Source of the DNA: Camelus dromedarius
Taxonomy: Eukaryota
Reading direction: 5' to 3'
Length of the DNA stretch: 64,000 bases
NCBI RefSeq assembly: GCF_036321535.1
Contig: NC_087436.1
Span: 54,686,001-54,750,000, forward strand
Made by a program: the position numbers and the translations under genes. Positions 1 through 64,000 of this stretch are shown here, piece by piece (position 1 is the first letter of the stretch; each line of letters starts with the position of its first letter). The notes below the pieces were generated by a model. That model saw nothing but the letters and a program-made list of their open reading frames with translations, did no database searches and was not told the origin of the DNA.

Positions 1-3000
1 ACTAGTCTGAAATCCCAAATATAATAATGGCTTGAATGGCTTGAACCCACAGTTCACAAGCTCACCACGCCTCCTCCTGAATTTTCTCCTCTGAGTCTTT
101 CTGTGAGCTTCCAAGGAATGTCTTTCACATGCTCATAAACATTTTCAATCAACTGCCAAATGTCATCCACAGTTTCTTACCTTTTCTTCTGCCATAGTCT
201 CCCTGTGTGAGGTCCTGGGAACCTGTCAGGTCCATTATCTTCTCTGGGGACAATATCCTGGAGCTTTGGACTGTGCACAGACTTCCTAATAGCTGTTGCC
301 TGAGTTGAGATCTCAGAAAACTTCTTTTAGAAATACAGGGTATGCAGGATGTTTACACAGATAAGCGGCAAGGGACAACCAGAGTCTCATACCCACAGGG
401 CTCTGAGAGCAGGGACACAGAGTGAGGCCCAGGGCATGGGCTGCTAACCAAAGGAGGAACACAGACCAGTGGAACAATGGGCACCAAATCCTCCTCATCT
501 CACCAATCAAATCAGTCAGTCCTTTTTCCATGGAGAGGAGGAACTGGAACTGAAGGAAGGACAGAGAGGCTAGAGGAAGAAACTCATGTAAACATGGGAA
601 ATGGGAACTGCATAGCCCCTAACCCTGTGTAGGGCTCTAAGGCAAAGTTGGGGATTAACTGGTCTCATCTTAAAAGGTTGCTCTAACATAGAGGGTCTTC
701 AGATGGTACTACTCTGTCTTGGAGAAGAGTCTGAGAAAGGAGTAGGCCAGCCAGGGTGTAACTCTGCTACCTGCATGTAAGAGAAATGAAATATTACTGG
801 TATCTTATGATATTTACTCCCTGTGAAATGTACTGAACCATCGGCTGGAATTTGATAAAAGTGATCCAAATGGCATCACAATACAGCAACAGCAGCAACT
901 CCTTGCTAACACAGATCTGTTTCAGTTGATTCTTTTCACAAGGTCGAGTACCTTTCTTAGTTGAAATCCAGTGATCACAGTTAACTGAAAACTTAAAAAT
1001 AATAATACATGGTATGGTGCTGTTTACTGACACTAATTTTTTTCTTTTATTATCTAAGTTGTAAATGGCTTAATGTGCCTCCTAAAAGTTTTGAAATATC
1101 ACAATAATGCCGAAAAAGAACAAGTACAAAAGAAAACGGAGATGGTTTGTAAACTACTTCTAGAATGCGAGGTCTGATTCAGACAATGGAAATGAAGTAA
1201 TAAGTGAACCTTTTGTTTTTTACGTAATTAAAGAGCAAATCAATTTCTCACTGCCCTCATTAACTGGACACTGAATGTAAAAATGTTTTAAACCTGTTTG
1301 AAGAAGTAACAAATAAAACCAGCCCAGGAAACTCTTACATCCCATGATGGTTTGTCTGTGTCTTGTAGAGTTCTTAGCAAAGCAGAATTTCTGGTTTCAA
1401 TTTATGAAATACTCCACTCAGCGACATATCCATTGGGACAATCTTAATGACTGGCTTTCTTTGCTCTTGCCCTCCAAAGAAAGAGGTTTTGTTAGTATCT
1501 CTCAGCCTGAGTTATTTCCCAGGAAATTTTTAGTCTCATAAAATTAGGCTTCTCTTCAAATTTCCAATTTTGCCTAAGAGCACCAGCAGCTGAGGCTCAA
1601 GCCAGGGTTTCTCCTGTACTCCCATTACTCTTCTCTCTTCAATAACTTGGGAATGTGGAAGTGAAACTAAAATTAGGATTTAGAAATTAAAAATGTGTCC
1701 ACTCAGCACTTTTTCTGTTTGCTGTTGAGGGAGAAGTAAGGTTCTCTCATTTTGATTAGATCTTTTTATCTCTATATGTAAATAGGTTGGGATTACCAGA
1801 TGCTAAGAATTTGTCATAGTTTGGCTTATCTCTTCTTGTGATGCCCAGACCTATGTGTTTTGTTAGGTAGTGACACAATCACAAAGGCTCCACAAAGTTG
1901 AAGGCAAATCTGATAGAACCTTTTTCTCTTGAGCAGGGTGATCTTGCATGAGATTTAAAGTGCATTATATTGCAGGTGTTGACCCAACCCTTGCTAATGC
2001 AGAGGAAAGTGCAGACAGGAAAGGGAACTAAAACTGTCTCCTGCTGTGCTTATAGCTCTGTCATCACTGTCCATTATTCTTTGTAGATGGTTTTATTGGC
2101 TGCTTTGCTCCACAACTCTTCTGCTAAGCAGTTCTTATCTCAAAAACAACTCAATCATCCACCTGTCCATCACCCATCATGAGTCCTGTTGTGTCAAAAC
2201 AAGATGGAAAACTGCTGAATAAAATATCTCACTTTTAATACAGAACCAAAGCAAGACAATAAAGACCATTTTGATCTTTCTTTAAAACTAAGTAGTGCTG
2301 ATTCTAACCAGCTTCTACAACAGATGTTGTAGCAGCTACGGGTATCTATATTAAGAGCACAACTCTTGGGATTATAGTCCTAATTTGCACCTCTTCCCCA
2401 AATGCTGGGGGTAGTTATGACAAGAGTAAGTTCATACATAGAATGAATAAAATGCTTTGGCTTGGAGTTTCAGTGTTTTCACTTATTTCTTGCCACCTAA
2501 AATCATACCTTCAAAACACTGACATGGGCCAGGATAACATAAGGGACTGGGTAAAGGATCATTTTTATAAAGTCACTCCTGCTGTGTGTTCATTTGATTG
2601 GATAAGTGCAAACTGAACATTTAGATGAAATTGCTGAGGAAGGTAGAAGTATGTAACCAATAATACCAACCAGTTTTACTAGTAAAAACAAACCAAAAAA
2701 AAGAACAAAACCTGCTGTCATTCTTTCTATTTTTTAATCCAGATTACAAGTTAAACAATTATATGCATGTATTATACACTCTCTTTTTGCAAAACCTTAT
2801 TTTCTGAAAGGAACTCACGTAAAGACTGCAATCATCAGAGTTTTAGAATTTGTGATGACAGCTAGGACATTCACGGTTATCTTTAGTAATTCTTATGTTA
2901 ATTTTAAGTCACTACTTTCCTATTTCAATGGTAGTACATAAAAACTTGCTGGATATGCTGGATGATACAATCAGAGCACAACTCTGATCTGTCATGGGCT

Positions 3001-3333
3001 CTATAAAGTTATTTATTTGTTCAAAATAGAGGTAATGCTTTAACTGAAATAGGTTCATAAACATTTGGCCACTGTAAATCTCATAACTGATCATAGTTTC
3101 TTTGTTGTCATTAAAAATCTAACAGCCCTGTCTAACATGTGAAAAAGTCTGTATAATATGTGTTTTTAGACTCACCTTAATGTGGCTTAATTGTGTATGT
3201 GTGTGTTTGTGTTTGCCCCACTCTATAGCACGTAGATACATATATATACACACACATATATACATGCACACATGCACATGTATTTTTGTATATTTTGCAT
3301 ATAAGAAAAGTTTTTAAGTTTGAACTGGGCCAT

Positions 3334-3367
3334 AACTGATGAATTAATTAAACTAATGAATTAATTA
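3334..3367. repeat. 17-bp tandem duplication (aactgatgaattaatta / aactaatgaattaatta)
   Basis: Two adjacent copies with 1 mismatch, read directly. Confidence 0.85.
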
Positions 3368-4569
3368 AAGGCTGAGGCATCCCAACAGTTCAACTCAAAT
3401 CACCTTTCCATTTGGATGAAGTCTTTGTGCTAGTGCCATTGTCTGAAATCTCCTGATGGATGGTGCTGGTGGTTTATTTTAGCATGCTAAAAATGGGTCA
3501 GATGTTTCTTTCTTTGTTTTTTCCCCTAAATCTCATGGGTTTTGTTTTGTTTAATAGATTCTTTCAAAAAGGTGGGATCCTGCCCTTGGTTTCTAACGAA
3601 GCCTTTTGTTACGTTCAAGCCCAGTAATCACAAACAATGTAGAAGGTAATGGTGCGTGATAGACATAGTTTGCTCTTCTAAGGATTTCAGTTACACTTCA
3701 GTTTTTATATTCAGCAAATGAGAGTGCCTTTAAAACCTCTCAACTGTACATAAAAGTGAGTAAAAAATAGAAAAGAAGTGAATAGAAGCTACAACCACAG
3801 AATTTATGATAGAAATACAGAGAGCAAGATGGCAATGGTCCATTAAAGAAAGACAAACACATTTTTAATATTTTTATAGAAAAAAAATCCCTTCAGATTA
3901 TGATTTGCATTACCTATATTCAGTACAAATAATTTAAAAGAATGTTTGATGGTAGTGGTATCAAAATCAGCCTGTGAGGCGGGAAGGTCATGCGGGCACC
4001 GCACGCTCCCCGCTACCCGACACTGGCTCTGGAGCCACTGAAGGCCCCCCTCCTCTTGCCACAAGGAGGGGTGGCTCACTCCAGGTCTTCCATCACTCTC
4101 CGATCTCAGAGACCCAGGCTCACTGCGGACACCCTGGGTTCTCCCTGGTCTCCTTAGTTTTTAATCACACACAGAGCTGTTGTTGTGTTTGGATTTCAAA
4201 GTCCTAATTAAAATTCCTTAACTATCAGGAGTAGATCTTTTTTTTATCTGCAGAGGTAGTTAGAAAATAACCAAAGCAAAGAGGGTTTTGACTAATTTAA
4301 GCTGTTTATAATTCTTTCCTATAAAAAGCAGAGAAAAGAAAGAGGAGAGGGACAAGGGCAAAAGCGCCTAGTCCATTAATCTCTGAGTTAAACCTTGGCG
4401 GTGAAATCTATCTATCCTTAGATGCTCCACTGGACGTGGTAGCCACCCAGTTTCAAAGTGAAAGCACAGAAAGCTTATTCTTCTCAGCCTTAGTGTGCTC
4501 AGCACAGAGTGAGGATCCTATTGTCTCTACTTTTCTGTTGAGAACTTGTACACATCTTTCTGTTCTCTG

Positions 4570-5072
4570 CTTAAAGGGATCTAGAATATGCCACTGTAGC
4601 ATACGTTATTTTGAGCTGAAGGCATTAGAGTTTCCGAAACCCCTTATTTACCTAAAAATAGAGCCTTCTTCAAAAGAACTCTATTGTCATAAATTCCCTC
4701 CTGGAAAGCAACCAGGGACAGTTGATTCTTATCACCAGAGGCAAACAGAAGTCAGCAGCACACCCAAAAGAAGTTATCACAAAACTATCCTATGTCCCGT
4801 CTGTTCTCCTAAGGGCTCACCAAAAAGTCATTTGTTTTCCCAGAAGTGCCTTCATTTTTTTTCCCATACGTCTTCTTCTCCCCATCCCTTTCGCCTATGT
4901 GTTCTAAATTCTAACCACTACATTCGAACCAGTCACATTTCTTGGTGAATTCCCTTATGTAAATAGGTGATTAAAATTTGTTATTTTTCTTGCTAATCTG
5001 TCTTTTGTCAATCTAATTTGCAGGCCCTCAAGAACTTAACGTAAGATGGTAGAGGAAAAGTTTTTCCTCAAA
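4570..5072 (+). mobile_element. ERV1-class solo LTR, MER34-like
   Basis: Starts taaagggatctagaatatgcc..ttattttgagctgaaggca and ends ctaatctgtcttttgtca..gtagaggaaaagtttttcctc. Colinear with the copy at 13053-13572. Confidence 0.8.
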
Positions 5073-5859
5073 GATGGGGTTTTATACTTATGTTTCACAA
5101 TTTTAGCAAAAGTTCTCTCTGCCATTTTTTAAGGCAGCTTCCAGTGGTCAATATATTATAGAATTTCATTTATATGCATTTAAAAAGATAAGTTATAAAT
5201 GTATACTCATATGTGTATGTAAATCTTTTCTTTACAATTTTCATATATGACCATTTATGTCAAATTGTTATTTCTGAGATACCCTTAAAACAAAAGGGAC
5301 CATGAGAAAATGTTGTGTTTAGAAAAAATGTGGACTCTGGTAAGTGAGGATTTTCCCCATATCCTTTCTTACTACAGAATCCAGTGATTTAAAAGGAGAT
5401 TATGTTTTCATAATGCATAGAAAAACTTTAGATTCAAATAATTTTTGATTTGGTACTTTCTTTCCCTTTTCTTTTTTTTTTTTTTTTTTTTTTTTATAGC
5501 TTGATGCCCAAGAGAAAGAAACTTGGCCCTCCTTTTTATTCCTTTCTTATCATCTGTTTGTTTTAGACCCTGGGTGGCTAATTTATGGATAGTGATAAAA
5601 ACACAACATCCAAGCAACATCTAGCAAAGAGCATATGGGTATATTTATATAAAAATCTGGACTTTCAATGAAAGAGAGATTGACACTGCACTGTCTGAAA
5701 TATTCTTCAGACTGTAATAAAATGCTCTATAGGAGTCTTGCGTTTTCTTTTTGGCAAAATGTCTAATCATGTCACTCATCTATATGAGTCTGCATGACAT
5801 TGCCAAAGCATTTAACATGGTATTCAAACCAAATTATTTGTTTTCCTCTATTCATTTAT

Positions 5860-6370
5860 AGCTCCATCATAGTACCTATCACATTTTATTATGATTGTCT
5901 GTTTACTTTTCTGTCTTCCCCACTAAATTAGTATCCCATAAAAAACAGAATGTTTAATGTCTGTATTCCCTAAAAGCAACCCAAATTATATTTGTATGCC
6001 AGCACCTAACTCTTATGTTTAGCACATACCAGGTGGTCAATATATGTGTGTTGAATGAACCCATATCTGGAAAGATCTCCTCTGATCTTTCTTCCTTCTT
6101 AGCTCTTATACTTCCATTAATATTAAATTCAGAAAATTATCTTTGTAATGGCTAGCTTGGTCTCACAGGCTGAATTAATCACACACTAATCTACGCCCCC
6201 ATGGCACTCTGATCGATACCACTGGTATCACATCTAAAAGTGGCATTTTAAGTGTTTGTTTCTATACCTCCTTTTAAGCAAGGACTAGGTCTAACTCATT
6301 CTTGTTGCTCAGAATCTAGCATTGCGTCTATTAAAAAACAGTTGCTGAGTAAATGTCTGTGAAATGAATA
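5860..6370 (+). mobile_element. Two degraded L2 3'-end fragments
   Basis: L2 tail motifs ..gtcaatatatgtgtgttgaatgaa (~6059) and ..gtaaatgtctgtgaaatgaataa (~6370). Confidence 0.6.
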
Positions 6371-6418
6371 AAGGAGCAACCTCAATGGAGGGAAATGTAT
6401 AAGACTTTGTTTCCCTGG

Positions 6419-6857
6419 TGCTACGGGTGGAATTGTGCCCCCCCCCCAATAATATGTTAATGTTCTGACTCCTTGAACATCTTAGAATGTGACTTTACTT
6501 GGAAAAAGTTTGTGCAGATGTAACTAGTTAAAGTGAGATCATTCTGGAGAAGGGTGGGCCCTTATTTCAATACGATTGATGTCCTTACAAGAAGAAGAAA
6601 GGCACAGATGGAAGATGGCCATGAAGACAGAGCTAAAGATTAGAGTTATGCTGCGGCAAGCTGAGGAACACCTGAGGCTACCAGAGGCTGGAAGGGACAA
6701 GGAAGATCCTCCTCTAGTGGCTTTGGAGGGAGCCAGGTACTGCCAACATCTTGATTTCAGATTTTTAGTGCCCAGAACTGTGACAGAATAAACTCTTGTT
6801 GCTTTAAGCCACCCAGTTTGTGATGCTTTGTTAGGGCAGTACTAGGAAACTAAAACA
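6419..6857 (+). mobile_element. MaLR solo LTR (MLT1C-like)
   Basis: TG..CA termini. MLT1 motifs gaattgtgcccccc, tagaatgtgac and tttaagccacccagtttgtg..ctaggaaactaaaaca. Degraded 5-bp TSD cctgg/tctag. Confidence 0.9.
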
Positions 6858-7249
6858 TCTAGTATGTTAAACCTAGTACGTTTAAGCTGTCTTATTTTTG
6901 TTACTGGGGTTATCTCTAAAATAGAATTGATTTAGGCAAGAAAATAAAAGCAAAATGATATTTAAAGATTGCCTCTGCTCTGTAAAGTGTTAATGGTCTC
7001 CCAACATGGCATCCTCCTGAAATGTAAACTCTTTGAAGTGAAACAAACAAATAACATGTATTTACAAGTTACTGGGTAATAGTAACTTATGGAATGTGAT
7101 ACCTTTTGTTTCCAAATATCTCAAAATTGGGAGCAAAATGTCTTTAGAATCATAAAAAAGTGATAATACATTTTTACTTGGAATCTATAGTGTCTGAAGG
7201 ACACAAAAGGAAAGACAATAGATTCATCTAACCATCTACTTTTTCATCT

Positions 7250-8570
7250 GTGCACTCATTTACTCATTATCCCCTGTTTTGGGGATACAGCAGTGGACAA
7301 TATAATGAAGGTCCCTCTCCTGGAGATTATATTTATTGGGATAGTGAAGAAAAAAACAACACAAAATATAGGACACGTTGGAAGATGCTGTGAAAAAAGG
7401 GGAAGTGAGATAAGAAGATTGAGAATACTGAAGGAAGGATTGTTCTTTTAGTTGGAGTTATCAGACAAGGTGTTTTTGTAAGGTAGCGTTTGGAATGGGG
7501 GAACGAGCCATACATATGGATCTATGCATACATCAGAAGATGTGCATATATATGTGTGTATATATAAAAAACTTGAGAGTATAATGATTGGGCAGAAGAA
7601 ACACGTCCCAAGGCAGAGTGTGTTGGAACAGCAAACAAGACAGTATTGCCTACTTAAAATGATTGGGAGAAACATGTGATGTGAGATCAGAGAGGTGATT
7701 AGAGACCAGATCATGTAGGCTATTAAAGCCCTTGTGAGAATTTTTGCTTTTTCTTAAGTAAGTCTGTTAGTTGTAAGCAGAGGAGTAATACGATGTAACA
7801 GAATTTCACGTGTCCCTCTAGCTGCTGTGTAAGGGAATACACCATGGGGCAAGCAATGGCAGAAGTCAACAGACTTGCAAGAATCTATCTGAAAGATCAC
7901 AGTCACCTGAACTAGTATGAGAAGCAGCTGGAGTCTAGATGTGTTATGAAAATGGAATCCAAGACTTGCAGATGAGGTATGTGGGTAGACCTGAAATTAG
8001 TTTTGTCAGACAAGTGAACATCACTGTGAAGAGGGCCGTGGTGCAGGTGGGAGTCAAAGGGACAGCATTCCACACCTATTAGAAGGCATGGAGGTTAAAG
8101 AAAGAGCACATGCTGGAGGAACTGGAAATCCCTTGCAGGAAGAGGAGAAGAAAAGCCAATGATAAGAAAGATTTCGGGGCTCAAAAGGACCCAGCTTATA
8201 TTGGATCTGTTGCTGTGTTATGGAGGTTAGAGTTTATCCTGAAGGTGAAGAGGAGTCATTGAAGGATTTTTGAGAAGGGGTGAGGAAGTATCATATTTAT
8301 AGTGTAGGATGCTAATGCTGACAGTAGTGGAGAACAGATGGGAGAGAGGGCAGGGATTGAGGGCAGAGATCAGGTTGAAGATTTTGCAGTATCTCATCTG
8401 AGAATGATGGTGGCAATAGCACCAGAAATAAGGAAGAATAGATAGACAAAAGACATTGATGAATAAAAGTGGGTGAACTTAATCCTTAGTTGAATATAGG
8501 AGGTGAGGGAGAGGGAGAAAGCAAGGGTACATTTTCTGACTTGGGTAACTGGGTTTTGGTGGGCCATGAC
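7250..8570 (-). mobile_element. L2 fragments (antisense)
   Basis: cactcatttactcatt..ggggatacagcagtggacaa..ggtccct; gagtcattgaaggattttt; purine-rich L2 antisense pattern. Confidence 0.7.
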
Positions 8571-8819
8571 AAGGCTTGTCCACAAATACCTCCTAAAAGG
8601 ACATACAGAGAAGACTCCTATGGCCTGGTGCAGGGGCATATATCTAGGAAGACTGCTCACGCGCAGGCATACCAAGGAGGTCACGGCCTTCTCATACAAT
8701 AATTTGCTTCAGAGTGCTGATGCAGCAACATGCAGAGCGGCAGTGTGCCCGGAATTCTGCGTTTCCCTGACCTGGCAGGCATTTCTTCCTCTGTGGGTGG
8801 TCAAGAACACCAGATTTTG

Positions 8820-8990
8820 GGGGATCATATAGCTGAAGTGGTAAAGCACATGCCTGACGTGCACGAGGTCCCAGGTTCATTCCCCAGCACTTCCTCCTCC
8901 AAATAGAAATAAATGAATAAACACAATTATCACCCCCTCATAAAATGAATAAAACAAGCCAAATGTGTGCTGTAAACAAACAAACAAACC
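8820..8990 (+). mobile_element. tRNA-derived SINE (camelid Vic-1-like)
   Basis: Head ggggatcatatagctgaagtggtaaagcac with A box, B box ggttcattccc, A-rich/(AAAC)n tail. 12-bp TSD caccagattttg at 8808-8819 and 8991-9002. Confidence 0.9.
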
Positions 8991-9129
8991 CACCAGATTT
9001 TGAGCACTCCTTCACATGAGGACAAGGAAGAAATTGGGACCTTTGTCTACCACTTGTATCCTTTGCCCTTCCTATTGTGGCTTCAGGAGTAAAATGTGGA
9101 AAAGTACAAGCCAAGTCTTCGTCATCTCT

Positions 9130-9725
9130 AAGCTTTCAGCCATTACCAGACTAGCTCATGGGTGGATGATGGTGTCATTAATTAGGTTTGTGAATAATAA
9201 AGGAGAAATATACTGGGGGGGGGGGTGGTAGGAAAGACAAGAAATCTAAGAAGAGATTTCCTAGGTCTGTAATTCAAGTTTAAAGTCTGTGTCTAGAGCC
9301 TCAAAGTGAGGTCTGGCTTTGACCACAGAAATGAATGCCATCAGGGAACATAGGAGACCCCAGAAAGAGGTCAAAATAAGGAGAGAAAAAAGCCAGGGAT
9401 TGATTTTAGAAAATATCAGAATGCAAGTTATTAATACAGAAAAAACAACATTCTGGAAGAGGAGGCTGAGATGGAACTACCAACAAGGCAGGAGAACATG
9501 GAGAAATCAGATCTTGGGACCCAAGGGTTTTAGAAGGGATAGTTATGGAGTAGCAGAGAGGCCCAGAGATGATGTGACCGTGAGGCACACAAATCAGATT
9601 TCAATGGGCTAGTTAAACAGCAGGTGAAGCAATGGGGACAGCATGTGTCTAGCACTCTTTCTGATGTACAGGCTTTTTGGTGAAGGAGAGATCAGATGAT
9701 GCTTAGAGGAGAATGTAAGATCCAA
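9130..9725 (-). mobile_element. Degraded L2 fragment
   Basis: ggtggatgatggtgtcatta..; cagatttcaatgggctagt..ggggacagcatgtgt, resembling L2 antisense. Confidence 0.55.
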
Positions 9726-9737
9726 GAAGATGTATTA

Positions 9738-10119
9738 TGTGAAAAGATAAACTGAGGCATATTAAAAATTTTAAGAGTTTACTTGAGCAAAAATTTATTT
9801 GAACAGGGCAGGCTCCAATCTGGCAGATAGAGAGGAGCTCTGGGAAGCTGTATAAAATGAAAGACTTTTGTAGGAGAAGGGAGCTGGAGCAAGGAAGTCA
9901 TACTAGGCAAAAAAGAAGAGTGGTTACTGCACGGTTACTTTCCTTTAGGGGATGGCAGGTAACTGGGAAGATTACCTCACCAGTGCTGATCAGGTGATTC
10001 CTCACTGACTGGTTTAAGATTCCATTTCTGGGAGAGCCAAAACTGTAATCAACTGAAGTCAGTTTGGTGATGTGGGGCTTAGTGACTCTGTTTGGGGCCT
10101 GTTGTCTTCTTTTTTGACA
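9738..10119 (-). mobile_element. ERV1-class solo LTR
   Basis: TGTGAAAA..TTTTGACA inverted termini. Perfect 4-bp TSD atta (9734-9737 / 10120-10123). Interrupts the L2. Confidence 0.88.
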
Positions 10120-12519
10120 ATTACATGTGGGGGAATTAAAGAACATTTGCATGTTGAGAAGGGAAGCAAGTCTTAAGCAAGTGATTAGAGGCATCGTTTG
10201 AACATACTACAGCTAGAATAAGCTATGAGTGAAGCACTGGAGAAAGCAGATGGTTCCATTATTCAAACGTTTATAGATTTTTCCAAGTGAGTTTGCTGGA
10301 AGCATATTTGTACTGAGTGTTAAAGACATTGCTGGTAGAGTGGTTTATGTAATGGTTTAAGTAAATCAAGTTTAGGGTACTAGGGGTTGAGTCCAGGAGG
10401 AGACTAACTAATTAAGATTATCCCTTCAACCTCACAAAAGCTGGGAGGTTAAAGTGACACAGTGGTAATGTGGCACACAGTGAGGATTCCATTAATGCTG
10501 GTTCTCTCTTCTCTGAATAATCTGAAATACATATATCAGAATGTGAGACCCCACAATGTGTCAGAATTAGCTCATTATCAGCTCTAAGAAAACTCATCTC
10601 AAATAGGCCACTTAGGAAACTGGGCAGGGAAGTCTTAACAAAAGCAAATCAGTAATTCAAAGTCTCTTCGTGCACCTTAATAAAGGAAGGGGCTTGCTTG
10701 AGGAAATCTGTGGCACAATGGCACCTGATTCAGACAGCTTATCAAGAGTCCAAGAAACGCTGCACTTCTGAGTTCTCTTCGAATGGATTCTATAAATGCT
10801 AGACTCATAGGAGAAAAAGAAGTGCTAGAAAGATATCTAGTGATCTCTGAGACAAATGCAGCAGGCCAACTCTGTGACTGATCTCACCCTTATTCCTATT
10901 TCAAGCAAATGCTTCTAAATACAGGCCCATTCACACTCCACAAAGAATTCCTGTGATCATGTATGTATTTTAAAATACGCTTTAAATTTTTTCACTTATC
11001 TTTACTTTTCATACTTTTTTCCTCCTTTACACTTTTCCACAATGCTTTGAAGAATGAGCCTTTGTTGAAAGTATCTAGATTTCAAATAATCCGTCTCCAC
11101 CCTGCTTCAGCTCAGTATCACTTTCCTCTCCAAGGCTGTCCTGTCCCAGCCCTCCAGATGACTGAGCTCCTTTCAAGCAGAGAGCCTTGCTCTTTTGCAC
11201 CTTTCAGGCCATCATTAGTCATTTCAAAGATTTTTACAGAGGAATGATAAAGAAAACTATTATTTGAAGGACTTGGGCTGTACATTATTTTTTTGGCCTT
11301 GACAAATACCCATTGGTAAAATGAAGACTTCAAAGGGCCTTCATTAGGGCCTAAGAAAGGAACAGCGGGAAAGTTAATTACCTGGAGCCAAAAATCCTAT
11401 TTTCCCTTTAACAACCCAGGACTGCACTTTACAGGCAATCAAATGGAGAGCTGTTCGGCAAATAGTCAGCCTTTCTTGAAATGTTGAGTGTAATTAGATG
11501 CTCTCCTGTCTGTCATTAAAGACAAATTGTTTGTAAATGGTTAACATTTGAGTACTGCACTGTGTCTTCAACCTTTATTATAATTATATTTTCAATATTG
11601 ACCGAAATATTCTAAACTGAGAAATGGGAGCTTCTTGCAAGGCTAATTGCTTGATAATAAATTACTGCAGCTCTTAAGAACACTTGCACTGCTTATTTAT
11701 TTATTTTGCCTTCATTTTCTTTAGGGGTTTTAACATTTGCATTTCAAATATACTCAGAAGAAGTCTTCTGTGAAAAGAATTGTTCATCCCCTGATAGTGG
11801 CTAATTTTTTTCCTAATTGGGGTTGTGAACCAAAGTAAAAAACTCTTAACCCTGTCCAAAACCCACTGGCTTGAAAGAAACCCAGATGTCATTAGGGTTG
11901 TCAATGCTCCCTGATGAGAGGGAAGGATGAATAAAGCATTTTTGACTGTTACAGGATGTTTTGAGTCTGTGATGTCATCAGCTTCTCCCATGCTTGATAG
12001 CAATTTACTTCATTATATTGTAATTTAACCATTCAATGCACTATTCTAATCTGTTTAATGTGCTATTCTTTTTCAGTCACCAGTCAACCTTACATAAAGC
12101 TAGTAAGTTCAGACAAAAGGACGTAAGAGTCAGGATCCTGAACTTACGATAATACCAATTTAGACTCTTCTGTATCTTTCAAATGATATGTTTTCAAACT
12201 GGCACTTGGGTCTATTTCATCAGTACTCTGATTTCAGTACTTTCATCTTAGGAACTGAATCTAAGAGGGCTGAGGAGTAGTTTTTTTGTTCAGAGTTCTG
12301 AACAAAATAATATGGATATGTTCCTGGTTATAAAATTTAGAGCATGTAGTTTTTAAGTGGTAACTATCATCATTAAAACTGAATGTTTCAAGGTGCAGAT
12401 TTCAAATCTATTATAGGGATGTCAGTAGAACTGAAATGCTCATTTCTCCATTGTCTGTCCAATAAAGCCTCTATTTACTAATAAGCAATAAACTACAAAA
12501 CAGCAGCTTAGCCATTAGT

Positions 12520-12715
12520 TGTTTAGAAGTTACTATGTGCTAAGGGAGTGTGCTAACTTATTTTATGTATTTTCTATTTAATTTTGACAATAACTCTATG
12601 AAAAAGATACTATTCTTTCCCTGTTATAAATGAACAAACTGAGTTTTGGAGACATTATTTTCCCACAACTAGTAAATGGCAGAGCCAAAAATCTGAGCTA
12701 TATTTGTTTCCAAAA
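12520..12715 (-). mobile_element. MIR
   Basis: ttactatgtgc..acaataactctatga..ttataaatgaacaaactgag, the MIR core antisense. Confidence 0.75.
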
Positions 12716-12939
12716 TTATGTTCATTCAAGTAGATAATTATCTAATTATCTGAAAATTAAATGCTATTATTTCCTACTTTTCCAAAAGCAGCATTATAAA
12801 TACTATAGAAATATAATATTGAAGGCTCTTGACAAACCAAGTACAGGAAATTGAGTAAAAAACTTCTTGTTAACAAGATGAATCTTAACTGCATTATCAA
12901 TATTTAGTATGTGTCTCTAGAACTATTAAAAGTCTAGAG

Positions 12940-13668
12940 CAGGATCTGCAAACTATGAACCCTTAGCCAATGACTTTGTAAATAAAGATTTATTGAACCA
13001 TGGCCATCCTCATTCATTTAAATATTGTCTATGATTGCTTTCATGATAAAACTATAAAGGGTTCCAGAATATATCATTGTGGCATAAGGATTATTTTGAG
13101 TTAAAGACAGTTGAGAATCAATAAATGAAGGAAGAGGCTTTTGTGAACTCCCTTTATCTGCCTAAAAAGCAGAGCCTCCCAAAGGAATTCAACTGTCATA
13201 AATCCCCTTCCTGGAGTTTCACATCCAGGGAAGATTGACTCCAATCACTGGAAAGAAGTTGGCAACGGGAACAAGAAATCACCTAGACAGAAACTGTCAC
13301 AAAACTATCATATCTCCCATTTTTTCTCCTCAGGGCCCATTTATCTTTCCTAAAAAGTCACTTGTTTTCCCATAAATGCCCTTTTTCCTCCACCTCCTCC
13401 CCTACTGAGATGGTATATAACTCCACATGCTAACGGGGTTTCTGTGAGCTCTCCTGTGAACATACATGAGTAAACTGTCTTTTCTCTTGCTAATCTGTCT
13501 TTTGTCAGTTTACTTCACAGGGCCCCACATACTAAATCTAAGAGGGTTATGGGGAAGTTTTCCTTCCTGACAACTGCACTGTCAAGAAGTCGCAGCAGAG
13601 ATCCTCTGGCCTACAAAATGTAAAATGTTTGCTATCTAGCATGTAAGAGAAAGTTTGCCAATGTCTCG
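12940..13668 (+). mobile_element. MER58A-like hAT-Charlie MITE split by an LTR (halves 12940-13052 and 13573-13668)
   Basis: cagg..gcaaacta..ttgtaaataaag.ttattgaac..tattgtctatg.ttgctttc | ..cagaga..tggcc..aaagtttgcc matches MER58A as I recall it. Confidence 0.8.
13053..13572 (+). mobile_element. ERV1-class solo LTR, MER34-like
   Basis: ggcataaggattattttgag.., tatataa box near 13415, ends gctaatctgtcttttgtcag..ttttccttcctgaca. Homologous to 4570-5072. Confidence 0.85.
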
Positions 13669-14147
13669 CACAGCCAAATGATTATTCAGAAACATAATAT
13701 AGAACTTTACTACCTTTTAGCCCACTTAAAAGTGAATCTGAAGTTTCTATAAAAGGCACAGCCATATTATCTACTTGCAATAATCATACAAATGATGAAG
13801 GAAATATATAAGCTTGTTTACCGGCATTTTGCTAATGTGGTCCCCAGCAATAAGAACCTAGATAGCTACTTCTTGTCCTAAAGGTTATTACATAATTGCA
13901 GGAATTTTACCAAATATGTCTAGTTGAAATTCCAATCAGCTACACACTGTGTGGTACATATGTGACACAATAAATATTCAAATACAAATAATCTAGAAAA
14001 TCATCGTTTGATTTCTATTTTTAAATTTTACAGAGTTTGATTATCTAATGATATAGCTATGTGTGTTCCTCTTCTGTGAATTGTCTGTTCAAATCTTACT
14101 GATCTCCACTTAAGTATTTATAAATACTGCATATACATGAGTATTTG

Positions 14148-15450
14148 CTTTTAATACTATGTTGAATAAAAGTGGCAAGAGTGGCCATCTTTGTTTTGTT
14201 TCTGATCTTTGAGGAAATGCTTTCAGCTGTTCACCATTGAGTATGATGTGCTGTAGGTTTATCACATAAGGCCTTTATTATGTTGAGGTATGTTCCCTCT
14301 ATACCCACTTTGTAGAGAGTTTTTATTATAAATGGATGTTGAATTTTGTGAAAAGCTTTTTTCTGCATCTATTGAGAAATCATATGGTTTATAGTCTTCA
14401 GTTTGTTAATGTGGTGTATCACAGCAATTACATTGCGGATATTGAAACTTCATTGCATCCTTGGTATAAATCCAACTTGATCATGGTGTATGATCCTTTT
14501 AATGCTTTGTTGAACATGATTTGCTAATATTTTGTTCAGGACTATTGCATCTATGTTCATCAGTGATATTGCTTGTAATTTCCTTTTTTTTTTTTTTTTG
14601 TGGTGTTTGTGTCTGGTTTTGGTATCAGCATGATACTGGCATCAAAGAATGAGTTTCAAAGCATTCTTTTCCTCTTCAATTTTTTTGGAATAGTTTGAGA
14701 AAGACAGGTGTTAATTCTTTAAATATTTGATAGTATTCACCTTTGAAACCATCTGGTCCTGGACTTTTGTTTGTTGGAGTTTTGTTTTGTTTTTAATGAT
14801 TCAATTTCATTACTGGTAATCAGTCCATTCATATTTTCTATTTCTTCCTGATTTAGTCTTGGGAGATTGTACATTTCTAGGAATTTGTCCATTTCTTCTA
14901 GGTTGTCCATATTATTGACATATAATTGTAGTAATTTCTTATGAGCCTTTGTATTTCTGTGATGTGGGTTGTAACCTCTCCTTTTTCATTTTTGATTTTA
15001 TGATTTGGCCTCCCTCTTTTTTCTTGAGTCTGGTTTAAAGGTTTACCAATTTTATCTTTTCAAAGAACCAGTTCCTAGTTTCATTGGTCTTTTCCATTAT
15101 TATTTTAGTCTCTATTTCATTTATTTTCCCTCTGATCTTTACTGTTTCTTTCCTTCTACTAACTTTGGGTGTTGTTCTCTTTCCAGTCCCTTTAGGTGTA
15201 AGAGTAGATTATTTGAAAATTTGCTTGTTTCCTAAAGTAGGCTTATATTGCTATAAACTTCACTCTTAGAACTGCTTTTACTGTTTCCCATAGATTTTAG
15301 ATTTTTGTGTTTCCATTTTCACTTGTCTCCAGTTTTTTTTTTTTTTTTTTTTTTTAATTTTCTCTTTGAGTTCTTCAATGACACATTGGTTGTTTGGTAA
15401 CATGTTGTTTGGTAACATTTTCTTTAGCCTACACTTGTGTGAGTTTTCCT
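14148..15450 (-). mobile_element. L1 ORF2 fragment (end of endonuclease to RT region), degraded
   Basis: Typical antisense L1 text: aatactatgttgaataaaagtgg, ttcaccattgagtatgatg, ccatctggtcctggactttt. Many stops. Confidence 0.93.
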
Positions 15451-15621
15451 CCTACCCATCTCACTGTGGTTCCTTCTTTATGTCTTTAGCCATGGAAAAT
15501 CTTTTCTGCTAGTCTTCAGGTTATACTCATAGATAGTTGCTCTATAAGTAGTTGTAATTTTGCTGTGTCCATGGGAGGAGACAAGTTCAGGGTCTTTCTA
15601 CTCTGCCATCTTGGCCACCTC
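15451..15621 (-). mobile_element. L1 5' UTR start
   Basis: Reverse complement reads ccaagatggcagagtagaaagaccctgaacttgtctcctcc..aaaattacaacta, an L1 5' end with the YY1-type aagatggc motif. Confidence 0.75.
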
Positions 15622-17765
15622 TTGTTCATTGATTTTATTTTTCCAGAAATGTATTAAGTAATTTAGAATTTAATTTAGATAAGTAGGTAAGCATTAAATT
15701 GTATCAGAGACTCCAATTTTCCAAACCTTCTTGGTAGAATAACAAGAGTCAGTAGAAGTTGCCATACCCAGGAACGCTCAAAGTGTCTCCTGCCCTTTGT
15801 GTGACATGTTTCATACTTAGTGTATCTTTGACACTTTTAACATGGGCAACACAATTACTTCAGTGTTTCTGATTTCAAGAAAGTGAATTTATAGCAGGAA
15901 GCTTATATAAAACTGGTAATAAAAATATGTTCTTCTGTACCACCCACAGCCTAATGACAACTAGTACCAGATGTTTATTAGTGGGAACCAAGAACTTAAT
16001 TTTAGAAATAAAAATTAGGAATGCACAAATGTGAGAATATTATTTTTCCCCTGGTATGTACCAAGGATCCTGATGTATAAGTGCCCAATAAATGTGTGCT
16101 GAATCAATCAAAACTTGATAATATTTTCCATAGAGTCAATCAAATCCTTGATATTAAAAGTACTACAGGGTTATCCTCTCTACTCCCTTCTACCAGTCCT
16201 AGCCTAGGTCTCTTAATCTTTAGTCTCTTTTCTGAGACAATACATAATTAGTACAATCCCTCTTCCATATGTAGTCTTTCGTATGGTTTAAGACAGTTTT
16301 AATTTCCTATAGAAGACACTTCTGATTTTTTTAATATGTAAACTCTGTGTGAATAGTATTGAATTTACTAATCATGGTAAGACAAAATGTCTCATACATA
16401 GTAGATACTGAATAATTTGAAGGATGAATTTTAGATACATACAGTATTTTTAATATACTATGTACTGTATTTTTGATATTTCAAGTACTGTATTTTAAAA
16501 TATCTATGTAAGTAATTTTTTGCCTGTATATTCACATTCCTCTTAAATAGTAGGGTACAGAATTTAAGGAATTGTTATTTTGCTGAATGTACTTCAATTG
16601 ATGCAGACTAAGATCATACTGGCCCTTTGACAAACACATTATATTTTTAGATTAATTATACCTCTGGATTCATAGCTTAGCTTCTGAATATCTAGCATAT
16701 GCACAAATGGAACGTTAAAAGGATATATAACTGTATGATTTTGCCATGTTTATCCGTCTGGAATCTTTAAGCCAAGGGCACATATTAGTGCTTTTAAATT
16801 TTTTGAATTTTCTGGAAAAAAGAATATAAAAATCTTAAATGTGGGCAATGTTTTGGTTGGTGATATAAATCAAACCTTAAAATGCCACAGAAATATTTTG
16901 TCCACATCCGCTATTTGAATTGTGTATTTTAACATTAATGCTTTTTGGTTTCTCTGGATTTTTGAGTGTTTCAAACATAAAAATAATTAATGTCATTTGC
17001 CTTTTATTGCACCTGGGGTCTGACAGAAACTGCAAATATATATATATAAAACAATGTCTTTAAAATATACCACAATTCTTTTCTCCTAAAAAATAGGGTT
17101 TTAAAATGCTTGAAAATTGAAAAAAAAAATGCTCCTTTGGCATATTTGTGCTGGACATACATTCCACTTTTTAACTATTGGGCTCCAAGTCCAGTTGTGG
17201 GGCATATGTTGTGTTGATGTTTTCAATATTTTATATACTTTCAAACTGGCTTCCAATTATGCAGGATTTTTCTGTGTGTAGATGCAGATAACTGGGAAAT
17301 AACCCATGGATGAGCACACATGAAGGAACATGGTAAACGTCTAACCAATTACTCTTATTTGCATAGTCCTACTTCCCAAGTAGATTACAAAGACAAGAAG
17401 AAAGTGATAATGTAATAAAAGAAACCTAATAAAAGGAGGCATTTAAATTATTTTTTGTATTTAATTTTGTTTTTGCTTTTTGCAGCTTTATAGTAGATGA
17501 CTAGATAATTAACAAGGAGAGTATAAGGATCACAAGAGAAGATGGTAAATAAACTGGACTGTTCTAAATTTAAAGAATTTTTCTGACAGTTGATTCTAAT
17601 GAATGAAAGCAGTTTTCTGAGTTCTGAGTTTATAGTACAATAAAATTAACATTCAAATTTTCTAATATTGTCCTATAAATAGCTACAATTTTCTCAGATT
17701 TATAATCAGAGTGACTACATCATTTGTTCTTGAAACCAGAATATTTTAGGAGTGAATGGGTGAGC

Positions 17766-17837
17766 TATGGGTAACCATGCCTGCAGTAGGCATAAACACA
17801 GATTGTTCCAGCCAAATAAACGCATATGGTCATGCCT
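17766..17837. mobile_element. hAT-Blackjack MITE remnant (MER81/MER94-like)
   Basis: TIR-like gggtaaccat..catatggtcatgcct and internal aggcataaac. Confidence 0.45.
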
Positions 17838-17934
17838 GCACAGTGTTCTGTAACTCAGAGATAATTACTGAATTCAATCAAGTTTGGAATTTTTGTTTGA
17901 TTGCTTGATTTCTTTGATTCTTTTTCTTATATTC

Positions 17935-18316
17935 TTGCCTTTCCTACTTGGAATGTTTTTCCTCAGATTTGCACATACCTGACACCTTCTTACTCAAATT
18001 TTAGCAGTTATATCTAATTTTTAGAGAGCCCTTTTCTGGAGCACCTTATGTAATGCCATCCACCCCACAGCCCTCCCACTGCCAACTATCCCACTGCCCA
18101 CCCACACCAATATATCATTTTATTGTTTTCTTCTTTTTATAGTTATAATCATGATCTGAAATTATCTCATTTTTTATTTATATGCTAATTGTCTGTCTCT
18201 CCCCCCCAAAATGTAAGCTCCACAAGAAAGGGACCTTCTAACTGTGTTGTATTCTGCCAAATCTTTAGAACTAGGAAGAATCTCTGGCTCAATAAAAACA
18301 TGTTGAGTTCATGAAC
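17935..18316 (+). mobile_element. L2 3' end
   Basis: ttcctacttggaatg..tgtaagctccacaag..ctcaataaaaacatgttgag. Confidence 0.8.
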
Positions 18317-18493
18317 AAACAACTAACCAACTAGCATTACCAGCTTATGTTGGTGTTTAGAGATGGAACTAGAAAAAAATGGGAAAAAACTTGAACATAG
18401 ATTACTTAAAATTTCTGTGTTACTATAATTTCATGTAGTAACAGATATTTCAAGTTTTGGAAAATGTAGATTTGTTTATGTAATTAGATTTAT

Positions 18494-18785
18494 GAAAACA
18501 AACTTATGATTACCAAGGGGGAGGTGGGGGCAGGGTGAGATACATTAGGAGTTTGGGATTAACAGATACACATTACTATATATAAAACAGATAAACAACA
18601 AGGACTTACTGTATAGCACAGAGTACTATATTCAATATCTAATAATAACCTATAATGGAAAAGAGTCTGAAAAAGAATACACACACACACACACATATAT
18701 ATATATATCTGAATCACTTTGCTGTACACCTCAAATGAACATAACATTTTAAATCAACTATACTTCAACAAAACAAACAAAAAAA
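18494..18785 (+). mobile_element. 5'-truncated L1 3' UTR (cetartiodactyl-type) with internal (CA)n(TA)n
   Basis: gaaaacaaacttatg..ggagtttgggattaacagatacac..ctgaatcactttgctgtacacc..atcaactatacttcaa followed by an A-rich tail. Confidence 0.9.
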
Positions 18786-20884
18786 GTTTGGGTCATTTGA
18801 ATAAAAGACACAGATTATGGTTTACGGTAGAATATCCTTTACCCAGATTCTTAGTTCACTTTATGGCAGATGTAAATAATCACAGAAATAACATAAAAGA
18901 TTCCAAAAATGAATGCCTTCCACATGAAGGTTTACATTTTTTTTTCCATGAAGAGTGAAAATCATCCTGTCTTGTTAGGGAGGTATAGAAATAGCCAAGT
19001 ACACAGAATACCAAGGGAGAGACTTAACTCCATATTTATAAATCCAGGGTTAAGTCAATTTTATCAATATGCAGCTACAACCCTGGAACTCATCTATCAT
19101 CTACTGTAGTGGGAGACAACCTGAAATTCTAACTGGCACATCCCTCTCCTCTCTTCTTGAACGTGGTACATAAATAACACTACAGAACTTAGCCTTTATT
19201 TCAATATTAATTGCATAACAGTTTCTTGACAAGTGTGTTATATGCCACTGAAAGAAAGGGGAAAAAAATCTCTCAGATGGATCCATTCTTCTGGAGACTT
19301 TGCCTCTTTTTCAAATTAAAAAACCTACTAGGAAGAATAAATTCATAACATACTATTTATAACTTGAATGAGAAAGTGGCTGTTCTTCAATTGAAACTTT
19401 TTTTAATGGACTGCAGAATTCTTAAAATAACTATAAGAGAAAAATTACTAGAAATAAGATTCATTTTTCATTTGATATAACTCTCTAGCTCAGTCTAAAT
19501 GCAGTAACCAAACTAGAATTCTCCATAAACAATATAGCCAACATTCAATATTTGAAGGACACTAAAAGGGCAACCTGTCTAAAAATTTCTTATGCCCTAT
19601 TGTCCCTACTTCCCCCAATTTTTTGTCCCTAAAATATTATCATCAGTTAAAATTTTATCCACAATATGTCTTTGATAAAAGATTGTTCTTTCTCTTCACA
19701 CTGTCTCCCAAGCTCTTCCTTTCCATTCTTACTCTCTTTCCTACATTATTAATAAAAGTATTTTAAGTGCAAGTCTTTAGTGAATTCCTGGTGATATCTT
19801 TATAACAGTATTTTAAAGGTTATTTCTAGATCTTAGTTAAATGTTATTAAGCCTTTAGGGGAAGTGGCAGGTATACTCAGTGATATAGAATTAGAAACTT
19901 TTAAGTATGAGGAAACTTCCACTCACAAATAATTAACAACATCAGCAAAATGCTTCTGATTCCTGACAAGAAGATCTAGCATGGCTGATGGCTTATCCTT
20001 TAAACCTAAAGCCAGAAATAGAAAAGAAAATGACACTGCTGGACTCAGTAATCTAAGACAAATGGTAAGAAATTCCTGGGGAGATAGAAGACATTTGAAA
20101 GCACAACTGTAATGGGGAACATTAGGAGCTGAGGTCAGAGGAGAATTAGATGTTTCCAAGTGGGTGAGAGCTTTACAATTGTGGCTTTCCCTCTCCTCTA
20201 CTTAAGCATGGGGGGATAATTACCTGTACTTGCACCATTCTGGGACAGGAAACCTGGTGGCACCACAGTGGAACCAGCCAGAGGTGACAGAGTAACATCA
20301 GTACAGAGAAGGGTCCAGCTGAGGTGGGGAGCAGATAGTATCTGCAGCTAACAAGGTGGGTAGCTGCTGAGAATTTTCTTCTCCCCACTCTGTCTAAGTG
20401 AGTTTACCTGAAAGAAGCAGCTCAGGGCAAAGAACAATGCCTGGAATCAAACAAGATATTTCAGAAAAACTTCAATAAAAAGAAAAGCTGTGATATTGAT
20501 TTTAAACTTAACAGAAATATAATTTGAAGAACAACATATGGGAATTTTTCCTTGAGACAGAGTAATCTTGTAAGGGTAGAGTGTGGGAGGGAAGTCGACC
20601 AAGGCTGGATGAGCAGATCACAAAGGCAGAGACTCTCTTCCCTGAGGTGTCTCCCACATATCCACACTCAGTCACCAGAAGGGCAAAATCCCTGTGCCAT
20701 GTTTGGTTCCCTCACCAAGTGACTAATAACCATTGCAAATGATACATCCAGAGGAATATAAGCCCACAAGAAAAGAGAAGGTTATAAATGAAGAATGTAT
20801 TAATTGAAATAAAAAATAACTAGGGGGTTTCATGAGCTAATGCATGTTATCCAATAAATATTCATTTTCATCATGTCAAAATAT

Positions 20885-21848
20885 ATCATCAAAAGAGTGA
20901 AAAGAAAGCTCACAGGATGGGAGAAAATGTATACCTCATTATTAACTCACACGTGACAGAATATATAAAGAACTCTGAAAACCCGATAACAAAAGACAAA
21001 TAACCCAATTAAAAAATGGACAAATATTCTAAACAAACATTTCTTCAGTGACGATATATAAATGGCCAATAAGCACATGAAGAATGGTCAACATTGATAG
21101 GCATCAGGAAAATGCAAATTAAAATTACAAGGCCAATTCACACACACAAGGATGGCTATGATCAAAAAAGACAGTAATAAGTGTTGGTGAGGATGTGAAG
21201 AAATTGGAGTCATCATATTTAGCTGATGGGAATGTAAAATGGTGCAGTCACCTTGGAAAATAATGGCAGACTATCTAAAGGTGAAGTTTGCATATTACCC
21301 AGAAACTTTACTCCTAGGTATATACCCAAGGAAAAGAAAAACACATGTCCACACAAAAATTGTACATAAATATTCTTAACAGCACTATTCATAATAGCCC
21401 CCAAAGTACAAACTAAAAAAAAAAGCACATCAACTGATGAATAGATAAATAAAATGTGGTATAACCATATAATGGGATATTACTAAGCAATAAAAAGAAA
21501 TAAAGTACTGATACATATTACGACACAGCTGAACCTTGAAAACATTATACCAAGTAAAAGAAACCAGTCACAAAAGACCACATATTATACTATTCCATTT
21601 ATATAAAATGGCAGAGTAGGCAGATCTATAGAGGCAGAAAGTGCATCAGTGGCTGCTTAGGGCTGAAGAATCTGGGTGGAAATGGGAATGACTGCTAATG
21701 AGTACTGAGTTTCTTTTAGGGGTGATGGAAGTGTGGTGATGGTTGCACAAACTGTGTACGTCCTAAAAACCATTGAGTTGTACACTTTAAAAGGGTGAAT
21801 TGTATGGTATGTGCATTATGTCTCAATAAAATTGCTACTTTTTAAAAA
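20885..21848 (+). mobile_element. L1MB-like 3' end
   Basis: aaatggccaataagcacatgaag..gaaccttgaaaacattat..tgtacactttaaaagggtgaattgtatgg..tcaataaa. Confidence 0.9.
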
Positions 21849-22051
21849 GCCCTAAGAAGAATGGATAAAGCCAACAAAGAAATTAGTGACTTGGGAGATT
21901 AGGTTGAGGAATTCTCACAGACGGCATTAGGAACATTAGGAATGGCTAGAAAGATAAGAATACCTTTTAGGATATGGAGGGTAGACTGAAAAGGATGAAC
22001 ATCCAAGTTATAGGAGCCCAAATTTTGAAAGAAAGTGGAATTTGTCATTTG

Positions 22052-22056
<5 letters not shown>

Positions 22057-22087
<31 letters not shown>
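22057..22087. repeat. (TA)n microsatellite, ~15 units
   Basis: Read directly. Confidence 0.95.
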
Positions 22088-22090
<3 letters not shown>

Positions 22091-22344
22091 AGATGTTCAA
22101 ACAAGATGAAATATCAGGTTTTATATACATAAAAGACTTCTTGAAGGAAATACATTCTTTATGACAGCTTAACAAAATTTAGTAACAACAAATCCTTGCT
22201 TACGTAAAAAGTGGTTTGGTAGATGGTATGTGCTGAAGTTTCTTAGCCTTAATAATTCAGATATCTGTTCATGATTCTAGCTGCACAAGTAAGTGTTCCT
22301 GTCATATTCTGTTAGATAAATTAAAATTGACTCAGAATCTTCCC

Positions 22345-22405
22345 TATCTATCTATCTATCTATCCATCCAGCCATCTATCATCTATCTATCAATAATCTA
22401 TATCT
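22345..22405. repeat. Imperfect (TATC)n microsatellite
   Basis: tatctatctatctatctatccatcc.. read directly. Confidence 0.85.
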
Positions 22406-23964
22406 ACATGTTATATGCAACAATCTTAATTATAGGTTTTAAAATATTTAGAAATCTTATTTAAAGAGATAACGAAGCTTATGTTTAAAATAGCATAAAC
22501 TGTATTGCACCATCACTTTGTCTAAATCTGAGTTTTAAAAAGTGAGTTTTTTTACTTGGGTAAAATAACTTGTTGGCAACTTTACCATCAACAGCTGAAA
22601 AAAACTGCCGTCAGACACCCTTGCTTCTCCACTAGCCTCAGCAGAAAGTGAGCATCTACTTCAAAATCCCAAGTGTGCAGAATCATGACTGCAAGGAGCA
22701 GTCTAGCAGCTAATAGTGCTGAGAAACTGTTTCTGCATTAAACATTTTAACTTTTCAAACCTGACCACTAAATAAAATTGTAATAAAAAATTAATTCTTA
22801 TGACACATTAGATTATCACATTTATTATTTGTGGGGATATTTGAGTTTTGTCTCAGTCTTGGTCAAATATTTTCACACTTGGCCACTTTCTATTTGGTAA
22901 TATTGTGTATTCATTAACTTTCTGTAAATAAGTACATAGAAAAAGACATACCAGGCAAATTTCAAAAAACAAAAAACAAAAAAACAGGGTAGCAATTATA
23001 AAATCAAACTAGTAACATAAAATCCCAATACAGATATATCCATTTGAAGCACATATGGATGGCCTAGTCAAAAAAGTGACCATGTTTAAGGTTGCACATA
23101 AAGTTTCAAACAATGACAAAAATGTTGTACAATTTTTTATCTATAATGCAATAAAACTGGAAATAGAGAAGTGGTAAACTTTTGTACATATAAATAAAAG
23201 ATTATATATCTGGAAACTGAAAAAAACACTAATAACTTTGGGTTAAAGAAGTGGGAAATTTAAAATATTTAAATTAAATAATATTGAAAGCACTATATGT
23301 TAAATCATTTGAGACATGAGAGTACGTAGAGGGACATCTGTAGATTTTGCTTTAGCTTTAGAAGAAATGAAAACAAGAGACAAATGTTTAACCCCCCCAA
23401 ATGAGAAAACAGCAAATAACCAAACAAAAAAACAAAGAGAGAGAGAGAGAAATGTGGAACAGATATCGAAAATTGAAAATTCACTTTTCAGAAGGGTCAT
23501 AGGTTAGGCAACCCTATGGCAAGACAAATGAAAAAAAAAAGAAAGATGTAAATAAATAAAAAAATGTTAAAAGAGAACATAATGAGGTTCAATAAAACAT
23601 GACAAAAAATACTGAGAACAGCATTAAATTTGAAAACTATATAAAATAAAAACATTTCTTCCAAAATATATGTCAAAATTTGTAGAAGAATAAATAAATG
23701 CTTGAATATATCAAAACCATGAAAGAAGTTTCCATGGCAATAATGTAATTTAAAGGGCAAACCTTATGAGACAACTTATGCAAAAAGACTCCAGATCCAG
23801 TTTTATATGTAATATCTAGCATGTAATATCAACTAAACTTTCCAGCAAAATAACATCCTATCTTCTACACATTGTTCTACAAAAGAGAAGTGGGAAAGCT
23901 ATTAACTTATTTTATGATACTAGGAAAACTTTGATTCCTGACCTGGTTAAAGACAGCAGATCAA

Positions 23965-24840
23965 AATGAGAATGTGTTCAGCTTCAAGTAACAGAAATGC
24001 TGATTTACAATAGTTTAAAAAATAGAGGTTTATTTTCCCTTATAAAAGACATCCAGAGGTATGATTTTCTTTTACTCATTCAGCTACTTAATGATGAAAT
24101 AACACTCAGGCTGTTTTTATCTTTCCACTCTTGCCATCATAGCACATTGGCTTTCATCCTTATCCTTGAGATTTTGTGGTTGGAAGTGCTATTGCAACTC
24201 CATATGCCATAACCATCTTCAAGACAATGAAAAGGGAGAAACAGAGAGCTAGGTACATTCTTACTCTTTATCACTAAAATAAGAGTTCTCCCAGAAACCT
24301 CCTCAGTTGACTTTCACTTAAACCCTGTTGAATCAGACCACTGGGACACAGCTAGCTGTAAGGAGTTTTAGAAAACCAGGGACATGGGTATTTTGATTTA
24401 CTTTGATCAGGGCGTCTCAAAGTGTGATCTGGGAACTCCCCATTTTCAGAGGATCTGGATTATTTTTATAATAATGCTAAGCTGTTATTTGCCTCTTTTA
24501 CTCTCACTTTTTCACAAGTGTACAGTGGAGTTTCCAGATTACATGATATGTGATAATTATAATGTTAATGATCAGTTGGCCAGGAATGCATGCTTATGCA
24601 TTTCTGTGTTTTGGACCTTTCTCAATAGACTCAAATCACAGAAATAAAAGTTCTTTGGGGTCTTCAATACTTTCTTAAAATATGAGAAGGTATGCAGAAA
24701 AAAGGCTTGAAAACTGCTGGCTTAGACAAATCAAGATTCTTGAACAGTTAGGAAGATTGCTGCATTGAGTAAATTAGTGTTTTTTAGTGAAGAAGATGTA
24801 GGGTATTGTATTGGGTAGGGAACTAATGCAGTCTGAGCAG
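23965..24840 (-). mobile_element. Old MaLR LTR (MLT1J/K/L-like), interrupted by a hAT MITE
   Basis: gaatgtgttcagcttcaagtaacagaaa..; ctagctgtaaggag; gcttagacaaatcaagat..gtattgggtagggaactaa. Confidence 0.7.
24408..24719 (+). mobile_element. hAT-Charlie MITE (MER106/MER119-like)
   Basis: TIRs cagggcgtctcaaa / ttgaaaactgctg. Degraded 8-bp TSD actttgat / gcttagac. Confidence 0.7.
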
Positions 24841-25116
24841 TCTAGATAAGAAAACAAAATTGTGACTACTTAACTTAAAAACAGACAATTCCTAAGTTAA
24901 TTATTAAAAATGACCACAATATTATATTAAAAATCAATATAGCATTACCAAGTAGGATTTATTTCTGGAATGCATAGATGGTTCACCAGAAAATGTATTA
25001 ATGCAATTTAACACATAAATGGTCTAAATTATTAAATTAATATGGTTATCTCAATATATGTGATAAAGTTCAAAATCAATTTTATAATAAAATGACCAGA
25101 AAATTATAAACTAACT

Positions 25117-25155
25117 GCTTCTATAGCTCAGTTGTAGAGGAGAGGATTGTAGATC
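25117..25155 (+). pseudogene. Retrocopied 5' half (5' exon) of tRNA-Tyr(GTA) fused to L1
   Basis: gcttctatagctcagtt-gtagaggagaggattgtag(atc) vs mammalian tRNA-Tyr CCTTCGATAGCTCAGTTGGTAGAGCGGAGGACTGTAG(ATC): 31/37 identical by hand alignment. Anticodon GTA at 25149-25151. Confidence 0.8.
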
Positions 25156-26868
25156 TGTTGCATTTCTATGCATTAACAACAAACAATCAGAAAGAGAAAT
25201 TTAAAAAAAAATCCCATTTATAATTATATCCAAAAGAATAAAATACCTAAGAATAAATCTACTAAGGAGGTAAAAGACTTGCTCTAGGAAAACTATACAA
25301 CAATGATGAAAGAAATTGAAGGTGACACAAACAGATGGAAAGACAGACCATGTTCATGGATTGGAAGAATTAATATTGTTAAAATGACCATACTATCCAA
25401 GGCAAACTACAGAGTCAAAGCAATTCCTATCAAAATACCAATGGCATTTTTCACATTCTAAAATTTGTACAGAAACATAAAAGAACCCAAATAGCCAAAG
25501 AAAACATGAAATGGAAGAACAGATCTGGAGGTATTGCATTACCTGACTTAACACTATACTGCAAAGCCACAGTAATCAAAACATTTTGGTACTGGCACAA
25601 AAAGACACACATAGATCAATGGAACAGAACAGAGATCAGAAATAAACCCATGCACTTATAGTCAATTAATCTATGACAAAAGAGGTGAGAATACACAATG
25701 GGGAAGGTACAGGCTCTTCAATAAGTTGTGCTGGGAAAACTGGACAGCTACATGTAAAAGAATGAAATTAAAATATTTTCTCACACTGTATGCAAAAATA
25801 AACTCAAAATTAATTAAAGATCTAAATGCAAGATTGGAACCATAAAACTCCTAGGAGAAAACATAGGCAGAACATTCTTTAACATAAATCATAGCAATAT
25901 TTTTTTGGGGGGTGGATCAGTTCCCTAAAGTAAAGGAAACAAGAGCAAAATTAAACAAAACCTAAGTAAACTGAAAAAGTTTTTCACAGCAAAGGAAATC
26001 ATCAAAAAAAAAAAAAAAATGAAGACAGCCTACTGAATGGCAGAAAATATTTGCAAGTGTGACCAATAAGGGGTTAGTATCCAAAGTATATAAATAGCCC
26101 TTATAACTCAATATCAAAAAATAAACAATCCAATCAAAAAATGAGCAAAAGACTGGAATAGATATTTTTCCAAAGAAGACATACAGATGGCCAACAGGCA
26201 CATGAAAAGATTTTCAACATTGCTAATCATCAGAAAACTACAATGATATATCATGTCATATCTATCAGATGGCTATCATCAAAAAGATCACAAATAATAA
26301 ATGTTGGGGAAGAAGTGGAGAAAAGGGAAACTTCGTACACTGCTGGTGGGAAAATAATTGATGTAGCCACTATGGGAAACAGTATGGAGGTTCCTCAAAA
26401 AAATAAAAATAGAAATACCATGTAATCTCACAATTCCACTCCTGGGTATATATCCAAAGAAAACAGAAACACCAATTCAAAAAGCTACATGCACTCCAAT
26501 ATTCATAGCAGCATTATTTACAATAGCCAAGATATGAAAGCAATCTAAGTGTCCATCAACAAATGAATGGATACATAAGATGTGGTGTGTGTGTATATAT
26601 ATGGCTATATATAGCCATAAAAGAATGAAGTTTTGCCATTTGCAATAACATGGATGGACTTGGAGGGTACTATATTCAGTGAAATAAGTCAGTCAGAGAC
26701 AGACAAATACTGTAAGGTATCACTTATATATAGAATCTAAAAAATATAACAAACTAGTGAATAAAACAAAAAAAGCAGCAGACTCACAGATATAGTGAAT
26801 AAAATAGTGGTTACCAGTGGGGAGAGGGAAGAGGGAGAAGCATGATAGGGATAGGGGATTAAGAAGTA

Positions 26869-27079
26869 AAGATAAACAAGACTGTACTGTGTAGCACAGG
26901 GAAATATATACAGGATCTTGTGATGGCTCACAGTGAAAGAGAAAGTGACAATAAATGTATGTATGTTCATGTATAACTGAAAAATTGTGCTCTACACTGG
27001 AATTTGACACATTGTAGAATGATTATAACTCAATAAAAAAAAATGTTTAAAGAAAGAAAGAGATGACTGGATAAAGAAG

Positions 27080-27120
<41 letters not shown>

Positions 27121-27540
27121 AATACTACTCAGCCATAAAAAAGAATAAAATAATGCCATTTGCAGCAACACAGATGGACCTGGAGATTGTCATTCTAAAT
27201 GAGTAAGCAAGAAAGAGAAAGAAAAATGCCATAGATATCACTTATATGTGGAATCTAAAAAAAAGGACATAAATGAACTTACCTACTAAACAGAAATAGA
27301 CTCATGGACATAGAGAACAAACTTATGGTTACCAGGGGATAAAGGGGTTGGGAGGGATAAATTGGGAATTTGAAAATTGCACCTCTTGGGAGAGATGTCA
27401 ATAATAACTATCTTGATTGTGGTAATGGTTTCATTGGTGTATACATCTATCTAAAGTCATCAAATTGTACACATCAAATATGTGTAGCTTACTGTACAGA
27501 GACCATATCACAATAAAAGTGTCTTTAAAAATGAAAAAAA
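26869..27540 (+). mobile_element. Composite nested insertion: young L1 tail (26869-27055), older L1 3' UTR (27061-27380) and L1MC/MD-like 3' end (27381-27540)
   Basis: The host 3' UTR resumes after duplicated aagaagta (26861-26868 / 27541-27548). Three distinct L1 3'-end sequences lie between. Confidence 0.8.
27083..27118. repeat. (CA)n microsatellite, ~18 units
   Basis: Read directly. Confidence 0.95.
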
Positions 27541-28010
27541 AAGAAGTACAAACTATTATGTGTAAAATAAATCAGCCACAAGGATATATTGTATAGCACA
27601 GGGTATAGCCAATATTTTCTAATAACTTTAAATTGAGTATAATAACCTTTTAAAATTGTGAATCACTATGTTGTACACCTGAAACTAATATAAAATTGTA
27701 AATTAGATATGCCTTAATAAAAAAAAGAAAATTGTGAATTAAAAGGACATTCACTTGATAGAGTATTTACTAAAGAATTTTAAGCAAATATCATTTTTTT
27801 TTAAAGATCAGGACAATATAGTTTCCTATAGAACTGCAACTATACAATGCAGGTTTGGAGGTCCTGGCTAAAATCTACATGGTCTAAAAAATATTTCTTA
27901 TTTTAACATGATATAGAAAGTTGACATGATTATCTACACAGAAAGTTCAACAGAATCAAAAAGTTATTAAAGTGAAAAAGAGATTTTGCTGAATACAAAA
28001 AATCTTGCAA

Positions 28011-28154
28011 TGTGACAATGAATATACATATGTTCATGTATAACTGAAAAATTGTGCTCTACACTGGAATTTGACACAACATTGTAAAATGATTATAAAT
28101 CAATAAAAAATGTTAAAAAAAAAAAAAGAAAATGCTTCCTTTCTTAAAAGAGAA
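28011..28154 (+). mobile_element. Very short young L1 3' tail with extra 3' sequence
   Basis: tgtgacaatgaatata..aatcaataaaaaatgtt(A)13. Perfect 14-bp TSD aaaaaatcttgcaa (27997-28010 / 28155-28168). Confidence 0.92.
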
Positions 28155-28947
28155 AAAAAATCTTGCAAATATCATTAGCATTTTTCTGATCTAGCAATAA
28201 GCAACTAAAAACTATAACTGAGAACACAGAAACTGGCCCATGAAAGCTTAGGAACTCAGACATTTGGTCTCTCATTCTTGCTGTGGCTATTAAGAGAGAG
28301 AGCTAATACGTCATTTAATGAACACTTATTGATAAACAAATACAACAAAGCACCATCCCTGGTGATTAGCATAGACAATTGTCAAAAAGACAAAATATCA
28401 GCTTTGCTTCAAGATAACAGCCTAGTAAAATGAAGGATGATATGTACCAAAGAGGGTAAGTTTGTATGTTTATATCTACCACAATAATAAAGGATATTTT
28501 TCTTAACATTATTGCTTTTGAAACTAAGTTTTTGACTCAAGATGCACAAAACAACATTACATTTATTTGCCTCTTGAGAATATTATTGTTTTTTAAAATA
28601 TGTATTCAATTATCTGACATAAATTAAGCATTTATTGTAATCTTACAACTAGTAGTGCATGCAGGTCTTCTAGACAGGAATATAAAATAGAAAATATTGT
28701 TCTTGATTATGACACCCTTAGAAGATAGTTGAGGAAATAAAACATAGACACATGAAACAACAGGATAACAATTACAAAACAACTATCAACTTGTGTAGTG
28801 AAACCTCTGTAATGAGAGCTAACTATAAGTAAGCTAATTTAGACTAGTTAAATATGTACTTCCTTCTTCCAAGTATATATAAAATAGCTCACAGTAGGCT
28901 AAACAATGCTCCATAAATTAGCATGTGCTAAATAATTATGCGTAAAT

Positions 28948-29077
28948 AATTTCCATGGTGTAAATTCCTCCACTGTGGACAATTTCAAGTTACCCATGGT
29001 TTAAGAGAATTCCTTAATACTTACAGAATTATCTTAATACTCATCAACCAGTATGAGCTGACTCCAGCACACCACAG
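28948..29077 (-). mobile_element. MER63A-like hAT MITE fragment
   Basis: aatttccatggtgtaaat..tttcaag and terminal gagctgactccagcacaccac. Confidence 0.65.
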
Positions 29078-29688
29078 TCCATATTTTAAAAGCGTATTCT
29101 CTTTCATTATCTCTAAGAGTTACTACTTCCCTTCCACGCTGATTTCTACAGAGGGATGTGGAGATGTTTTCTTTATAAGCAATTTGAGTCTCAAAATGTT
29201 ATTTCTCCTATGCTTTCTTAGAAGAAAAATGTTTACAAATGTTATCTGAAATATTTGAATCCTTAGTCTATGAAACCATACCCGTAGCCACTGTGTGGTT
29301 TAAAACAAACTCTATGACAAGATATATGTACTGGTATTGTATTTGTTAATGCTATGTTTTCTGCATTTCATTGAGACTATTTTTTTTCTTCAGAGAGGAT
29401 CTTCATCTGAGAGAAGACTTTATCTTTTCAGTATCTTCCAGCCAAATTCATTTTTCTCAATTTTTTTTCATCTTGGCTTTAAAACTCCTTTACTGTTTCC
29501 TAAAAACTTAGCACTTACTTGTAAAACGTCTTAGACTTGGTTTATCTGAAATACAGCAATGTGCATTGTTTCTGACAGAAATGTCAGAGTCAAGCTGGAT
29601 ACCATTCTTTTTGACAGCTTTTCTGTTGATATTTTTTCATCAGACTTTGGAAAAGCTGCTGTTCACTGGGGTCCTGGCATAACAATGT

Positions 29689-29735
29689 TAGTGTCACAGG
29701 CAGGTGGTAGTGTCACAGGCAGGTAGTATTGTCAC
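29689..29735. repeat. 19-bp tandem repeat, ~2.5 copies (tagtgtcacaggcaggtRg)
   Basis: Read directly. Confidence 0.85.
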
Positions 29736-30539
29736 TTGCTTTGAGCTTAGGGAGTCTTGGAAGCAGGGGGAAATTAGATACTTCATCTGAAATTCCAACT
29801 GTCTGCCTTTGTACATGAAGAAGTAAGGCTGACGTCCAGATTATTTTAGTTTCCAGGAAAGACTGTGGGGGGTATACTCTTAAATTGCAAAGGCAGTTTC
29901 ACGTCAAATCTTTTATTAAAGCCATTACCATTCAGTCTCCATAAATCTCACTGGGTCACTTAGATGGAGAAAATAAGGATATGACATGCAGTAATATAAT
30001 GTGGGCAGGGGTAAGGTGAGGATTCAGAGAGGAAAAAGAGGAAGAAAAATGTTTTGAAAATGCATTGAAAATGTATTTGTATCAAAAAGATTCATTTAAA
30101 CTGTACAGCTTTGATAAGGAAAGGAAAAATAACTCATTTATATCCAGGGCCACGAACAAGTGCATGTAACATATATTGAAATCTCAAATAATGACTGATA
30201 TAATAACTGATTCAAATACGCTGAATCAGTTCCCTGGAGAAAATTTCTTCATTTGATGCATTATAGTATAAAATAAGTAAAGGTAATGAGGTAAAGGTAT
30301 GCTCTTACTATGTATGGCTTTTAAAGTGGATGTAAAGATGTTTGACATTCTTATACCTTTAATAGCATGAATTGACAGAAATGAAATAGGTAATGATGAG
30401 ATGGTGCTTTCAACTGAAATTGAACAATGATTTATTGATCATGTAAGTATGAAAATTATCCTATAGGTTCTATGGTGACCACAGTTATGAGTAAATTGCA
30501 TGCCCTTAACCATTAAGAGCTTTTAATTTATCAGAGAAA

Positions 30540-30885
30540 ATAAAATCACATATAATTAGATTTAAAATGTAGCAGGCCACGCTAAGATCTATATACAGTG
30601 GTAAAAATAGTCCATAAGAATTTAGAGAAGAAAGAACTTAACTTTGAGTGGAGGGTACCTAGGAAAATTTTGGTAAATATATAGCTTTGAAGCAGAATAT
30701 TAAAAGACACCCAAAAGTTATGTAGGAGGTATCTGGGGAGTGAGAACATTCAAAATATAAACCTTTGCTTTTTGTGGTTTATTTATTAATCAAAGTTAAT
30801 TGGTTGTTCTATTATGTGTCAGACCTTGTGTTAGATGCTGAGGGGGAAGGATGAATAAGGTGTGATCTCTGCCCTCAAAGAAATA
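30540..30885 (-). mobile_element. Degraded L2 fragments
   Basis: ctattatgtgtcagaccttgtgttagatgctg..gatctctgccctcaaaga. Confidence 0.5.
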
Positions 30886-31325
30886 ATAGTGGCTGTTCCT
30901 GTTACAGAAGCAATTTATCTTTTTTCCTTTTTTCCTCCTGTAGTATAAGTATCTTGATACAAACTTTAAAAATTGTGTTTAACCAGTCCAGTTAGGGATA
31001 TAAATGGAGAAGATAATACAGAGAAAGGAGGTTAAAAATGAATAAATCAGAGCAGGTAGCACATAAATGTGATAGAATGGGGAAAAGCCAATTGCATTCT
31101 TGAACTTTAAACACCAGAGCCGTGACGGACCTAGCATACTTGATATCTTTTGTTAACATCTCTCTCTTCTCTGTGACAAAATTATTTTGAGTAATAATTA
31201 TGTAATATTTAATAATAATCATTATTTTTGACTTGTCCTTCATTAATATAACAATTTAAAAGAGAATTACTTTCAATTTTAAAGCTCTTAAAATTTATTA
31301 AAATATTTCATATGTGAGCTAAAAT

Positions 31326-31728
31326 TGCACTGAATTGTTTCCTATAGTTGATGTAACTAATTACCACAAACTTAGTGACTTAAAACAACATAAATTTATT
31401 GTCTTACAGTTCTGGAGGTCAGAAGTACTAAGAGGGGCTTCCTGAGACTAAAATCAAGCTTTTGGCAGAGATGTATTCCTCCTGAAGGCTTTGGAGAATT
31501 TCTTTCTCTTTTTCTAGAGGCTGCCCCTCTTCTTTCTTCAAATCTAGCAATTATATCACTCCAAACTCTTGGACACTTGTGATTACATTGAGCTCTCCCT
31601 GATAATCTATGAATATCACTCCATCTCAAGAGCCTTAATTCAATCACACCTGCAAGTCCTTTCTGCTGAGCAAGGTAACATATTCATAGATTCAGGTTAG
31701 GGAGGGGGTCATTATTTTGCCCATCATA
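31326..31728 (-). mobile_element. MaLR solo LTR (MLT1D-like)
   Basis: gtaactaattaccacaaacttagtgacttaaaacaac..cttacagttctggaggtcagaagt..gggggtcattattttgcccatcata. Confidence 0.85.
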
Positions 31729-31801
31729 CTAAAGTATTATGTCTTACAGTTCACCCTCTGTTTCACTGTTTTACATTTTAAACACAAACGAAGACTCCAA
31801 A

Positions 31802-32421
31802 TGCTCACAGTGAAACCTAGCAACACCCTAGGCGGCCTTCCTGGGGATAGATTCCCCCTTTCCCTGCCCAGTGTCCCCTTCTTCTTACTTGTACAAAAGC
31901 TTTAGCCTCCTCGGCCTTCTCCAAGTACCAAAGAGCAAATTTAATGCAGAAACAAAAGAAAGCTGTCAAGCAAGACAAAATAACAGTGTAAAAAAACAAA
32001 GTCTAGGACCTATAGTTCCTCCTTAAGGGCTATAGATAATATTCTGAGATGTATCCTTGAGTTGTTTTGTAGACACTAAAACCTCCACCAGGTGAAAGAA
32101 GTTAACTGCTGACCAGCATGTAGACCCCAAATCAGTTGGAAAAACAAAGCTGATAATATTGACTCTAGAAATACCACCCTATTACTACACCATCAATCAA
32201 TCAGAGCACTGTGCACGAGCTGATCACACACTGTGTGACACTCTCTCTCACAGTCTTTAAAAACCCTTCCCTAACCCTTGCCTTGACCTTCTCATGCAGT
32301 CTCTCAGGAATGTCTCTACATCCCCGAAGACCTGTGAGTAATAAACTTCTCTACTTCAATTACCTTGTGGTCTTTTGTTGAACCACAGCTCATCAGCAGA
32401 TACCTGGGGCTCTACTTAACA
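31802..32421 (+). mobile_element. ERV1-like solo LTR (cetartiodactyl type)
   Basis: caatcaatcagag..cacgagctgatcac, tttaaaa TATA-like box, aataaa at ~32340, ends ttaaca. 5' end and TSD not resolved. Confidence 0.7.
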
Positions 32422-32600
32422 AATCTTGGCTTTTGGCTCTTGCTTATAAGTTGTGAGTCTTGGAGAGTTACCTAAACTCTCTTGGCTTTTGTTCTCTGAA
32501 CTATAAAACTGAGGCAAGAATTCCTATTTCAATTGGTTGTTGTGAGAATGAAATAAGGCCATATAGACGAAGTATCTAATGCACTGTCTGCGTCTGTCTT
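32422..32600 (+). mobile_element. MIR
   Basis: aatcttggct..tgtgagtcttggagagttacctaaactctc..gttgttgtgagaatgaaataag. Confidence 0.65.
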
Positions 32601-35600
32601 CCTTGAGTAGTTTTTCTTAACTTCCCCTTGGCCAAATAAAGAAGCAGAGAAATAAATCTTAAAGGGGTAGAGGGTAAGGTGAAGGTATATCACGAAACTC
32701 ATAAACCAAAATAACCATCTTTCTGGGGTGAATACTTTCTGTGCCCTGTGCATGAAGACAGACAAATTTGAATGAAATGTTATCAAACTACAGATACATG
32801 GCACATATTTCCTGGGTCACACAGCAATCCTGGGCAAATACAGATTCACTGAAATATTGCTTATCACTTTTTTGTCATCTACTCTAGCCACCAGGCAATG
32901 CTTTATAGAACTGAACTTTGAGCAAAATATTTTGGCCGTTCCTCATGGTAGGCAGGTGTATGTGAGATGGATTTTAAAGCTAAACTCAAAGACAAAGGTG
33001 CTAGTGGAGAATGCCTGGGTCTCTCTAAAAATGTTGATGATTTATTATATGAACTCGAGCATGCTTGACTGAGGAAAAAAAGCTCCAATTCACAATCACT
33101 TTGTAATGATGTCACAAAAAGATAAGCACGGAAAGCAGGGAAATTCTTGCTTATTTTATTCAAAAATAATGAAATAGTTGGGCATTAAGATAACTTTTAA
33201 GTTGCTATTGAAAGATAATCGGTGTATTTCTTTTTGCTGGTAAACAGGGAACATTTTAAAACTGATTACAATCTGGCAAAAAGGTGAGTACTAGTGCCCT
33301 AGGATGTAAATTGCCTAGCTACAATTTTTGCTATCAAAGGCACCGCATTCTAAAGCTTTAGTCCTCATTTCAGAGGCAGAGACCTGCTTCTTTTGTATTG
33401 TAATCTTTGGACAAGAAGATTCATGCCCATAAACATGCACAACAATAAAGCTACCGAGGACAGATGAGACGGGAACGTTGGCAAAGCGTGTTGTTGTTTC
33501 TGCCATGGCTGTGCCAGCTGCATGATCCCTACTGGAAGCTGCTCGTTGGCTGAGATAGTATTTCAAATCAGAATAATTGAATGCCAGCGAGGGTGCATGT
33601 TCTGGTGTACAAATGGAAGTGCTAATCTAAAGTTAAATAAAAGTCAGAGCTCCAGGAAAGTAGAAGAGGAAGTTATTTCTGCTCCAAGCTAATGCTAAGG
33701 ATGTACAAATTCACACCAAATTTAATCTGAGTTTAGAACCAAATACGTTGTCATATATGTTTTTATTAGGTAAGAATTTAATACTAATGAGGAATTTTAT
33801 AAGTTATTAGTATTTTTATTATTTTACTGTGGAAGTGACAATTTACTGTTATCTAGGCAACTGTATTATTGGGGGTAAAGGCAACATAGTAACACTTTTT
33901 TCAGCCTGAAAAAAAGTTGTGGACTGTGTGTCTGATGCTACAGATGAGATGCATTCTAATCTGTTAAACCAATAGTTCTTTCAAAATGTGGACTAGAATC
34001 ACATGCCCTTCTCTGAACAGTTAGGGGCAAGGATTCATCTGGAAGCTAGGATGTTTTTGTAATGAATCTTCAGGAGTGCACTGTTTGAATATTCCAATGA
34101 CTGCCCAAGAATCTCTGTTTCCATTGTCAGTAGCAACAGGTCTTAAGGAAAGCAGTAGATGGCCTTGTGGTGTATCACGGTGGCACCAGTGCCCAATGAA
34201 ATTGACTTCCTGCTGGAAGATGTCACTTAATATGGCATTATGTAGACTACCCACCTAAACCCAGTTGACTTGCCATCTGTTCCACAGTGAAACTGGCACG
34301 ATTTCTAAGAAGAAACATCCTGCCATTCTATATAATGGCCTTTGGGATGGAAAGTCAATTGACCATGATAAGTTAAGTTGATTAATTGTTGATGTTAAAA
34401 TTAAGATTGCAAGCCAAAAAAAGAAAAAAAAATTGTAAGACTCTGTTTCATCCTGATTTTTTTTTCAATCTGATTTTTTGTGCTGAAAGTGATTCTGATT
34501 GCCTGCTAAGGTGCTGTATTTTTAGAATACACATTTACAGTAAAATACCTGCAGTAAAATATTTGTAGATATTTGAGGCTAATAATTAAGGTCTGTGAAA
34601 TTATTAGTCACATGCTGCCAGGTCTTGATTTAGAATGCTAATTTTGTAGTTCTCTATACACTACATGCAGGCTCAAGACATACAGATGCACGAATGCATA
34701 TTTGTGCTTACATTTACCATTCTATGTTATCTGAACATCCTAAGAAATTGTCCTGATTGGCAATTTTTTTCTGTGCTAAGAGAAAATGACCTCTAAGTTA
34801 CCCCTAACATCTTACGTCTAAGATGGACCATCATATGCCCATTAACTCACATCAGTGTACTCCTTTCAAAAGACTTCCCTTTGAAAGGGATCACCATGTC
34901 TGAACTAGCATAGCACCAAGAACACATAATGAGCTTAGTGATTATCATTTTTTTTGATATTACATAAAATTATCTTCATGAACTTCTATGGCTGTAATTT
35001 GATGGCACTTGGATTCTGCAGCCACCAGAGCCATAGTTTTTCTCAGTGTGTGTTCTTTACCCATGGTGTGTTGTTGTATCTAATTCTATGCCTCTCTTAT
35101 AGTTGATGGGTAGTTTGTAGTTATTCCCATATTATAGCATAAGCCTTTTCCCAGTTTATAGTTTAAGTCTATGCACATTTTATAGTTCTTATATACGGAA
35201 GATCAGTTTTTCTTTTGCCTATATCATGTTTAAAATTAGTTATATTGGTTTCTTTATGATTTTGTTTTCATAAACTTATTTTTGTTTGGTTTCTTCACGA
35301 ATCCACACTTCATCTAAATGATTGGTGAATACATATTCAGGGTAGGAGGCCACTGTACTCTGTAAGAGCAGCAGAGAGACTAAAAAACAAATCTGAATGG
35401 CCCTTGATCTGATATGGGCAGATGCACCAGTCAACCCCACAGTGAGAAAGCTATAATGATGAGATATGTTATGGACTTGTTGGCTTCAACTCCATCAATT
35501 GTGGAAAACACTGAGAGCAATTAGATTTGACAATGATACACTCTCATACTTAAAACTCTGGGGGAAGGAACCCCCCTGCCAATTGCTTTCCAAACAGGAT

Positions 35601-38600
35601 CCTTAACTGTTTGTATAAAATGTCTGACTCCTTAAAGAGTGATGGTATCCAAATTAAACTTAAGCAAGGGGGCTGTGTTATTTCTGAATTGAAGCTTTAT
35701 TCTAGGCAAGAAGGCAAATGGCATTTAGAAAAAGGATGGTAAGATGATTCTTGAAGATTCTTTGCATTTTCTCTTTCCAGATATGCATAAAGACATTTAT
35801 AAAACTTAAGGAAGGCAAACCATGTTGGAAACTTACCAGATTGCTCTTCTGGTTTTAACAGTGCCTTTGAACTTTGTGTTCCTGCCATTCTCGGAGTGTG
35901 AAATTGTCCATGATTCTTTTGTGTTTACAAATGTACAATTGTTTTGTATTTCTTTTTATTACAAAAGATTTTGAAAATACATTTTTGGAATATTTACATA
36001 TGTGTAATATAGATATACTTTGGAATGAAGGCAAAACAAAGCAGGAAAACATCTTTGGTAATTGCTGAAGTTATGCATAATATTTTAGTTTAAGCACTGT
36101 TGTGAAGATAATGTAAAATATTTCACATACTGAAAATATATTTTAGTAATTTTCTGGCTCTTAAACATTTAAGGAACATCTGCTTCAAAATGCAAACTTA
36201 AATAAAATAAAATAAACATTTTAAGAATTGCTTTATTTTGTTGTTTGCTTGTAAAGATTCCCTACCTAAGATAAATTATACCATATAAATGGTTGCAAAA
36301 ATGATTCTAATTGATTTTTAAATGTGCTTTTTCTTTATTAGTCTTTTAAAAAATTGCTTTGATTTCTATTGGCCAAAGTCTCTTAATATGTGAATTTTTC
36401 CCCTATAGACTCCATTTTCTATATGCTTCTATGTTATTAAATAAAATCCAATTCAAAGGCATTTGTTGACTTTTTGAACATGCTTGTAACAAAGTACATA
36501 AAGATGAAAATCTTAAAGATCACCTGACCTCTGCTTCACTGCAAAACTGATATATATGAAATTGGCTTCTAGCTTATTATCATTCAAAAAAAACCCAAGT
36601 CAATCCAAGATATTGAACCTTCAAGATCATTTTAGGAAAAAGATATCAAGACAAGAAGCAATATTCTTAGCCAGAATATTTGTCTTATTGAGGGTGGAAT
36701 CCCTGAGAACAGGTATATGGTCCCTTCCACATGCTCTTCACAGCAGCCATAAGAAAGAAGACTTTTCACTGGTGCCCTAGGCAGGGACACTTATCTTCCC
36801 TATCTCCACCTGTCTCTATTTTATTTATTGGTTTAGATTTGGTTAGATATTTTATTAAACGGCAGTAACATAAGCAAGATAAAAGTTTATTACTTTCTTA
36901 TACAAAACTTTTGCTCCTAGGATAACGACGCCATGTTAATGTCATCACATTTGACTTTTTGGCCCAAAGAAGGAGAAAACAAAAGGCAAAAAGGGAATCT
37001 CTTCCAGAAAAATTCAGAGAACTATCAGTTCACTGAGAATAACTTTAAGGCTAATGTTGTATACTATATTAACTCTTTTCACGAGAATATTTATGAAAAT
37101 GTTTATGAATATATACTAAGTTGATTTTCTAGGATTTGACAGGATCTGTTTATTCTTTTCCTAGTCTAGATTCATTAAAATTATATGGGGAATATGGACG
37201 TAAACAGTTGCAGTTTTCTATATCTTTTATGCTTTTGTGACATAAGATAAAAATCAGTTCATTCCAAAATGACAGATCAATCCTTCCTAAATATTGTTTT
37301 CCATTCCTCATGCAGTACTAAGATGAGAGAATCCCCTCATGTAAATGTAAAAAGAGGCACTGTGGGCACTGGCTCACATCCCCAGTGAGCTGACTGGACC
37401 GAGCAAATAAACACCACTTCTCAATGATACCTGAAAAAGTGAATTCTTTTGGATTAGGTGCCCTCACAAATGAAAGCATCCTTCTATTTCTTTTCCCTGC
37501 TTAATTCTGAAGCTTGACACAGAAACAAACCTGTAACTTCAAAGACATAGGGAGCGTTAGTTGTGCTGAGTGCATATCCAGCTCTGCTGTAACACAGGTT
37601 CCTGAGAAATCTGTTGAGAATATGAATTTACATGAAAAAATTCCTGAGTAAAGGGTCAAAACTAAAATTCCTCTTCTTTCCTCCTACATCGATTATATGA
37701 AAATCCAAGATGTGTTTATCTAGCTAGAATCACAGTTGTCTTTGATAACAGTATCCCTTCATTTGATCCAAATAAACAAGTGGAAAAGATGGCAACTACT
37801 CATATCAACAACCAAATTTCTCAGGGACAGAAAGAATTCAGAGCAGTTACATTGCACATATAATTAATCTAACCACCCACACAAGCAGTTACACAAATTT
37901 TATAGAAAGAACTATTTTTACGCACATCTTTCTATCCAGTTACACCCTCAGGAATCAGTATCACTGAATATAAAGGAAATCCTTATGTGTACAGTACACA
38001 AGAATACTGAGGTACACTGCTTGGACTTCTGGTGTTTCTGAATGCCTAATGCCTGAGATTTTAATGTGCAGCTGCACTGTGAATGCACTGTAAATACTGC
38101 CACCACTTGTGTATTGTATTAATTTTGTAAAGTCAGAAAATCTGTCCTTTGTGGATAGAGACAAGTGGACACAAGCTTATAATCTTTGCAGAAGCATCAA
38201 TTTTCTCATATGCAGCTGTGAAAGTAGGTTGGGTGCATTTAATTAGGTTATTTGCACCATGTTGTTGAACCAAATGGCTGCTCATTTCAACATTCCACTT
38301 ATTATTTTTGCAGATCTGCATAGATGTCTGGGCTGAATTAAACATGTAGCACACAGAGCAGATCTGTTTACTTTAAAATCTAAATTTTTATTGCTTACTC
38401 AGAATGAGTCTGTTAATCTAGGAAGACAAAAAGTTGATATTTATCATTTGGACTGGAGTAAAATTTATACGCATTCCTTTAATATATAAATTATAAAAAG
38501 TCAAAATGTGCATAAGGCACTCATTATTGTGCTTGATTAGAGGTATTTACCATGCTCTGCTTGCTTTTATTTATTTTTTTTAACATTCTAATGTGTGCCA

Positions 38601-38629
38601 ATAAACACTCTTAGGAGTGTTATTAGACC

Positions 38630-38955
38630 AAATTTGAATGAAATGAGGGGGCAAAATTACATGAAAATATAATGAAAAGGGTTTTCAGGCAGAGAAGCTT
38701 CAAGTATAAAGGTCCTAATTGGGTACAGGTGTATTGGGTCTTAGAAGTAGCTAGAAAAGAATGAGATGAAGATTGGTTAAGAGATGAAATCAAGGAGATA
38801 TTCTGGAATCCAATCATGCAAAACCTTTTAAGGACATTGTAAGAACTTTGAAATTTATTCTAAATGTGTAGGAAGTCACTGGAGAATTTTAAGCAAAGGA
38901 ATGATGTGATAAGCTTTATGTTTTAAAAGGATATATCTGGTTGCTGTGTGGTGCA
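38630..38955 (-). mobile_element. L2 fragment
   Basis: ggaagtcactggagaattttaagcaaaggaatgatgtgat..ttttaaaaggat..ctggttgctgtgtgg. Confidence 0.75.
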
Positions 38956-39633
38956 GAAACTCACCATTCATAGGAACTATCTATGAATATTACTTTTTCT
39001 TTCTTTAACATAATGATATGATTAGTTGTACTGGTGTATTTCCTGGTATTAAACTATCTGTGAAGTAAACTCTACTCTGTATTGGGTATCACATGCAGTT
39101 GATTTTAAGTTATCATTTTCTCTGGGATAGTTACCTTAATGAATGAGCTTTCTTTTCCAAGCTTTATCAGAAAGCTGGGAGAAACAGAGGCAGGTACTGT
39201 TAAATTAAAACTGGGTATCTTATTGATATATACTTGAAAGTTTCAATTATTTATGTCTGAAACATACCTAGGAAAGTGATCAGAAAAGAGCTGGCAAATG
39301 TAAAACTATATTCAGCTTAGCAAAGTATAATTTTTAAATGGATGGGTTGTAATCACTATTTTTCACCCTTTGCCATTAGATAGAAAGTGAGAAAAATCTA
39401 GCATCTGAAACAATACAAACATTTGCTAAAACAACATTTTACTGATTTTGATGCTTTCATTCTTTAATGGAACAAAGCAGGAAATGAGTAAGTGAATGGA
39501 TGGATGGATGAATATATCACCACCATTTGCATAGTACTTTTCAGAATACAAAGCTCCTTTCCTCAGTATCACTCACAATAACTTCTGCGATGAAAACTCT
39601 AAGAAGTAAGTTATTCCAAGGGTTTAACAGAAG

Positions 39634-39848
39634 CAGTACACTAAAGTGGTTAAGGACACCTAGAATGCTAGGATACAAGTCCTGCCTGGCCTTTTACATG
39701 TCATACCTGGTAAACAACCTCTTTGCCCCCAGTCACCTCATCTGTAAGATGGAAATAATAATACTTTATAGTTTTATTGTGAACATTAAACAAATAAGGC
39801 ATTTTAGAACAGTACTTGAGAACAGTATGTGTTCAATAAATATTTGCT
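39634..39848 (+). mobile_element. MIR
   Basis: cagta..gtggttaagga..cctcatctgtaagatggaaataataatac..tcaataaatatttgct. Confidence 0.8.
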
Positions 39849-40920
39849 TAAAAAGATAATGGAGGTACTATTAATTATATGGAATAGAATTGGCTGCAAA
39901 CAAGTTGTTTCAAAGTAGCAGTCTTTCCGTTAATAAAACTAATAAAAATGCAACCACAAAGGTCAGGCTAAACAGTTTGCTCTGTCACTCAATGTTCTCA
40001 TATTAAAGAAAGATAATGAATACTTAGTGTTTTGCACAGTAACTGGCACGTAAGTGTCATGTGTCTTATAAAGGTATTTAGTCAAGCTAGGGACCTATTT
40101 TAGGGCTAAAGCATTCATATAAATACAGTATGTTGTTGGAGACAGTGGCAAGCTATACACTAGCCAGAGACTTTCTACTTGTCTTTACTGGCTATAGGCA
40201 CCTCTTTTCAAAGCACAGCTTGTTACATTGCCCTAAATGCCATTCAACCCAGTTTTCCTCTAGGTGTCCATATGGACGATGGTATTTTGCAGTGTTACTA
40301 ATCTACTGGGCAACAATGTCATTTTCGGAGACTAGAGAAGACTATGGTATCTGGCCAGGGCTGTCTGTCACTCCCCCACATTCATCAGTAAGCATGGCAA
40401 CAGAAGATTCTGCACACAGTGCCACCTGTGTATTCAAAAGCTTTCACTCCCCTTTACTCTGAGTTTGCTCAGTTTGGAAGCATGACCAAACTCTAAAAGT
40501 CACACAGCAGCTGGGTGGGAGGAGAAGATAAAAATTGGGCCAGAAAAATTCTTCCCAGACCACCTGAAGATGTATTTCTAAATGTATCACCAGATCTGAA
40601 AATGTTCTATCTGAAATGAATGCATGTACTGCCTAACATGAATAAATGTATAATACTAACATTTTTTCATAGTGTAATAAAAATAAATCTACGAATGTGA
40701 ATAGTTAGTCCCGTTTATGCCATCATCTCAGATATCTGGGAGTGATAATTAAGAACCTGGCATTTGGCAAGTTTTTGCCATAATAGTCATGGTGTCTTTG
40801 TTTGCGTGTGTGTCTGTGTCTGTGTGTGGTCAAGTAATAGATGGCTATTTCAGCTGAACACGTAGTAGTCTCCAGAAGTTTGTCTCTCTCTTTTTTTTGA
40901 AAAGCATTTCAGGTTGAATC

Positions 40921-40948
40921 TTTTTTTTTTTTTTTTTTTTTTTTTTTT
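40921..40948. repeat. poly(T) run, 28 nt
   Basis: Read directly. No attached retroelement body seen. Confidence 0.9.
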
Positions 40949-42299
40949 GGTGTTGAGGTATTCTGTCTTTTATGGTAAGTGCTTCAGAATGTACTCCTGG
41001 AGAAAACACAGCCTTATTATTATATAACCCTGTTAACAGTGAACAAATGAATTTTATTTAAATTAATAAAAATGGCAGTCAAATAGAGAAAGGTTGAAGA
41101 CTTGGAATTTTGGGGGGAAATATATAAGCTAACATTTCTTAGAATTCATATCCTCATGAAATACTTCTGTGGTATCTTTCCATTCCTCTTCTCTGTGGAA
41201 TAATAATTAATCTAATAAACCCTTCTGCAAATATAAAACCTGCCTCAACTACTTAGTGAGTTTGTTTTTAAATTTAGTTACTCCTCATACACTTTTAAGT
41301 GTCTTTCGTTAAAACAGTTTTAATCATGAGGAAATTGGGTGAACTCATGACTAAAACTCTTTAGAGAATAGTCTTAAATGTCTGGCATCATATTTCCTAA
41401 GCAGTCTTTCTGCCTCAGAAAATGATTTATTAACCAGAGTTCAACTGCCTTTTGCTTTTGTTGTCGATGACAAAAGGCATGTTTAAGCATGTTAAATTGG
41501 CTTAACATAGTGGACAGAAATGATGGTTTACCGTAGCAGAATTTGCTGCCAATGCATATTTCTTCTTTGTGTTACATATAGGGAATAGTTAATCTGACCT
41601 CAAAGAAAAGAAACATATGCTCCCTTAGATAAGGTTCTAGAGATGAATGAGTCTGTCTGCTATGCAGCATTTGTTGGTCAGAGAAAAGGGAGAAAAAAGG
41701 AGAGTGGAAAATAAGCAGAAAATGGACTCACCAAAGGCTTGATTCTAAAGGAAAAAAAGTGAAATAAAACAGAGAAATGACACATAAAATGGAATGGAAG
41801 TGGGGTGAACAGATGGGGAATGAAAATAAGCACAGGTATATTGGCGGTCAGCAGTCTCTCTGGGGTCACATTTGTGATTTGTCTCTCAGCAAATGGTTCT
41901 GGAATGTTAAAACAGTCAATGTGCCTATTTCTACTGAATTAGTTTGTCAAAAACAAATAAACAGGCTCAATTTGAGGACCATGGTCCATCAATTATATGA
42001 TTCCAACAGGCACAATGATTATCCAAATTCCATTTGAGCGACATCTCTGTGTGCTGAATAAATTAAGACTGCGGAGTTCTTGGCCCAGTGTGGTGTGTTT
42101 CATGTAGCTGGGAGCTGAAAGTGGTGGTTGTCACCTCATTCACATCATCAGGACAGTTCAGGATGGCCGTACTCAAGTTCCATAACTGCTTTGCCATCTA
42201 TGACACTGTCTCATTTTGCGCCTGTATCTCTTACTCACTAACCTTTTCTCATTCTCTCGCACTCTAACCCGCTTTCTAAACTGGTTGTATTTTATTTTA

Positions 42300-43380
42300 T
42301 TAGAAATAGTTATGCCAGGTAACTTCTCTTGATCTTCCAACATTACTCAATTTATTGAGCACAACTTTATTCTTAAAAATGATCCTTTTATTTTCAAGAT
42401 GCTTCACTTACCTGCTTCTCCTACCTTTCTGATCATTTCTTGTTTCCTCCTTCCCCTTCTCTCTCTCCCTTTCAAAATGTTTATAAACCAATAATAGTCA
42501 GTGAGAAAAGTGCTCTTTTGTCAAATAAATTTAGAAAACACTAATAATTATATCCTTTTTTGATTACTTACCAAAGCATATTAGATTATTTTAAAGTTCT
42601 ATATTAAAGAACTTTGTGTTTAACTCAACATCTAACACTATTTCAAACTCTTGTTTTGGTTCCTTGGTTCTTGCTATGATTGAATGCATCATGTACCTGC
42701 AAGTAACTCTATGTAATCTCAAGAATTAATCCAACATTTCCAGTTACCTGTTGGATATCTTGGTCTGAAGATCATGCCAGAACTTTAAATTCAATATTAA
42801 AAGACACAACAGTTTTTCCTCTTGATAAAAGTATTTATCACTTGGCTTCAATGAGCCAGGTTCTGCTAGGTGTTAAGGATAGAGTGATGAATAGGACGTC
42901 GTTTCTTTGGTGGAGGTAAGTAAACAGAAAGTGGGGTGGGGGTTGGGAGAGATGAAGACAAGAAGGGAAATTGAGATCCAAACCAGGATCAAATCATGAA
43001 AAGCACTGAATGTCATGCTATGGAGTCTGAAGTTTCCTTAACAACAAAAGGCAACTCTTGAAGGATTTTAAGGCAAGGGATGATTAGATTTTTGTTTTTT
43101 TAAAGACCAATATGAGTCCAGGATGAGGTATGCATTAAAGCAAGGGAAGACTAAAGTCTGTGAAATCAGTTACCATAAGAAAATGAGATAACTTTATGAA
43201 ATTAATCAGAATCTGCCTTATGTTATTCTTTGGTGTGAGTATTTTTCTATTTCCTCTACTAAATGTGAGGTTCTTAATGTCAGTAACTTATCCTTGCATA
43301 CTTGCCCATCCACCCTTGGCACATTTCTCTGCACATACTAGATGCTTTTTTAATGACTGCTTGGTGAATAAATAAATATG
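42300..43380. mobile_element. Cluster of degraded L2 fragments on both strands, with a MER103-like piece (~42500-42630)
   Basis: gccaggttctgctaggtgttaaggatagagtgatgaatagga (L2 antisense); tgtcaaataaatttagaaaacac..catattagatt (MER103-like). Confidence 0.55.
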
Positions 43381-44504
43381 AACTTGTTACTGTATAAAAT
43401 ATGTTGTAGAGCACATTTCCTCAAAGGACTGACAAGAAAAAAAAATTAATGAGAACCAAGAGAAATAGGAAATTAGTGATGGGTGAAGTATAATCATAAA
43501 GAAAATAAAATTTGACAATAGGAATTGCCTATTTAGGAAACATATTAGTTCAAAGGCCTGGCAATTTAGTACAAAGACTTTGACTTCTAAGTCACAGAAT
43601 TCTAGTCTTTCCATCACCATTTAAAAAAAATAAATTGTGGGGAAGCAGCCATTGCTCAACCTGCCACCCTTCTCTCTGGGATTCCCCAGTCAGTACCCTG
43701 GGCTGCAACATTCCCTCATATGGAAGACGAGGTGTCAGTTGGCTCCAGATTTTTCTTTCTTATTAGCAGAAAACTTTCCCATGTCTTGAGCACACAGTGA
43801 ATTTACTTGTCCTGCTTGCATGTGTGTTGTGTGGCCAGGCCCACAGTAAATCTGCCTTCCCCTGCCCAAGGCAGAGGGGACTTGGTCTACAGCATGAGAG
43901 GGGTGCTGCAGTCCCCTGCCCTGTGTCTGCTCTCAAGAGGGACCTGCTAGCCATGGGTGACAGCATACACTACAGGCACTCATCTCGCTGTATCTCTTCT
44001 CTTTTCTGTGAGAAAGACTTCTTCTAAACAGCAAATTGTTGAGTCCTCTTCAGCAACCCTGAACCCAGAGAAGACACAGTGGGCTGAGGTTTGTGGGCTC
44101 CCACTTCTGGGGGTTATCATTGTTACGATCTCTGCCATCTTTCATATGGTGGAAATTCTCACTTACCATGTATATCTGGTTCTTCCTGCTCAACCTAAAC
44201 CCATAGCTTGTAAAAACCAGAACATTCAGTAAAATTACTGGGTACACCAGTCTCAATTTGGTCACCATTCCTGAAGTGAAGCTCAGTACAGGATGCAGAA
44301 AATGAGTAAAAGGGAATCTTAAAATGCTGATGGTTCCTTCTCACTCTTGTAGAGACTATGAGGTTGAAGGAATGTTTTGAATATTCATGTTACTGTGTTT
44401 TTGAATGATAAATTTAAGCTAAGGGTCTAGAACTATTAATCCAGTTTCAGTGAACTCGGAGAAACTTGTCTACATTCTCAGCAAATGTTAAAAAAATACG
44501 TGGT

Positions 44505-44640
44505 TTCAATAATTTCTTGAGCATTTGTTATGTGCCAGGTTCTATCTCATATGAGTCATTTCCATCTACCCATTATCTCCACTGTAGAGACAGGAAAATT
44601 GAGGGTTATGGGGGTTAAATAACAGCTAACAACTGGCAAA
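44505..44640 (-). mobile_element. MIR fragment
   Basis: atttcttgagcatttgttatgtgccagg..gaaaattgagg..ggttaaataac. Confidence 0.65.
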
Positions 44641-47600
44641 ATATAGCTCTGTATTTCATGCTTCCCTCCTTTATTTGAAAGAAGAGAAAATAAATAGCTT
44701 TCTCATGAGTTCAGCAGTACCTAAGAACTCTTTTGGCCTCAGTTTGGATTAAAACTGCTAAAAAGCCATTTACTTCAATGGTATTTATTAAAAATTCTGT
44801 TATGCATGTCACTGTATTAATAAAAATGGAAATAGAAGCTACCATTAGAAAATACTTTTTCCTTTGGTTATATGTTCACCTGGATCAAAGACGTTATTTT
44901 CCTGATGCCAGGAAAAATGGCTCATATTTGTCCAATAAAAGTCTGAGTGCCCTGAAAATTCATGTCCTAGCAGCAGAGATTCACACATTTTGATGTGATC
45001 ATACAAAAATGTAGAAATATTGTTATTAGCCATATCACCAAAATATATTAAAATCAAGATGCAAAAAGCTCCAGTGATGACAACAAGGAGCAGTGTTGGT
45101 CCCCATGTTTGATGAGTATCCCAGACAAAGCTAGAGTTAATGCTTTATGTCTTCTAATAGACATTAAAAAAAATTCTTCTATTTTTAGCTTTTTAGATTG
45201 TCTTAGCTTTTGAATTGTCTTGACTTCTGGGTGGATAAAGCTGCTACTGAATTTGGTTTTGTATACTATGCTTAAAAGGAAACAAACACACCCTTTAAAA
45301 GGGTCAGCGGGGATATATGTAAAGAAAAAAGTAAATTACACCTGCAAAGAGCAGAGGAGTCAGGTAGCCTCAAATTGACTCATTAAAATCAGCTTCATCT
45401 AGTATCACAACCAGAGCCCTGCAAAAATCTACTCTGTGGGCAAGAAATAGCTGTGTCATACTTTAAAGGAAAATCATTGATCCTTTTTTTTTTCTCAACC
45501 TTGAAACACATAATGAAGTGCAGAAGGAAGAAAAGGAAGCTGTTCTGATTATTTTTCCTGAGACAGGAGGTAGAGAGGCCTGGACCTAATAGGCAGGTCG
45601 TTTTGGAAAAGCTATGACTGTATCAACTTCAAAGTAGTATGAATAGATGCTCAACCTTGAGCAGCTTGAACAAAATACTGCAGAACTTCTGGATGCCCAG
45701 AGAGCACATACAGAAGCCTCAATGAACAACGCTTTCAATACAGGTAGCTCATACATTTTCTCTTAAATTTAATGCTGAAGCTGAAGGCTGAAGTAGAATA
45801 GAAATAGACAATTCTCACCTTGGTGACATTTACTGACAGCAAAAATGATATATTATGGATAGAGCTCATTCTGCAAACTCTCAGAAACCAAGACTTTTAC
45901 TCTCAACTGGGAAACATTTGTAATAGGCAGAGGTTATGTTGAATTAGTATAGAGAGCAAGGACTAAATGCTTTTTAAACACAATCCTGGTTAGAATGTCC
46001 TTTTGCAGAAGTGTTCTAAGCGAATTTGCTTCCACAGGCCATAACATTTTCTACATTTGTACCATTCAGTGAAGTTTTATGTTCCTTTTAATTGGGTACC
46101 AGGAATTTTTGTTTCCATGATTAGAAATATGGCTTAAATATTTATGGAAACATAACTAAATATTGGATGAAACTCATTCATATTAATCTAAAGTTAATCC
46201 CTTTTACTTTATTGACTGAGTTGGGTGAGGTAAGAGAAGAGATACCTTCTTGGGATTCAGATGTTGAATGGAAGAAGACAAAAACAGTAGGAAAAAGTAT
46301 GCAGAGGAAAAGTTCAGCTACTTAATATTGGGGCAATAATGTGCTATTCTAATGCTTTCAGAGGCATTTCTCACAGGGAGTCTTACTTTTGTCCTGAGTT
46401 CAGGGTTACTGGAACTGAGGAATTGATGGTACAGACAAAGTTCAAACTCATTTCTCCTGATGTTCAAGGAGGTAAGCCTTTCATCTTAGAAAGGAGATAT
46501 ATTCTAATAACGTCAAGATAGTGGGAATAAAGTCATTCCGCTTAATCCCTAGGCAGTTTTTTTTTTTTTTTGGCAACATCACCAGGCACCCCCCTAAAAG
46601 AATGGGGCCAATGCTAATAGCCATGTGAAAATATTCTGTCCCCATTGCTCTACACAAAATGCAAGTTACTCCATAGGCCACTGAGAAAAAACCATTTCCC
46701 TTGTAATACTCAAATAGAAATTAGTGCAAAAGCAGTATCCGTACTGTTTTAAGAAACTTACTAAGATCAGATGACACAAATATTGTTTGAGCTTTATTAA
46801 GAATATACCAGTCTAACGGCTTTTTTTTGGTCTTAATATTAAGAGAGAAAAGTAACTTTTATTTTAAAGGGAGTCAAAGAAGATATATATGTAGAATTGT
46901 CTCAGACTTTTGTTCTATTCAAAAGTGAACATGGATCTGGTTCTAAATCATTTGCTAGGCTTAGATTTGGAAAAGATTTTCTCTAATTCAGGTAAACTGA
47001 TCCTCAAAAAACAAAAACCAAGAAGACAAGTTTTTTAACCTCCAAGTTGCCCTTTGCTGAAGCTTGTTGCTCCATAGGCTTCCCAGCTGGTGCATCTGGC
47101 TCCATGACAGGGCGTGTCAGGTTCTATCCGTCATGATGCTCCCCATGACATCATGGTTCAGAGACAAGTGCAGATGATGAAAGGAGATGGTGTCTCCTCA
47201 CAATATGAGGTCTCAGCTGGGGAAGGTCTCAGAGACCCTCCAACTCATTATTAAAAGGAACAACTTAGAAATGAAGCTCAACTTGCTAGGCAAATTGAAT
47301 TTTATTCAGTTCAAAATTTTATCTCAGAAAAAATTAAAAGCACATGGGTGTAAGCAGAGATGACAAAGTTGGGTTCAAAGATTTTGTTTAGTTTGGAGAT
47401 AGATGTTATAATTCTCCCACTTACTCAGCTTGGCTTTCCTCTCCCTTGCTAAGTTCTTTGATTTATTTGACCATTATTTTAAAAATACATTTATATTAGA
47501 AAAGCTTATCTGGGTTTTCTAATTGATGATACCATCTATCCTGATATTACTTAAATCTGCACAGTATATTACCTTTCAGAAATAAATGCTTTTTGTTTCA

Positions 47601-47829
47601 TGTTTTGTTAATTGCTGCCCAATGACACTTATGACCTTCATACATCCTCTCTGTGTTTATATGATATGATTTCATATGGAGGGAACTGAGACTGGTGTTG
47701 GTTAAGAAGTAAATTCAGATATAAAGAGAACAGAGATCCAGTTAGCTAAAAGTAAAGCATAAAACTGCAGAATATTAGAATTGGGTTTTCTTAGAAATTC
47801 TCTAATGCCTAAAATATATAGACTTAGAA

Positions 47830-47997
47830 TATTATTTCCACAAAATGTTCTGAAAAAAAAGTTCCACTGTTAAAGAAATATGAGTAATGATGTAAACTAT
47901 ACCATCATCTGGAGATGCTCATTGTATATTGTGTATTAAAGATCTAAGAATGTTTTCAAAAAAGCTGTTTCACATGTTTCTTCAGCATTTCCTCAAG
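47830..47997. mobile_element. MER103-like hAT fragment
   Basis: aaaagttccactgttaaa..ctggagatgctcattgtatattgtgtattaaagatctaaga..cagcatttcc. Confidence 0.55.
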
Positions 47998-47999
47998 GT

Positions 48000-49230
48000 A
48001 CTGTAGGGTGGTGGTGACAAGTCAAATAGATTTGGCTCAGAATCCTACTTTTACTATTCATTAACTGTGTGTACCTAGCAAGTCAGCTAGTAACCCTAAA
48101 TCTCAATTTCCTCATCTAGTAAATGAGGAATATTTACCACCTAAGGTTGAGGTGAGGATGAAATGATAAGATAATAGTAAACCTCTTAGCTTTGCAGCAT
48201 CTCATGTGCTCTTCAAATGGTAGCTTAATTAATGAGATACTTTGATGAAAGTGACACAGGAAGACAGAGATCTTTGGGGATGAATGCAATGCATAATTTT
48301 GAAAATTGTAATAAACTAATAGGGAAAGTAAAAGACGCTTGCAATACATAGAGTTACTAGCAAAATGTGAAATCTTTGGACATCTAATGCTGTCCTCTTT
48401 CCAGGATGGTTTAGGCATCTTTCATGGGTTATGGATTAGGTAATTACATAGACTAATGATAAGGGTAGACAATTTGGTACTGTATCATCTAGATTCAGAT
48501 TCTAACCTGCCAAATCCTAGTGCTATAATCTAAGTAAGTCACTTGACCTTTTGAGCCAGTTTTTCTATTTGTTAACCGTGAATGAAAGTATTATGCCTCT
48601 TTGTAAGAGCTGTTGAAGATACTTAAACTACAGAAAAGTTTTCATTTGTTGAGGGTTTACCATATCCTAGGCCACAGTTCCTAGGTAATAACAAATGTTT
48701 TACATACATTAAGTAACCAACTATTCATGAAAATGCTGTACAAATTATAATGCTATTTGTAAATATTAGTTAATATTAACAGTTAATGCTGCTCAGCACC
48801 CTGTAGTTTCTGAGTAGTTAACTAAATATCTGTATGACTTCAATGCCTCGATGTCTAGTAATTATATGGAGGAAAAAAGAGGATATACTTAGTCCCCAAG
48901 TAATTTTGAACTCTTAAAGAGGGTTTAAAATCTATTCTAACATCAAATTTAAACAATGCAAGAATCCAGGTTCCATTTGCCCTGTGCTATCTGGGATCTC
49001 TCTTTTCTTAGCTCAGGTTCTCAAGGTGCCTGTCCCTAAGCGACTATGGATGTGTTAGGGCTACATAAAACCTTTGGAGATGGGTCCAGTAGAAATGAAA
49101 GTCCATATTATTATTTTGATTTTTCATAAGAGAAAACTGAAGTTCAGACAAGCCAGCCAACAGAAAGTTAGAGTCAGGACATGAACCTAATTTTTAAATT
49201 TCAAAGTCTAAGCCATCTTCTACTGTGCCC
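48000..49230. mobile_element. Cluster of MIR fragments (48000-48225 +, 48460-48620 +, 49120-49225 -)
   Basis: tctcaatttcctcatctagtaaatgagg; aagtaagtcacttgaccttttgagcc; gagaaaactgaagttcagac. Confidence 0.7.
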
Positions 49231-49959
49231 AGGGTATGAAGAAGGAAAGATAATTTAACAGACGACTTCTAGAGCTGAAGCTCTATCAGATCAATTTTAT
49301 TAAAGGATTAATTTACTTTTACAAATATTCCCTGGGCATATATTGTATATTAAAAAGATAAATTTATTCCAGGAAGTTTTATATTAGTTGTTTATTTTTA
49401 TATTTATAAGTGGTTGCCAAAAACACTTAAGGAATGTTCAGTCTGTACATTATTGAGGACAAGAATTATAATCTCCCATATTCCCTTTATGGAGATAGAA
49501 AGTAAGCTGGATAATCTTTATTCAGCTCTAGTGCTATGCTCATTTTTTGTTTGGTTTTCCTCCTTTAAATTTTATATGTGTGCTTTCTAAAACACAAGGC
49601 AAGTATTGAGTAGTTAAATATATGATTTCCTAACCAGTATCTATCATTCAGGATTTTAAAAAATCCACTTTGAGTGAAAAATCTTTTGGGAAATAGCTTA
49701 TGATCATATAATCTGTATAGAACTTTAAGCAGTAAGCATACATTTCAATGAAAATTTGTGGAATATTTTTGGAGTCAAGGTGTCATGCAAGGTAGTAAAT
49801 GGCCTCCTGCTTTGAAGGAAATTAAGAACCTGGTGAGTGAGTGAGGTGGACAAAGACAGAGAATATTTAACTCACAGGGAACATATTGGGCCGGCACATG
49901 TACATATTGGGTCCTTTGCTCTGCCTGGATGTGCAAGCCAAGCTTCTCCTAGCATTCTA

Positions 49960-50420
49960 TCCGTTCATTCATTCAAGACATACTCACTGTGAGTCTGTCG
50001 GACACCAGGAACTTGACCAGTCTCTAGTGATACTACTATAAAAAAATTAATATAAACCTATAAACCTTGTCCTCAAGGAATTTGACTCTAATTGACATTA
50101 GTGACTATGCTATTATAATGCAGACTGACATAATGTAGGTAGTAGAAGAAGATGCTGGAATATATGGAACAGAAACTGACCAGACATGGGGACTCAGGGA
50201 TGGCTTTCTGAAAGAAGTGACATCTGAACTGATAATTGAAGTAAGAGGAAGAGTAGCCCCAGAAAAGTGGGGGAAGTGGAGGAAATATCCCAGCTTAGAG
50301 AGGAGCACAGAGGAAGAACCGCTGCAGCCTCATACTTGAGAACAAACAGAATTCAGCCAATTGAATAAAAGTTTTGGGAGAGAGAAAATCATATGTGAAG
50401 TTACAGAGAAATTAAATCAC
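49960..50420 (-). mobile_element. L2 fragment
   Basis: ttcattcattcaa..ccttgtcctcaagga..tcagggatggctttctgaaagaagtgacatctgaactga. Confidence 0.75.
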
Positions 50421-50589
50421 ATCATGTATACAAGGAAACACTAGTATTTTGATATAATTCTGTAAAATTCTATAGTCAAGTACATGGGACATGAGCCTTA
50501 AGGAGGAAGGGAGGGTCAAGATTAAAATGGACCTTGATATTATTAGGTAATAAGAAAACATTGACAGGCATCATACAAACTAACTGCTT

Positions 50590-51075
50590 AGACTAACGTC
50601 CTCAGATTTACAAATAATGAAATGGAGGTCCAGAGAGGTTCTATGACTTGCCCAAAGGCACACAGCTAGTTAGAAAAAGAGCTGGAAATGTAATGCTGGT
50701 CTATGGAGACTTGCCACACAAGCCTCACCTTCAGGCTTTTAAATTATTCAGGAAGTTTAAAATAATGACAAATTGATTGCCTAGCAAGTAACTGACAGAA
50801 GTGGCTCCTTCCCTCAGGAAGACTCCTAAAATATGTTCTTCCCAGAGTATATCCTGGGATATGTCTGGAAAAACACAAAAATAAGGCAATGCTTGTTTGA
50901 TCTGCAATACATATTGGTTTCTTCTTTTGTATCACTCCCTTTACACCTCACTTATTTTTGATTATTCATTGTCTCTCACCCTGAATATGAGTTTCAGAAG
51001 GGTCACTGTCATCTTGTCACAGACTGAGAGCTGTTTCCCCTGAGTTCCCCAGCACCTGCAGCACAGAGTTTACAC
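50590..51075. mobile_element. MIR (-, ~50590-50700) and L2 3' fragment (+, ~50850-51075)
   Basis: ggaggtccagagaggtt.tatgacttgcccaaaggcacacagctagt; ccccagcacctgcagcacagag. Confidence 0.65.
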
Positions 51076-52619
51076 TGACTCAGATTAGCTCCGGGTCAGC
51101 AGTGCTGTGAGGAGAGGGTTTTAACCCCTCGTAGGCCCGGTTTCCTTCCTGGAGTGAGTCTGAGGAAAGCACAGGGGCAGGATTCCTCTTTCCCTGATCC
51201 TTCCTGCTCACTTCCTGCCCTCTCTCCAGAGCAGGCCGAATTTTCTCCCTCAGCCTGCAAGCTTCTGTTTTCTGCCTGGCTGCACTCACCGCCTTCCTAT
51301 GACACCTCAGGGAATTGCCCTCTTATTACCACAATTACAATCTGTACACATTTCATTAAACTAATATCGCTTTGCACAGGCTTTCTCCACAGAACTGCAC
51401 AGCTGGAGGCCCATTTCTTTTCCTCAGCTTAAACACTTTGACAGGTTAAGAAAGCTATTATGTCTGAATAACAGGTGTTGCAAAACAATGTGCATTTGAT
51501 GTTTAAATGAGAGAGCTTCTTTATTGACTGTCTTTATTGCAGCTAAGGCTCTCCTTTTTCACAATGACTGGATTTTTATTGTTTTTACTGCTTTTTAAAG
51601 TGTATTCTGTTGTTTCAGAATAAGTCTGAAGTGACTGTGTGTGGCTATTTGTTATTCTGCTGTCCTCTCCTTTTTATTATTATTATTATTAGTGCTTCTC
51701 GCCTTACTTTCCAGGTGAAGAATAGTTGCAGAAATAGAAGGGTTTTCCTGGGTTTCTCTTTTTCTCCACTAGAACGACACCCACTTCATGAACAGCTCCC
51801 AGAGGGCCTCTAATGGAATCCTTCTCTATTATTTTGTTTCTGTTTATACTGCCTTCCTCAGTCCACTCACCTACCTTCCAGTTACCCAATGAATTGGCTC
51901 CCAAATGAGAAACAATAAAATACAAAAGGAAGGACAGTTTACTGTTATGCTTCCTTATCTGAATATCACTGTCACGTTCTTTGTTCAGGGCCTTGCTGCA
52001 CAGAACCTACACACTGATATATAATTTTCAGTATTTATCTTTTATCTCTTGACATTTTGTTTTTCTTTACATCGTCAATGTTAAGCAAATCTTTATTCCT
52101 TTTCTCTGTTTCCTCACACAGTACCATGCTCAGCAGGATATTAGTCTGTTTTATTATTTCAATAAGATGACTTTTGCTGAAGAGACAATCAAGTGTTAAA
52201 AATACCATTTTCCAAAGGCAAATGCTCAGTGAGAGAGAACACATGATTATGAAAGCATAGAAGAGGATGGAAATATAATGTGATTCTAAAATAGTGAGAT
52301 GTGTTTATCTAGAGTACTGTTATTCATATTGCAGGCACTCAAAAATGCTTATTAACTCAAAGATAAACTGTAATATATTTTTTAACAGCAAAATTTGGAT
52401 TTCATGTTTACTTACATTTTATGGTACTAAAAATCAGGAAGAAAAAAAGGGGGAAGGCAAAAGAAAAAGCTCATTGTTTCTGTTAGCTGAATATTTTCAA
52501 TTCTCTTAGTGTATTAAAAAATTGTAATCATCATAATTATTACCTATTTGTTTCTGTGAAGCCAAATGAAGTCATATCTGTGATTAGGTGAAACACATGT
52601 TTTACCTAACATTTGGATA

Positions 52620-52895
52620 TTGCCTCCTAGAGTTGGGACAGTGCCTACTTCCCTGTGTGTCTTTAGTACTTAGAGCATTTCTGAGAACAAAGTAAGTGCT
52701 CATTAAGTGATTGCTGAATGAATTAACTTTAGAATCTTTAGAGATGAATCCATTACCCAGATTTCAGATGGTTCCAAGACCTCTTGAAATCTAAGTACAG
52801 TTTTGTGTATATGCACAGGAGCAGGGCAGTGAGAATTCTTTATTTTCATCTGATTGTCAAAGGAATCTGTGACTCTAATGCTTATGAAGCTCTCC
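52620..52895. mobile_element. L2 tail (~52620-52725) and MER112-like hAT remnant
   Basis: gtaagtgctcattaagtgattgctgaatgaat; tttcatctgattgtcaaaggaatctgtgac. Confidence 0.5.
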
Positions 52896-53359
52896 TTAAA
52901 AAGAGGTGATATGAATGATAATTTTTAAAAAAAATTGGCAAGTAAAGAAATTATTTATTGAGCCAGGAGCTTAAGCATATTTTTTTCTGTTGTAAAGTTA
53001 TGCCTACTTGAACATGGAATTTAGGAAACTGAGTAAGCGTTACCTGATCCTATACAAATATACCCTTATATTGTTTGTTTCTTCCCAGACCCATATACCA
53101 ACTGTCATCCTCAACTTATAATTGTTATTCAGATGAATATTTTTAATAATAACACCAAAACTTGGACTTTCTGTAAGTGCTTTACAATTTTAAAAAGTGC
53201 TTTCTCATTTAAAGAACAGCAGAAATCCATCCCACTTGAACTGATTCACCAATATCCCTAACAACAGGTAAGGTCAGTTCTGTTTTCAGGGATTTCCAAG
53301 TACAGTGTGTGTTTAAATCTCTGTGACATCTAACTCAATTATTTTCTTAAAAAGCAGTA

Positions 53360-53550
53360 ACTCTACATTTATGAGGCATAAGCCTCCTAAGAATTTCAAT
53401 GAACATGAAGTTTCTACAAACTCTGCAGAACAAGACTGTGATTCTCCTCACTTAACAGGTAAGGAAACTAAAATGCAGATATTGTTCAATGATTTTTCTT
53501 GTATCTATCTGGACTGTGACTAGACACACAAATCAAAGTATCAACCCTGG
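53360..53550 (-). mobile_element. Degraded MIR
   Basis: ttaacaggtaaggaaactaa, MIR core antisense. Confidence 0.45.
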
Positions 53551-55084
53551 AATTTTTATTGGTTGCTTGCTTCTAAAATAGAAAATATGAAAAAATTAAA
53601 TATTTATAGCATTAGGAATATCTTTGCAAAAAAACCTAATATCTATGTCTCTTTCTGATTTAAAACTGAGAAAATAATTTTACCTTAGGAAATTGGTTTT
53701 GGAATGAAGGAAAAATAATTTATATATTTGAGCAAACAGATGCAAATAAAATATTATGAAAATCTATTGATATATTAAAATCTGGTAAAATATGATGCAT
53801 TAGTTTATGGGAATCCATTATAAAAGATTTTTGAAATTATCTGCCCTCTTCAGATAATTCCACAGATGTGGGTGATGCATGAATTTTCAGGAAGAGGTTT
53901 CATTTGAAAGATGAACGGAAAGATGACTATCAGATTGAGAGGGTTTTGCTTTTGATTTTTTTCTTCAAAAGTCTAAATTATGTTAATTAAATCATTTAGC
54001 ATGACACAGATTCCGTTTATCCGATTTATACTTTGGGCCATTTTGGAACTTTGCTTCTTTAGGTATTTATGTGAAAGAATATGAAAAACCTAAATTCAGC
54101 TTTGCTTCTTATACATTCTTCCCTTTTGAATATTATTAAAAGGTATGACTGTGTTTGAACAGATTCTCTGATGCGGCCTATTGAAAATAATAGAATCAGT
54201 TGCCCATAACAGTTCTGTCAATTAGATTTTATCTGTGCTATCTTTCTCTTGTCCTAGAAATTCATCTTCTTGAAAGCATTTGTGTTATTGAAAGCAACGG
54301 AGCCTGGTAATGCTGGCCATTACCTTTACCTCATTTGCATTTTTGTCCAATATTTTATCCCTAAGTTCCCTTCCCTTTCCTGAAGCCCCCATCACTCCAC
54401 TGCATCTCATCAAGCGCCCTCTCAGCCACACGGAGGCAGCCTGCTGTGCGAAAACGAACTGGGTACAAATCACAGGTTCCCATGTGTCTGGGGCTTCTCA
54501 CGCTTGTTCCTTAAGTCAGCAGCAGCTGGGATGACCCAGATACTAAAACTGTTTCCCCCTCTCTGGGTTTCCCCATTTCCAGGAATGACCATTGTTGCAT
54601 TACCTCTAGGATTTGAAAACACAGCATGATCCCTGTGGGTGGTACAATTTCCTCTGCTGGAACAATGAGGGCACAATGTAAAACTTAAAGCCCCAAAGAG
54701 CAAGAGAGTGAGTGTAGCAAAGCAGAAAATACTAGCACGGTTCCACTGTGCTAGCAAATATTTCTTCCTGTGTGTGTGAGAACAGTAAAGAATTTACACA
54801 CCCATCTGCCTGTTTATGGGCAACAAACATCAAGAATAAATGCAGTTTTCATATACAGTTTATTCAGGTTGGGGATTAAATCTAAGCTAAAAAGAAAATG
54901 TCAGAAAGAAAAAATATCTATGATTAACTTAACAAGATTTATTTTCTACCTAGTAAATGCTAAATAACTTATAAAGAACAGCTCCTAGTCATAGGAGGAA
55001 AAATTAATTTCTAATTTTTCTTTTGGTTTATGCTGAAAAAGGACTTTAGCTATTAGTCAATTCCTTAAAAGATTTGATCTAAAC

Positions 55085-55239
55085 CAGTGGTTATTAAACT
55101 CAGGCATGTATTAAAATCACCTGGGGACTTGGCAAACACACAGAGGCTCAAGTCCTCCTACTTTGCACCAATGTGTTGGCCTCTGTACTCTGGTAGCTTT
55201 CCAAGTGATTCTGCTACATACCAACCTTGAGAACCACTG
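55085..55239. mobile_element. MER5-like hAT-Charlie MITE
   Basis: TIRs cagtggttattaaa / ttgagaaccactg; internal aatcacctgggga; degraded TSD atctaaac / attcaaat. Confidence 0.8.
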
Positions 55240-55354
55240 ATTCAAATCATGAAAAGGTTTCAAACCAAGACACTTCAAGACTGTACACTTACATATTTTA
55301 AAATTTTTGTCCTATTTAAGTTATAAGTTAGTTTTAAGTTATATAATTTAATAA

Positions 55355-56125
55355 CAACTTTGGAGCCATCTTAGACTCTTTTATATCCCACATCCAACCC
55401 ATCAGCAAATCTTATAGGCATTCTCTTTAAAACAGAGCCTAAAGTTGATCATATTCATCACCTTCACCACCACCATCCTATTCAAATTCAATATGATAGT
55501 GACCTAGCCTATCACAGTAGAACAGTTTCCTTGGATCCACCTCATCTGTCCCAATCCCAAGTCATTGCTCCACAGCAGTCTGAGTGTTCCTGCTAACACT
55601 TAAATAAGACTAAGTTACTCTCATTCTAACAATTCCTCATGGCTTGAAGTGTAATTCAGAGTAAAATCCTATGAGTCCTGTACCTATTAGCTCTCTTTCC
55701 TCTTCCTTTCACTCACTTCTCTCAACCGTTGCTTTCCTTGCTATCCTTTGCACATGTCGCTCTTGCTTCTGCCTTGGAACTCTTGTCCTGGCCTGTTGCT
55801 TTGCTTGGATCACTCTCTCTCATGGTAACCACCTCAATCACTACTTTGCTTTCTTTAGACTTCTAGTCAGCTGGCTCCTTGTCAGAGATGACTTCTTGAC
55901 AGCCCTTGGTAGACCAGAACCCCAGATCTTACTGATTTAATTTTCTTGTGTGGATATATGTGTGGGGGTGTGTGTGTTTTAAACACTTCTTGATATCTGT
56001 CATGTATATATTTATCTGTTTATCCTTAATAGAACATGAGCTTCTTGAAGCTGAGACTGTCGTTTTTGTTCTGAGGGGTAGCATATTATTAGCATTCAAA
56101 AGGATTCTGATAAATGAATGAAATG
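55355..56125 (+). mobile_element. L2 (L2a-like) 3' region
   Basis: ccacatccaacccatcagcaaatc..ctccacagcagtctgagtg..tagaacatgagcttcttga..tgataaatgaatgaa. Confidence 0.8.
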
Positions 56126-56288
56126 TATAATTTCTTCCAGAAACACCTCAAATCAGCAATTGGTTAATATTTCTGAGAATTATGTAAAGTTTATGAGTGT
56201 CATTCTATAGATGAAAAAACTAAGGCACAGACCCAACTATTTATTTAGTTTGTTTATCTGACTAGAATTTATCCAACTAATGTAGAAC

Positions 56289-56859
56289 TTTTAGGCAGTT
56301 AGATAGAAATAAGCACTGGGTAAGGAGGAGAGGAAGGGAGAGAAAACAATGCAGAAGATAACAGTATGCCTGCATTCAGGATAAGGAGCTTCAAAGAGTT
56401 TTATTTTCCCTAAAGGAGTGCCAACAAAAAAGCCGTTTAGAATCGGATGCTGTGGCTGTGCAGTAGATAGAAGGACTCGACTTAACATAAACCAATGCTC
56501 ATTATAATGTAATTAGCATTGCAGGTTAGGCCCCCTCCCGTGGGCTTTTCTGTGTGCATCACGGGTAAAAGCATGCACAAAGGAGATGGGCATACTCAAG
56601 CACTCAAGGGATGTGAGCCGTCAATCAATCACCAGAATGCCCCTAAGCCAGGATGTAAGACAGAAGACACAACAGAGGGGCCTCCATTTTCCTGTCTTGG
56701 GTTGGCCCACCTTCAATTCTAGAATACTCTAGTACTCTACTAACTTTTGCTCTACTAATAAAATTCTCTGTTTCCACAACACTTTCAGTCTCCCATTTGA
56801 ATTCTTTTTTTCTCAGGTAAGACAAAGAACTGAGGCCTTTTTCTCTCCTCTTGGTAACA
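56289..56859 (+). mobile_element. ERV1-class solo LTR (MER41-like 3' end)
   Basis: t(t)ttagg..ggtaaca termini; aataaa at ~56757; ttgaattcttttttctcaggtaagacaaagaac. 4-bp TSD gaac (56285-56288 / 56860-56863). Confidence 0.8.
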
Positions 56860-57994
56860 GAACTATATTTTCCCCAAATTCCCTGGGACTTGTATCTGGA
56901 ATTCAGACCTCTCATGACTTCCAAAACAAAATCTTTTTACTTGTGATCTCCTTTGGGCTTCAAATTTTAAATTTAAAAATGATTTTTTTGAAATAATATT
57001 ACATATTTTAACAATTTTTTTTTGATAATCAACTTGTAGACACAGAAAATGCACCTAATAGCTTAAAAGAAAACTGATGAATGTGATACCTAGACTAAGT
57101 TAGTTTGTTCAGAGTTCAAGTCAGTATCTATTCTCAGGCAACATGTGTTTAAGTGTATTTTCTTGTATCATTCATCCACACACCCTGCATCCCAGCCTCT
57201 CCATCTACAGATTGTGTTCATGGTGGGTGACTTTATACTCTTACCATCCTAATATATCCACGTTTGTCCATATTTAATGTCTCATTGCCACAAAGTCTTT
57301 GTTTCATAGTCAGAAAACAATCTAATTCCACCTAAGGTAATCATAATGGCAAAGCCTTAATATGATAACCAAGGGTCCACCTACTTTCTGAACCAAACAC
57401 ATGACATGATTTTTGTGTTACCTTGTGTATTGGAGGAACTTTGAAAGCTTGATTTTCATAGTAAGTTTATTTATTTAAGAGACTAATAATGGCAGACTAA
57501 AACATGGCCAATTTCTAATAATATGTGATATGTATATGCTATCCCTGAATTATTTGATTTTTAATAATTTTAACAATTATTACTTGAATTTAATTACAGG
57601 ATCTTAGGTTCTCACCACTGGAAACTGTATTTTCAGGTAAAAACAGGGGTGCCTTAAACACAATCCCTCAAATCCTACAAAGTAAACAGCTGTATAGTCC
57701 ATCTATAAATACTTTTAATACTACTTGAGGAATCAGTATACTGAGACAGAATATTTAACTATAGGGTTTGCTTATTTGGGAATATTCAATATAATCTCTA
57801 GATAGAATACTTTACTTATGATAGTAAATGTAAGCAACAAGAGAAAAATTTTAAACAAATATGTCAGTGAAGTATTTACATCTATTCAATTTAAGAGAGA
57901 GTGGATTAAGTTTGTATTCTATGTCTATGAGTCTGTTTCTGTTTTATATTTATGTCCATTTGTCTTTTCCTTTTCTTTTTTCTTTCCTTTTCCT

Positions 57995-57995
<1 letters not shown>

Positions 57996-58070
<75 letters not shown>

Positions 58071-58071
58071 T
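57996..58071. repeat. (CTTT)n tetranucleotide microsatellite, ~18 units, in the L1 3' UTR
   Basis: Read directly. Confidence 0.95.
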
Positions 58072-58103
58072 TTCTTTCTCTTCTTTCTTTCTTTCTCTTT
58101 TCT

Positions 58104-59115
58104 TTAGATTCCACATATGAGTGATCTCAGATGGTATTTTTCTTTCTCCTTCTGGCTTACTTCACTTAGAATGACATTCTCCAGGGACATCCATGTTGCT
58201 ACAAATGGCATTATGTTGTTGTATTTTATGGCTGAATAGTATTCCATGGTATGAATATACCATCTCTTCTTTATCCAGTCATCTGTTGATGGACATTTAG
58301 GCTGTTTCCATGTCTTGGCTGTTGTAAATAGTGCTGCTATGAACATTGGGGTGCAGGTGTCATTTTGAAGTAGGGTTCCTTCTGGATATGTGCCCAGGGG
58401 TGGGATTCCTGGGTCATACGGTAAGTCTATTCCTAGTCTTTTGAGGAATGTCCACACTGTTTTCCACAGTGGCTGCACCAAACTGCATTCCCACCAGCAG
58501 TGTAGGAGGGTTCCCTTTTCTCCACAGCCTCTCTAGCATTTTTCATTTGTGGACTTTTGAATGATGGCCATTCTGACTGGTGTGAGGTGATACCTCATTG
58601 AAGTTTTGATTTGCATTTCTCTGATAATTAGTGATACTGAGCATTTTTTCATGTGCCTATTGGCCATGTGTATGTCTTCATTGGAGAATTGCTTTTTTAG
58701 GTCTTCTGCCCATTTTTGGATTGGGTTTTTTTTTTTTTATTAAGTCATGTGAGCTCCAAAATATATTCTGGAGATCAAGCATTTGTCTGTTTCATCTTTT
58801 GCAAAAATTTTCTCCCATTCCATAGGTTGTTGTTTTGTTTTGTTTATGGTTTCCCTTTGCTGTGCAAAAGCTTATAAGTTTAATTAGGTCCCATTTGTTT
58901 ATTCTTGCTTTTATTTCTATTGCTTGGGTAGGCTGACCTAGGAGAACATTTTTGAGATGAATGTCAGATAACGTTTTGCCTATATTTTCTTCCAGGAGGT
59001 TTATTGTATCTTGTCTTATGTTTAAGTCTTTGATCCATTTTGAGTTTATTTTTGTGTATGGTGTAAGGGAGTGTTCTAGCTTCACTGATTTACATGCTGC
59101 TGTCCAGTTTTCCAA
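58104..59115 (-). pseudogene. L1 ORF2p C-terminal fragments (frameshifted)
   Basis: ENWTAACKSVKLEHSLTPYTKINSKWIKDLN.. and [38 protein letters not shown] are hallmark L1 ORF2p C-terminal sequences. Confidence 0.93.
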
Positions 59116-59789
59116 TACAAACTTTTAGTTGCCAGGGGGGCAGGGAGTGGGAAGGGACAGACTGGGAGTTTGAAATTTGTAGATACTGACAGGTATATAT
59201 AGAATAGATAAACAAGATTATACTGTATAGCACAGGGAAATATATACAATATCTTGTGGTAGCTCACGGAGAAAAAGCATGTGACAATGAATATATGTAT
59301 GTTCATGTATAACTGAAAAATTGTGTTCTATACTGGAAATAGACACAACATTGTAAACTGACTATAACTCAATAAAATAAAATTTAAAAAAAAGAGTGAG
59401 TGGATTAAAAAGCAATTCATTAATGGCAATTAGCTAAGTGGATAGTAGTTGATTTTTCCGTTCTAAAAGAGGTTTTCCACATAACAACAGTCTGTTTTAC
59501 AAGAGCTTATTCATAACCCTTAGTGTCATCCTACTGAATGCATTTAGAATGGTGAAAACTGGAGTTTGAGTCTGGAGCTGAGGCTGTACCATGAGTACTG
59601 CAGGTGAGGGCCAGGGAGATGGCTTGGAAGCTGCATCACCAAGCTAACTAAGCATTTGGAAGGGAAACTCCAGAACAGAGCACCCCTCCTCTAAGATAGT
59701 CAAAATTGGTTCCAATAAGTCTCATGTCTCTACTTTCTTCTTTCAGAAGTCCATAAAATCCTAGTGCACATAGAATCCAAAGAGAAGCT

Positions 59790-60150
59790 GCAGATATATT
59801 CTCAGAATTGATAAGAGAGTTCAGCAAGTTTCCTCAATGTGAGATTAATATGAGAGTACATTCCAATAACTGTTATAAAAGGAAATTTATATTAGAAAGT
59901 TACCTATTATAGCAACAAAAACTATAAAGAACTTAAGAAGTAAATCTGGTAGAAAGCATGTATTAGAGGATAATAATTTATTACTTTCTGTCATAATACT
60001 AGTTTTCATAAATTGTCTCTGTGCTTATAGTATATTTCTCAAATAATTAATTTGAAAAAATAGATATGTACATCATATGTCCTTTAGTGGAAGCTTGCTA
60101 ATTGTGCTGATGCAATCTTTTGTATCCTTACTATTTTTTTCATTTCATTT
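59790..60150. mobile_element. Ancient L1 (L1ME-like) remnants
   Basis: gaattgataagagagttcagcaagttt..atagcaacaaaaactataaa. Confidence 0.5.
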
Positions 60151-60885
60151 TCCAATATGGCTTTTTGTAAATAATTGTGTTTATTTTTAAGCACAAGGAC
60201 ACTGCAATAGATACTATAAAGGAAACACAAATGTCAATAAAGTGTTGCTGTTATTGGGATTATGACCTAAAATGAGTTAAAATATGAGTACCAGTACTTA
60301 TGGATGCGGTCACTTGGAGGAAGGCAAGCAAGACAAAAACACATGAATGAACAAAAAACTACTTTTTCAGGTGATTTCTACTAAAGGCTTAATATAATCA
60401 CATGTTGACATTTTCCATATTTACTAAGACAAATGTAGCTTTGAAACTAAGTAAGAACTTACTCCCTCACTGAGCTTTAAATGTGTAAGCATATTGTAGA
60501 GTTATCTCAAAATCTGACCCAAGCTGTTTACTGGTCTGGAGTTTTTAACAGCCAAAGAAAACTCCATGAAAAGCAATTATAAAATTGTCTCTGTTTCCTA
60601 TTCCAATTGCAATTTTTCAACTTCTGAAAGTACCGCTCCTGATAATAGGTAATTACGTTAGATAATAAGTCTTAGGTGGCTTAAAAAGTGTTAAGAGTTC
60701 AAAAATTGATTTGCCTCTTTAAAGAGAACTCAGTAAAGATGGCAATGAATCTCTTGGTTATCTAAGATACTTATGTTAAAGTAAGATAAGTAGGTAAGGT
60801 AGTTAAGTTCAAGTAATTATTTGTCAAGTGATAAGATTCGTTTCTTTTTTTTTTTTTTCTTGCCATGTATTTCTAGGTTAAGGGT

Positions 60886-61446
60886 ATGGCATGCTGCATT
60901 TTCAACGAGAAGGCACAACACATTTTCCAGTCCTATATACTCTTCTAGAACCTAGCCACTTCATCAATCAAGAGGTAGAGTTTGTTTGCCCTCCATTTAA
61001 AATTAGGCAGGTCTTTGAGATAATTTTGACAGGTAGAATGGAGTAGAAGTGATGATGCATCATTTTCAAGGACAGGTCATAAAAGGTAATATAGCTTCCA
61101 CCTGGCCCAGCCCCTACCCCAACTCTCTCTCAAATGCTTACTCTTAGAACTTAGTCACTGTGTTGGAAAGAATCTCAGGCCATGTGTAGTAGCCACAAGT
61201 AGGTGGCTACTACATTACCCCAGTTGAGGTCTCAGGTGAATGACACCAGCTGCCAGACATGCGAGTGACCAAGCCTTTAGAGGATTATAGTTTCCAGCCT
61301 TAGAGCCACCTCACATGATGCTGAGTACAGCAGAAACAAGCTATCCCTCATGAGCCCTGCTCAAATTACAGATTCAAGAGCAAAATTAATGTTGATTTAA
61401 ACTGCTAAGATTTGAGGTGGTTTGTTGCACATTAGATAATGAGAAA
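60886..61446 (+). mobile_element. MaLR solo LTR (MLT1G/H-like)
   Basis: atcaagaggtagagt..gtagaagtgatg..ggtcataaaagg..gagccctgctcaaattacagatt..tttgaggtggtttgttgca..tagataa. Confidence 0.85.
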
Positions 61447-61479
61447 AAGGAGAAATAAGAATTTAACATCAAGAATAAA

Positions 61480-62150
61480 ACTACAGATTCTTCACTATTT
61501 TGTAAATATTAGGAGAATTGATATATTGATTTCTCATAATTCTATTAACTTTTGTTTTCCATATTTTGGGATGATGTTATTAGATGCATGCATGTTTTGA
61601 ATTAATATGTATTATCTATGTGGTGAATCAATTCATACTAGATGCATACATATTTAGATTTATTACATGTTATTTTATGGAAAATTAATGAGTATTTAGT
61701 ATGTTGAAAGCACTGTATTCCTAACAATTTTTTTTACCTTTATCATTTACTTGATGTTCATATAGTTATATTAATTGAATTCTGAATGGTATATGCCTAG
61801 TGTATTTTATCCATTCTGTTTTTTTCCCAAATTTTCTTTGTAATTATGCTGTCTTTTTATTTAAGAAGCATATAGCTGTATTGTTTAAAAATGTCAGTTT
61901 TTAAATTTCAACTGTAAGTTTAATCCACTTACATTTATTGTGATTATCAACATATTTATATTTGTTATTCCATTTTATTTTGTACTTTCTTTCTACTCAC
62001 TATTTTCATGCTTTTTACTCCTCTTCTTCCTTCCTATCAGGGTTTTTTTTCCTTTCACTTATTGATTCTTTTCTTCTTTGGATTGCAGATTATACACTTT
62101 GTTTTTAGTGCATACTCACTTTTTTAGTTTGCATAGATAACAAAGATGTG
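61480..62150 (-). mobile_element. Ancient L1 remnant (antisense)
   Basis: T-rich; atattttgggatgatgttattagatgcat..tttaatccacttacatttattgtgattat. Confidence 0.6.
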
Positions 62151-62170
62151 ACTATTTCTCAATGGAGGTT

Positions 62171-64000
62171 TGGGCGTACCTTGGAGATATTGCAGGTTTG
62201 GTTCCAGACTACTGCAATAAAACAAGTATCACAATAAAGCAAGTTACATTAATTGTTTGGTTTCCCAGTGCATAGAAAAGTTATACTGTAGTCTACTACG
62301 TGTGCAATAGTGTTATGTCTGAAAAAAAATGTACATACAATAATTAAACATACTTTATTGCTAGAAACTGCTAACCATCGTCTGAGCCTTAAGCAAGTCA
62401 TAATCTTTTTGCTTGTGGAGTATCTTGCCTTGATATTGATGGCTGCTGAGTGAACAGGGTGATGACTGCTGAAGGTTAGGGTGGTGGTGGCAATTTCTTA
62501 AAATAAGACAATGAAGTCTGCCTTATTGACTGAGTCTTTCATGAATGATTTCTCTGTAGTATGCAGCAGAACTTTCCTCAAAATTGGAGTCAATCCTTTC
62601 AAACCCTGCCACTGCTTTATCAACTAACTTTATGTAATATTCAAAATCCTTCATTGTCATTTCAACAAGTTTTATAACATCTTCACCAGGAGTAGATTCC
62701 ATCTTAAGTAACCACTTTCTTTGCTCATTCATAAGAAGCAACTCTTTAGCTGTTAAAGTTTTATCATAAGATTGTAGCAATTCAGACACATCTTCAGGCT
62801 CTACTTCTAATTCTAGTTCTCATGCTATTTCCACTACATTTGCAATTCCTTCCTCAACTGAATTCTTGCCTCAGAGTCATCCTTGAGGGCTGAAATCAAC
62901 ATCTTCCAAACTCCTATTAATGTTGGTATTTTAACTTCCTCCCATGAACCATCAGGGTTCTTAAGCATCAAGAATAGAGAATCCTCTCTAGAAGGCTTTC
63001 AATTGACTTTGCCTAGATCCACCAGAGGAATCACTATCTTTGGCAGCTATGTCCTTACAAAATGTATTTCTTAAATAATAATACTTGAAAGCTGAAAGAC
63101 TCCTTGATCTACTGGTTGAAGAATGGATGTTGAGTTAGCAAGAGTGAAAACAACATTAATCTCTTTTTTTCTTTTTAACATTTTTTTATTGACTTATAAT
63201 AATTTTACAATGTTGTGTCAAATTCCTGTGTAGAGCCCAGTTTTTCAATTATTACATGAACATATATATATTCATTGTCACATTTTTTCTCTGTGAGCTA
63301 CCATAAGATCTTGTATATATTTCTCTGTGCTATACAGTATAATCTTGTTTATCTATTCTACATTTTGAAATCCCAGTCTAACCCTTCCCATCTCCCGCCC
63401 CCTTGGCAACCACAAGTTTGTATTCTATGTCTATGAGTCTGTTTCTGTTTTGTATTTCTGTTTTGTTTGTTTTGTTTGTTTGTTTTTGTTTTTTTTAGAT
63501 TCCACATATGAGCGATCTCATATGGTATTTTTCTTTCTCTTTCTGGCTTACTTCACTTAGAATGACATTCTCCAGGAGCATCCATGTTGCTGCAAATGGT
63601 GTTATGTTGTCAGTTTTTATGGCTGAATAGTATTCCATTGTATAAATATACCACATCTTCTTTATCCAATCAAAACAACATTAATCTTGTTGTACATCTC
63701 CATCAGAGATCTTGGATGACCAAGTGCATTGAATAGTAACATTTTGAAAGGAATCTTTTTTTTTTTTTTTTCTGAGCAGTAGATCTCAGCTGGAGGCCTA
63801 AAATATTCAGTAAACCATGTTGCAAATACATGTGTTGTCATCCAGGCTTTGTGGTTCCATTTATAGAGCACAGGAGAGTCATTTAGCATAATTTTTAAGG
63901 GAAATTCTTAGGATTTTCAAAATGGTGAATGATCATCAGCTTCAATTTAAACTCACCAACTGCATTAACAAGAGAGGCAGCCTGTTCTTTGAAGCTTTAA
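62171..64000 (-). mobile_element. Tigger1 DNA transposon (runs off the window end), degraded pogo-type transposase
   Basis: Terminus ggcgtaccttggagatattgcaggtttggttccagac. ORF fragments [28 protein letters not shown] (62523-62789) and [22 protein letters not shown] (63662-63889). Confidence 0.93.
63163..63671 (-). mobile_element. Young 5'-truncated L1 3' end inserted in Tigger1
   Basis: T-rich tail plus L1 3' UTR, homologous to 57910-58280 and 59114-59391. Perfect 16-bp TSD aaaacaacattaatct (63147-63162 / 63672-63687). Confidence 0.95.

What the first reader, a model, noticed from the sequence alone, without database searches (positions are those of the whole stretch)
25098..25175. tRNA-Tyr 5' exon fused to the 5' end of an L1, with the junction at the tRNA splice site
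Seen: about 38 non-L1 bases lie between the 5' TSD (25098-25114; partner 27726-27742, 14/17) and the first L1 ORF2 bases (atctgttgcatttct). Of these, 25117-25152 align at 31/37 to CCTTCGATAGCTCAGTTGGTAGAGCGGAGGACTGTAG. That divergence is similar to the TSD's, so both parts probably inserted together. Known: this is nt 1-37 of tRNA-Tyr(GTA), exactly the 5' exon that TSEN releases with a 2',3'-cyclic phosphate for the ligase RTCB. RTCB ligation has been implicated in U6/L1 chimeras. Inference: this may be a fossil of a tRNA splicing intermediate mis-ligated to L1 RNA and then retrotransposed. Alternative: the next ATC is shared by mature tRNA-Tyr and L1, so a microhomology-guided template switch onto spliced tRNA fits equally well.
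Basis: partly seen in the sequence, partly recalled or inferred. Interest (0 to 1): 0.8.

Follow-up and report, generated by a model that had tools for sequence, protein, structure and literature searches.

The report
tRNA-Tyr front half fused to L1
An old, dead L1 jumping-gene copy carries the first 37 bases of a tyrosine tRNA at its front end, a real but already described kind of hybrid insertion, most likely made when the L1 copying enzyme hopped onto a tRNA precursor.

Summary
Bases 25117-25152 match this genome's own tRNA-Tyr-GTA 5' exon at 31 of 37 positions (0 of 20000 shuffles reach the score). L1 homology starts at 25153 (29 sister copies). A 14/17 direct repeat brackets tRNA piece, L1 and A-tail. 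The tRNA-Ala-like SINE head is a much worse match.

This genome holds 19 further dispersed tRNA-Tyr 5' copies. Nearly all carry 5' leader bases and have no A-tail. Eleven run into intron bases. Two end at G37 followed by ATC, as here. ATC is the first three bases of the 3' exon.

Intronless tRNA-Thr gives the same kind of 5'-half copies. Their target-site repeats overlap the anticodon loop by a median of 4 bases. So a microhomology-guided template switch onto a tRNA-Tyr precursor is the best reading (about 0.55), against about 0.3 for a free exon, whether ligated or reached by an end jump.

Human tRNA-half/L1 chimeras are already published (Law and Burns 2026). In their table all three sense-oriented halves are Tyr or Arg-TCT, which keeps the splicing idea alive.

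The parts
25098..25114 (+). 5' copy of the target-site duplication (AGAAAATTATAAACTAA)
   Evidence: Best ungapped match between the two flanks, 14 of 17. It starts after gacc, giving TTTTCT/GG on the bottom strand, a loose L1 endonuclease-type site.
25115..25116 (+). Two extra bases (ct): either a very short pre-tRNA 5' leader or untemplated bases
   Evidence: They belong neither to the repeat nor to the tRNA. They match the last two leader bases of none of the 13 genes, so the leader status is open.
25117..25152 (+). tRNA-Tyr-GTA nt 1-37 (5' exon), 36 bases because of a 1-base deletion in the D loop
   Evidence: 31 of 37 identical to the 5' exon of gene L072; 0 of 20000 shuffles reach the score. 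A pattern running through the anticodon arm finds only this site, 4 Tyr genes and 2 Tyr retrocopies in 2.3 Gb.
25153..25155 (+). ATC, shared by L1 and by nt 38-40 of spliced tRNA-Tyr (junction ambiguity)
   Evidence: The L1 copies read ...cagaa|ATCTGTTGC. All 13 Tyr 3' exons start ATCCTTAGG.
25153..27718 (+). 5'-truncated L1, from about ORF2 codon 747 through the 3' UTR, much decayed
   Evidence: 6051 first-look candidates in the genome; the 39 scored matches other than the window's own are 83-86% identical. Coverage by sister copies is colinear. The ORF piece 25615-25845 matches human LINE-1 ORF2p residues 903-970, E 4.7e-21. A sister copy across the junction matches ORF2p 706-781 and the end of RVT_1. 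The 3' end is canonical.
26810..27045 (+). Nested short L1 3'-end fragment with its own A-run, inside the main L1 (limits approximate)
   Evidence: Sister-copy coverage drops over about 26850-27100. The sequence there reads like an L1 3' end followed by an A-run (the likeness was judged by eye against the 3' ends).
27084..27119 (+). (CA)n microsatellite grown inside ORF2
   Evidence: Read directly.
27719..27725 (+). Short A-tail of the L1
   Evidence: the L1 3' end is followed by an A-run that abuts the 3' repeat.
27726..27742 (+). 3' copy of the target-site duplication (AGAAAATTGTGAATTAA)

Best explanation
This is one L1 retrotransposition event that produced a chimeric retrocopy. Target-primed reverse transcription started normally on the poly(A) end of an L1 RNA and copied about 2.3 kb. 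When the nascent cDNA ended in the complement of AUC (L1 position 25153-25155), ORF2p switched template onto a tRNA-Tyr-GTA precursor. The three cDNA bases paired with A38-U39-C40, at the 3' side of the anticodon loop. This would be an end-extended, already spliced tRNA-Tyr or, less likely, an unspliced transcript whose intron begins AUC, as in gene L110. The enzyme then copied G37 back to nt 1, plus two further bases, and the cDNA end was joined to the target.

Shown: the anatomy, the single duplication, the shared ATC, and the genome-wide habit of L1-type insertion starting in tRNA anticodon loops by short overlaps.

Inferred: the switch itself and the processing state of the acceptor RNA.
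For: 1. Anatomy: repeat, ct, Tyr nt 1-37, L1, A-tail, repeat. No separate repeat flanks the tRNA piece. The junction is unique in the genome (1 match), so this is not a repeat family.

2. The 3-base overlap ATC would be a coincidence of about 1 in 50-64 under ligation of a free exon. It recurs: of 9 junctions where a Tyr copy ends at nt 35-37 with no intron-like bases (window, L083, L085, L086, L087, L092, L093, L108, L113), 3 continue with ATC (window, L086, L087). P is about 3e-4 to 2e-3, a post hoc test.

3. Two copies, L091 and L106, both stop 6 bases into an aggtga intron, and both duplications start TTAGA. That is a repeated annealing site.

4. Control with intronless tRNA-Thr-TGT: 12 of 12 dispersed 5' halves have target-site duplications, extra 5' bases (1-16) and no A-tail, and end at nt 35-42. 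In 11 of 12 the duplication overlaps the tRNA by 2-10 bases, median 4, and some overlaps reach stem bases 39-42.

5. Of the 19 dispersed Tyr copies, at least 10 have the bases just before nt 1 matching the leader of an extant gene (gcac, gatt, gttccc, gctc, gcgc), so precursors are the usual templates.

6. Spliced but leader-bearing pre-tRNA-Tyr exists in human cells (passages of bioRxiv 10.1101/2022.04.28.489951).

7. Microhomology priming in loops is the published model for tailless retropseudogenes (Noll 2015, PMC5322556; abstract, section 16 and passages).
Against: 1. G37 is exactly the TSEN cut site, and a free 5' exon predicts the same DNA.

2. No dispersed Tyr copy shows 4 or more clear bases of 3' exon, so use of spliced tRNA-Tyr as template is never directly shown. 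The 3' exon 36-mer finds only the 13 genes.

3. U39 and C40 are paired in a folded tRNA.

4. In the human list the three sense-oriented half tRNAs end at 1-37, 1-35 and 1-38 by RepeatMasker coordinates. That means no 3-base overlap, and all are from intron-bearing families, which favours an exon end for the class.

5. The ATC test is post hoc on 9 junctions.

6. The two bases ct cannot be shown to be a leader.

7. No orthologous empty site could be examined.
Confidence: 0.55

Rival explanations
1. RNA ligation. TSEN released the tRNA-Tyr 5' exon with a 2',3'-cyclic phosphate. RTCB joined it to a 5'-OH fragment of L1 RNA. The chimeric RNA was then retrotransposed as one template.
For: The tRNA part ends at G37, the splice site. 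RtcB joins U6 ending in a cyclic phosphate to 5'-OH L1 RNA (Moldovan 2019, PMC6789731, passages). Leader-5'-exon fragments of Tyr-GTA accumulate when RTCB is depleted (passages). In Law and Burns 2026, Table S3 sheet 7 (all 21 rows read), the 3 sense half-length cases are Tyr, Tyr and Arg-AGA, while only 1 of the other 18 (Ile-ATA, antisense) is from an intron-bearing family: Fisher one-sided p 0.003. The intron families are as listed in PMC11747266 (passage).
Against: The ATC overlap would be chance (about 0.02), yet it recurs in two tailless Tyr copies that involve no L1 RNA partner. Between 7 and 11 of the 19 dispersed Tyr copies come from unspliced transcripts, and none needs a free exon. 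The L1 RNA would have to be cut 3' of an A (cagaa|AUC); by my recall, the pyrimidine-specific RNase A family and RNase L do not cut there. Intronless tRNA-Thr yields the same 5' halves.
Confidence: 0.18
2. End-to-end template jump. ORF2p reached the 5' end of a broken L1 RNA and jumped to the 3' end of a free tRNA-Tyr 5' exon (or leader-exon), without ligation and without pairing.
For: It gives the same DNA as ligation: the end at G37, sense orientation and a single duplication. Leader-exon RNAs exist. Template switching is the alternative named for U6/L1 chimeras (Law and Burns 2026, introduction passage).
Against: It leaves the same unexplained ATC coincidence. It needs a pre-broken L1 RNA ending exactly at 25153. 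Sequence alone cannot separate it from ligation.
Confidence: 0.12
3. Not a chimera. Either two independent insertions (a tailless tRNA-Tyr retropseudogene plus an L1) lie side by side, or the piece is a SINE head or a chance match.
For: Tailless Tyr 5' copies are fairly common here: 19 dispersed. The box A motif is shared with a SINE at 188 sites. The duplication is weak in an unrestricted shuffle test, 388 of 5000.
Against: No repeat flanks the tRNA piece alone; the only repeat spans tRNA, L1 and A-tail, in the right register. SINE heads score at most 18 against 24, and fail in the anticodon arm. The ages of the three parts agree. The abutment is exact to the base.
Confidence: 0.07

Closest known systems
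Human tRNA/LINE-1 chimeric insertions (Law and Burns, Cell Genomics 2026, PMC13174262; n = 21)
   Same: A half-length tRNA (typically nt 1-37) sits at the 5' end of a 5'-truncated L1, inside one target-site duplication of 9-19 bp. Two of their rows are tRNA-Tyr halves in sense (1-37 with L1PB4, 1-35 with L1PA13).
   Different: Most of their cases (16 of 21 by my tally) are antisense to the L1, and the authors ascribe them to stress-nuclease tRNA halves plus twin priming. The case here is in sense, in another mammal, and has a 3-base overlap with the 3' exon start. Their main text has no hit for tRNA-Tyr or cyclic phosphate.
Tailless tRNA retropseudogenes (Schmitz et al. 2004, not held and not read; Noll et al. 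2015, PMC5322556)
   Same: The same acceptor region: reverse transcription starts in the anticodon loop of processed or unprocessed tRNAs by short complementarity and runs to the 5' end. I found 19 such Tyr and 12 such Thr copies in this genome.
   Different: In those, the primer is the nicked target DNA and there is no A-tail and no L1 part. Here the primer would be the nascent L1 cDNA, so the product carries L1 and an A-tail.
U6/L1 chimeric pseudogenes (Buzdin et al. 2003, reference list only; Moldovan et al. 2019, PMC6789731)
   Same: A small Pol III RNA in sense at the 5' end of a 5'-truncated L1, within one duplication. The small-RNA end that is joined can carry a 2',3'-cyclic phosphate.
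   Different: U6 is full length and joined at its natural 3' end, and ligation by RtcB was shown experimentally. Here the partner is a half tRNA, the join has a 3-base overlap, and nothing experimental exists.

Membership tests
L1-mediated small-RNA/L1 chimeric retrocopy | Two unrelated RNA-derived parts in the same orientation, with the small RNA 5' of a 5'-truncated L1 that ends in poly(A) | tested here: met
   Tyr nt 1-37 at 25117-25152. L1 from 25153 to a canonical 3' end plus A-run.
L1-mediated small-RNA/L1 chimeric retrocopy | A single target-site duplication brackets both parts, and neither part has one of its own | tested here: met
   14 of 17 at 25098-25114 and 27726-27742; about 0.002 given its register, but 388 of 5000 in an unrestricted shuffle test. 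No repeat was seen around the tRNA piece alone.
L1-mediated small-RNA/L1 chimeric retrocopy | L1 endonuclease-type target (TTTT/AA-like on the bottom strand) | tested here: inconclusive
   The site reads gacc|AGAAAATT, i.e. TTTTCT/GG on the bottom strand. It is T-rich but not the consensus (the consensus is recalled and also quoted).
L1-mediated small-RNA/L1 chimeric retrocopy | Both parts arrived together (same age, or the same presence/absence pattern in relatives) | tested here: inconclusive
   Divergences agree: L1 10.7%, tRNA 5 of 36 substitutions (P 0.34), repeat 3 of 17.
RtcB-ligated chimeric RNA (U6/L1 type) | The 5' partner ends at a natural 2',3'-cyclic phosphate end | tested here: inconclusive
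   The end at G37 equals the TSEN cut site, but the next 3 bases also fit the 3' exon.
RtcB-ligated chimeric RNA (U6/L1 type) | The chimeric RNA exists before, and independently of, reverse transcription | not testable with these tools
   This needs RT-PCR or RNA-seq in cells. No RNA run holds the stretch (0 rows on record as RNA).
Tailless tRNA retropseudogene | No A-tail, with the duplication directly flanking the truncated tRNA | tested here: not met
   An L1 body and an A-run lie between the tRNA piece and the 3' repeat.
tRNA-derived SINE head | The sequence matches the SINE consensus beyond box A and recurs with the same flanks | tested here: not met
   SINE heads score at most 18, against 24 for Tyr. 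The anticodon-arm pattern hits only Tyr loci, 7 of 7. The junction is unique.

The most novel reading that the evidence does not exclude
Sense-oriented tRNA-half/L1 chimeras, this one included, are DNA fossils of tRNA-splicing intermediates. On this reading, TSEN-cut leader-5' exons of Tyr-GTA, Arg-TCT and similar tRNAs, ending in a 2',3'-cyclic phosphate, are mis-joined by the tRNA ligase RTCB to 5'-OH L1 RNA and then retrotransposed. That would make tRNA exons a second natural RTCB substrate hijacked by L1, after U6. The hint is that in the published human list all 3 sense half-length cases, and only 1 of the other 18, belong to intron-bearing tRNA families (p 0.003). The authors' main text has no hit for tRNA-Tyr or cyclic phosphate.
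Probability: 0.2. Interest if true: 0.65.

Novelty: new member of a known kind. Interest (0 to 1): 0.35.

Why it matters
As a single locus it is a dead, ordinary by-product of L1 activity.

Its value is as a data point on how L1 reverse transcriptase recombines with cellular RNAs. It shows that tRNA-Tyr precursors (leader-bearing, spliced or not) are recurrent templates in this mammal. It also shows that the same spot beside the anticodon is used both by target DNA primers and, apparently, by a nascent L1 cDNA.

The pattern I noticed in the published human table (sense halves are Tyr or Arg-TCT) gives a cheap, testable way to decide between ligation and template switching: a cross-mammal census of junction position against overlap length.

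Tried and rejected
- ARAGORN on the window and Rfam at gathering and at E up to 10 give no tRNA at the site. This is uninformative for a half tRNA.
- SINE-head reading: box A alone hits 188 sites, nearly all heads of a tRNA-Ala-like SINE among the 30 loci read. I rejected it because the anticodon arm does not match.
- Repeat-family or 5'-transduction reading: rejected, because the 78-base junction has 1 match in the genome, itself.
- DNA-mode search with a whole Tyr gene scored only 20 candidates and added no diverged copies.
- The tRNA-Pro-TGG control returned 20 full-length matches only, so it was uninformative.
- Pfam on three window ORF pieces gave no hit. L1 identity was instead shown through PDB ORF2p matches.
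These rows say nothing about the junction or about empty sites.
- The search of earlier findings returned nothing relevant.
- Schmitz et al. 2004 (PMC524414) is not held, so what I say of it comes from Noll 2015 and from recall.
- The supplements of Noll 2015 were not opened.
- The three human sense loci were not inspected at sequence level, because no human sequence is on hand here.

Full report
**What is there**

The window is part of contig C1 of a 2.3 Gb, 171-contig genome. Reading 24900-25500 and 27500-27900 gives this order:
- unique AT-rich DNA
- AGAAAATTATAAACTAA (25098-25114)
- ct (25115-25116)
- a 36-base tRNA-like piece (25117-25152)
- L1 sequence from 25153
- an A-run (27719-25)
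- AGAAAATTGTGAATTAA (27726-27742)

ARAGORN and Rfam report no tRNA here, which is expected for a half molecule.

**Is the 5' piece tRNA-Tyr?**

I used no recalled sequence.
- A box A pattern taken from the window hits 188 places in the genome. In the 30 loci read, these are almost all heads of a tRNA-Ala-like SINE. Box A alone therefore proves nothing.
- Extending the pattern through the anticodon arm leaves 7 hits: the window, 4 intron-bearing tRNA-Tyr-GTA genes, and 2 further 5'-exon-only copies.
- Against the 5' exon of gene L072 the window piece has 31 identical columns of 37, with one 1-base gap, score 24. Of 20000 shuffles, 0 reach it (maximum 12). The 29 SINE heads score at most 18 (median 11), and five other tRNA-like starts score at most 12.

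**Where does L1 start?**

- A search with 25153-25460 gave 6051 first-look candidates. The 39 scored matches other than the window's own locus are 83-86% identical to the query.
- The 29 sister copies fetched as loci (84-86% identical) nearly all read ...cagaa|ATCTGTTGCATTTC through the point. Upstream of 25153 the window shares only one base of seven with them.
- The window's ORF piece 25615-25845 matches human LINE-1 ORF2p residues 903-970 (E 4.7e-21). A sister copy's ORF across the junction matches ORF2p 706-781 and the end of Pfam RVT_1. The truncation therefore lies near ORF2 codon 747.
- Sister copies cover the body colinearly. The 3' end is the family's usual end plus an A-run.
- The gap in coverage near 26850-27100 is a nested short L1 3' fragment. 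A (CA)n run follows at 27084-27119.

**One event or two?**

- The 14/17 repeat is the best ungapped match between the flanks. An unrestricted shuffle test reaches its score in 388 of 5000 trials, because the DNA is AT-rich.
- Given that the repeat starts at the end of the A-run and ends 2 bases before the tRNA piece, the chance figure is about 0.002 for 25 registers.
- No repeat flanks the tRNA piece alone.
- The 78-base junction is unique in the genome.
- The ages agree. The L1 is 10.7% from the majority base of 29 copies over 308 bases. The tRNA piece has 5 substitutions in 36 (P 0.34 at that rate). The repeat has 3 differences in 17.
- I could not see an orthologous empty site.

**Which RNA was copied?**

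All 13 Tyr genes have a 15-20 base intron after G37 and a 3' exon starting ATCCTTAGG. The window's ATC (25153-55) therefore fits both L1 and nt 38-40 of spliced tRNA-Tyr.

Two 28-mer searches allowing up to 3 mismatches (25 and 34 hits, 0 in the reversed controls) gave 13 genes, one decayed gene in a cluster (L109) and 19 independent dispersed copies. I dropped L088 as a duplicate locus of L086, and L077 and L082 as overlaps of L076 and L081.

The 3' exon 36-mer finds only the 13 genes.

The 19 dispersed copies look like this:
- They have no A-tail.
- The script finds a duplication of 7-20 bases in 15 of them, and I see one by eye in L092. L089, L090 and L112 have none that is clear.
- In at least 10, the bases just before nt 1 match the leader of an extant gene.
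- Eleven run into intron-like bases. This is clear in 7 (6-17 bases: L070, L089, L090, L091, L106, L112, L114) and weak in 4 (1-4 bases: L069, L084, L107, L111).
- Five end at nt 35-37 with a TA(A) overlap into the duplication (L083, L092, L093, L108, L113).
- Three end at G37 followed by A (L085), ATC (L086) and ATC (L087).
- L091 and L106 both stop after aggtga, with duplications starting TTAGA.

ATC therefore follows in 3 of 9 junctions that lack intron bases, the window included. P is about 3e-4 to 2e-3, a post hoc test.

One gene (L110) has an intron that itself begins ATCC, so an unspliced acceptor cannot be excluded.

**Control**

Intronless tRNA-Thr-TGT gave 6 full-length hits, 12 dispersed 5' halves and 2 other fragments among 20 scored.

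All 12 halves have duplications and 1-16 extra 5' bases, have no A-tail, and end at nt 35-42. In 11 of 12 the duplication overlaps the tRNA-matching part by 2-10 bases (median 4), and some overlaps reach the stem.

So 5'-half copies that begin in the anticodon loop by short complementarity are general in this genome. They are not a mark of splicing. This matches the published tailless retropseudogene model (Noll 2015; abstract, section 16 and passages).

**Literature**

- Law and Burns 2026 (outline, passages, and Table S3 sheet 7 in full) already describe 21 human tRNA/L1 chimeras. These are mostly half-length and antisense, and the authors ascribe them to nuclease-made halves and twin priming.
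- By my tally of that table, 5 are in sense: 2 full-length Glu, and 3 halves (Tyr 1-37, Tyr 1-35, Arg-AGA 1-38).
[quoted passage not shown] So 3 of 3 sense halves, against 1 of 18 others, are from intron families (p 0.003).
- Their main text has no hit for tRNA-Tyr or cyclic phosphate.
- Moldovan 2019 (passages) and a 2026 RTCB review (passages) mention only U6 as L1's ligation partner.
- Searches found no paper linking tRNA exons to L1 chimeras. The library lacks most subscription journals.
- A preprint (passages) shows that in human cells splicing precedes end processing, that leader-5'-exon fragments appear on RTCB knock-down, and that spliced leader-bearing pre-tRNA exists.

**Verdict**

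This is a real, single-event tRNA-Tyr(1-37)/L1 chimera of a kind now known.

| Reading | Confidence |
|---|---|
| Overlap-guided template switch onto a tRNA-Tyr precursor | about 0.55 |
| RTCB ligation of a free exon | about 0.18 |
| End jump onto a free exon | about 0.12 |
| Not a chimera | about 0.07 |

The bias in the human table keeps the splicing-intermediate idea worth a proper census.

Noticed in passing
G000 loci L069, L070, L083-L087, L089-L093, L106-L108, L111-L114: There are 19 independent dispersed copies of pre-tRNA-Tyr 5' parts: leader plus 5' exon, 11 of them with 1-17 intron bases, no A-tail, most with target-site duplications. No dispersed copy of the 3' exon was found.
   Followed up: yes
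L091 (C23:14252640) and L106 (C2:110736547): Two independent Tyr copies stop at the same point, 6 bases into an aggtga intron, and both duplications begin TTAGA. This looks like a recurrent annealing site in one gene's intron; the decayed cluster gene L109 has a similar intron start.
   Followed up: partly
L110 (C5:29967257-29967444): A thirteenth tRNA-Tyr gene has a 5' exon with 3 differences in the searched 28-mer, plus further differences near its 5' end, and an intron that starts ATCC, mimicking the 3' exon start. It may be a drifting or inactive gene.
   Followed up: no
L086 (C6:61827943) and L088 (C19:39665890): The same tailless Tyr copy, with near-identical L1-derived flanks, occurs on two contigs. 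It was carried along by a later segmental duplication.
   Followed up: partly
L094-L105: Twelve tailless 5' halves of intronless tRNA-Thr-TGT carry leaders, and their duplications overlap the anticodon loop (TAAA...) by 2-10 bases in 11 of 12.
   Followed up: yes
window 26810-27045 and 27084-27119: A short L1 3'-end fragment with its own A-run is nested in the main L1. A (CA)n microsatellite has grown within ORF2.
   Followed up: partly
G000, 188 sites (30 read as L002-L031): An abundant tRNA-Ala-like SINE has a head that shares box A (many copies lacking one G) with tRNA-Tyr. It is a trap for tRNA calls made by eye.
   Followed up: partly
Law and Burns 2026, Table S3 sheet 7 (human): All 3 sense-oriented half-length tRNA/L1 chimeras are from intron-bearing families (Tyr, Tyr, Arg-AGA), against 1 of the 18 others. 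The paper's main text has no hit for tRNA-Tyr or cyclic phosphate.
   Followed up: partly
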